A stretch of DNA of 64,000 bases. Source: Octopus vulgaris. Taxonomy: Eukaryota. The notes under the pieces are model-generated. The model did no database searches and was not told the DNA's origin. It saw only the letters and a program-made list of their open reading frames with translations. The stretch is taken from contig OX597826.1 in the NCBI GenBank assembly GCA_951406725.2, forward strand, positions 2,914,001-2,978,000, written 5' to 3'. A program made the translations under genes and the position numbers. Shown piece after piece: positions 1 to 64,000 of this stretch; positions within the stretch are counted from its first letter, which is position 1; the number at the start of each line of letters is the position of its first letter.

Positions 1-774
1 AAGAATTGGAAAATCAAATCCTAGAATCAATTCTGGAGAAGGAAAATGATGGAAGGAGATAAGGACATAAGAGTTTGCTGCCTCGCTGTAGTAGTATAGT
101 ACACCCCAGGTATTTAGTGCATATGTGTATGGTGCATCATCCAACAGATACGTTTCCCCCAGTAAAGGAACTTTAAAAAGAATCAACATATATGTAAATA
201 TATATGATATATGGGGATAAGATCAATCCCTCATTCGTAGTGAAGTTTTAGAGAAAGAGTGATGTTATATAAATTGGTAAAAAATAGCTGAACAGCTTCG
301 CACAATTTCCGTGGGTATAGATCACAAAAGAATGTTTTTCGGAAGTACGGATGTGCCTCGAAAAGAAATATCGATAGCAAAAAAAAAAAAGGAAATATCA
401 ACAAAGAAAAATCATATAAATATACGTAAAATTTACATAGGTTGTGAAGGAATACATCAATAGATTATAAATGGTGTACGAATCGACCCTCACAAATATT
501 ACCATAGTGTATCGACATTTGTAAAAGGAACGACAACGTTGAGTCTCTTGCAACATTTGGAACTGAAAAGATAAAAAAAAAAACAGAAAGAATCAGAAGT
601 GAGAAACTCCATAGAGAAAATATCCACCAACGGTGTTTTACATTTCTTTGTGTTTTCTTAAAGGAAACAGAAAAGTACAAAATACAGTGTAATAGAATTC
701 TTAATATATGAAAATGTATACATATATCTCTGTTTTTGCTATCTATGTGTATATGTATATATGTATAGGTATGT

Positions 775-776
<2 letters not shown>

Positions 777-809
<33 letters not shown>

Positions 810-855
810 GTATATATATATATGTATGTATATATATGTATATATACATATAATT

Positions 856-895
<40 letters not shown>
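777..895. repeat. (TA)n/(TG)n microsatellite
   Basis: Visible dinucleotide run. It produces the IYIYIY ORFs. Many similar tracts occur through the window. Confidence 0.95.
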
Positions 896-897
<2 letters not shown>

Positions 898-1057
898 GGC
901 GTAGGAGTGGCTGTGTGGTAATTAGCTTGCTTACGAACCACATGGTTGCGAGTTCAGTCCCACTCCATGGCGCCTTGGGCAAGTGTCTTCTACTATAGCC
1001 TCGGGCCGACCAAAGCCTTCTGTGAATTTGGTAGACTGAAATTGAAAGAAGCCCGTC

Positions 1058-1110
<53 letters not shown>

Positions 1111-1305
1111 TATATGTATGTGTGTATGTGCTTGTCCCCCCAACATCGCTTGACAACCGATGGTGGTGTCTTTACGACCCTGTAATTTAGCGGTTCGGCA
1201 AAATACTTCGATACGAGGCTTACAAATAATAAGTCTTGGGGTCGATTTGCTCGACTAAAGGCGGTGCTCCAGCATGGTTACAGTCAAATGACTGAAATAA
1301 CTAAC
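898..1305 (+). mobile_element. tRNA-derived SINE, family A
   Basis: Head GGCGTAGGAGTGGCTGTGTGGTAA (A-box-like), B-box-like GAGTTCAGTCC, CORE-like CCTTGGGCAAGT, internal (TA)n, tail CAGTCAAATGACTGAAA. Five more near-full copies in the window. Confidence 0.9.
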
Positions 1306-1439
1306 AAAAATGCATGTATGTATATACATATATATATATATATGTATGTATGTATATATATATATATATATGTATGTAAATACATACATATGTATATATA
1401 TATAATGTATGTAAATACATACATATGTATATATATATA

Positions 1440-1478
<39 letters not shown>

Positions 1479-2020
1479 AAGTATAGGTTATAAACCTCAT
1501 TATGGGAATAATAAATCCAATGAAAATACTGGTTAGTTACTGATCCATAGATAGTTTAACTCTGAGGTAACCATATAAACCTTGGTTCATATATTTATAT
1601 ATCATAAAGAATAAGAAGAAAATGGAGAGGTAATTAATAAAATGTCATTTATTAATTGTAACATATGGCAACTTGTCTGACAACTATTTCCATTCAGTAG
1701 TCTTTAGATAATTCACTTATAAAATTAAATCTTTATAATACGAGTCTCTTCGGAGGTAGTGAAGGTATACCAATTAGAGATACATGTTGAGGTAACGGCT
1801 ATAAACTGTTACCTGATATCATATATACAAAAAGAGTCGGTTATGGAAGGCCTCAATCCAACATAGTGGGAGTGGGCAGTGCATATGTCATATCTTAAAC
1901 AAAGAAAAGAATTCATTAATGTATCATAGGTTATTGAGCAGAACTAAAAGCATACCGTGGCAATTATATATTAACCGACGTTGCCAGAAATGGATAATTT
2001 CTAAATATAATATTAATAAT

Positions 2021-2021
<1 letters not shown>

Positions 2022-2088
<67 letters not shown>

Positions 2089-2111
2089 TGATGATGATGA
2101 TGATGATGATG

Positions 2112-2181
<70 letters not shown>
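2022..2181. repeat. (TAA)n/(GAT)n microsatellite
   Basis: Visible trinucleotide run. Confidence 0.95.
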
Positions 2182-2183
<2 letters not shown>

Positions 2184-2351
2184 TTCTGAACGCAGACCCC
2201 ACACTTAGAAGTAGCGCACCCGAGTCGCCCACATTTGGGGCGATCGCAAATGTCAACCCAACCGGAGTGCAATGGAAGGGCCTCACTCTGGGAAAACCAC
2301 CTTGTTGATCATGGTTTACCCCTGTGTGAGGTAACTTATTGTTTATATGTA
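2182..2351 (+). mobile_element. ~170 bp GC-richer structured insert between (TAA)n tracts; probable 3' end of a TAA-targeting retroelement
   Basis: TAA repeats on both sides. Hairpin GTCGCCC/GGGCGAT and a long stem CCTCAC..GGG..AAACCA/TGGTTT..CCC..GTGAGG just before the TAA tail. Confidence 0.5.
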
Positions 2352-3639
2352 TAATAATAATAATGAAATAAAATTTAATTTAAATGAATAAATAGAAAGT
2401 CTAGGATGAGAGGGAAAGAGAAAATATCAAAATATCATAAAATTTATTTCAAGACATTAATGTAAAAAACAATAATAATAAACTATTGGATAAGAAAATA
2501 TTAATAAAATTCAGACATACAGCGTTCCCTTAGAGGCACCGGAAGTAAATATGCTATGAAACATGCTTAAGGGCATGAAAGAATTATTAAGAAAATAAAC
2601 ATTATGTAAGAGGAAATAGTTATATATAAAGAAATAATTTGAAAATAAAATAAAACAAATGAGAGTGAATTTACGTAAAATACCTTCATGTATGCAGGGA
2701 TGTAGGAAAATATGTATATAAAGACAGCAAAGACGGAACAAATTTAAACGGGGGCATATCTGAAAGTGTAATCAGAGGTAATGATAATATATTTGTGTAT
2801 TTAAGCAGTGAATTATGAATCGGCTCAATATGCTATTAATTTGGCACAGTGTAGCACTAAATAAAATATAACATAAAATAAATTATTAAATAAATAGGTA
2901 AAAATTAAAAAAAACACAATCGAGGATAAATAAAGAAATTAGTAATAAATCAGGATTAAAAGAGATATATACCTAACTATATACGATGATTCTAACCCTC
3001 TTAATTAGGGGGATAAACATATCTATGTAGTTCGTATACAAGTAGAGGTATCATATACGAAATATTAAGACTAATTGAGAAATAAGCTTAATTATACATC
3101 AGAAATATAATCCGTCATTCTCTTTATAAACACTGTGCTACAGAGTTAAGGGGAGGTAATATGAGATTTACCAAAGACTTTGAATTTTCGGAAACTAGTA
3201 TATTATAAGACTTGACATGCATTTAATTAGGGAGATCAACTTATATGCAAAATGGAATTTTATACAAAGAATAAGTTAAGTAGATAAAATAAAGTAAAAT
3301 AAAATACAATATTTAAACTTAACACATAGTCATATTGTATAATTAAATAATATAATATTTTATTAATTACCTCTTTGATTTTAATTTAAGTTATTCTTGA
3401 ATTAAACCAATTTAGTCACAAAGTGACAAGAGCTTTCGAGTTGAGAGAGTTCCCGGTATTGGTAAATATCTGGTTGAGTTGGTGTGTTGATTGAACTATC
3501 TGTTGACATAAGAATCACAGATGGAGAAATTTTGGAATGTGTTACAAATCTTCATTGTGCCACTGATTGGATTTGAAAAAAAACTTCGTCAGTTACTTTC
3601 GCACTTTTTCATACATGTATGTATGTATGTTTGTATGTG

Positions 3640-3895
3640 TCTTCTATTTTTTAATTGTTATAAATCTTCCACTGCATGTTTCCAACAAAGATACAAGGGT
3701 CCATATTTGGGATGTAGTTAACACAGACAAATTCATATCCGGCAGTTGAGAAAAGCCTTCCATAGTTTTATTATTCAACTCACAGATTGCACTTGTAAAG
3801 TATTAATCAGCCGGTCAATTTCTCTTTCTAAAAATCTCAGTTTATCCACATTCTCCTTTAAGCATTTACTAACAAAACCTAGTCCTCCAGTGATA
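3640..3895 (-). pseudogene. 3' end of an RLE-type non-LTR retrotransposon, distinct from the Dong-like families
   Basis: Minus-strand translation ITGGLGFVSKCLKENVDKLRFLEREIDRLINTLQVQSVS*IIKLWKAFLNCRI* resembles the C-terminal IIGALG...Q...G segment of RLE LINE ORFs. A short UTR follows and runs into (CATA)n. Confidence 0.6.
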
Positions 3896-4139
3896 TATAT
3901 GTAATTCACGCCTTAGTCTGTTAAGTAAAGCACTACGCAGTTTGGGCTACCTGGTGTTATTCGTGTTTGGAGTATATTTCTGCTCGAGCTACTTCAGGAA
4001 TTCTGCAGTTTAAATGATTGTAATAATCGAAGCAGGAAACAGAAGATAGATTTCTTAATAGTGTTTATACACCACGACGATCGTTTCGACTTATCCTCTT
4101 AGACGATAGTATTATAGGAATAAATGAAACCTACTAGTA

Positions 4140-4370
4140 ATATTGTTCACATTAAAAAATGCCTTTAGCCTCAACTTCGCTGTTGCATTACATATACTGT
4201 CATGGCCTTAATTCACTTGAATCAAATGACTATAGTTTTCGTGTAGAATTTTGTAATTGTAAATCTACACAAGTCATGGTAAGTGGCTCTTAGAAGCTAG
4301 ACGCACGGATTCTTTTTACTTTATCCTTAGTGCAGTGTAGTTTTCCCCAACAAGTGACAGATCATTAAGG
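4140..4370. repeat. Unclassified interspersed repeat, copy 1
   Basis: TGTTCACATTAAAAAATGCC...GTCATGGTAAGTGGCTCTT recurs at 7125-7375. Confidence 0.8.
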
Positions 4371-4384
4371 AAGCTATGTCCGTT

Positions 4385-4603
4385 ATGGGTGGGAGTTTGT
4401 GCATCGAATACAGTTGCATCAATCTTTGCAGTTTGTGTCACATCAGGTACATGCGTAACGACACAGCAGGCACGAGCAACATGCTTAGGATGTCTCAGTC
4501 AGTATATCTGGCGGGAGATTCCATTCTTTATGCATGTACCTGATGTAATAGAAACTGCACAGATTGATGCAACACCATTAGATGCACAAAATCCTACCCC
4601 TAA
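4385..4603. mobile_element. MITE-like imperfect inverted repeat (~75 bp arms, ~70 bp spacer)
   Basis: TTTGTGCATC..GTTGCATCAATCT..TGCAGTTT..ACATCAGGTACATGC is mirrored by GCATGTACCTGATGT..AAACTGCA..AGATTGATGCAAC..GATGCACAAA. Confidence 0.65.
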
Positions 4604-4800
4604 CAGTTTCAGGATGGGCCGAAATAATTGTACGGAATAAAAACTACTACACAATCAATCGTCCGTTTCCTTCATCATTTATTATTATTATTATTATCAT
4701 CATCATCATCATCATCATTATTATTATTATTATTATTATTATTGTTGTTGTTGTTGTTATTATTATTATTATTATTTTAATTATCATTATTATTATTATT

Positions 4801-5154
4801 GGGTGAGACAGCAGTGCATGCCATCAGTGTGATACTGGGGTAAAATATACGAAGCCCGACATACCCATCATTACTACACGACTTATAAGTTTACACCAAA
4901 GATATGCATTACAACCATTTGTGGGCAATATGGTAATCTCATATCAAGATACACACCACATGACCTTGCAGGTGGGACCCACTTAAAATTTTCTTCCGGT
5001 TGAGTAGTCCATCCTGCTCAAACACCCAGAATAAGTGTCGTTTAAGGATGTTGAACGAAACTCCCATGTTACCAGAGGTCAATGATTCAAAGTCCAAAGT
5101 ATTCCCCTCAATCCATGGCTATAATGCTCCCCCCACTATTTCTGCTCGTGATCA
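4801..5154 (-). mobile_element. TAA-associated element C, 5'-truncated copy
   Basis: Homologous to 35307-35660. Its 3' end abuts the (TTA)n tract at 4680-4800. Confidence 0.85.
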
Positions 5155-6485
5155 TACGTTTTCAACTGTTTCCCGTCCACCACTCGGATCTGAGGAAAAC
5201 TATTTTTGCTATTGAAAATTCGTTTTCAACTGTTAACATACTACTTTCATCTTTCTCGGAATATGACCAGAAATGTCTAATGACTTTAATTTGTCAATCG
5301 AAAAATTACTGTCGAGAAGCTTACATTACATACATAGTATATAAGATAGCATTCTCAGAATACTAGACTGTACACTGGCAACTGGAACGGCACAGGCAAA
5401 CATATTATAATCTCTTTTATACTGGCCATCGTTAACGATTTGCATTTTCATTTCTGTTCTTAAATTATTTTGTCGAACCTTGTTTTTACAGGATGAACAT
5501 GATTAATTGTTTACACGATTATAATGATGATTGTACAGCCACCATGACACTCGTAGTCTTTCCTTATCTCTAACTCCACATCCTCTTCTGCCTCATCGAA
5601 ATTACAATCATCACCATCACATATTGCCTGATAACCGAATCAATGGAATTCCTATGTTTTTAAATCCCTATGTCAATATTTGTATCATTACTGGAACTAA
5701 GGACGATCTGATAATTGCATTTATCGATTATTTCTGTCATCATTTAAATTTTTGTTTTTAGTGTTATTGTATGACTCATTCGGCAAGGCTTTACTAGCGG
5801 TTTCTATTTAATAATTTTGAAAAAAAATCCATTCGTTTCTTCCTTCTGAGCTTCTTATCAGTTATTTTAATTTTCTTCTACTAATCTGTATAGTGGTTCA
5901 ATCCCCTCCCATTTTTATAATATCTAAAACACTTCAATATCATGGGCCCAAGATATTGCCATGTAACGTGGATATTTTGGCTTTATGAAACATTGTTCGC
6001 ATTGCCATCTTTTGCAATCAACTTTTCTCAAAGATGTTCCAAGTTTATGTCAGGGTTATTAAGGTAAAAACGAAAATTACACAACATTTGTTCATGTTTA
6101 TCTGTTTTAACATTCTGAATTTTTCAACAATACATTCTTCGCTTGTGATATTTGTTACATTAGTTTGTATAATAATTATCACTAGTACAACAGCTGTATT
6201 ATTTATCTTCGCTTCTTTTTACTAAGCACGTATACTTCATATTCTTATACTAAGACACATTTATGTGGGTATGGGTGTTTCTTATATTTTTCTATAATTG
6301 CAGACAATGTGTATCAATGGCAGCTTCATCAATCACTTGTATCTTACGGACTCTGTGAATGCGGTTACTTATGATAAATAGTTTCGAACATAAACGGAGT
6401 ATATTGTTTATTTGGTTTTACTTCATTTTTGGAAATACAGCGATCGCCTATATAGTAAAAGTATTTGGAATATGATGGATGTGTA

Positions 6486-6575
<90 letters not shown>

Positions 6576-7124
6576 CCCAGAAACATTACTAGTAGAACTG
6601 AACTAAATCACCTTCAGCTGTGAATTGGTCATGTGCTTCTGTCTGCACTCGCTAGAAAATGATCGTTGTATTGCACTCTCCAATATTGTATTTCACTAAT
6701 GTTGTTTTTTTATGCAACTACATAATAAGTAAGGGAGATAAATGAGATGTGTAGAAAATGCACTGCTATGAAAATGACTGAAGCAAATTGAAGAGGATGT
6801 AGTATAACATAAAGAGAGATAAGTGTACTAAATCGAATCTAAGTGCATATACTTTTTGCTATAAACGTCTTGGCACAACTGTGATGTTAATACTACTGTA
6901 CGATCATACATTTAATTCTGATCATAAAAATGAATGGATTCCATCTTTTTATCTGTAAAGCTGCTGGTGAATTACCTTTTTTCTTTCCAGCGTGATTTCA
7001 TTTGGTTTTGTAAAAAAAAAATGGCTTGTAGCTGTCTGTCTAGAACATTAAACCGAATTGTACTTGGTTAGCATGTTTATTAAACGTTGAAGGTATTTAA
7101 GGAGGAAATGAGTCCTCCATGTAA

Positions 7125-7375
7125 TGTTGTTCACATTAAAAAATGCCGTTGGCCTCGACTTCGCCGTTGCATTATATATAATGCTTTTGCCTTAATTCAA
7201 TTGAATGAAATGTCTATAGTTTTCGTGTCGAATTTTGTATTTGTAAATCTACACGTCATGGTAAGTGGCTCTTGGAATCTAGACGCATGGGGTCTTTTTA
7301 CTTAACTAAATTCCCCACAGAAACTTCCTTAGTTCAGTGTAGTCTTCGCCAACAATTGATAGACCATGAGGGAAC
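7125..7375. repeat. Unclassified interspersed repeat, copy 2
   Basis: Homologous to 4140-4370. Confidence 0.8.
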
Positions 7376-7689
7376 ATAAAATGCGATGCAGTAAACTGCT
7401 ACAGAGGGGGTAGGAATAGGATGCACGTATTACATTAGTTACTTCTCGATAATGTTAATAATGTATTTGATTCCTATTTACTGAACGATATATTTACATT
7501 TAATTCATTATTAACTTTCTATTTCATTATTTATCGGACATCGAGTCATGGCTTTCTGCGAGAAATTGATAATCTGCATTTATTTCATTGCACGAACTAC
7601 GATGTTTCGTGAAATTTTCCTGTTGAATTAGTTTAACAATTATATTTTGCATTCCAAAATATATCTTATTTTTTGCTTATCAATAATTT

Positions 7690-7900
7690 CGCGTAGCTTG
7701 GTGGTTAGAGTATTCGACCCGTGATCGTATGGCATTAAGTTCGATCCTGCCTGCACGATGCGTCCTTGAACAATCTATTTCATTTCCCGTCGTTCCAGGT
7801 TTCCCAGCCAGCAAAATTGAGTAGTACCTGTAATTTCAAGGGACCAACCTTGTAACGGTGCCACGCTGACTCTCCCTCAGAACTACGGTTGAAGAATGAA
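7690..7900 (+). mobile_element. Decayed tRNA-derived SINE, family E
   Basis: TAGCTTGGTGGTTAG head, AGTTCGATCC B-box. The body GAGTAGTACCTGTA.TTTCAAG.G.CCAACCTT matches 59949-60263. Confidence 0.7.
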
Positions 7901-8094
7901 TGTAACTGGAACTCTCGTTGTCCTGACCGACAGACTACCAGGTATGATTGTTCAATACTTTGGAATACTTATGCATCAGATAGAATGGTTCAAACACTAA
8001 CTACACCACTGACGAATGCTTGCAGTAATATTATTAGTGTCGACTCGGAACATGTAAAAATTGTAATAAAACGGCCAACCGAATGATGTTTCTT

Positions 8095-8366
8095 CCTTCT
8101 CGGGTCACGCCTGGATTATAAGGGCCGGTTTTCCGGATTCCCACATGTATAGGTCCCGCACCTGGACGGGACACCGGTCCGTCGTAGAGGGAAGAGTGAG
8201 AGGAAGTTGTGGCGAAAGAGTCAGCAGAAGTTCGCCATTACTTTCTGCCAGAGCCGCGTGGAGCTTAGGTGTTTCGTTCATAAACACACATCGCCCGGTC
8301 TGAGATTCAAACCAGCGATCCCTCGACCGCGAGTCCGCTGCTCTAACCACTAGGCCATGCGCCTCC
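8095..8366 (-). mobile_element. tRNA-derived SINE, family D, with a V-domain-like segment
   Basis: Reverse complement begins GGAGGCGCATGGCCTAGTGGTTAGAGCAGCGGACTCGCGGTC and contains CGACGGACCGGTGTCCCGTCCAGG. The head is shared with 30950. Confidence 0.8.
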
Positions 8367-9197
8367 ACCAACAGAATGATGCGCAGTATTATCATATACG
8401 CATTCATAGATTTTAAGATATTTCATAAGCATTGTCAAAAGGCAGTGACGAATGTATGTCGACGTCTATTGAAGAATACCTGTATTTGTAGAGATTATGA
8501 GTTAAATCTATTGCGAGGAGTCTGTTTACTATAAAATCGTATAACTGGTATAAATATTATTTCGTACAGGTTGATATATTTTCGAAGAATTATTATACAT
8601 GATTGCAGATACACAATACAGAATTGTATAGAACATAAGTTAAACAGCAGTGCATGTAAAGTATCGATACATGTCAAATCTTTGTTGCTTCTGTTTCAAA
8701 GCATTAATCCATATTACTCAGATTTCTCCTTATTTCTCCTTCGGATTTCCAACAGCCTGACATTCTTAAGCTGTCATTTCAAGTATTTGCAAAGTTGAAA
8801 GTAACTTTATACTTTACTTACGTAAATGTCACTGGAGAACCCTAAACAGATTGCTATCAATTGATCTCACTATGTATTGCTTAGATGTTGAATATCCCCG
8901 TGTACTTGTTAAAGACACAAGTATATGAAAGCGCTCTTAATGTTGTCAGCTATTCGTTTGATATCTCATTGGACATTAGCTTTGCACTTCAAAACTTCAT
9001 TTACTAGTAACAGCCTCTTTAGTACAATATGTTGCTTTAATTCTTTAGTGCACGAACAATTTTATCTGAAGCGCATAAGGCTTCATACACTTTTTTGAAA
9101 GTTTCCAATCCTATGGAATTTTCTGTACATCCGGTTTCGAGGTCAAAGAAAAGAAATCGAGTCTTTTAATCAATTTTTTCCACACCATGCCTAATCT

Positions 9198-9300
<103 letters not shown>

Positions 9301-9370
9301 ATCCAAGGAAAATTAACTGCAAGCAATCTGTAGTAAATATAAAAGACCACTTTCAGGGAAAATATTAATT

Positions 9371-10295
9371 CATAGCTGGGGCCATTACAGGTGCTAAGAC
9401 TCCGAGACAGAGGAGACCTAGGGACAGTTGTGGCTAAGAGATGGTTCCACACTCTTCAAACTGAAGGTTGTGGATTTTTTTTCTTATCAAGGTACGATTA
9501 ATTGAAAAAAAGTTTCTTCTGTATTTCACAATAGGCAACCAGGGTTGCCGGGTATGCGAATATGAATACAAGAGTTGTGGAATGTCGCAGGTAAGATCCG
9601 GGCAACATATGTTTTATAGCAAGCGGAACCCGGGAAGTGGTAAAAATTCAAGCGAGGTATTTACCGCTGGCAACTATTTAGGCTAAGGATATCTCGTTTA
9701 AATGAAAGTTTACATTGTCGCAAGGAAGATTCAATCCGAATGTGTAGAGAGCACAGCAGGAGTGGAGAATATAAATGCAGATAAATGTATAAATGTAATT
9801 AGGATTAAAAAAAGGAAAAAAAGAGAAAAAACAAGGGAATGAAAAGAAAGGGGAATTTAAGCAAAGTCATTTCACCGGTTATACACAAAACGGCTATTTT
9901 GGCCGAATGACAGAAATTAGCAAGGAGAGTGGTATTTGTAAAAAAGACAATCGAGAGGGAAGAGGAAGGGGAAGTAATTTCGGTCAAGGGGGAGGAAAAC
10001 GGATGCATGAAGAAAGCAAGCTAGAACGGTCCAGAATCGTGGCTGCTGCTACTAGCAATCAATCATGGTGTATATTGTGTTAACTTTTACAAGGAGAGGA
10101 TTCCCAGACTCCTCGCTCGAGCCCTTTTTAGTCACCTGTTACGCTACGCAGGGAATACGGCGACTGCATTCTACGGATGCACCCCACCCCCAGTCGCAGT
10201 GTGGTTTGCTAGTTAACTCATAGCTGGGGCCCTTACATAGAATAGACCTGGGAACAATAATGGCTAAGAGATGGTTCCACACCTCAAATACTGAA
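9371..10295. repeat. Region bounded by two diverged copies of a ~90 bp repeat
   Basis: CATAGCTGGGGCC...TGGCTAAGAGATGGTTCCACAC occurs at 9371-9451 and 10219-10282. Confidence 0.6.
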
Positions 10296-10704
10296 AACAG
10301 GGTCCCAGATCCCACTACCGTATGGGCGAAATCTGATGTTGCTCAAAGGGGTACGGAACCAGTATGATGCAGGCGGGGTAAACCAGGATATGCTGTAGAG
10401 TCCCGCTGCTGATATGGTGGGTTAGGCATGAATTCTTGTCAAATGTTCTAGTATAATCTCCATTAAACCTTCGCTGAAATCATCGGAGAAATCATAATCA
10501 AAATGTATGAGTGAGAGTGTTGTTGTAACAAACCCAATATTGGAGTACGATACAACAATAAATAAATATTCAAATCCCTTCTTACAATCTTCTATATATT
10601 GATAAAAGTCTCTCGAATTAAAAAGTTACGATGATATTATGATATTATTTCAATGCATAGCGTTAATTTAATCTTTCGAAACTTGCTTTATGACGATTTA
10701 GTAA

Positions 10705-11460
10705 GGTGGCTAGCTGGCAGAAACGTTAGCACGCCGGGCGTAGTGCTTCGCGTTATTTCTTCTGCTGCTTCGTTCTGAGTTCAAATTCCACCGAGGTCGA
10801 CTTTGCCTTTCATCCTTTCGGGGTCGATAAATTAAGCACCACGTTACGCATTGTGGTCGATGTAATCGACTTAATCCATTTGTCAGTCCTTGTTTGTCCC
10901 TTCTGTGTTTAGCCCCTTGTGAGTAATAAAGAAATAGGTATTTCGGCTGCTACTAGGTTCTGAGTTCAAATTCCGCCGAGGTCAACTTTGCCTTTCATCC
11001 TTTCGGATCGATTAAATAAGTACCAGTTACGCACTGGAGTCGATGTAATCGACTTAATCTGTTTGTCTGTCCTTGTTTGTCCTCTCTCTGTTTAGCCCCT
11101 TGTGGGTAGTAAAAAGATAGGTATTTCGTTTGCCGTTACGTTCTGAGTTCAAATTCCGCGAGGTCGACTTTGCCTTTCATCCTTTCGGGTTCGATAAATT
11201 AAGTACCAGTTACGCACTTGGGTCGATGTAATCGACTTAATCCGTTTGTCTAACCTAGTTTGTCCCCTCTATATTTAGCCCCTTGTTTGCAATAAAGAAA
11301 TAAGAAACGCTAGCACGCCAGCGAAATGCATAGCGCTATTTCATCTGTCTCTACGGTCTGAGTTCAAATTGCGCCGAGGTCGACTTTGCCTGTCATCTCT
11401 TTGGGTGTCGATAAATTAAGTACCAGTTGCGTACTGGACCGTGTGCCAAGAGTAGAAAAG
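10705..11460 (+). mobile_element. SINE family B, tandem multimer of four ~185-215 bp units
   Basis: Head GCTGGCAGAAACGTTAGCACGCCGGGCG. The marker GTTCTGAGTTCAAATT..CCGAGGTC.ACTTTGCC recurs at 10772, 10957, 11140 and 11355. Confidence 0.9.
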
Positions 11461-11983
11461 ATTATTTAGTCATAGTGATATTATTCCTTTTATCTCATAT
11501 CTCAAATTTATTGATATCTACAACTTTGAAATACATCAAATAATTGATATACGTAAACCAAATTTCTGCGTTCCTTTTACATTTCATTATAAGGAGCGAT
11601 TTTAGACTTATAAGCCCGCCATCAAAGAATAATTTACAAATAAATTGAACATATTTGTGATCTTTCTGTTTCAAACCTTCTGTGTCCCTCCATTTTTTGT
11701 CACACCAGGGTATATTAAAAGGAAAATCCCCATGCAACTTTTTCTGTTTCACTGGCGAATTGACCACTACTCTGCGCACTGCTACTGATAGAGTTGTGTC
11801 ATTAGAGAGGTTTACAATAATATTCTATTTAACGGAATACGTAGCTCTGACTTTATTTTCAGGGATCTCATCGTAACAGGTCCATTCACACATCAATTAT
11901 ACACACGTTTGATTCACTTCTGTTAAAAGTCATCATTGCCAAGTAGATTCCCTTATAATCGGAAGGTATCTGCCGTAAACTCC

Positions 11984-12056
<73 letters not shown>

Positions 12057-12057
12057 C

Positions 12058-12111
<54 letters not shown>

Positions 12112-12602
12112 AGAGAGAGAGAAGAGTGTGCGTGAGTGTGCCTATGTATACATGCATTTATTTGTTAATATCTGTAACACAACGTGTGAAACTGTGCGGA
12201 TTCATTAGCAGAGAATAGAGAAGTTGATTTTTGGTTAATCTGTTTCGTGTTAATACTGTATCCTTCCTTTTCTACTCGTACAATGATAATGTTAAAGACA
12301 AAAAACACCAGCAAAATATAGCTGCTATTTATTGATATAATCCTGTTTCTTTTGATTCCGTTCAACTGGTGTGAAGACGTCCATAGATTTAGTAACATTG
12401 CTAATAACGTTCAGCTTTGATGTACTTACGTTACTAACAGACTAGGTAGGTGATTTAGCGTATAATAGTTTAATTAAATACAGATATACTCTTTGTCTAC
12501 CTCCCTGCATTTACATATGTATATATATGTTTCTATCTATCACACTTGAACTCACACTTCTTTATACAGACATTTATGTATTTTCGCACATACATACATA
12601 CA

Positions 12603-12638
<36 letters not shown>

Positions 12639-13074
12639 GAGATTAATACGTATGTACATACACATATATACACATATATATGTATTGAAATACGTATTTT
12701 TCATCCACACAACACACATATATATATATACGTGTGTACACATATACATATACACTTATATGTATATATAAATATACACACACATACATATATGAATATG
12801 TAGGTGTGCGTTTATGTAGCTTATTTCCACTGTTGTATTAGTACATCATTCTCAACAAATTAAAAAAAAAACAAGTGTATATTGAAATAGTCACAAGTGT
12901 GAAATGTCTCGGCAGAATACTAGTAAAAGTGCACATAATTATTTCTTCTTATTTCATGGTGTTTTTCTATTTTCCTAAACAGCAAAAACCACAAAAAACA
13001 CCAATAGAAACAAAATTGTCATTATGTTGTCGCCTCCTACTGTTTCTATTGCTTATTATTATTTTATATTCAGA

Positions 13075-13075
<1 letters not shown>

Positions 13076-13160
<85 letters not shown>

Positions 13161-13242
13161 TAATAATAACAATAATAATAATAATAATTATGATAATGAT
13201 AATAATAATAATAATAATAATGATAATAATGATAATAATAAC

Positions 13243-13301
<59 letters not shown>

Positions 13302-13313
13302 TAATAATAATAA
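13076..13313. repeat. (TAA)n microsatellite
   Basis: Visible run. Confidence 0.95.
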
Positions 13314-13727
13314 GACGCAGGAGTGGCTGTGTGGTAAGTAGCTTGCTTACGAACCACATGGTTCCAGGTTCAGACCCAGTGCGTGGCACCTTGGGCAAGT
13401 GTCTTGTACTATAGTCGCGGGCCGACCAATGCCTTGTGAGTGGATTTGGTAGACGGAAACTGAAAGAAGCCCGTCGTATATATATGTATATATCCATATA
13501 TGTATGTGTGTGATTGTGTGTCAGTGTTTGTCCCTCCAACATGGAAACCGATAGTGGTGTGTTTACGTCCCCGTAATATAGCGGTTCGGCAAAAGAGAAA
13601 CTGATAGATTAAGTACTAGGCTTACAAAGAATAAGTCCTGAGGTCGATTTGCTCGACTAAAGGCGGTGCTCCTGCACAGCCGCAGTCAAATGACTAAAAC
13701 AAGTAAAAGAGTAAACGAGTAAAGAGT
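13314..13727 (+). mobile_element. SINE family A
   Basis: Homologous to 898-1305, with a GTAAAAGA-type repeated tail. Lies between TAA tracts. Confidence 0.9.
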
Positions 13728-13802
13728 AATAATAATAATAATAATAACAACAACAACAACAGCAACAACAACAACAACAACAACAATAATAATAATAATA
13801 AC

Positions 13803-13888
<86 letters not shown>

Positions 13889-13915
13889 CAATAATAATAA
13901 TAATAATAATAATAA

Positions 13916-14503
13916 TATATTCACAGACATGACAGAGTTGGAACCTACATACATTGGAAGCTATGCCAACATTATGGAATAAAAACAGAAAAAAGATGGT
14001 ATAGGCACACACCAGAAAAGGTCACAGAAATCGAGAAAGCAACCATACTCTGGGATATGCCGATACACACAGATAGAGAAATTAAGGCCAACAGACCAGA
14101 TATAGTTGTCAGAGATCATGAAGAAAAAAATGCTTTCTAATTGATGTATCAATACCGGCAGATGACAACGTGTCTCTAAAAGAAATGGAGAAACTCTCAA
14201 AACACAAAGACCTGGAAATAGAGGTAACTAGAATGTGGAATCTGAAAACAGAAACAATTCCTATCATAGTAGGTGCATTAGGCATGATAAAAAAATATTC
14301 AGACAAATACATAACAAAAACACCAGGACTTACAAACACATATAACATACAGAAAATGGCACTACTAGGCACTGCACACATCCTACGCAGAACACTTTCC
14401 ATACAATAACCATCAGAGCATCACAACAAATCACAGCACATACCCAAGGCACACAGAGCTGCGCTCGGTAGTGAAGTGAAAGCACGCTATAAAAATAAAA
14501 CTA

Positions 14504-14507
<4 letters not shown>
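13916..14507 (+). mobile_element. R4/Dong-type LINE family 1, 5'-truncated (RLE domain plus 3' UTR)
   Basis: Translates as YIHRHDRVGTYIHWKLCQHYGI..WYRHTPEKV..ILWDMPIHTDREIKANRPDIVV, then a frameshift in an A-run, then CFLIDVSIPADDNVSLKEMEKLSKHKDL..PIIVGALG..LLGTAHILRRTLSIQ* (stop at 14409). TAA tracts on both sides. Confidence 0.93.
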
Positions 14508-14579
<72 letters not shown>

Positions 14580-14602
14580 TTAACAATAATAATAATAATA
14601 AC

Positions 14603-14637
<35 letters not shown>

Positions 14638-14642
14638 TAATA

Positions 14643-15106
14643 GTACATTGTTTTGTCTTGGTATAAAAGATGGGCTACAGCAAATATTCTGCTCAATACC
14701 ACAGATTTGCTTGTCAGTTGTTTGACATTAACCAGTTGAGCATGTCCCTTAGTGGCTGACAATATGTGCATCTCTGATTATGAGCAGGAGTAGTGGGGGA
14801 GTATCATAGCCATGTGTTGAGAGGAATTCTTTGGGTTTGAATAATTCACCTCTGGAAACATGGGTGGTTCTTTCAACATCCTTAAACAACCCTTATTCAG
14901 GAACCTTTTGAGCGGGATGGGCTACTCAACCTAAAGAAAATTCTAACTGGGCCCCACCTGCAAGGTCATGTGCTGTTTATCTTGATATGAGATCATCATG
15001 TCGCGCACATATGGTTGTGATGCATGTGCCTGGTGTACCCTTATCAGACGGGCTTCGTATATTTTACCCCAGTGCCACTTTGATGGCATGAACTGCTCTT
15101 TCACTC
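14643..15106 (+). mobile_element. TAA-associated element C
   Basis: Homologous to 39633-40123, with a small internal deletion near 15052. Flanked by (TAA)n. Confidence 0.88.
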
Positions 15107-16120
15107 AATAATGATAATAGTAATAATAATAATAACAATAATAATAATGATAATGATAATAATAATAATAGTAATGATAATTATATTCCTCACTTCTAAA
15201 AGCGTAAATATAAGTATAAAAATATACTGTTATATTGTATAATATATTATTCCTTCCAGATTTGTCATGAACCTAATAGTCTATTGTTCATCTGTTGGTT
15301 GGAAGTAATTGAAATTCATGTCGTAAATCTCTGAGGTATCCATAGCAACAGAGAACGGTGAATCATTTTTAGCTGAGCTATTATCGAGCATCAGCTTCGC
15401 TTTAATCCTGCACACCTGTGCTGGTCAGTTGAATATTGTAAGAATCATCATATCTGTTGTTTACACTATATTGTGGCCGGGCTTCGTGGTCAGAGAAACC
15501 AATCATAACAATTAAATCATAGAAACTAGAAGGAGGATAAAATCTAGCCCAGAATGTAGCACGAAATGTAAGACATTTTGATAGCTGATGAGTTACAAAA
15601 TATTTAAACAGTCTAAAATTTATATCTGGGTGAGATCTGCATGCAATGCGAAGTGCAGAAATGTTTGTTTATATTATTTCATATGGTAGTGGTGGAGGGA
15701 ATATCTGATTGCTGAGAGAGCGAAGGAGAAAAAACAGAAATTATTCATTGGAAGTCAGGTTTGTGAATACGTGGAGGGAAAATACGAATTCACTCGTCTA
15801 TATAAATTTGGATGTGCTATCTTCTGCTATTTTCCGATGGCGCTTGATCGAGGTACAAAGGGTAGGTTCCTAGCATTTTCAAATTTATGAATTCTCGAAA
15901 TATTATTCTGAGGACGGAAATGAATTTGTATAAGCCTTATCCAGAAACGCGTACATAATTAATCGAAGACTGTTTGATTTCGCTATTTTTCTTCTTTTTG
16001 CATATGTAAGTTACAAATATTGTTATCTGTGGAGTAATATCTGTACTAAATAAGGAAGGAACTGCCTTTGGCTGCTATTTGAAAATTTTCGGTATGTGGT
16101 GAAGCAACTTGTTGCTTAAC

Positions 16121-16147
<27 letters not shown>

Positions 16148-16155
<8 letters not shown>

Positions 16156-16336
16156 AATATGTTACATTACTCGATAGTCAAGATAAAACTCTGAGTTTCA
16201 GATGCCGAAGTGGAAATCCACAACACCATCTCTTCGGTTCAGATAACCGAAGAGATGGTGTTGTGGATTTCCACTTCGGCATCTGAAACTCAGAGTCTTA
16301 TCTTGACTATCGAGTAACGTAACATATTATTGTATA
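16148..16336. repeat. Near-perfect palindrome (92 bp arms, 5 nt loop) containing a hammerhead-like motif
   Basis: 16148-16239 is the reverse complement of 16245-16336 with 2 mismatches. The wider element lies between (TA)n tracts. Confidence 0.92.
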
Positions 16337-16429
16337 GATAAGTTTCCTCTATTTACATAATATTGAGGTCTCTTTCTTTTGTTATCTTACCGTTTTACCA
16401 ACATATATATATATATATATATATGAATA

Positions 16430-17250
16430 AACTGTCTTCTAAATTACGCAAAAATGAGAAAATGAAAATATCACTGACATCTCATTTTAAATGATATCTT
16501 CACCATATTTATATAAGAATATCTTGAAATACTAAAGATTAAATGTATTCATTAAATCGCCTTAGCTTCAAATACGGCCTCCAAGCGACTTCCGAATCAC
16601 CTGCAACTCTTCTGGACGGTTTCATTATTTAAGTTGGTGGACGCATACAAAATCCTAGCTTTCATTTCATCTTTCGTGAAACAAGGAGTTTTTTGGTCCC
16701 CTGCTCAACTGCACCCCAATCAGAATAATCAAGGAGGTTGCAGTCTGGGGAGTTAGGTAGCCAGATGTTAGGGATGTTGTGGCCTCAGAAATTGTCTGAT
16801 AGTTATAAGTGGGTTCTCCAGCTTGTGTGGCATGGTGAAGAGTCTTCCAGCATCCACACTATTGACTCACGGCTGTACTGCCTCCTCCAGGCACTTGATG
16901 TACACCTCTGTGTTGAGCCTGGGGCCGCGTGGGAAGATGAAGGGAGGCATCATCACTAGTGATCACTCCAAACACCCAGATTTTGACTGGATGTTAGATA
17001 TATATCACTTTTGGTAATGTCCTCAGATTGACACCTAAGTACTCTGAAATGTTAGTATTGGAGTTTACGGCGGAAATGTCAAACAGTAAAGCATGCTGTT
17101 TCCAAATTTCTGTTAGAATGAATTGCGTCATTGTGCTGTTTTTCTCGCAGACAGTGCCCAACGGACCCTACAATACTGTGTAGTCAGTAAAATTAAAGCA
17201 ATCAATGCGCATGCACGGAATCCGAAATATTAAAAGGAGTCAATTTACCC
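16430..17250 (-). mobile_element. Decayed Tc1/mariner-superfamily transposon, DD37D (maT) type
   Basis: Minus-strand translation VFGVITSD / MPPFIFPRGPRLNTEVYIKCLEEAVQP* / DSSPCHTS...NIWLPNSPDCNLLDYSDWGAVEQ. I count 37 residues between the second and third catalytic D. Several stops. Ends approximate. Confidence 0.85.
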
Positions 17251-17412
17251 CACGCAGAGGCTTAGACTATTTTCTTCAGTGATCGTTTATAATCTTTAAT
17301 ATTAAATGATAATATTATCATTATTTACAGAACTGTAAACATCGACGCCACTTACCAAAACCAATGCAGTGAAAGCACTATAGTCCATAAATCTGACAGA
17401 AAGAAGCAGATT

Positions 17413-17484
17413 GCTGCGTCGGTGTGATTATAGCACACTTGGCCGCGTAAACAAAGAGGTGCAGGTTCGAGTCCCGCGCGTACG
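17413..17484 (+). pseudogene. tRNA-like sequence (Thr-CGT-like pseudogene or SINE head)
   Basis: T arm GCAGG-TTCGAGT-CCCGC, anticodon-like CTTGG-CCGCGTAA-ACAAAG, partial acceptor pairing TGCGT/GCGTA. The D arm is poor. Confidence 0.45.
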
Positions 17485-17857
17485 GGAAAAGCTACATTTG
17501 TTTTTCTGTCGAGGGCTTATACTTCCCATCATTAGACTATTTTCTTCAGTCATTATTATAACCACCATCATCATTGTTATTATTATTATCATTATAGAAA
17601 TCAAAGGCCTTTTCGAAAAACAGCTACCCGGGGTTTCCTTGTCGAAATATTTACCAAAACGATTTCTTGTTTTTATCAGCTTGATAAATACCGAAATAAA
17701 TTAATATTTCGGCCAGAAAACCTTGGACAGCTGTACTTCACAAGCATTTTGGTAGTTTTTATTATAATAGTATCCTTACCCTCTTAACTAATCGAAATCT
17801 AAACTATTTGCTGAAAATGTATGTATGCATCTATATAAATATGTCACTATTTTTTTT

Positions 17858-17898
<41 letters not shown>

Positions 17899-18015
17899 AT
17901 CACGTGATCACGTGATCGAGCAGACCATCAGATGTTGTTACACATCGCTGGTCACAATGCGTTCGCATTGTTTTTAGCCTTCGAATGACGCCACCCCGCT
18001 GGCTAAGCGAGCAGG

Positions 18016-18095
<80 letters not shown>

Positions 18096-18228
18096 GAAAG
18101 ATGGAATAAATATCCTCCGTGTTTTGATCTACACGGAAACCACACTGACAATCAAGTGATGTTGCACGCTTACCTGACTGTGACTAAAGATAGCACAATA
18201 TTGCAAGCCCTTATTTATCTTCCGTATA

Positions 18229-18605
18229 GGCGCAAGAGTGGCTGTGTGGTAAGTAGCTTGCTTACCAACCACATGGTTCCGGGTTCAGTCCCACTGCGTT
18301 GCATTTTGGGCAAGTGTCTTCTACTGTAGCCTCGTCTCGACCAAAGTCTTGTGAATGGATTAGGTAGACGGAAACTGAAAGAAGTTCTTTGTATTAGTAT
18401 ATGCATATAACTGTGTGTCTCCCATTGTCCTACCACAATCCCTTTACAAACGATGTTGATATGTTTATGTCCCCGTAGACAAGTGGTTCGGCAAAAGACA
18501 CCGATACAATAAGTACTAGGCTTGCAAATTATAAGTCCGGAGGTCCCTTTGTTCAACTAAAGTTGGTGCTCCAACCTGACCGCAGTCCAATGACTGAAAC
18601 AAGCA
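18229..18605 (+). mobile_element. SINE family A
   Basis: Homologous to 898-1305. Confidence 0.9.
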
Positions 18606-18616
18606 TAATAATAAAA

Positions 18617-18662
<46 letters not shown>

Positions 18663-18664
18663 TT

Positions 18665-18718
<54 letters not shown>

Positions 18719-18739
18719 ATTTATTTTACTAAGCCCTTT

Positions 18740-18771
<32 letters not shown>

Positions 18772-20496
18772 TACACACACACATAGCGTGCACGAGGCAA
18801 TTAAGTCAGAAAATTAAATCCAGAACTAGAAGCCGGAATGAAACGTCATCACGCAGAACCATGAATTTAAAGAAAAGAAAAAAACACGATCATTTAAAAG
18901 CATTTGGGTAAGTGATAGTCCCGAGGACGTCAGGGAAGTGAACTGGAGCAAGTGTCAGCTAACACTTTCTCTCTGATGATGTTACTGACCGCACGAACCA
19001 CGGCAATTGTCAACAAATATGCTCCACTTTAAGTCCTCTCTATACCTACATCTCCTTTAGTTGGCCGTTAAAATCTAGAGAGCTTTAAAGATTCTTCAAT
19101 ACTTCCTAGGCTTATGCGAAATGGGGAAAGGTCACGCTAGAAACCGCACAGTCGCGTGTATGACAACATTATGTTTCACTGATGTTGTGGCTTCCATTTT
19201 AGTTGAGGTTTTGAAACCGGGAGAAGACGAATGTGATGACATACGATGGCTCCCCAACTCCATGCACTCAGAAACGAAATCAATACTCAAAAGAGAATTA
19301 CTGTAATTCTCAAAATATCACGTTACATTTCATGCAGAATGTTTCGAAACACTCTTTGAAGTAAACATCTCTAAATGGTAGAGAATTTTAAAATCTCCAG
19401 ATTAGTTTTGCAATATCTTCTATTACGCTCATGACACTAGGCAACACTACTATACAGAAAAATCTGTCCATATCAAAAATCAAAGGATAATATTCACCCA
19501 GTTGTATAATAAACCTGCTGGAGAACATTGATATTAGTTGAATATTTTAATTCAATCAATTCATACATTGTTTTAATAGAATGGGATATTTATGTGGAAT
19601 GCATACTGTCGCGATGTGCTCTGCAAAAATAATCGGTCACACAGGCTTACATGATTCCCTATATGTGGCTGTGTAGTGAAGAAGCTCGCATTTTTTGTCA
19701 CTGTGATATAGCGGTTCGGCAAAAGGGTCCAATATATTTGGTGCCAGACATTTTAAAATATACCTGTGTCGATTTGTTTAATTAAGCAATTCAAGGCGGT
19801 GCCCTAGTTACCTGCAATCAAACAACGGTAAGAAGTAAAATGTTAAAGATAAAACCGGACACCCACTAATACACACGTGCCTACACATTTATAGAAAAGT
19901 TCCCTAAATGTGAAAGTTCATTTTATATTTCTATATTTCGGGTTTATGTAAGAAATAGAAAATTGTGTCGGGCTGATTATCCTCCCCCTGCGTATGTTGG
20001 TTATTGTAACAAGTGCTGAATCGTAGAGTTAACTATAATTTATCTGCTTCAAGGATTTCTTCTTCTGGTGTTCATATTTCGTTGCAGTATATCCACGGTG
20101 ACGGCTTTCTAAGATTTGGTAAATTTAGCTAAGCCGAAGCATTCTTGTAGGTGGATATTTCTTATTGTATTAGGGATGCGATATTTCAAGTAGCGTCTTA
20201 TGAAATTTATTCGGTAACGGATAATTGCTCAATATTCTGATAGTTTGAATTGACTTTGCGGTAAGCATCAAAGCGACAGAGCATAACCTTAGAAGTTGGA
20301 AGATCAAGAAAGATATTCGAAGATTTCCGCATTCATAAACGGAAACCATCGATCAACAATCGAGAAACAATGTGACCAGGCAAACTGACTATTATAACAA
20401 TACCAGTCTTCACCTGTCGCAATCCACACCGTCTCCTATATATCTAAACAAATGATCCCAGTTCGACGCCATCTCTTGACCACTGTGTGAAACTGG

Positions 20497-21197
20497 TACT
20501 TATATTATTGACCCCGAATGGATGAAAGTCAAAGTCGATGTAGGCGAAATTTGAACACAGAACATAAAGACGAACGAAATGCATTTAAGTATTTCACACG
20601 ACGTGCTAACGATTCGTTCGTATTCTAGGCACAAGGCCCGAAGTTTTGGGGGAAGGAGCCAGTCGATTAGATTCACTCCAGTACGCAACTGGTATTTAAT
20701 TTGTCGACTGAGAAAGCGTAAAAGGCAGAGTCGACCTCGGCGGAATCTGAACGTGGAACGTAAAGACCGACGAATTACCTATTTCTTTACTACCCACAAG
20801 GAGCTAAACACATCCAGGACAAACAAGGGCAAACGAACCGATTAAGCTGATTACATCGACCCCAGTGCGTAACTGTTACTTAATTTATCGACCCCAAAAG
20901 GATGAAAGGCAAAGTCAACCTCAGCGGAATTTTTTATCTCACAACATAACACCAGACGAAATACCTATTTCTTTACTACCCGCAAGGGGCTAAGCACAGA
21001 TAGGACAAACAAGGACAAACAAACGGATTAAGTCGTTGATATCGACCCCATTGCGTAACTGGTACTTATTTAATCAACCCTGAAAGGATGACAGGCAAAG
21101 TCGACCTCGGCGGAATTTGAACTCACAACGTAATGACAGACGAAATACTGCAAAGCATTTCGCCCGGCGTGCTAACGATTCTGCCAGTTCGCCGCCG
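20497..21197 (-). mobile_element. SINE family B: a three-unit multimer plus an adjacent short copy
   Basis: Reverse complement of the 10705-11460 units. Head at 21197 (GGCGGCGAACTGGCAGAATCGTTAGCACGCC), second head near 20615. Confidence 0.88.
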
Positions 21198-21339
21198 TCA
21201 TTACCTGTCTTGCTCACAGCCGAACTCTAAACAGTAAGTCATAGACCTAAGTTGATTTTAATGCGATATCATAATAACCTAAGACTCGATATTGGAATTA
21301 GCGTATACAAGATCAACTTGCCAGCTAAAACGATTGTCA

Positions 21340-21720
21340 CCCAGAGCCTCCTCATCGTCCTTACTTGCCCAATATCCTTTTCCTCATCCACTTCTCCTTC
21401 CATTTTCTCTCCTCGTCCTCTTCGTTCTCTTCTTCCTGCACTTCCTTATCCATCTCCTCCTCCTGTTCAGTCAGTTTTTCCCTCGTCATCGCCTTGCTTT
21501 TCTTTGCTTGTTCGCTACCTTCACAACCTTTCGCTCCACCTCTCACATTTATTTCTTTACCTTCACCTCCTCCTCCACGACCAACATTTGTTCCTTCTCT
21601 TCTTCACCACATAGCTCCTACTCCAATTCATTTTTTTCTTCCCACATGTTCTTCCCTATTTTGAGTTTCTTCATTCTTCCCTTCATCATTTTTTCCCTTT
21701 CCGACAGGATATCCTACCTT
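21340..21720. repeat. CT-rich low-complexity tract
   Basis: Decayed (CTT)n/(CCT)n. Confidence 0.8.
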
Positions 21721-22061
21721 CCACTACAACTATCATAACACCGATTTTAACGCTACAATAAGTATACTTAAATATTACATCATGATTACTACGAATGTAT
21801 GAAAGCGCTAATTGAACTTTATGAACATTACAAAATATTTTTGTCGATGTTAAAATACTATAATAAAAGACGTGAAAACCAGACTATGTTTTAACTAAAT
21901 AATATTCTATACACATTCACAAAAATTCGGAAAAAGAATATTTTTATATATATATATATATATATATTATATGGTAAGCACATATATGCGAAACAAGGTG
22001 CAAAAAATACTACTCGATTACCGGAGGTAGATTAATATGCTGCATTAATAAAGTTGCAAAG

Positions 22062-22104
22062 ACATCATAAATACTGTTACTCTGAGTAACAGTTTTTATG
22101 ATGT
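22062..22104. repeat. 21 bp-arm hairpin centred on ACTCTGAGT
   Basis: ACATCATAAATACTGTTACTC-T-GAGTAACAGTTTTTATGATGT, one mismatch. Confidence 0.85.
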
Positions 22105-24561
22105 GTATAATTTTTAATAAAGTATACACACACACGCACATACACACACACACATACAAGCACACACAAACACACATATATATGAATGTATTTATGCGTG
22201 GGTCCGTGTATATTCATTCATACTGCAACATTTATATCTTCCTTACTCTTGGCTGATAACCATCAGTATTTGGTGCTCGAAAATATAGCTGATATAAACG
22301 AAATAAGTGTTCTATGTTCTTCAGCATAAAAAACTATTTTCTTGAAAAACTTAAACTAATATCATTCATACGATAAAATAACAAAATTCTAAATCATAAA
22401 TAACATTTATTGCTTTCGAATTTAACGCAAATTCGATATTTTCTCACAATGATGGAAAGAAAGCAGATTAAATAAATCAAAACTATGGGAAAATCAGGAA
22501 AATGTCAACAGTTTATAACAAAAAATAAACTTCATTTAAATGTAATCGAAAAAAAAGAAAACATAATTTTTCATGGCATGTATACACTATCGAATCTATA
22601 ATGTCCGCTTTCTTAGTGATTTGCGTCGAAATTCAGTTAAAATTATTTTCAGAACAAATTTCACTCTCTTTCCATTTTTGTCTTACGCTGAGTGAGCAAA
22701 CATTTGCTTATTTCTGTTAAAATTGTATGTAATCTGGAATGTAAAGCTTGAGTGTATTTTACTAGTTTTAGTTCATTAATAATGATTGCTGACACTATCA
22801 TTTCAGTTGTTCTTCGTGGAAAATTTAAATGCACTGCCATTATTGTCTAAAATTTCGTTTCCTAAGAAAATATGTTACCATGGAGAAATATGACACGTTA
22901 AAATTTTAAAAGTACGCTTTCAGATCTCCATTGGACTCAAATAGTGGTGTAGGAATGAAAATGCTTATTCTTTCTCTTTCGAAGAATATTTGTATGCACT
23001 CTTCATTAATTTCATAAAAGGCAACGCCGTTGATTTCTGAGATTTTCCTTTTATAATCGTAGAAGGATTATAGAAGCAAAAATAGCATTGCTAATAAAAC
23101 ATTAACATTTGTAAATGCAAGCATATAAGACAGACTTCATTTCCAAACAAATAATGCAACGGAGAACCGATCAATGTCATAAATTCTGTTGGTGATGTAT
23201 GTTTGCCTGCGTTTGTCTTTCTCCACTGCTCAGTAACCGGTGTTGGTGTATTTATATCCCCGTAAGTTAGCAGTCGGCAAAGAAGTGTTATTGAGTAAAT
23301 ACCAGGCCTAAAAAAAAGTATTGTGGTCGCTACATTCGACTATAAATTCTTCAAGGCAGTGCCCCAGCATAGCCGCAGTCTAATAAATAAAAGTTTAAAA
23401 GATAAAAACGAAACCTTTAAATTCTTTCATATAAAACCCCTGACTGAACTATATTCTACGAAGGAAACGTTTGTTCATTCATTAAAAAAGAACGGGGAAT
23501 GAATTTATACGCATTTGCTAAAGCAGGTAATAGAAGAAATATAATTCACTGCTGCCCGGGTCTAAACGCTAATAGTTATCATTGTAACACACTCAGGGGT
23601 TTCAGTGAGGGAGTAAAGATGTTGACATAGGCAGTGTTCATTTTGGGATCAAGAATATGGGGATAAAAAGCGCCCAGTCCAGAAACAAGAACATTGTTGA
23701 AAATTATATGCGGCAAACATCACACAATTGTTCGACCTTTGTATATTCATTAGGCAAAACGCCATTAATTAACAATGGAATATTAATTGAAGAATTTAGG
23801 TATTCATATTAATACTGATATCATCATTTTGCCTATCGTTGAAGGATATACATGCTTAAACAAAATAAAGGAAAGGATTGAATTACAAGCATTTCTATGG
23901 TTTATGAAATGCAACTCAAGTCATACGTACAGATTTGTACAAAATATATGCCTCTTTATTTAATGGTATTCACTGACAGAAGATCCCTGGGTACCGTATT
24001 GGTTGGCGCATAAGATGTTCTGTCTCACAAGACGTACCCCAATTCTACATTTTTTTGTAGAAAAACAAACCTACTGTGTTACATAATACACAAACTAAAT
24101 TATATTTTAAAGGAAATATATGACTGCGCATGTAAATACGATGATGGGAACGTTCGCTAGAATATAATATGAAAATATAGATTTATCATAAAGCATCCAT
24201 ATTAACGTGTATTGTACTTTCATACGTTTAAAAATAAAAGGAATGGAGTTGAATGCGCAGGAAATACACCAATCCTTCGGTTCTTTGTCGTGCATCATGC
24301 TTTAGAGAAGCTAACGCTTATATAATATATGGCTCAATACTCCACGATCTGCAAGATTTCCCATTTAATCTCCAGGGTTTTTTATTTGGCGAGCATTTAA
24401 CACATGATTACAAAAATTATGCTGATATTTGACCGGCCAATTGAATACACTTAACGAATTGGTCGGATATGATTAATAATAACGTACTGATATTCACACC
24501 TATCTTCTTGCCTTTATGTTACTGTTCCAGAGTGCCTCACCATTTGAATTAAAAACTTAAT

Positions 24562-24775
<214 letters not shown>

Positions 24776-24861
24776 GAAAGGTGTCGAGCTGGCAGAATCG
24801 TTAGCACGTCGGGCAAAATATTTTGCGTCATTTCGTGTGCATCTACATTCTGAGTTCAACA

Positions 24862-26117
24862 CATAGGAGAAGCGACAGACTGTCCACTTGAACGATTCCT
24901 CTCTTGATATTTACTTCTCCCACCTTAACTCCACATGCTGTGCGTACAGTTCACCACGTTGTCATTGAGTTTTGTATTTACTTCAGGAGATTGTGGGAGA
25001 CCTTAAGCGGTTTAAGGCATTCAATAACCCACGAGTGTGGGACCATGTCATATGCTTTCCTGTAGCCCACCCATGCCATCGCCAAATTTTTGTTTTTCTT
25101 CTTGTAGTCAGGCAGGATAGTCTTACCGATTAGCAATTAATCCTTCGTTCCTCTTCTCTTACGTCTTCACCCTTTTTGTTCCACTGTTAGTAGGTCGTTC
25201 TCATTTAGGTACTTATAGAAGCTGTTTAATATGATGTCCGTTATCAGTTTCCACATCAGTGGCAAACAAGATATTGGTTGGAAATTTCCAACCGCATTCC
25301 CATTACTTGGGTCCTTCTGGCAAAGTACTGTTCTTCGTTTTGTCACCCAGGCCGGTACTTGGAAGACACTACTCAGTAATTCGTCCATCTGTCTCGCAAT
25401 TCACCTGTGCAGAGCTGTCAAGATTTTAAGACAAAAAACCCGAACCCCATCAGGCCCAGGCGCTTTCCAGTCTGGAATTTTCCTGCACTGATCTCTAGCC
25501 ATCGCCTCGGTCATTCTCAAATCCTCCTGCTGACTCTCTCCACTCTACTCTTTGAGTGTCTTTAATCACTCTGCTTCAGTTTTGTGTTGTGACTTTTGAG
25601 ACCAAATGTTTGGCAATAATCTTTTGCTTTCTTCAGCATCCGGCACGGCTTTTTCACCTTTTTCTTTCTCACCCAGTTTCTGATAGACTCGTTTCTGATT
25701 TTGTTCGAAAAGTTTGTTTAATCTCTACTGCTCAATTCTCTGTTCATATCTCTTTAGTTTATGTGCTTTAGCTCTCAGCCTCTGCTTTAATTCCATTTCT
25801 CTTCACTCTATACTTCTTCTCTTGCTCAACATATTTCTCTCGCCAAACTTTATTTCTTTCTTCCGTTCCAGAATATTAATACAATTTCTGGTCTCCTTAA
25901 TAGACGGCGTTATTCTCCTTTTCCACCATGGTTCCTTCAGGTTATGTTGGCCTTTACCCTTGGCTTTCAATCCTAACTTCCGGGCTATAATGTTCGAGAT
26001 TGCATTCATCAGATTGTTGGTCTCTGTGACGCTGTCAGTCCTGATATCACCAGTGAGATCATTTATCTTCCTGACCCATTCATTGAGTTTCTTTCTGTCT
26101 ACATTTTTAAACCCCGT
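24862..26117 (-). pseudogene. R4/Dong-type LINE fragment (pre-RT region and first half of RT)
   Basis: PWWKRRI.., RRTVLCQKDPSNGNAVGNFQPISCLPLMWKLIT, EQKG*RRKRRGTKD*LLI, MAWVGYRKAYDMVPHSW, VNIKRGIVQVDSLS. Many stops. A (TTA)n tract abuts its 5' end. Confidence 0.9.
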
Positions 26118-26173
26118 ATTATTATTATTATCATCATCATCATCATCATTATTATCATTATTACTATCATTAC

Positions 26174-26212
<39 letters not shown>

Positions 26213-26230
26213 GTATGATGATTATTATTT

Positions 26231-26405
26231 AGGCGGTGGGTTGGCTGAATCGTTAACACGCCGGGTAAAATGGTTCGTGGTATTTCGTACCGTCCTGTAC
26301 GTTCTGTTTTCAAATTCCGGAGAAGGCGATATTGCCTTTCATCTGTTTGGAGTGGATAAATTAAGTACCAAAATTTCAGGGCCTGTGCTTTTAGTAGACT
26401 AGAAG
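26231..26405 (+). mobile_element. SINE family B monomer, decayed
   Basis: AGGCGGTGGGTTGGCTGAATCGTTAACACGCCGGG..TTCAAATTCC..TTGCCTTTCATC..GATAAATTAAGTACC. Other partial copies near 24778, 42200, 46480, 55150, 55330 and 57726. Confidence 0.8.
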
Positions 26406-27136
26406 AAAGGATTAATATTATTATTATTATAATTATTATTATTACTATTACTATTATTATTATTATTGCTATTATTACTATTATTATTATTATTATTGTT
26501 ATTATTATCATTATTATTATTATTATTATTGTTATTATTACTATTATTTTTATTTATTTATCATCGTTTCTATTACAGGAAATACAGTTGTTTTTGTTAT
26601 CAGTGAGACAAATTAGAGATCTAATCGATTTGCTTTTCAATAAAATGTACGTTCCGGTTGCTATAAAACTAGTTATAAATGCATCCTACTTCTTGAAATT
26701 ATTAGAAGTCATGTCCTGGGATCAATCCAATTGACCATAATTGTGCCAACATCAAGAATTAATTAAAATCCTGTCGCAGTGATATCACTCTTTTTATACT
26801 TTAACTGTCGACAAAGAACTTACTACAGACGCGTGCCAAACGTTCGGGAATAAATCCGGTGTAATCATAAATTAGAATTTCTCTTTAGAAACCGAAATGG
26901 TTGTAAGAATACTGTTATTGTTCATTCAGAGTTATTGTATATCAAATTTTATTGTAGTGGATGAAAATCTGATAGCAAAGATTGTTATATCTGAGATGAT
27001 AAAGTTTCGCCATTCTGATAGAATATTATCGTACCAGGTCCAGTTACTCAACTGTCGACAAGTTCTTCATGAGTGACTATACTTTTCTTCTTTTTTTGCA
27101 AGGAATAACGAAATGTAGAATTTATATGTTTCTGGC

Positions 27137-27208
<72 letters not shown>

Positions 27209-28529
27209 CAGCGAAACACTTAAAGGAATTTGAAGGAAATGGAAATATATAAAACACACTGCAAATTGTGTAGGTTAATAGAGAGTAACTACATCGTTTA
27301 TGATTACCATCGTAACAATATCTATTTCGCATATGGCAAGCGAAATGTTCAGTGAAGATCACACGAGGGAGATTGCAGATAATTACAAAATTTGGCATCC
27401 TGTCACAAATTGTAATAGCATTCATTATGTAAGATTAAAAGACATCGTGTAGTCAACGGGCAACAAATGATAATTTTCTTACGAGTCTATTGTAGTTACT
27501 GGACGAAAAAATCTATGCTGCTATTTGAAGATTATTCAAACACTGCACTGTAAAGAAACTAAAACATCACAAAATGTATATCCTTTATTTGCTATTACTG
27601 TATTATTATGGTGTATGTATAGTTGATAATTTAAGAAATGTTCAGTTTCGAGGCCCAATGTTCGATTCCCGTCCGTGGACATGTGCATTTTACTATTGTC
27701 CTATGTGAATCCAAACCAATACAAGTAGATAGTTGGAAAATGTATGGAAACTAGACAGATAGATAATAACTGTATAAGAGTAGAGTTTTATCAGACACAT
27801 TCTATCAACTAACAGGATAGACACAGAATTAATGAGAAAAAACAACAAACAAGCAAGGCATTGCAGGGGCGATGTGTACCCTACGAGCAGATAAATGTTT
27901 CGCTAGTCATAGTGTGGCTTACAATGCGTTGCTCACCCATGCTTTTTAATTAGACTGAATTAAGTTTTGTAATTAGAATTAGAATTAGAAGCCTAAGGAC
28001 GGTGAAATTAAGAAATCAACTCGTAAATAAAGGAAACTCTCGAATCCATCACACACGCACGCGCGCGAACATACAAACAAACGCATGCACACACACACAT
28101 ACACACACGCACAGAGACAGTCGCATATGTATGTGTGTATGAATGTATGTATGTATGTATGTATATATGTATGTATGTATGTATGTACCTACAGGAGTCT
28201 ACGCGCGTAGGTACACCAAGATCTATATACAGCAGACGAATGTTGATTGATATGAAAATGAAAGAGAACAAAATGAAATACAGAAAATATTGCATAAAAT
28301 TTCAGAAGTGATTCGTAATATGTATTTATACTCTGGTGAAATTAATTAGTCAACTCGTAAATAAACGAAACCCTCGAATCCATCCCTGTACCCACACTCA
28401 CAGACACACACACACACACACTTACACAGAAACACACACAAGTACACTCACACTCACCTTTACACGCAAACTCACAGACACACACACAGTCGCATGTCTG
28501 TGAATGTATTTATGTATGTTTGAAGATAA

Positions 28530-28695
28530 TCAAACCAAATTCTCATCATTTCGAGCAACACACCCAATAAGTAGTTCTGTCAAATTTGGTGAAAATCCGT
28601 TCAATCGTTTTCCAGTAATTTTGCAAACCCAGAGGAAAACCAGACGAAGACGAGTGATTACAATGCCCTGCTTTCTGTTACGTGTGCAGGACAGC
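28530..28695 (+). mobile_element. Possible non-autonomous Helitron-type remnant
   Basis: CAAATTTGGTGAAAATCCGTTCAATCGTTTT resembles a motif I associate with such elements. It is followed by the hairpin CCTGC..GCAGG. Confidence 0.35.
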
Positions 28696-29712
28696 AATGA
28701 AACATATTGAAGCTATAAAGAACAAAATATGTAGTAACGGTAAAATTTGGCCTATAATTTGAAAAAATACGAACGCCATTCATTTTGACAAGCAAGACAA
28801 TCATGCCAAGATATAAAACTAATAATAACGTAAGTTGCCTTCGTCCGTTTATTGAACATCGTTAAAATATCTTGAGATATGTTACATTTGAAAGATTAGA
28901 TTACAGCTTACTCCATAAGATTCAGAAAAAGAGCCAGAAAATTGTATGAAACACTTATGAAATATTCTATTAGGAGATTTAAGAATTCAACAAAAATCAT
29001 ATCTGTCGGATGCATTTCTTATAAAGATATCGAAATTTCTCAATGAAATCTGAAATCCTGTCACAATGAGAATACATGTTGCCCTTATTTTTACATGCAA
29101 CAGTAACCCCGTGGTCATTATGTAACATCATGCATTCTATCGTTTATTTAATTTTTATGGAAAAAATGTCTAAATATCTTACAACATCAATAGTTGTATC
29201 TCAATAATGAATATTTTTCTTGTGCAGTAATTTGAGATTCGCTAAGTTATGTACATAGAATCATTAGAGTGAAAGGCATTAAGAATAGAAAGATTGTTTA
29301 TATTGCTTCAATCATCAGCTACAATATCAATTACAACACCTCCTGATATCTTATTTCATTAATCTTTAATTAAAATGTATTAAAAATAATCAGCAACTGG
29401 TATTATATACGTGACAAAAATACGTTATCTTGTTTACAAAAACAATCATACACAGATAAACATCTGGGCATATGTAAGAGGAAATATACACCTACACATT
29501 GAACTGTAGTGAATAATTATGCATACATAAAGACACATACAAACACACACTCAGTCACACATACACATACATACACATATATTCATACCTATATATTCAT
29601 ATATATGCATATACATATACACACACATATATATATATATATGCATATATATATATTTATGTATATGTATATATATATATATATGCATACATATATATGT
29701 TTATATATATAT

Positions 29713-29773
<61 letters not shown>

Positions 29774-29872
29774 TAGATAGATAGATAGATATACAGAAAA
29801 TTGATAGATACCTCGATATACACATGTATATGCAATATAAAAATGTATGTGCTTATGGTATACATACATACA

Positions 29873-29946
<74 letters not shown>

Positions 29947-30104
29947 TGACAGAGAAAGAGAGAGAGAGAGAGAGAGAGAGGCAGAAGGCAAATATTTAGA
30001 AGTACTGAAATATTAAGAATGAACAATGTAAGAATAATAGAAGATGTATAAAACAAACAGAAATAATTCTAATAAATAAGAGAAAAAGGACACGAAAACG
30101 TCAC

Positions 30105-30147
<43 letters not shown>

Positions 30148-30159
30148 TGATAATAAAAA

Positions 30160-30228
<69 letters not shown>

Positions 30229-30949
30229 CAACAACAACAATAGCAACTATGATTAGAAATGCAAATAAAAGCAAATGACGAAGAAGGCAACTATGCTAGT
30301 GTTTCGGTTTTGGAAATGTTGTGACGATATTACTGTTATCCACGGAGTGATTTTAGTATTCACTGGCTTGGATTATGAGCTTTGCATCTCGTCATCGCAT
30401 ACAGGTCTGTTGATAATGAGAACATTTATAAGAACTAATCCTTAGAATAACGTGAAATGCATACAGAATTGGCTTTTGTTCGATATCGAATGGTGTGGAT
30501 ATGGGTTATAATACGTTATGACAAGACGTGGCTGTAGAAGTCAATGGGAAGCGATAGAAAATAAGAGCGATTGTTTAGTGGTGGTGTGAAGAGATTTTTA
30601 CAAGCCCCGATCGGAGGGAGAGATAACAATAATGAAGAAGAAAGGAGATTATCATTATGAACATTTCTTGCATAACCACTGTCCTCTCCGTAGTCGTCGT
30701 CATCATCATCGAAGTCGTCACGAATGCAACTCTAAATTTTATTTCAAATGCTGCATTCGTTCGACTGTTATTCAATGGTGTTATATGGCTTCTATCATCA
30801 ATATTATTATTAACGTTATAATATATTTGCCTTCGTGGTGGGTTGTATTGCCGTGGTTGTCATCCACGATTGGACGTTGTCATTTCGATATTGCTCGCAA
30901 CGGAAGCAGTGGCAACAACAGCAGCAGCAACGGCAGCAGCAACCGTAGT

Positions 30950-31325
30950 GGAGGCGCAATGGCCCAGTGGTTAGGGCAGAGGACTCGCGGTCGGAGGATC
31001 GCGGTTTCGATTCCTAGACCGGACGTTGTGTGTGTTTATTGAGCGAAAACACCTAAAGCTCCACGAGGCTCCGGCAGGTGGAGGTGGCGACCCCTGTTGT
31101 ACACTTTCGCTCCAACTTTCTCTCACTATTTCTTCCTGTTTCTTGTCCCCGACTTCCTACGCAGCCGCTGAGCCTGGATGCGCATTCATCCATCCGTCGA
31201 TGCTCTCGGTGTCGGGGGTTGACCTGCTTTCTCCTCTGTGGGTCTTACGAATAGTAAAGGACCACGTTTCCGACTTCTCCCAAGAGGACGAAGACCGCTT
31301 CGCTCAACAAACAAACAAACAAACA
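30950..31325 (+). mobile_element. tRNA-derived SINE family D with an alternative 3' tail ending in (CAAA)n
   Basis: GGAGGCGCAATGGCCCAGTGGTTAGGGCAGAGGACTCGCGGTC..GGTTTCGATTCC. The first ~180 bp match 8366-8190 (minus strand). Confidence 0.85.
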
Positions 31326-31408
31326 AGCAGCAACAGCAGCACCACCGGCAGCAGCAACAGCATTAGTAACAGCAGCAGCAACATCTTTAGGAATTGATAA
31401 TTGTCCTA

Positions 31409-31778
31409 TTTTACTCTTTTACTTGTTTCAGTCATTGAGTGCGGCCATGCTGGAGCACCGCCTTTAGTCAAGCAAATCGCCCAGAACTTTGGAAGCCTAG
31501 AACTTATTCTATCGGTCGCTTTTGCCGAACCGCTAAGTTACGGGGACGTAAACAAACCTGCATCGCTTGTCAAGCTATGTTGGGTCGACAAACACAGACA
31601 CACAAAGATATACACACACATTTGGTACACAGTTTCCTTCTACAAATTCAACTCAGAAGGCTATGGTCAGCCCGAGGCTATAGTAGAAGACATCTGTCCA
31701 AGGTGTCACGCAATTGTACTGAACCCGGAACCATGTGGTTGATAACCACGCTACTTACCACACAGCCACTCCTACGCC
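31409..31778 (-). mobile_element. SINE family A
   Basis: Reverse complement of family A. Confidence 0.88.
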
Positions 31779-32445
31779 TTTTTTCCTCTATAATATTACA
31801 GTTATGATCTTCACCATGATCGGCATCATGGTCAAATATGATGGTGATGACGACGACGAGGATGATGAGGATGTTGATGATCAACAAGAACAACAACAAC
31901 GACGACACCAACAAAACCGCAACCATCTCCATAGACATCATTGACATGAACTCCGCCATGTCGATCGTTTTATTCCCCACCGACAATACATCCAGTGCCA
32001 CCACCACATTTCTTTCGTTACAATTCCTCATGAATATCGAAAATGTCATCAACCGCTTTGTTTTCCTTTCTGTCATCATCGTCTTTAGTCATCAGGAACT
32101 TCAATATCCACAACATATGTGTTATCCTTAGCATTAACACCAATGACATTGTCATTCTCATCGCTATGATCAGCATCATCATCATCACCATCTCCACCAC
32201 CACCACCACTACCATCATCATCATCATCCTCATCATCATTGTCGTTGTCGTCGTCATCATGATCACCGCCAGCACCGCCGCCATAAGAGCCAATTTCATT
32301 AGATCCATAATTAACACAATTCTTAGAAAACCAATTCAAATGATATTCTTCAACACCACTTTCATTCAAAACGATAACACTACTACTAATACTACTACTA
32401 CTGCTACTACTACTACTAATATCACCACCACTACTGCTGCTGCTA

Positions 32446-32512
<67 letters not shown>

Positions 32513-32704
32513 TATTGATAATAATGATAATAACAATAACAATACTAATAATAATAATAATAATAATAAAAATAATAATAATAATAACGATAATAATAAT
32601 AAGAATAATAATGATAATAATAATAACAATAACAATAACAATACTACTACTACTACTACCACTACTACTACTACTACTACTAATAATGATAATAATAATA
32701 ATAA

Positions 32705-32990
32705 TTGTCTACTCTCCTTTCGTCTCCAAATTCTCACAAGGTAGAATGGCCAAGTAGAATACACGTCTCCTTCTACGCCATAATAATTGGATGAGTTAAT
32801 CTAACGACATCAACATCAAATGAGGCATGTTTTAAGGTGACTCGCTCTCTCCATTACTCTTTTGCGTGGAACTGATTCCACTCTCAAATGCAGTGAGCAA
32901 TCTAAAAGATTGTACTAACAAGTACTGCTCACATCCTTCGAAAAACCCTATCAATTTAAATGTCTGCGTTATATGACATAAATATATTTC
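32705..32990 (+). pseudogene. Internally deleted R4/Dong-type LINE
   Basis: NDINIK*GMF*GDSLSPLLFCVELIPLS is followed almost directly by the ORF end KIVLTSTAHILRKTLSI*. Preceded by a (TAA)n tract. Confidence 0.75.
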
Positions 32991-33850
32991 GCCTCTGCAC
33001 CTGCCACTTCTGAGGACCCAAGCTTTCAGTCATAATGTACATCTCTTAACCTTCACTCACCGCTGGGTGTGTTTTGGTAAGTAACAAACATGGTCGCACT
33101 AAATCATAAAATCCCATACGATCTTTGCCTTTTCACGTTCGATAATGCTTTCAGTTTTCTATGCGTACCAATTTTTTGCACTGTCAAGTCCATAATTACC
33201 GCAAAGTATCTAATGGACAATCCTTGCTATATTGTCATTTCTGGGATAGTGGCGCACATTGACTGGCAATATGCCATACTGTTTCACCAATATGTCCACA
33301 AATTCTGCACTTATCACTTTCTGATGTGTTGTCTATTCTGTATTTGATGTAATTGGTTGTTAATGCTTGCGCTTGGGCAGCAGAGATTAGATCCAGCATT
33401 TATGGTTTTATATCACGTTTAGACATCCATAGTCATCAATGTTTCCTGACTGTCTTAACTTCAGTATCCCTATGAAATTGCCCATGCATTCTTTACTTTA
33501 TTCACCTATTTCAGTCCCATTCATTCTCAAGTCAGTGTAGAGTGCTTTATCTTGGGTGGAGTATCCCATATCTAGTCAGCAACTTCCTTGTCTTTCTGTC
33601 TAAGTTGTTTATTTCGTCTACTATCAATGCGAATACCCCTGCTCCATATCTTAGGAGTGAAACCGCCCAGATGTTAGCTTCAATCTTATTCCGTCCGTTT
33701 AATTTCGACTTAAGTATCAGTCTCAGTCTAATATTTTCTATCATTTCTTTCTCCCTCAATTTATCCATTTCCTATATCTCCATGTACTTATATCACAACT
33801 CTTCTATCTTCTTCATAACCTACCCCGACGGTAACGCTAGTCCATCCTTA
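32990..33850 (-). pseudogene. R4/Dong-type LINE fragment (thumb, CCHC and RLE region), family-3-like
   Basis: LRLILKSKLNGRNKIEANIWAVSLLRYGAG..LDRKTRKLLT..HPR, MHGQFHRD, AAQAQALTTNYIKYRID..KCRICGHIGETVWHIASQC. Confidence 0.88.
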
Positions 33851-34678
33851 CGATACTCAATCCATGAGATGGCTAAGTTAGTTTTCCTCCTCTTGCAGTT
33901 TCCTCCTCTAAGTACAGTTTTGTCTACAATCAGGAATAAGAGCAACAAATGGGGCCTAAAAATAACTGAAAAGGTTTTCGACTATTCCTGAGAATGTAAC
34001 ACTCGTTAAATTTTCGATCCAACTCGCCATCACTCGCAGAAGTAAATTATGGCTCAAATCACCAACATACTGTCTCCGTCCCAAATATACACAAAAAATG
34101 AAAAATTGATTAAGTGATGCCTGTATTATTCAGCCGATTAATAACAAACTGGAAGTGCGTACTTTAAATTTATTACACAAAAAGCACGAATATGACACCT
34201 GTACAATTCTTTAAGACCAGACACTAATGGGCCGGTACCCTACAAAAATAATAACCGTCTAAATAAAAGCCAGGATATTATTCCTCATCTCTTGCAAATA
34301 AATCCCAAAGACCACAAATGAACACAAGAAGATTATATATGTAATTTACACTCATGTTTAAACACTTAATTTATCGTACCTAAAAATGAAAATTCAGTAG
34401 CATGCTTATATATAATCGACTCCAATACGATCTGAAATTATAACACGCTTTCAGATTATTATAACTAAAATGATACCTGAGTACGTAGTACACTACAAGA
34501 ACAAGTATCAACTATTTCAGGAGTACATCGCACCTTGGGTAAAACTTATTTAATGAAAATATAGACGATGAAATTTCATACTTATATGAAAACAATATAT
34601 TGTTTAATTATTTAGTTTCATGTATTTTCACTGCTGAAGATACTAGTCAAGCGACTGATTAACTATTTCACCTTAGTT

Positions 34679-34717
<39 letters not shown>

Positions 34718-35035
34718 GCACACGCACGCACACACACGCATACACACATTGCAATTTCATTTTAACATTGTCGTTTGTATTTCTTAACATTTTGGTTTTC
34801 ACCATCAGCGATGTTATTATAATAATGTGATTGGTTTCCGGCTTTGTACTTTATGCTTTCCTTCTATATAAAAATATATTTTGCTCTTCAGATTTCTCAG
34901 TTATGTTTATCTTTCTCCTCTGACTCACATTTTACAATGTCTTATTCCCATTCTTGATATCTTGCAGCGGTTTATTATTTGTATTAAATCCGCTGAACTT
35001 GTATACAGGATAATTATGTTCTAGTGATAAAAAAT

Positions 35036-35228
35036 CTTCTTCTTCTTCTTCTTCTTCTTCTTCTTCTTCTTCTTCTTCTTCTTCTTCTTCTTCTTCTTCT
35101 TCTTCTTCTTCTTCTTCTTCTTTTCATTCTCCGCCACCTCATCGTGTTTTTCATCTTCTCATTGTTAAGTAGAAAGGACAATCATCATCATCATCATAAT
35201 TATTATTATTAGTAGCATTATCATTATT

Positions 35229-35306
<78 letters not shown>
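35036..35306. repeat. (CTT)n, (CAT)n and (TTA)n microsatellites
   Basis: Visible runs. Confidence 0.9.
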
Positions 35307-35855
35307 GCGTGAGAGAGCAGCGCATGCCATCAAAGTGACACTGGGGTAAAATATACAAAGCACAGTATACCCATCATGACTACCAGTCTGATAAGGTTAT
35401 TCCAGGCACATGCATCACAACCATGTGTGCGCAACATAGTGACCTCATATCAAGATAAACAGCGCATCACCTTGCAAGTGGGGCCCAGTTAGAATTTTCT
35501 TCTGGTCGAATATACTCTTTCTGCTCAAAAGCTCCCTGAATAAGGACTGTTTAAATATGTTGAACGAAACACCCGTGTTTCCAAAGGGGTTTTATCGAAG
35601 CCCCAAGGAATTCTCCTGAACACATGGCTATATTGCTTCCCCACTACTTCGGCTCCTGATCAAAGAAGCACATATTGTCAACCACTAACGGACATGCTTT
35701 AACTACTTAAGGTCAAACAACTGACAAGCAAATCTGTTGTATTGAACATAATATTTGCTGCAGCCCATTGTTTATACCAAGACAAAACAATATACATGAC
35801 AACACTTTCAATCAGTTAAGATCAGAAGCCGTGAGAGCCACTGCCTGGTACTGGT
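35307..35855 (-). mobile_element. TAA-associated element C, near full length
   Basis: Reverse complement of 39569-40123. (TTA)n on both sides. Confidence 0.9.
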
Positions 35856-35859
35856 ATTA

Positions 35860-35930
<71 letters not shown>

Positions 35931-35996
35931 GTTATTATTATTATTTTAATTTTTTTATTATTATCATTATTATTATTAGTTGTACTACTATTACTG

Positions 35997-36057
<61 letters not shown>

Positions 36058-36163
36058 CACTACGTGAACACTGGGGTCGATGTAATCGGTTATCTCTCTC
36101 CCCGAAACTGCTGGTCTAGCACCAACATTTTAAAGCATTATCATTATTATCATTAATATTCTC

Positions 36164-36164
<1 letters not shown>

Positions 36165-36210
<46 letters not shown>

Positions 36211-36260
36211 AAGAAGTAGCAGAAGTAGTAGTAGAAGTAGTAGTAGTAGTAGAAGTAGTA

Positions 36261-36324
<64 letters not shown>
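36165..36324. repeat. (TAG)n microsatellite
   Basis: Visible run. Confidence 0.95.
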
Positions 36325-36325
<1 letters not shown>

Positions 36326-39227
36326 CGACTTTCTGCCGTTTGTTTAGTTTTCTCTTTGTTATCTTGAAATAAATAATATTAAAAATATTACTATGTCTTA
36401 TACTGATGCTTAATATTAAATTTATATCTGGCATTGTGTTAAAATCGGAAACCAAGATTTAATGTACTTTTCTATATCTCTGTTGTGTTTTCTCATTATG
36501 TCTACAAATGTGCCTGAATGCAAAATAAATATGCATACATTTTAAACAATAATTTTATGTCTGAGAGCTAGAAGAATTTAACAATTTCAAAATCAAATTT
36601 TAACATATTAATTTTATTATAACATAAGAGAATTTAATACTTTCGCAGTTATCTTTTTTGACGTTTGGTCAACGTCAAGCAGATAACTGGAAATGCAATA
36701 TCGTCTCAACTAATGTTGAATTTATGTTAAACTGCAACGTCTAACTCCTATATTATAATTCGTTTTCCAAACACATTCACACACGTTGCATTCTGAGGTT
36801 GAATCAACAGCCATGTGTGGACTTTAAATAAACGCTTGAACATGGTTTATTTAATATTGAATGTCAGCTAGCATTACTACAATGATTAAACATTGAATCA
36901 CCGTTAACTCGCAACGTTGAATAAACACCGGATTATGACATATTTCGAAAATAAAGATGGACGTTCAATTCTGATATTAAATCAACATGTGATGTTGATC
37001 TTGAATCAATATTGAAACACGTTTCATTTTATATGAAAACTGTTTGTATGATACGTTTTAAGCATTTTTCTAGCTTTAATATTTAATTATTAATGTGAAG
37101 CCAAACATAGTTACAGTTCAAGATCTTCAGTTTCATAAACATTGAAACATCCGTAATTACCTCAGAAATACAGGCAGCTTTTCAGAGACATATTTTCTCA
37201 CAGATTCAATATCGCCTTTATATGATGGTATTTCAAAACAACGTGTGACGAACAAGCAAACAAAACGATGTTCAAAAATCCACTTTACGTATCGGATATT
37301 TGGTTTATGAACTTATTGATCTCATCGAAACTTATATGAATACCTCATTACTTAATATGAAAATAAGCAACACAATACCAATCATTACCACAATCTCATT
37401 AAGATCTTATACGTAGTCTAGCAATAGTTTTGTAGAAGTAAATTATATTACCACTTTTAGTTTGATTATTTCATACATACCATATTTACTAAGTAAATAA
37501 TATACAACGGATAATTTGCATAAAAGTTGAAATATAGTTTATTTAATTATATACGAGCACTTTTGATAGTCAATAAAATTCAGATGCAGAATTCTGTACC
37601 TCGCCTCTTTAACTTATTTCTGTTTCACCATTCTTGAATACTTTAACTAAGCATGATAACACAAACATTATTCAGTGCATGTAAATAACTGAAATGCTTT
37701 ATAAAGGGTCGTCAAACCTTCAATTTAAAAATTAATTTTAAAATCTTTTGGTAATTTCAACCAGTTTAAATTCATTCGAAACTTTCTCACGCAAGAGTAA
37801 TATTTTATTTTATGGAACTTAATCAAAAGATGTAATATCAATATTTCCAGCTTAATTATATTATACTTTTCCGGTATTTGAACATGGAACCATGTTTATG
37901 GTAAATGAAGCCTGTGAATTTAGCCGTCATTTTGATAGACTGTACTTGATAGACTCTCAGTTACGTTTATCACTTCAGACTAACTATTTATTTAATAATG
38001 AAATATGATATAAACACACTAACTTATATTTTATAAACTAAATACCAAAGATAAATTTAATGCACTCAAAATAATACATAATATTTAATAATTATGTATG
38101 AGAAAATGTTATTTAATATATAATATTCGCTGACTTGTGTTGATATTTTCTGAAGTAAAATAATTAACTTGTAGCGTATGATCTTCAAAGGCATTGTAAA
38201 GTATATATTTAAGTAAATTATGTGTATATCCATAACATGTTATTATCTTCTGAATACATAATGTAGATTCAGCATTGATTTATTGACAAGTAGTTAACTA
38301 ATGCATATTTATTGACAATATTACCAGACAGACGCAAATTTGAATTAACTAAATCATTCATTAAATTTTGAGGGTGGGATATTCGTCATACCATTATGTA
38401 GTACATATTATATATGGCATTATTTAAATTTGCTTGAAAGCACGTAGCGATGGTTTTGTTAGTTAGGAACAAAGAGTTAATACGAAATGCGGATTAGAAT
38501 AATGCATCAATGCAGCACTATAAATGAGAAATTATTCAAGAATGCGAATATGTTAGATAAAGAAGTAGAGACAAGAGAATTACAACAAACACAAATGCAC
38601 AAATCCTTTGTTATTAACAAACTCTACAGTACACCGCATTTAAACGAGAGAAAAGTTTCTGACTGAATATTTCAGACGCATTAAATTAAATATGTTTATC
38701 ACGTTTAATTGCAAACACATGCATAATTGGCCTAAATACTCAATATGTCCCAATAATATGTAATAGCTCTGCAATTGTAAAATGGACGTTCAATAAACTA
38801 GCAATAAAATACTTTGAGCGTTTTGTATGAGCCTATAGATATTAAGGAAAACCATTAATCAGTGACGATGATTATGATTAAGATGGAGATGATGATGGTG
38901 AGGAGGAGAAGGGGTTGATGTTAATATTAGTGAGCTCTATGTTAGATAGAAGAAATCAATTTTAATTGGAGATATTGAACCTAGTTCTCCGTATGTATTT
39001 TATTTTATCAGCTCGGAATCGATAATGAAAATAAGTTCCCCCACAGCCAAGAGTTAGACATTTATAGGGTGGGGATCTAGTCAATTACACCGACGCTATT
39101 ACTTATTTCATCGACACAGAACGCAAATTCGAAAGAAATGACGTTAATCATTTTTCCAAGCGCAGTAAGTATTCTACTATCTTGCCAATTGCTGATAATA
39201 AAACTGAAATAATAATAATAATAATAG

Positions 39228-39286
<59 letters not shown>

Positions 39287-39393
39287 TTAATAATAATAGT
39301 AATAGTAATAGTAATAATAATAATGATAATAATAATAATAGTAATATTAATAATAATAATAATAATAATAACAACAACAACAACAGCAACAAC

Positions 39394-39566
<173 letters not shown>

Positions 39567-39568
39567 TA

Positions 39569-40123
39569 CACTGATGGAGTACCAGACAGTGGCACTTGTG
39601 GTTCTGATCTTAACTGATTAGAAGTGTTATCATTTACATTGTTTTGTCTTGGTATAAAAGATGGGCTACAGCAAATATTCTTCTCAATACAACAGATTTG
39701 CTTGCCAGCTGTTTGACCTTAATCAATTGAGCATGTCCCTTAGTGGCTGATAATATTTACATCTCTGATCACGAGCAGAAGTAGTGGGGAAGCATCATAG
39801 CCATGTGTTGAGAGGAATTCTTTGGGGTTTGGATAATTCACCTTTAGAAACACGGGTGTTTCGTTCAACATCCTTAAAAACCCACCCTTATTCAGGGACC
39901 TTTTGAGCGGGATGGGCTACTCGACCAAAAGAAAATTCTAACTGGGCCCAACCGCCAAGGCCATGCGCGGTTGATCATGATATGAGATCACAATGTCGCG
40001 CACATACGGTTGTGATGCATGTGTCTGGTGTACCCTTATCAGACGGGTAGTCATGACGGCTATACTGGGCTTCGTATATTTTACCCCAGTGTCACTTTGA
40101 TGACATGTTCTGCTCCCTCACGC
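39569..40123 (+). mobile_element. TAA-associated element C, longest copy
   Basis: ~555 bp with no convincing ORF. Ends ..CCCCAGTGTCACTTTGATGACATGTTCTGCTCCCTCACGC followed by (AAT)n. Confidence 0.9.
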
Positions 40124-40154
40124 AATAATAATAATACTAATAATAATAATACTG

Positions 40155-40233
<79 letters not shown>

Positions 40234-40245
40234 TAATAATCATAA

Positions 40246-41090
40246 TATGTGGTTTGTGATTCGTATGATACCCCTCACATATATCCTACGGAAAAAGTGC
40301 ATTGGGGTACATCTTGGAAAGTGGAGTAAGATTAAATCATCTGTTATATATGGATGACTTAAAAGTATTTGGGAAAACCGAATTTGAAATAAATGGCCAA
40401 GTTTCAATAGTGGAGTTATTCAGTAATTACATCGGAATGGAATTCGGGTTTAAACAGTGTGGTATGTTTATAATCGAAAGTTGCAAATTAATGTTGTCTG
40501 CTGTGTTAGAGCTACCCAACTGCGAGAAAATCAAGGATATTGAGACTAATATTTGGTGATTTTAGAATACGACAAAATTAAGTAAAGGAAAATGATGGAA
40601 AGATTTAGACGAGAATATCTCAGAAGGCACCAAATTAATTATGGGAAGTAGACTTGACGGAAAATGCAAGAACAGGGTATTGAATGCGAGATGGCGCAGG
40701 TGTTGTTAGGTAGACAAAGATGGAGTTTAAGGAAATGGACAGGAAAATCAGAAAATCGAGGACAATTAACAAGGAACGACACCCACCAAAGCGATACTGA
40801 GGGTCCGTATGTGCCTAGGAACAGGGGAAGAAGAGACCTCACAGGATGAATGATCTGTGTTGTCAACGAGTAGAATAGTCTGGGATGGTACATCAAACAG
40901 CAGAGTGAATCCTAGCTTGTCGCTGTTAGAATTAACAATACAATACCTGCCAAAAATGTGATGCATCCACAAACATTTAAGAAACAAGATGAAGTTGAAA
41001 GAGTAAACAATTGCATGGGCAATATCTCAGAAATCGAATGGAAAGACAAGATTGACACTTTGAGATGGCTAAAAAAATGTGATCTGAAAG
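40246..41090 (+). pseudogene. R4/Dong-type LINE RT fragment, family-3-like, decayed
   Basis: MIPLTYIL, LNHLLYMDDLKVFGK..IGMEFGFKQCG, HQSDTEGPYVPRNRGRRDL, LHGQY, WLKKCDLK. Confidence 0.88.
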
Positions 41091-41662
41091 ACCAAAAGCA
41101 ATAAAGTCAGTTTATTGATTGACATGAGCATACTCTGTGATCGGCAAAAGAATTCATTAAGCTTAGAAAATATTAAGATTTGCTAATCGAAATCGAAAAA
41201 AAATGTGGCATCGCAACACGGTTACTATGTCAGTGATAGTTGAAGATCTTGGATTGATCAAAAATTGAGCTGAAAATTATTTTAGAATGATCGTTGGCTT
41301 ACCATCCGTACAGCAAGCGCAAAAGATTCTCTCACCTTGCACATCAAACGTACTGAGAAGAGCATTGTGAATCGTATTTCCGTTTTTCTAATTTTTCTCC
41401 TTCCTTTCATTTTTGTATTTTTTCATGTTTTACACTTATATTTCTTTGGTTTTCCTTTTTTTCTTTTTCAATTCACTTTTTCATTTTTTTTCTCATCTTT
41501 TCCCTTTTTCTCTCTGCATTTCTCCCACTTTTTCTCTATCAGATGACTTCGTAACTGAACAATCTAGTGTATTTATACTAATCGCCTACCAATGTATACG
41601 GTGAGTTTCTCTTCCCTACGTGTCAGGAAGACACTCGGCAAGAAATGGAAGAAGAACTGAAA
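41085..41662 (+). pseudogene. R4/Dong-type LINE family 2, 3' end, decayed
   Basis: Nucleotide match to 48497-48970, including the UTR GCCTACCAATGTATAC..GGAAGACACTCGGCAAGAAATGGAAG. Confidence 0.85.
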
Positions 41663-41719
41663 GATGATAACGATGATGATGTTAATGATGATAATAATAA
41701 TAGTAATAATGATAATGAA

Positions 41720-41784
<65 letters not shown>

Positions 41785-41794
41785 TAATAATAAT

Positions 41795-42153
41795 AATACC
41801 GGCAGATGACAACGTGTCTCTAAAAGAAATGGAGAAACTCTCAAAATACAAAGATCTGGAAATAGAGGTAACTAGAATGTGGAATCTGAAAACAGAAACA
41901 ATTCCTATCATAGTAGGTGCATTAGGCATGATAAAAAAATATTCAGACAAATACATAACAAAAACACCAGGACTTACAAACACATATAACATACAGAAAA
42001 TTGCACTACTAGGCACTGCACACATCCTACGCAGAACACTTTCCATACAATAACCATCAGAGCATCACAACAAATCACAGCACATACCCAAGGCACACAG
42101 AGCTGCGCTCGGTAGTGAAGTGAAAGCACGCTATAAAAATAAAAATAAAACTA

Positions 42154-42157
<4 letters not shown>
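41795..42157 (+). mobile_element. R4/Dong-type LINE family 1, 5'-truncated
   Basis: Nearly identical to 14151-14507. Stop at 42053. TAA tracts on both sides. Confidence 0.93.
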
Positions 42158-42193
<36 letters not shown>

Positions 42194-44134
42194 TAATATT
42201 TTCAAATTTTGGTACAAGAGGGAAATTTCTGGGGAGGGAGTATATTCGATTAAATCAGCCATTGTGCTTAGCTACTAATTAGTTTATCAACCTCGAGAGG
42301 ATGAAGTGCAAAGCTGACCTCGTAGGAATTTCTAATTCGAAACTGAAAATGAAAGGAATATAGCTAAGGAATATGTCTGCCGTGCCTACTATTCTGCCTG
42401 CTGACAACTACTACTACATACCACCATCACCTTCACTACCACTATCACCACCACCACCTTCACTACTACCACCACCACCACCACCACCACCACCACCACC
42501 ACCACCACCACTACCACTACTACTACTACTACTGTTCATGCTGGTGATGCTGATGATGATGCTGCTGATTATGATAATGATGATGACGGCGACAATGACA
42601 ACGGCGACGATGACAACGCCGATGATGATGATGATGATGATGACGTCAACGACGACGATGATGATATTATCATAGAGTTAAGCCCAAACAGATTTTTATA
42701 TTACGTTCAGCACAGAAAACCCTACTTTTAATTTGAGCATACAGTCTACACCCTATATCTTGTGTATCATAAAAGGTATTGATTGAAAACTTATTAGCAA
42801 TTCAGTCCACAGTATTTGCAACAGTCACTTTCTATGTCAATATCATGGCCAGCGGAATAATCAAAAAATTTCAGAAAGCCTTCTCTTCACTCTGCAAGAA
42901 ATTTCTAATGGTATTTCCACCAAAGGTAGGAAATGCTGTGCGCAGAAATATTCAGCGTGCGTCTCAGACGTAATTTCAATCCAATATTATCTCTGATAAA
43001 CGTGGTGTGACTCAGAATGTGTCTGAAACTCTGAAGATCTGAGGTGGTTCAGGTATTCTAGAATTATAAATATCTGTAAATATTTTCAAGTTCTTTTCTT
43101 TACCCATTCTGCATATGCAGCAGAAATGTTGCATTCGTCTGATTTTGATACATTTCGATACAATCATATTTATCATTTAAAATATTCTTTTCGATAACTT
43201 CAACCGTTCATCCTAAGCAGTTTTTTCGGCGTTTCGCTTCGATTCCTTTCCTTCGGTTTTGGTGTGTGCTTATGACCGGCCGCAGAATTTCAGTAGTGTT
43301 TGTTGTAGATGGCTTTGCAGATGCTGTACCTGTTGTAAACGTTATGTTTTAACTGTTGCAGCAGTCGTAAAGTCAAAGTAAGACTGATTGGTATAAGTAA
43401 CAAGAAGAAAACTGATTAGACCAAACAAGCCAATGTAAACCTAATTACGGTCTATAAGAAAAAGAAACGAACATAATATGTAACTTTATAAGGAAAAAAT
43501 TGAATTAACCGAAATAAGGCGAAGGTAATTACACATAGCAAAATGTTTTATGACAAGATAGCACGACTAGAAGAGTGGGAATGCGATGAAAAAAAATCAA
43601 AGTTGAACTACAAAGAGAAATAACAATAACTGCAGAGAAGACACTCGGGATGATACATAATTTAAGTCACTGGATAGAGAGAAACAACGCTGGGATTCAA
43701 AATTGTAGCAACGCTCAAGCTCAACTAGAATATTTAGTCTGATTTAAGTGGTATAAGCTCATTCTATGCATAATAATACCTCAAAATATACCATGATGAT
43801 AAATGTTCATTCCAGTAATATGACTGAGCTAGGAGCTTGCACATTTTAGCTGCTTACGTGCAAAAATATAATATAACCACTTTTATGAGTAGTACGTAAG
43901 TACCTCCTTTTGTATTTCGTTAATATTATGAATTTGTATTCATGTTCTTCAATATATGGAGTATAATAAATTTTGTATCTCGTATTTTGGATATTTATCA
44001 TTATTTCCACAATATCATAACCGAATAATCAACTTCTAATTGAAATATAAATAGACAGATAGATATATGGATGGATGGATAAATAAATAGATAGGTAGAT
44101 ATATATATATATACATACATATATATATATATAT

Positions 44135-44167
<33 letters not shown>

Positions 44168-44977
44168 GGCAAATAGACATAGGCAAACGGACAGACATAT
44201 AGACAGATAAATAGAAGGCAAGATTGACGGAATGAGAAATGCATACGCAGGAAGCCTGCTTTCGGGTAGAATTAATGCTCCAGGTGTAATGTGACAATTT
44301 ATCTCAAAGTACGTATCTGTTTGCTATTCTTTAACGTTCTTCTAACTCTGTCATGCACTTAAGTAGTGTACATTTAAACATTCGCTTTTGTTTTTGATGT
44401 TGACGAAAATTGGTACAATATTCAGGGAACGAAAGCAAAAACCTTATCATGTTGAAAATCGTTTGCAATGTGATATACTCAGCATATATCTTAAGCACAA
44501 AGCCTGAGCTTCTGCTAAATCCTGAAGCATTATGCTATTCGACGTACAATATACAGCAGCAAATGAATATGTTCCATGATATACACTTATATAGAATGCT
44601 ATAAGTATTTACTACATGTCATATCCTAATTCCCAGATTTGGCTACAGACCGCCGGGCCAATTTTCTTATTCCATGTAATTTGATATATACGCAAATTTT
44701 CTTCAAAGAGAAACGCTTTTAAAACCATTTTTATATTATAATATTTCCAGATATTCTATATTTCTATTTACATTTATATAAATATTAAAAGCTAAATGTC
44801 AGAAAATAACTTTCAAATACGCCGTGGATTGTTTTGCGTGAAAGGAACTAATCCAGACAAAAGAATACAAAAAACTCATATATAAACACGAATATAGTGA
44901 AATGATATCACTGTTGATAAATATCATTTCATTTTGCTGGCGATAGATACGTGTGCACACACATACATGTGTATATA

Positions 44978-45015
<38 letters not shown>

Positions 45016-45491
45016 AATGCACACATACATAAGTAGGTGTATATATGCATATGTATCTACATACATACACCCCCCCACACACATATATATATATACATGC
45101 ATACATACATATATATATGAGTTTCTTTACTGAGAAACACGGATGTAAAATTCTCAATAAAAAGAGACAAACCGAAAAATATAAATCAAAGAACAATTTA
45201 TTAGAAAAGATTATGATTGATTCCAATGCTAAGAACATCGTTGTCATTGATGAATGGCGACTTTAATCTCATACATATGGAAATATGTAGCACAATATAG
45301 AATATAATGAAAACATTTATTTTTGTTTTCTCTATATTCGCCATATTACATTTTATATTCACTATCAATCGAGATTTCCATTATTTATAGGTTTCAAAAT
45401 TAGGTTAGGAGACCAATTCTGCATAGAAGAAAATTCATCATTTGAACCGATATGAAAAATAATGCATGCGTATGCGTAATGGCACATTCAT

Positions 45492-45577
<86 letters not shown>

Positions 45578-45595
45578 GTATATATACATAGATAC

Positions 45596-45633
<38 letters not shown>

Positions 45634-45905
45634 TCATTGTGTGTACGTGTGGGTGTATGTAGGTGTAAAATGCATATTTTCTTATTGGCATGGATATGGA
45701 TATATATGAGGATATAAATGTTCGTTCTTTATGGACTTACCTGATTATAATTTTTCTCCGTTTAAATCGTTAATATCTTTTTCACAAACATATTTAAGTG
45801 CTGCGCGCTCTCCTCTCATTCGTTGCCGCAAATTTTATAACAATAAATCTATGCCTATTTATTTCGCTCTGCATTGCAAATATACGCACACATACATATG
45901 CTCAA

Positions 45906-45940
<35 letters not shown>

Positions 45941-45988
45941 TACATATACACTCACACCCATGCTCACACACTCAAAAATATATATAAG

Positions 45989-46022
<34 letters not shown>

Positions 46023-46061
46023 CATACATATATGTATATCGTCTACGTCTGGTATGCATGA

Positions 46062-46200
<139 letters not shown>

Positions 46201-46855
46201 TCGGTATATGAATCAGTGTATGTACCTGTTGATTCGTGTGTGCGTCTTAGTGTATCCTAATATGAATCGATGTATTTTTGTGTATTGTATTCCTTCCATT
46301 AACATATTATTTCGGATATAAATGTGAAACTGGGTGAAAATAATAAATGATAATTTAATGGGACGAGAAGTCTATGGTTTTTGAAGTAGAATGAGAATGG
46401 CAGCATACACAGATATACATCTGGAAGTATATATGAGTAATAGAATTCATATTGCAATTTCTCTTTATAATGGTTTAAAATTTTGGCACAAAGCCAGGCA
46501 TTTCGAGGAAGAGGTAATTTCTTTTATATCAACTGGTACTCATTCTATCGACCCCGAAAAGAGGAAAGACAAAGACGACCCCGGTGAAATTTGAACGTGG
46601 GCCGTAAAGACAAGCGAAATGCCGCTAAGCACTTCACCTGGTTTTTGAGAAATTCTGCTGACTTACCGCCCTTATATTTCTCTTAAAACTACTGTTAAAT
46701 ATTATTGCTCTTAAGGCCAGCAGCCCTTGGAACAAGGAGCACGTCTATTACATCACGCCCGATAATTTGATTGGTACATCAATCTTAGACGATTAGTAGT
46801 TAACGTCAACCTTGGCTGTATTTTAACTCAGAGGGTAATGGTGCAGAAGAACTAC

Positions 46856-46930
<75 letters not shown>

Positions 46931-46931
<1 letters not shown>

Positions 46932-48980
46932 GGATTGACTACAAAAAGGCCTTCGACAGTATACCGCATCCATGGATCTTGAGATCGCTGGACATCTTCA
47001 AAATTTCCCCTGTGATTTCAAACTTCCTGAAGCACAATATGTCGTTGTGGAATACGAATATCCAATTATACCACTCTAATGGAGTACTTGCCTCAGAAAA
47101 TATAAACATCAACTGTGGAATTTTTCAAGGTGACTCACTTTCACCTTTAATATTCTGCATAGCCCTAATACCCCTTATAAGTGAATTAAACAGAACAGGG
47201 TATGGGTATAAAATTGCCAATAAAAAAATAAGCCATCTATTTTATATGGATGACTTAAAACTTTATGGTAAAGACAATAATGAACTTGAAGGCCTATTGC
47301 GCACCGTGAAAGCACTCAGCGATGACATCGGGATGGAGTTTGGACTTAAGAAGTGTGCCAAGGTCACTTTCCAGAAAGGGAAAGTGAAGACCACAAATTC
47401 AGTCGTGTTAGATGTTGACACAGTCATAAGAGAGCTTGAGCAAGAACAAACATACAAATATTTAGGGATAAATGAAGGCTCTGGTATTCAGCATGCAAGC
47501 ATGAAAGAGAAAATCAGGAAGGAATGTTATAGGAGAGTTCGTGCAGTCCTGAAATCTGAACTAAATGCACGTAACAAGGTGTTAGTTATAAATTCCTTAG
47601 CAGTTCCAGTTGTTACTTATAGCTACAATGTGTTGAACTGGAATATGAGTGAAGTAAAGAATATAGATAGAAAAATACGCAAGCTGCTGAGTTGTAATAG
47701 GATGCACCACCCAAAGGCAGACGTAGATCGCCTTTACCTTCCCAGAGCCCAAGGAGGTCGAGGCCTGATCCAATTTGAACTAGCTTACAAAACAACCACA
47801 ATTGGACTGGCCAAATATCTCGAAATATCGAATGACTGGATGCTAAAGCTTGTGGAAAATCACGAGAGACGAAAGAAGCTTCATTCTATCATAAAGGAAA
47901 GCAAAAAGTTGCTATTGATCTCGTGCAGGATACCCAAACTGAACAACCCGAGGGAAGTACGGCAACTATTGTTGCAAAGAAGGTGAAAATGATGGCAATG
48001 AAAAAAGCGCACGAGCAATAGGCTGATAGGTGGGAGGAGAAACCTCTGCACGGCAAATATGTGACCCGCAGCAAACAAGCTGATGTTGACCAGAAGCAAA
48101 CCCATCAGTGGCTACGGAGCTCAGGGCTAAAAGCAGAGAGCGAAGGTTTCATCCTGGCTGCTCAAGATCAAAGCCTATTAACCCGGAACTACCAGGCCAA
48201 TGTGATGAAAAATGGAGCAGACCCAAAATGCCGATTCTGCAACGACATGATTGAAACAGTGGACCACCTAATCTCTGGATGTAAAGTCTTAGCACCAGTG
48301 GAGTATAAATTAAGACATGACAGAGTTGGCCAATATCTCCACTGGCTAATAAGTCGGCATTACAATATCAAAACTGCCGACAAGTGGTATAATCACCACC
48401 CTGAGGCTGTAACTCAAGGAGAAAATGTAACCATTCTGTGGGACTTTCCAGTACATACAGACCGAACCATCAAGGCCAATAAACCAGATATTGTTGTGAA
48501 AGACCAAAACAATAAAGTTTGTATTTTGATCGACATGAGCATCCCCTGTGATCATAATATCTCAGCGAAAGAGTTTGACAAGCTCAGAAAATATAAAGAC
48601 CTACTCATTGAAATTGAGAAAATGTGACACCTCAAGGCGGTTACAATACCAGTGATCGTAGGAGCACTAGGAATGATCAAGAAGGGAACCGAAAATTATA
48701 TGAGAATGATCCCTGGCTTACCATCCCTGCAAGAAGTGAAAAAGATTGTCTTAACTGGTACATCACACGTATTGAGAACAGCATTGTCGATGTGAGAACT
48801 GTTGCTGCTCATGTATTTTAATTTAACTTTAAAAAAAAAATTAAAAAATAGAAAAAAAATGAACGAACTACTGAGTTTGGTTTAATGGCCTACCAATGTA
48901 TACTATGAGTTTCTTTGCCCTAGGAGTCGGGAAGACACTCGGCAAGAAATGGAAGCAAATTTGAAAGAAGAAAAAAAAAG
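46931..48980 (+). mobile_element. R4/Dong-type LINE family 2, 5'-truncated: RT, CCHC finger, restriction-like endonuclease and 3' UTR
   Basis: IDYKKAFDSIPH, GIFQGDSLSP, HLFYMDDLK, YKYLGI, GGRGL, CRFC..ETVDHLISGC, RHD, KPDIVV..IDMSIP..KYKDL, PVIVGALG. Lesions: frameshift near 47908, TAG at 48019, TGA at 48625. Natural stop at 48795. TAA on both sides. Confidence 0.96.
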
Positions 48981-49004
48981 TAATAATAATAATAATAATA
49001 ATGT

Positions 49005-49495
49005 TAAAGTGGTACGAGCATACACCCGAAGGCATCATCGAAATGGATAATGCAAAAATCCTATGGGATTTTATGATTTAGGGTTACCATGAGATAGAGA
49101 ATAAGAAACCAGACATAGTGTAATTGAGAAAGAAAGCACGCGATGCTGGATATAGATATAGCATGCCCATCTGACATTAGATTATGCGATAAAGAAGAAA
49201 AATATCAAAAGATATTACAGGTTTGGAATGTTAAGCAGTTGGGTCACTGCAAAAGGTGGTAGAATTATCAATAAGTGTCGGAGCCTAAGGAACAGTGAGT
49301 AAAAATCATTGTGAGGCACTTGTAAAAAATAGGGGCTGCAATAAGGGTGAAGCACTTGCAGAAAACAACACTGCTTGGAACCACTCTAATACTCCGGATG
49401 GCACTCAAACAATAAGGCGTGTTACCTTACTTTACTTGTAGTGAACAACTGACACCGTAGTACATCTCCAGGGCTTGAAACTGTGCAAAGGCAAT
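49005..49495 (+). pseudogene. R4/Dong-type LINE RLE domain plus 3' UTR, older family
   Basis: KWYEHTPEGII, AKILWDFMI*GYHEIENKKPDIV, IDIACP, HLQKTTLLGTTLILR. Starts after TAA and ends at AATAATATAATAA. Confidence 0.82.
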
Positions 49496-49559
49496 AATAT
49501 AATAAAGAAAAAACAATAAGTAGGCTTGGTCATCATCAAGCTACTGCTGAACATCAGTA

Positions 49560-49810
49560 GAGCGAGAAAGAGATTAAAATGAATGGAGAACAACAGATTG
49601 TTGTTAGAATGCTGTGTTAGGAACAAACCAGCGAAAATATTATATAGGAACAGTTTATTAGAGATCTGGAAAAAATATCACTATGAAGAACTGAAGGATG
49701 TGAATGAACTAAGTTTGGCTTATCAGATCAAGGAAATTAAGACCAACATATGCTTAGAAAAGATAGAAAAAGAGGTGATAATAATGGCAGGGAGAAATGA
49801 AGTGCAATGA
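49560..49810 (+). pseudogene. N-terminal segment of an R4/Dong-type ORF
   Basis: ENNRLLLECC..YRNSLLEIWK..NELSLAYQIKEIK..LEKIEKEVI resembles the R4-clade N-terminal pattern YRxxxxxIW..EQRLADQ as I recall it. Confidence 0.55.
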
Positions 49811-50713
49811 ACTATAGGCCCATAAGAAATTCACATACAACAAGAGATTCGACAAGGCTGGGGCATACAGGTAGTGAATCTGGAATATACAGAAACCATT
49901 AGTGTACTTCGAAATAGAGAAGCACCGGAAGAAATTATCCCAGAACTAGCTAAAAATTATTACAAGGGTTTCAAATTTTAGCAAAACTTCAGCATTTTTT
50001 TTCGCAATGGAATAATAGATGACATCGAACCTAATTTACAGCTGGTACTTACATCACCGTTCCCAAAAAGATGAAACGCGAAGTCGGTGTTTGTATTCTG
50101 TCCCCAAAGACAAATTTGTTATAGTGGATTTGAAACGAGATTCTGAAATGATATAAATAAATATACATTTGTATTTACATCGATTCTACTAACCACATTC
50201 CTCTAAAAACTATTAATATTAAAGTATATATGAATAAATATTAGAAAAACTATTTTAAATACTAGCTGATAAAATCTCATGGATTTTATTGAAGAGACAT
50301 CAATCTATTTCACCGCTGTATTATAGGTCAATATATTCGATTTAAACCAATCAGTATTTTCGTGTTTGATCATATTTGTGGGATTATCTTCCGTTGATTA
50401 ATTCGCAAAATGATTGATTTACATTTTAGTACTGTTTATAGAATTGAAATGTGTATAATTTTTTCCAAAGTAAATGAGAAAAACAAAACATATTTTCTCC
50501 ATCACAAGAAGAAATGATTATTATTTATTATCCGTTTCTCAATGTGCACATCAATCATTATTCATCTATCACACACACACATACACACACACACACACAC
50601 ACATATGTATATATATATATATGCGCGTGTATGTGTTGGGTATCTGTGTATAATAATTGGGATATGAATGTTCAAACAGCACAACCAATAACTGGCATTT
50701 AAACATGTAGGTA

Positions 50714-50899
50714 TACTCTTTTACTTGTTTCAGTCATTTCACTGTGGCCATACTGGAGCACCCAGGGCCTATTCTTTGTAAATCTAGTACTTATTCTATC
50801 GGTCTCTTTTGCTGAACCGCTAACTTACGGGAACTTAAACATCGGTTGTCAAGCGATGTTGGGGGGACAATCACAGACGCACAAACATATACATAGACT

Positions 50900-50934
<35 letters not shown>

Positions 50935-51082
50935 GACGGGCTTCTTTCAGTTTCCATCTACCAAATCCACACACAGAGCTTTGGTTGACCCGAGGCTACA
51001 GGAGAAGACAGTAGCCTCAGACACTGAACCCGGAACCATGTGATTGATAAGCAAGCTACTTACCACACAGCCACTCCTACGC
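50714..51082 (-). mobile_element. SINE family A
   Basis: Reverse complement of family A with internal deletions. Confidence 0.88.
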
Positions 51083-51792
51083 TTAAGACTGTATGGAGAA
51101 GACAGGCGTTATAATTCACACATAATTTTTTTTAATGTGCAGTTTCATATTTTCCTGAATACACGTAAAAAATGAAACAAAGGAAGCAAGATTGGTGATA
51201 AACTAACTGGATATATCCTACATTCATTTCCTTTTGAATATATATAAAACGTACAATACATGAGAAAATTACTTCGTATTATCATTAGAGAAATGCTACT
51301 CATATACTTAGTATTATTTATGGATTAATGTCATTGCTACAAGCAAAATATAAGCAAACAACCGATAGTTATTAGAGCATCCTGTCATTAGGTTTTCAGT
51401 TTACATACGTAAAATTGTACGTGTTTGTCATTATGTGCATGTTTGTGAATAGGTTTGGTTCTGCGTTTGGCGTCAATCTATTCCTATACGAACTCAGGTT
51501 TTAAAGATTTGTACAAGCATTTTGGTGTGGCGTCTCCTCTTCAGGTACCGAGATAGAACAGAGCACCACAGCGAGCAACCAGTCATTCAATGATGACGGG
51601 AAGAACATAAGTGTGACACACACAAACACACTCATACACACACGCACACGCATTCAGACCACGGAACATCACAAAACTAAACACTAATATCTAAGCTTAA
51701 TAATATTGTACGTTTAGAATTTTACAAAAAAACGGGGGAAATCCAATAATCCAGCATCAATGTAAGTAATCGCCACAACCCTTGAATTCATA

Positions 51793-51866
51793 TGTTGTAC
51801 TTTTCTAAAATGTTGTACTTTTCTAAAATGTTGTACTTTTCTAAAATGTTGGACTTTTCTAAAATG
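51793..51866. repeat. 18 bp minisatellite, 4 copies
   Basis: TGTTGTACTTTTCTAAAA at 51793, 51811, 51829 and 51847 (last copy has one mismatch). Confidence 0.95.
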
Positions 51867-54800
51867 AAGCACGACTCAGAGTAACTTGAGTAAAGCATGT
51901 TCAATTCACAAGGAAGCATGACAAATATGTATTTCCATTTTACCCCTCATTAGCTATGGATATCACTATGGTTTCCACATCTGGGTAGTACCACTCAATC
52001 CCGCTTTATTAAAACATAAACGCGGTTTGGGAATCAATAATAATTAGTAAAAAGGAAACATTAAAATAGTATTTCCGCTACGTCAACACCTACACATTGC
52101 TATAAGAAACAACATCAAAGAAAGCAATTAGTATTAAAATATATAAAAGAAAAACTGTAAATTCAAACAAAGAACGTCTTCCCAAAATGGCGAATTTTGT
52201 TCCTGATGTTTAAGATTATCAAAATATAATACAATACCTTTATACGTATACAACTTGAAAATATACGCTTTGTTTACTATTTAATGAAAGAAATACTTAT
52301 TGAACAAACGTCATATTTTACGTATACAGTTCACTGTTCATTATAAGCATTTCCGAAATGCTTCTTACTTGCCCTGGTGATGGTTTATTTACGTCCAATA
52401 AAGCATTGCGAGCAAAATTTTGGGAAATCTCTCAAAATCATCATCATCGTCATCTTGTATTACTTTTAATGTTATAGATAATTATATATATATATATATA
52501 CATTCACACACGCACATGCATACATATATACATGTATCTGTGAAGCATTATGGAGAACATTGCAGTCCTATACACAGTTGAACGACTGAATGTATTACAA
52601 ATATACGGCATTACTTCTAATTCTTCGTAAGTTATACATATATATTATGCCGACGCTATTCTATTTGATTTCTCTTTCACAAACTTAGACATTTATCTGC
52701 TTTGCACTTTATATACAAGCAGTATATTTTAGTGCAACATTAACGAGTCATTTATTATTGAATGGATTGATTCTGCAGAGGAAATATGACTGGATAATTT
52801 TCTACTTTTATCTAATGGAAGAAAGTACATTCTCGAAACGTTCGGTGGTGTCGTGGAACATAATCGTCAATCATTACTTTCTTTGTGATTTATTTATTAA
52901 TTTCCGTTCGGTTATTAGCCATTTATCTTCAGATAAGATGCAAATGAAGGCACACATTCTTAAAAGTAGATAATGACATATATGAATACATATACAAATA
53001 AGACCCAATATTAATACGGATCATACTCAGACAGTTAGTCAGTAATCCTAATTTTCTACGGATGTAATTCCGTCAAATTGATTGAAAATATTTTAATATT
53101 AGGACTTAAATATATCGAATGATATTTAGTTCCACAATGGCGGTCGCTACTAGGAAATAAAATATCAAAAACAAAAAAATAAAACGAAAACAATTATCGT
53201 TTCTATCGGAGTCAGACAACTGCATATTGCCTATGATTTGTAGCGGATAAAATGCCTTGGTATCTATGCGTCATGTGACCTTAAAACAGAATGTTAAGTA
53301 ATTAAACGCCTCATATAGCAAACTGTTCGACCATTCCTGTTAACATTGCTACAAGGTCACACAATATGGCAGCGCAAATATTCGACTGAAACATCTGGGC
53401 CTTATGCTCTCCATCCTTTTTATGAAACGTTATATCTTGTATCTCTATGCTTGAAAATGTAGATTCGTTTGGAAAATTTATAAATGATCTCTGTATCAAA
53501 ACTAATAACATCCGTATTGGCATTGTCATAATTTACGTAACCATTCTGCTTGTCAAAACACCGTTATCTTTCAATTACAAGTTGCGTTTGTCATCTCTTG
53601 TCTCTCCGAGTAAACAGAGCATTAAACTAACCCGATAGTGAGATATCTACTGACCCATTTTAGGATATAACCCAAGTTCTTCACTTCAATCTGCAAATGA
53701 ATAACACTTCTAGTCATTAAGATGCCTTATATTCTCTATTTGTTTTTTCAAAAATATTATTTGAGTGTTGCCTGCACATAACGAAAATGGTGCCGTACCT
53801 CTTCCATATTTTAGACTGCCATGTAAACATGTATGTATATTCACTTTTACACGGCGGCTATTATGACTAAAAATATCGAATTTATGTGGTCTCAGCATTT
53901 ACAATTCATTGTATATTTATGATGCGACAGTGTATGATTGGAGGGATATTTGGTTGCTGCTTTTAATAATTTGTGTACACTGAGTTTTCTGTTTATATTT
54001 TATTGCAGCTGTTATTTTTGCGATTGGTAAACGTAGCCACTGAGTTTATTGCAGGTGTTACTGAAGATGCTTTAAAATTTCAGACACTTTTCTTAAAAGT
54101 ATTGCAAAGATTGGTAGAATGACGAACAAACTAACAGTCATTTTATTTTTATATATAAACGTCGCTCTCTTTTCGTGATCCCATGACTTTCATAATTCGA
54201 GGGAAGCAAATGAGTACGAATTAAATATTGTACTACACTTTATTGCGTCTGCTTTAGGTCTGTGTATGCATGAGTATGGTAGAGATTATTAATGGTATTT
54301 TGAGCGTTGATATCTAATATTGAACTAAACTCACTATATAAGAAAATTACCCGCATTACACGATTCTATAGCCATTAATATTCAAAGGAGACGGCTTCCA
54401 AAACTCATTACAGGGATCAACACTGTTACCGGAGGAAAAATGTTGAAAGGATTTTCTGTCGTTAAGGTTGGCCCCATTGATCAACGACTATGAAGAATAG
54501 AGATATTTTGATTGCAAGATTATTTGGTAATATTCTCAGAAATCTGAACTCTATGAATATCTTGTCATCGATAAAAGTAAAATTATGCTGTTAAATAGTC
54601 AAACGTGTTTTCTAAAGACAATTATAATAATAAAATATATGTCGTTGACGTAAATACAACCTCAAAATCTTATATAATCAGGAAAGATTGGGCGTGCAGT
54701 TAAATGTACGGCTACCGGTGTATGAATTAAAGCGCTATGTAGATTAACATCATCTTGTCAGCGACTATTATAGTGGTTAGTCAGTCACAGTTTTTGGCCA

Positions 54801-55024
54801 TCCCTATGGTGATCCGTTGCAGTTCAGCATCGAAATGCACTTGGAATGCATGATTCGAAACACCTACAGTGGTGTAACGTACGCAGGAAATAAATCTGCG
54901 TTTATTTTAATTTCCACGATATGTATTATGTATATATATATATATATACATATGTATGCGTGCATGTAAGTGTGTGACAGTATAATTTCTCTATCTCTCT
55001 CTCACACACACAACACACACACAC

Positions 55025-55062
<38 letters not shown>

Positions 55063-56333
55063 CTCTAAGGAATCTGTAAACCTGCTCATTAACCCCTCCT
55101 AAAATTCCTTCTACTACAGTCACACGGCCTAATATTCTAGGTCTCACTGACCTATTGATACTTCTTTTATTGATCGCAAAATATTAAACGCAAAATCGAC
55201 CTAGGTGGTATTTGAACACGGAATGTAAAGCTAGAAGAGATGACGTTAATCGTTTCGTCAGGCGTACAAAGTATTTCATCAGATCTCCGCCTTCAACTCA
55301 CCGACTAATAATCATTTCTCATAAAAGCATAGGGCCTGATGTTTTGCAGAAGGCAGATAGGCGACTACATTGGTCCCAGTTCTCGACTGGTACTTATTTC
55401 ATGGAATCTCCGAAAGGAAGAGGAGAGATAATTCGACTTAGGCTGAAGTTGAACGCACGAACATTCAGTCAGAAAAAAATTGCTGTTAAGGAGATTGCTC
55501 GGTTGCTTAATTAGGCTGTGAGCGCGCCGCCTATAAACATCACCTGATAATTCTAAAACTTTCAGCTCAACACGTAAACGTAATTTATATTGTTGCGAGG
55601 TGTGTCTGATGAATATCTGACATGTCTGAAACAAGGAGTTAAAATTAAGATCACTACCACATCTACCAGACACGGGTTATCGGGCTGCACGTTACTTGAT
55701 GTAAATAATTAAACAGATAGTGTCCCTTAAATACAAGGGGATTATGTTTCACCATTATTCTTGATGAAATTATATTATCTATACTTAATTTCCTCAGAAA
55801 ATAAAGACGAATATGTTTAAAGTCATATACTGAAAAATAAAGGCGTGATAAATATCAACGGATATTAAAAACGTATAAGATTAAAACAAAGCAAATACAA
55901 ACAGAATGAAGCAGACATTTTTTAGGAAAAAAACGACAACATATAAAAAAAAATTAATTTTTGACATTTGTTTCCTTTATAACAATTGAAAAGAAAATTT
56001 TAATTATAAAAGTGAAGTTCATCGTAGACATATCCGAACAATTAATATTGATGTTTAAAATCAGAGATGTCTGTGAAAATGAAGAGAAATAATGACTATG
56101 GAAAATGTACATATATACGTATATATGTGTGTGTGTATGTGTGTATGTGTGTGTGTGCATGTGTGTATGTGTGCGGATGTGTGCACGTGTGTCTGTGTGT
56201 GCGTACGTATATATAAGGACAAATATATATATATATATATGTTTTTTATGTGTTCGTGAGTTTGTGTGTATACACTCATCGTTACTTCAATTAACTCTTT
56301 TGCTATCTATAGAAAATCTGCAATGTGAGTGGC

Positions 56334-56385
<52 letters not shown>

Positions 56386-56394
56386 CTTTTCTAA

Positions 56395-56802
56395 TATAGG
56401 CACAATGACTAATTTTTTTTTCGGAGAGAGGACAGTCGATTATATCAACTCCTGTGCCTAACTGGCACTTTTTCCATCGACCAAAAAAGTTTCAAAGGCA
56501 CAGTCGACTACGGTGCAATTTGAATTTAGAACGTAACGGCAGAGGAAATACCTATTTCCTTACTACCCACAAGGGACTAAACACAGGGATGAGAAACAAG
56601 GACAGACAAACGGATTAAGTCGATTATATCGACCCCAGTGCGTAACTGGTACTTATTTAATCGAACCCGAAAGGATGAAAGGCAAAGTCGATTCGGCAGA
56701 ACTTGAACTCAGAACGTAGCAGCAGACGAAATACCTATTTATTTACTACCCACAAGAGGCTAAACAAGAGGCTAAGGCGTGGTAGCGATTCTTCGAGCTC
56801 GA

Positions 56803-56810
<8 letters not shown>
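56395..56810 (-). mobile_element. SINE family B multimer
   Basis: Two to three units, reverse complement of 10705-11460. Confidence 0.85.
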
Positions 56811-57380
<570 letters not shown>

Positions 57381-57856
57381 CATGTGTGAACCAATAGCTT
57401 CCCTCCTGTGCTGAAAAAACAAAGACACACACACACACACACACACATGCACACACACATACACACACACGCACACATACACACACACAAGCATATATAT
57501 TTACAAAAACTTGTGATGTCTGAATTCGAGTTTAAAACATAATGACAGAGCTCATAGATTAATAAAACCAACAAATAAAAAAGGACATTACATACTATAT
57601 CTGTTGAGGATGTCCCCCCACCCTTTGGATTATTAGCATCCCCTTTAAACAATGATGTAAAATACTCTATCCTTTTCTAAAGCTGGTAACCTCAAGGAAT
57701 ATTCCATGTTAATATTAGGTTAGTAAAGGCGGAGATCAAGCGGAATCGTTAGCAAAACAGGTAAAAATTGTTGGAGGTATTTCGTCCATGTTTTACGTAC
57801 TGACTACAAACTCTGTCGAGGTGAAGGTTGCCTCTCATGCTTTCGGTGTCGATAAA

Positions 57857-58270
57857 GACGTAGGAGTGGTTGTGTGGTAATTAGCTTGCTTATGAACCAC
57901 ATGGTTCCGGGTTCGGTCCCACTGCGCGACAACTAGGGCAAGCGTCTTCTACTATAGCCTCGGGCCGACCAAAGTCTTGTGAGTGGATTTGGTAGACAGA
58001 AACTGAAAGAATCCCATCGCATATATGTATACATATATATGTTTGTGTGTGTGTATGTTTACGTGTGTCTGTTTGTCCCTCCAACATCGCTTGACAACCG
58101 ATGCTGCTGTGTTTACGTCCCCGTAACTTAGCGGTTCGGCAAAAGAGAGCGATGGAATAAGTACTAGGCTTCCAAAGAATAATTCCTGCGGTCGATTTGT
58201 TCGACTAAAGGCAGTGCTCCAGCATGGCCACAGTCAAATGACTGAAGCAAGTAAAAGAGTAAAAGAGTAA
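57857..58270 (+). mobile_element. SINE family A directly after a decayed family B copy (57726-57856)
   Basis: Full head-to-tail match to family A. Tail GTAAAAGAGTAAAAGAGTAAA. Confidence 0.9.
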
Positions 58271-58479
58271 AGTAAGTATGGAAGCAATATTGGTTTAGTA
58301 AATCTACATACCATGCAGTTACAAAACTTACCTGCCAAAGTATCTGGTCGTTGTCTAGCTGTGAACAGTAATTATATCCAACGGTTTTTTCTGTTTGTTA
58401 GTAAAAGACGCCATCATAGATAATCACTTTTCGTTATTTTGCTCATGAAACACTCATATTTTTTTTAATTATCAGATAC

Positions 58480-58760
58480 GCAAAACACGACCACGGGTTA
58501 GTGCAAGGGGATGCGGATGGGAACGGGGAAGGGCCTGATTGACGCTTTCGCCAGTCGCTGGTCGGTTTCGCTGAAGCTTCGAGAACGTGCCGGAACGCAG
58601 CGGATATCGCTGGGGAAGGATGCGCAGGAGAGGGGGAAAGTAGACGTGAGGGAGAAGGAGGCGAGATCGCGGTAGAGCACGAGCACGTCGATGTGCACAC
58701 GCCTGCAGCCATCGGGCGCAGGACGCTTTCAACCAGCTTCCGACCCTGCCCCGCTACTTA
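58480..58760. other. GC- and CpG-rich island of unknown origin
   Basis: Abrupt composition change with many CpG in an AT-rich background. No second copy seen in the window. Confidence 0.7.
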
Positions 58761-58987
58761 GCAATCGTTCGGAAAAATCATTCGTATATATTTTCTTAAC
58801 CCCGTTGTGGCTGGAAGCCTCTGTATCAACGCACGGCAACCATATACATATTGAGACAAAACAAGTGAGTGCACATGTACTAGACAATATCCTGACAATG
58901 CACTTCGTTAGATAAATCATGAAACGTAGTATTTAATTGCTCGGCCCGATTTCCGTTGTCTACATTGTCATGCGTATACATGAACAG

Positions 58988-59088
<101 letters not shown>

Positions 59089-59105
59089 CATACATACATA
59101 CATAC

Positions 59106-59136
<31 letters not shown>

Positions 59137-59373
59137 AAGTGGGTTATGAGTGTAACCCACTATGGTATATCATTTATCCAATATACTGCCAGTAACCTTA
59201 TGTGTATGTATATTATCATGTATATACTTATATATATATATATATGTATATGTAGGTGTATATAAACTTATATGTGTATGTATATATGCATATTCTTGTA
59301 TATGTGAACCTTGTTAAATATTCATATTTGCATTGTATATCTCCATTTTATATCCTTATAATTGTACTTCATA

Positions 59374-59493
59374 ATCTCTGACGAGGCCTTGAGATATATA
59401 TATAACTCATTTTTAACCGCATATTACCTCAATACCTGACTAATATGGGCATAATGAGATACTCCTATGTACAGGCTGAAACACCTGTAAGAT
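59374..59493 (+). ncRNA. Type I hammerhead ribozyme motif (Penelope-like minimal form)
   Basis: Stem I ATCT/AGAT, core CTGACGA (59378-59384), stem II GGCCT/AGGCT, GAAA (59478-59481), stem III CA-CC-TG, cleavage triplet GTA. Confidence 0.7.
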
Positions 59494-59679
59494 CCATTTT
59501 ATATGTATTATTCTTATGGTATTATCTTACTTATCGATGTATATTGTTTTATTCTGTCTTATTCTGTTGGATTCGGATGTTCCTATTTAATCTAAATAAT
59601 TAGTTAATAAATGATATGAATTGGTATTATCTGGAAGTTGATGATTGAAAGAAATCTATTCCTCCATTTTATTATTTTG

Positions 59680-59727
<48 letters not shown>

Positions 59728-59824
59728 AATATATATACAAATACTAACGGCGGTACATCAGCATGGCCGCAGCAGCTCTGAGCTGAAAATAGAGAGAAAA
59801 ATATACACATATATACATATATCG

Positions 59825-59899
<75 letters not shown>

Positions 59900-59948
59900 C
59901 ATACATATATATATGTATATATATATATTATGATATGTATGTGAAGTT

Positions 59949-60263
59949 ACGTAGCTTAGAGGTTAGGACATTCCCCTCGCGATCGTAAGGCAGTGAGTTC
60001 CATACACGATGACGCGTTGTATACTGGAGGAAGGTACTTTATTTCACGTTGCTCCAATCCACTCAGCTGGCAAAAAGGAGTAGTACCTGTATTTCAAAGG
60101 GCCAACCTTATCACACTCTGTGTCACGCTGAATCTTCCTGAGAACTACGTGAAGGGTACACGTTTCTGTGGAGTGCTCAGCCACTTGCACGTTAATGTCA
60201 GGAGCCAGCTGTTCCGTTGAACGTATCAGCTAGGAAACCTCGCCTACGTAACCGACGGAGTGC
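59949..60263 (+). mobile_element. tRNA-derived SINE family E with a CORE-like centre
   Basis: TAGCTTAGAGGTTAGG head, ACTTTATTTCACGTTGCTCCAATCCACTCAGCTGGCAAAA centre. Homologous to 7690-7900. Confidence 0.75.
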
Positions 60264-61095
60264 TCGTATGACATGTATGAATGCGTACAAATAGGTATAA
60301 AGCCTCTGTTCATACTCGTGCGCATAAAATGGCTATAAAACTTGAAAATCTAACTATGACTTTGCTGACAATTTGATATTCCTGCGAAAAACTTGCACCC
60401 GTTTATCAATATTTTATAAACAGAAGATAAACAGAAAGAAGAAAGAAAAATGAAAACCGAAAAAAAAAAAGAATCAATGTTTTCTTTATGTTGTCTTGCT
60501 AGACTACATGTCTACGTATCATTATAATATATATTTACTACACGTTTGTTAAAAATATATAACAAGACATAAGGAAAACATAAAGAAACATAAAGGAAAA
60601 AAAATATAAACAAAAACACATAGCGCTTAAGCAATAAGAACCCTCTATTTCTAAGTGTTCATTACATCATTGCTGTCTATATAAAGAGAATAAAAACAAT
60701 AAAAATGAGTGAAAAGGAAAAATATAATACGCCATAAAACGACTTTAACAATGTGACATAGTATCAGAATGATAGCGGATACCATATGAGACTTTTCCGG
60801 GGAATTGCATAAAAATGCTATCAGCTTAGGACATCGCATTCTGCAAGTTATGATGTTTTTTTTCTTTTATCTTCGTTGTTTTGATCGATGCTTGCTATAA
60901 AAAGACACTACTGGGGCTCATGTAATACAATAAAGAAAAACTATAAAAGGATAAAAATAAGAGATGCTGTTGCTTTCCTGTTTGAAGAAATACCGAGATT
61001 GTTATAAAAAAAAGAAAAAAAATGTAAGTTCTAACCATTTGAGATCAATGTCTTTATAATGCATAGGATTATAGGCATATGCATGGAAATACTCA

Positions 61096-61290
<195 letters not shown>

Positions 61291-61457
61291 CCCTCTAACT
61301 ATCTTTTTATGTACCCATCTGTCTAACTAATTATCTGTCTATCACTGTAGGCACCTATCTATGTTCCTATCGATTGATCTATTGATCTATTGTTTTATTT
61401 TCCTCTTCATTTATCTGTTAATCTATTTATACGCTTCTCTACCACATCCCTTAACTG

Positions 61458-61518
<61 letters not shown>

Positions 61519-61591
61519 ATATCTATCTATCTATCTATCTATCTATCTAACTAACTATCTATCTATCGGTCTCTCTGTTCCGCTTCATAAT

Positions 61592-61629
<38 letters not shown>

Positions 61630-61630
61630 C

Positions 61631-61672
<42 letters not shown>

Positions 61673-61720
61673 GTATGAATATGTATATATATGAATGTAT
61701 ATATTCATATATATATGTAT

Positions 61721-61755
<35 letters not shown>

Positions 61756-62137
61756 CACACACACACACATATATATATACATACATACATATATATATAT
61801 ATAGATACAGTCATAAATACATATATACATTCAGTCACATGTAGATGTTCATTTACATAACCAGTTACAGTTCGCTATATGTGTTAATGGCATGAGTTGG
61901 AGTTTTGCATCCATAACTATTTATGCTAGTATTTTCATGTCCTTAGGAATATTTTATCGAAGATATAATTGTATTTCCCTTTTATGTTACTGCAGTGTAT
62001 TTTTTTTCCTAAAACACAGATGGCTCTCACATATGTGGAGAGTCATATTTCAGCTGCAAATGAAATGAGACGGAATAGATTGGAAGTTTGAGGAGTACAT
62101 ATTTGCATTGCAGCGCTTTACCATGTATATATGTATG

Positions 62138-62235
<98 letters not shown>

Positions 62236-62454
62236 TTTGTGTGTGTGTACGCGAACGTATGTTTCTGCGTGGGTGTGATCCTGACTTATTTTTATTTCTT
62301 CTGTGGATTGAGAAAACCTAAAAATAATACCGCCGTTACATAATGGCATATGCAGCCATGTTTTAAAATAATCAATTTTCCTGTTCATTGCATTATACTC
62401 ATACTGGGTGTATGTTTGTACATATAAATATCATCATCCACCTTCATATTACTA

Positions 62455-62486
<32 letters not shown>

Positions 62487-62615
62487 ATCTATAAAAGTAT
62501 ATACATGTATAAATATATATAAATATATCTTACCGTTTTATCAATATATATATATATAACTATATATGTATACATATATATCTATAATATATATGTATAT
62601 ATGTATATATATATG

Positions 62616-62653
<38 letters not shown>

Positions 62654-63249
62654 CATGTACATATACACACATACATATATATATATATCCTTTGTGTTCT
62701 GTTTTTTATTTCATTTGATACATATATCCTCTCACCTCTGCTACTAGCTGGCATATACTGGTGCTTATACTTATCAAGCATTCACCCTGAATTATATACA
62801 TATATATATATATATATTCGTGTGTGCAATTTACCTTTATATCAATCTCTCCAAAAATTATGTCAATTGCTTCGTCTTTTTTTCACATCATTAGTAGTTT
62901 GATTCAAACCGTGTTAATCGTAAAACCTCTCTCTGTGTTATTTTGCGCGTGTTTTGTGTAAATGATGCCTGACCAAACAGGAGTTGCTCGTCATTGAATT
63001 TCGGATGTGCACTAACTAAATGAATCTGGGTCAGACATACAAAATATACTACCGTCGCCATGGAAGGCGTGGATGTATTTCTTATTCCAATCTATATTCC
63101 ATGTTTGAGTGTAAGTATATATTTATATGTATCTTACTTACTGTGTGTCTTTCTGAACCTCTTCCATTTTAACAATGACAAACTCTTCTACGAACGTACA
63201 CATACATACATTGAGGGATTGGGTAATTAGAGAATGATATATATATTTT

Positions 63250-63292
<43 letters not shown>

Positions 63293-63353
63293 ATACATGT
63301 ATACATATATATACACATATATATATACATACATACATATATATATATATGTG

Positions 63354-63396
<43 letters not shown>

Positions 63397-63695
63397 AAGT
63401 ATATATATATATATACATACATATATATCTATATATACATTATATATATAGGCATGTATCATATGTGTGCGTATATATATATATGTGTGTGTGTGTCTGT
63501 GTGCGTGCCTATGTCTGTCTATGTATCTGTGTGTCTGTGTGTCTGTGTGTATGTGTGCATATGCCCGTGTTTCTCTTTGTGTGCATTTAGTGCATTTAAC
63601 ATGTCTTTCTTCTTGTTGTTTTTAACTGTCTGAGAAAGATTAATCACGAAACGCAGTGCACTCCTTTTTTGACCGTATATAAGTTCCTGTGTGTG

Positions 63696-63728
<33 letters not shown>

Positions 63729-63785
63729 GCGAGTGTGTGAGAATGTGTTTGTGAGTGTTTGTTTATGTATGATATCTAATATATA

Positions 63786-64000
63786 GTAATCCTTCCCCTA
63801 TCGCGGTTCACCTATCGCGGTTTGTTATTCAACCTTACGTCGATTCCTCTGTTGTGTTGTTTTGTATTTACACTAAAATAAATACATACAAATCATAAAT
63901 ATAATAAAAATAATTATTATACAATACTGTTTCTACTGCGCGTATTTTGACCTACCGCGTGTGTTTTGGAACGCAACACCCGCGATTGCCGAAGGATCAC
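63786..64000. mobile_element. pogo/Tigger-like MITE (right end at the window edge)
   Basis: Left end GTAATCCTTCCCCTATCGCGG matches the reverse complement of the right end (GTGATCCTTCGGCAATCGCGG). Preceded by TA. Subterminal CCTATCGCGG repeats. Confidence 0.7.

Follow-up and report, generated by a model that had tools for sequence, protein, structure and literature searches.

Among the described retroposons, the EhSINEs of Entamoeba (EhSINE1 has a length near 550 bp) and the R2 SIDEs of Drosophila are closest to the octopus element considered here, element C. The Entamoeba elements EhSINE1, EhSINE2 and EdSINE1/R4-N1_ED, with EhLINE1/2 and R4-1_ED as partners, are described as non-coding partners of RLE LINEs, with an unknown promoter, without any known small-RNA head and with a body that bears no relation to the LINE (PMC2996970, PMC3747384), all of which applies equally to element C. 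R2 SIDEs are, like element C, protein-free users of the machinery and target of an RLE LINE; they constitute internal deletions that keep the 5' HDV-like ribozyme and the 3' sequence of the parent (PMC3414825). According to the sources of ORF-less bipartite elements given by Kojima in 2018, only RTE, Ingi, Vingi and R2 contribute to them (PMC5786205), and among the entries consulted in a table of 58 SINE/LINE pairs from 2013, every R4-type pair comes from Entamoeba (PMC3747384).

Two properties of RLE LINEs are relevant to the comparison. R2Bm protein binds a core of about 40 nt with two stems and a key junction A, and this R2 tag (P1-J1/2-P2 of the R2Bm 3' UTR) suffices for target-primed reverse transcription of cargo RNA (PMC10499050). 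Dong elements target TAA repeats (PMC3812793; PMC3774820), and silkmoth Dong is reported to cut itself from a TAA co-transcript by an HDV-like ribozyme at its 5' junction (PMC3774820). The octopus annotation includes 51 Dong-R4 families (PMC13282606). A literature search, with most subscription journals outside its range, found element C undescribed and returned neither a Dong-dependent SINE from an animal nor a structure for the 3' UTR of Dong. The octopus repeat library of Bonar et al. (2026) contains 893 SINE families that are recently active but unclassified, together with 1,102 unknown families (PMC13282606), so element C probably exists as an unclassified consensus in that library on Zenodo.

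Element C in the window

Element C occurs four times in the window, i.e., the whole 64-kb stretch of Octopus vulgaris DNA that was analysed. The full-length copy (39565-40123, + strand; family length 557 nt) diverges by 8.1% at non-CpG positions from the family majority sequence; it is preceded by its target site, an (AAT)n tract that also includes stretches of (AAC)n and (GAT)n (39208-39568, +), and followed by the (AAT)n tail or downstream target tract (40124-40247, +). A second, near-full-length copy (35307-35855, −; 11% divergence) has microsatellite on both sides, and its positions 35307-35852 (−) match positions 10-555 of the query 39569-40123 at 84%. The copy at 14643-15106 (+) is 5'-truncated at about family position 71, carries a 22-nt deletion through the Dong-type motif discussed below and immediately follows, within one tract, the 3' end of a Dong family B copy (14644-15104 (+) matches query 67-553, 86%). 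The last, an old copy at 4801-5154 (−), is truncated at about family position 203 (4803-5154 (−) matches query 198-553, 79%), and its 5' side consists of unique sequence without a microsatellite. The common 3' end given in the preliminary description is found in all four copies, each ending in CTC.CAC.C and then (AAT)n, and alignment to 39569-40123 likewise bears out the division into two full-length and two 5'-truncated copies.

Several other repeats occupy the window or similar tracts. A full-length U1 snRNA retrocopy (2178-2338, −; 77 bits), the only Rfam match at the gathering score in the whole window, has an (ATT)n tail of a polarity opposite to that of Dong and element C, and this tail suggests that a second enzyme uses the same tracts. 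A very abundant tRNA-type SINE, also with an (ATT)n tail and opposite to Dong (loci L105, L138 and L023; window 10754-11438, 20478-21196 and 56418-56770), is arranged in the window as tandem arrays with a unit of 183-186 bp. Six copies of another repeat of about 400 bp, with an (AAAGAGT)n-like end, lie at 896-1304, 13309-13724, 18225-18621, 31406-31783, 50711-51085 and 57853-58272. Elsewhere, a tRNA-headed element is followed by (AAT)n and then by a segment with a hammerhead-like core recognised by eye, often in inverted pairs (L061:730-830, L072, L116 and L193); it looks like a Penelope-related non-autonomous element.

Family size, ends and age

In the genome (2.80 Gb, 227 contigs), exact words from the 5' and 3' ends of element C are counted 6,407 times (22-mer) and 12,674 times (25-mer), respectively, while the reversed controls give 0. 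Eleven BLAST hits, counted as nine insertions, in 67 evenly chosen 10-kb stretches (670 kb) correspond to an estimate of about 38,000 copies (95% interval 17,000-71,000). The 30 best genomic matches are 540-555 bp long, have the same two ends and display a mean pairwise identity of 96%. Across copies, divergence from the majority sequence ranges from 0.7 to 13% and linked subfamily variants are present, which indicates that the element has been active for long and until recently. A profile of element C over about 1.04 Mb detected nothing beyond pieces of element C.

A pile-up of ends of the kind that the preliminary description called for, over 30 loci anchored on the 3' word, gives a 3' end at position 556-557 in all of them and variable 5' ends. 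Full-length copies make up 38 of the 87 3'-intact copies not selected on their 5' end. Truncation points concentrate at positions 60-105 (14 of 61, p 0.001), within the 3' arm of a predicted 5' hairpin; they may reflect stalling at the structure, and microhomology with the target could also explain them. In several copies the 5' end is tandemly repeated, with every unit starting again from the first base, which points to an RNA with a discrete 5' end; the same kind of 5'-end tandem duplication is seen in Dong B. At locus L205 (G000:C1, about 30.148 Mb), a full copy is preceded by an array in which the first 68 nt of element C recur at least 11 times in tandem, always from the first base. A microsatellite lies upstream of 135 of the 152 5'-intact copies, and the other 17 mostly show 5' duplications or degenerate repeats. 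Longer copies running into an ORF would have shared unique upstream sequence; none recurs among these 17, or among the 152 as a whole. A few copies (L176/L133, L196 and L147) are flanked by (GAA)n and not by (TAA)n, in either mutated tracts or a secondary target.

Target, tail polarity and relation to Dong

Element C has the target and polarity of the Dong LINE. Tails of 193 3'-intact copies are (AAT)n in 185 cases and (ATT)n in none, and the repeat-tailed 3' ends of Dong type number 248, with AAT in 209 and ATT in five. For 187 copies of element C, the nearest Dong ORF was sought within 600 bp; it shares the strand of the copy in 76 cases, lies on the opposite strand in two and is absent in 109. 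In a control tRNA SINE from the same tracts, (ATT)n tails prevail (53 of 86, with two (AAT)n and 31 other tails) and the orientation is opposite to Dong in 17 of 20 cases. As many loci were chosen for containing element C or Dong, these tail and strand counts are not genome-wide rates. Polarity is family-specific. When read by eye, the clusters of AAT tails are seen to belong to element C, to Dong families, to a single tRNA-headed element and to an (ATT)-polarity SINE, of which they represent the 5' side; among 433 AAT flanks (clusters of at least three; 180 singletons left out), no AAT-tailed cluster of a non-Dong LINE was recognised.

The window itself contains a candidate for the enzyme donor family, Dong family A, in the form of a 5'-truncated copy (46934-48981, +) with the RT, a CCHC finger, the RLE region and a 3' UTR whose two-stem motif lies at 48912-48948. 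The family of this copy has intact frames of 1,235 codons. The full Dong ORF matches R2-type proteins alone in the PDB, and the name Dong/R4 is used here because of these relatives, the TAA target and the octopus annotations cited (PMC13282606, PMC9115989, PMC8967140). Dong family B, represented by a 3' end at 41799-42156 (+) and a second copy at 14125-14506, carries a variant of the motif that the models miss; it is the youngest Dong neighbour of element C as well as the commonest. Age profiles pick out no single donor family, with the Dong A row mixing families. In one Dong A locus (L065), the 5' UTR upstream of the ORF exceeds 1 kb and contains several microsatellites in addition to an internal duplication, about 330 bp long.

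A predicted two-stem motif in the 3' ends of Dong and element C

Although their 3' UTRs seem unrelated at the sequence level, five Dong families align on one fold once these UTRs are cut to 38-44 nt. A first stem of 6 bp is connected through a 6-nt junction, in which one A is almost invariant, to a second stem of 5 bp; a GG loop and a linker of 4 nt complete the fold. Nine of the 11 pairs change on both sides among the five families (covariation score 0.61, compared with at most 0.22 in slid controls); the sequences were picked by motif patterns and are related, so that the shuffle counts for covariation are not probabilities. Further instances in the window lie in the 3' UTR of another Dong copy (41608-41644, +) and in that of Dong family D (49419-49455, +). 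This covarying fold of the Dong 3' UTR is new here. It resembles the R2 tag in its size of about 40 nt, its two stems and its conserved junction A (PMC10499050), and differs from it in being compact and contiguous with a GG loop; the putative role of the Dong motif is deduced from covariation only.

In element C, a predicted counterpart occupies family positions 462-499 (40028-40065, +). Its first stem has 6 bp, its junction has 6 nt including the conserved A, its second stem has 5 bp and one bulged A, and its loop is GG; the base after the junction A is T in element C and G in most Dong sequences. The motif ends 58 nt before the tail, compared with 30-59 nt in Dong families A, Cd, D and H, and the best site in element C is on the sense strand. 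Pairing between the junction CC and the loop GG is possible in both element C and Dong, the loop side being a side that never varies. The preliminary description had proposed a possible pseudoknot at 40023-40049, on this motif; its first stem does not hold for the family, since it needs a T present in just two of the 30 best copies, and a different helix is predicted there. It had also considered the 3' end unlike the Dong UTRs. As regards sequence this stands, since the best match of Dong 3' UTRs to element C scores 22 points (reached in 1/200 shuffles) in a comparison with 27 clusters that represent the Dong-like 3' ends of 1.89 Mb, setting aside one cluster that contains a copy of element C; as regards predicted shape it does not, owing to the common two-stem fold. 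When nine loci of Dong A and seven of Dong B are searched with element C by BLAST, only embedded copies of element C are recovered, and its 5' part has no match in the upstream regions of Dong A and Dong B.

The resemblance was evaluated with a Dong-only profile trained on eight Dong sequences, the form of which was chosen after the likeness had been noticed by eye. Under this profile the site at position 462 of element C receives 16.1 bits, a value reached by 3/1,499 shuffles, and the next site receives 2.5; Dong groups kept out of the training obtain 12.1-23.3. In 670 kb of random genome, 13 sites reach at least 16.1, namely ten Dong UTRs and three copies of element C; one of the Dong families is outside the training set, and rare Dong families may lie outside a sample of this size. 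Five settings that permit a bulge let 0-5/800 shuffles reach the score of element C, and the match is lost if the bulge is forbidden. By pairs alone (152/800 shuffles) or by loops alone (787/800) the match is not significant. The covariance models are divided. Infernal model R1 (14 sequences, with flanks) does not report the motif in element C at E up to 10, whereas model R2 (seven Dong sequences, core only, no element C) aligns end to end at 40028-40065, with 14.8 bits and E 0.0025 within one intact copy and with 10.8 bits and E 4 in the window, which is not significant; it gives nine hits on copies of element C among 13 loci (9.2-14.8 bits). Dong B scores −2.4 under the Dong-only profile and is missed by all models, and it fits the fold by eye with two irregularities. 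Dong-like families of the L005, L007, L027 and L145 types do not fit the motif model either and may use variants. The model is therefore incomplete, as it misses Dong B and several other Dong UTRs.

Three further comparisons carry little weight: profiles of the Dong D and H UTRs hit neither element C nor any shuffle and are uninformative; a hand-written descriptor that matches element C (12/400 shuffles) was set aside, because it missed most Dong UTRs and was written after element C had been seen; and an antisense 10-mer common to element C and the Dong B UTR is not significant (71/300). Given the split Infernal result and the failure of all models on Dong B, the predicted motif in element C is graded as likely, and no higher, to be a docking tag.

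Coding content, fold and transcription

Element C encodes nothing, unlike Dong. The absence of an ORF and of A and B boxes claimed in the preliminary description agrees with the majority sequence, in which none of the six frames has a stop-free stretch longer than about 60 codons and a regular-expression search finds neither box. A six-frame Pfam scan of element C returns nothing credible, ARAGORN finds no tRNA head, Rfam has no match to a young copy even with E values of up to 10 admitted (on three Dong loci it gives two chance hits only), and the element contains no polyA signal. RNase P/MRP, 7SK and telomerase RNA, considered as sources, were dropped in view of the Rfam result. As in canonical SINEs, the element is short and non-coding and has a fixed 3' end with a repeat tail as well as 5' truncations; as opposed to canonical Pol III SINEs, it has no small-RNA head (tRNA, 5S, 7SL or snRNA) and no A/B boxes, and T4 runs lie inside it at positions 79, 335 and 513. 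Pol III transcription of element C is unlikely.

The TATA-like word TATAAAAG reported earlier is present (39653-39660, +) and conserved, yet it cannot set the +1 start because it lies about 90 nt inside the element. The predicted 5' hairpin domain (39568-39666, +; family positions about 4-103; z −2.35, 3/200 shuffles) is a candidate for whatever fixes the 5' end of the RNA. Neither strand of element C includes a hammerhead core (CUGANGA..GAAA), and no HDV-like ribozyme is found in it with strict or relaxed descriptors or with Rfam; the same descriptors also find none in octopus Dong B, so that this search has no positive control. Of 24 rows of contigs from sequencing runs, 14 contain half or more of the words of element C, under four organism labels; being assembled, these contigs are uninformative on RNA starts and levels, and the RNA rows, with their small shares of the words, carry no evidence of transcription.

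The sense strand folds better than its shuffles (z −3.5, 0/100), in particular at positions 219-557 (z −5.2), as does a single copy (z −2.97), while the antisense strand does not (z +0.6). The 3' end is predicted to pair back to about position 220. Among subfamily variants, no selection on the predicted fold is detected, with eight of 28 breaking a pair where 9.0 are expected (p 0.38), and for this reason most of the fold is to be regarded as a prediction.

A MITE sharing 170 bp with element C

Recurrent loose ends in three sequencing runs led to a 490-bp MITE (loci L206-L255, e.g., L214:1330-1812), which has CACTG...CAGTG ends, TIRs of about 120 bp, an apparent TWA target duplication and a divergence of about 8%. 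A 23-mer of the MITE has 896 matches with up to one mismatch. Its interior corresponds to positions 104-273 of element C (39667-39836, +), with 96.5% identity between the majority sequences, and is present in 29 of 30 right-TIR loci; the MITE also holds an 85-bp unique part with a splice-acceptor-like tract, and nothing credible emerges from its six-frame Pfam scan. The earlier statement that element C has no TIR is thus correct for element C itself, 170 bp of whose body lie also within a separate TIR element. Classification of element C as a MITE is rejected on account of its repeat tail and 5' truncations, the TIRs belonging to that separate element. The ages of the two overlap. Capture of the segment by the MITE from element C is the likelier direction, because both CpGs of the segment are intact in element C and decayed in the MITE founder, the listed copies of element C lack the MITE allele set, and copies of element C are as old or older.

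Mobilization of element C and alternative explanations

Element C is best explained, with a probability of roughly three in four, as a protein-free (TAA)n retroposon copied in trans by a Dong (R4-clade RLE) protein that grips the predicted two-stem fold near its 3' end. This reading, close to the structured non-coding RNA mobilized by a Dong/R4 enzyme that had been proposed at the outset, is supported since the target, tail polarity, strand agreement, 5' truncations and 5' tandem duplications match those of Dong and a Dong-type 3' motif is present; mobilization in trans is what these features together suggest. A transcript of element C with a discrete 5' end would bind the Dong protein via the two-stem motif, the Dong endonuclease would nick the (ATT)n strand, and target-primed reverse transcription would begin at the 3' end of element C. 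Incomplete copying would then produce 5' truncations, and jumps at the template end would produce 5' tandem duplications. The 5' end of the RNA might arise from an internal Pol II start or, as in silkmoth Dong, from self-cleavage of a read-through (TAA)n co-transcript. Element C appears to work like an EhSINE or a SIDE, yet shares no sequence with the Dong ends sampled. EhSINE1 has about 70 bp in common with its LINE (PMC2996970), whereas element C has a predicted fold only in common with Dong; EhSINE1 is represented by 393 copies at dispersed T-rich sites with TSDs, and element C by tens of thousands in (TAA)n of an animal host. Unlike SIDEs, element C matches neither the Dong A and Dong B ends nor other sampled Dong 3' ends in sequence, and no HDV-like fold is found in it.

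Two origins that retain the Dong enzyme deserve consideration. Element C might be a SIDE derived from a Dong family that is extinct or lies outside the sample, a possibility to be taken seriously even if it is the less probable side of a roughly two-to-one judgement. Somewhat more doubtful is that it represents an independently assembled parasite, which would have acquired the Dong fold by structural mimicry and would owe its precise 5' end to an undescribed promoter or a self-cleaving RNA within the first 103 nt.

Relaxed recognition by Dong, through pairing of the (AAU)n tail with the nicked strand or through RNA abundance, would make the likeness of the two-stem motifs a matter of chance. 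The failure of model R1, the need for a bulge and the Dong UTRs that are off-model favour this explanation to some extent. It is nevertheless improbable: the best site of element C has a Dong-like strand and distance to the tail, only Dong UTRs and element C exceed the threshold in 670 kb, and many unrelated (AAT)n-tailed RNAs would be expected, whereas the AAT clusters seen are few.

Another enzyme, either a Penelope-like element or a LINE of the I/Nimb clade with TAA tails, is a still less probable driver. An inverted 5' duplication in one copy (L162) would be compatible with it; moreover, the I element is listed as ending in TAA repeats (PMC3747384), bivalve SINEs are reported to use Nimb partners (PMC11481361), and Penelope and RTE families are annotated as active in octopus (PMC13282606). 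Against a Penelope-type retrozyme stand the lack of a hammerhead core on either strand and the arrangement of tandem copies, which are separated by (AAT)n and not joined as pseudo-LTRs. The microsatellite on both sides of element C requires target specificity, and the 433 AAT flanks include no recognised cluster of a non-Dong LINE with such a tail.

It is very improbable that the copies are retrocopies of a cellular non-coding RNA transcribed from a few source genes with an external promoter. The discrete 5' end, the strong sense-strand fold, the pairing of the 3' end to about position 220 and the failure to find an internal promoter would all suit such an RNA, but Rfam offers no match even at E up to 10, linked subfamily variants and ages of 0.7-13% point to successive source elements, the 152 copies share no unique flanks, and the fold shows no selection. 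That element C is merely the long 3' UTR of a LINE can practically be dismissed: two of 187 3'-intact copies (L154 and L284) directly abut a Dong B ORF fragment with no intervening repeat, but these junctions differ (element C positions 242 and 521) and are explained by deletions or template switches, and the 5' end is fixed with microsatellite upstream.

Implications

Published partners of RLE LINEs are rare, being represented by the Entamoeba SINEs and the Drosophila R2 SIDEs. With respect to recognition, the 37-nt motif is a candidate for how R4-clade proteins pick their RNA, in parallel to the R2 tag, and if the structural-mimicry reading is true, it would constitute a portable 'Dong tag' directing any RNA into (TAA)n tracts. 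BLAST-based searches for SINE-LINE partners can miss pairs that are linked by shape. For the octopus, a Dong/R4 partner present in tens of thousands of recent copies would add an animal case to the list of such elements and would account for about half a percent of the genome.
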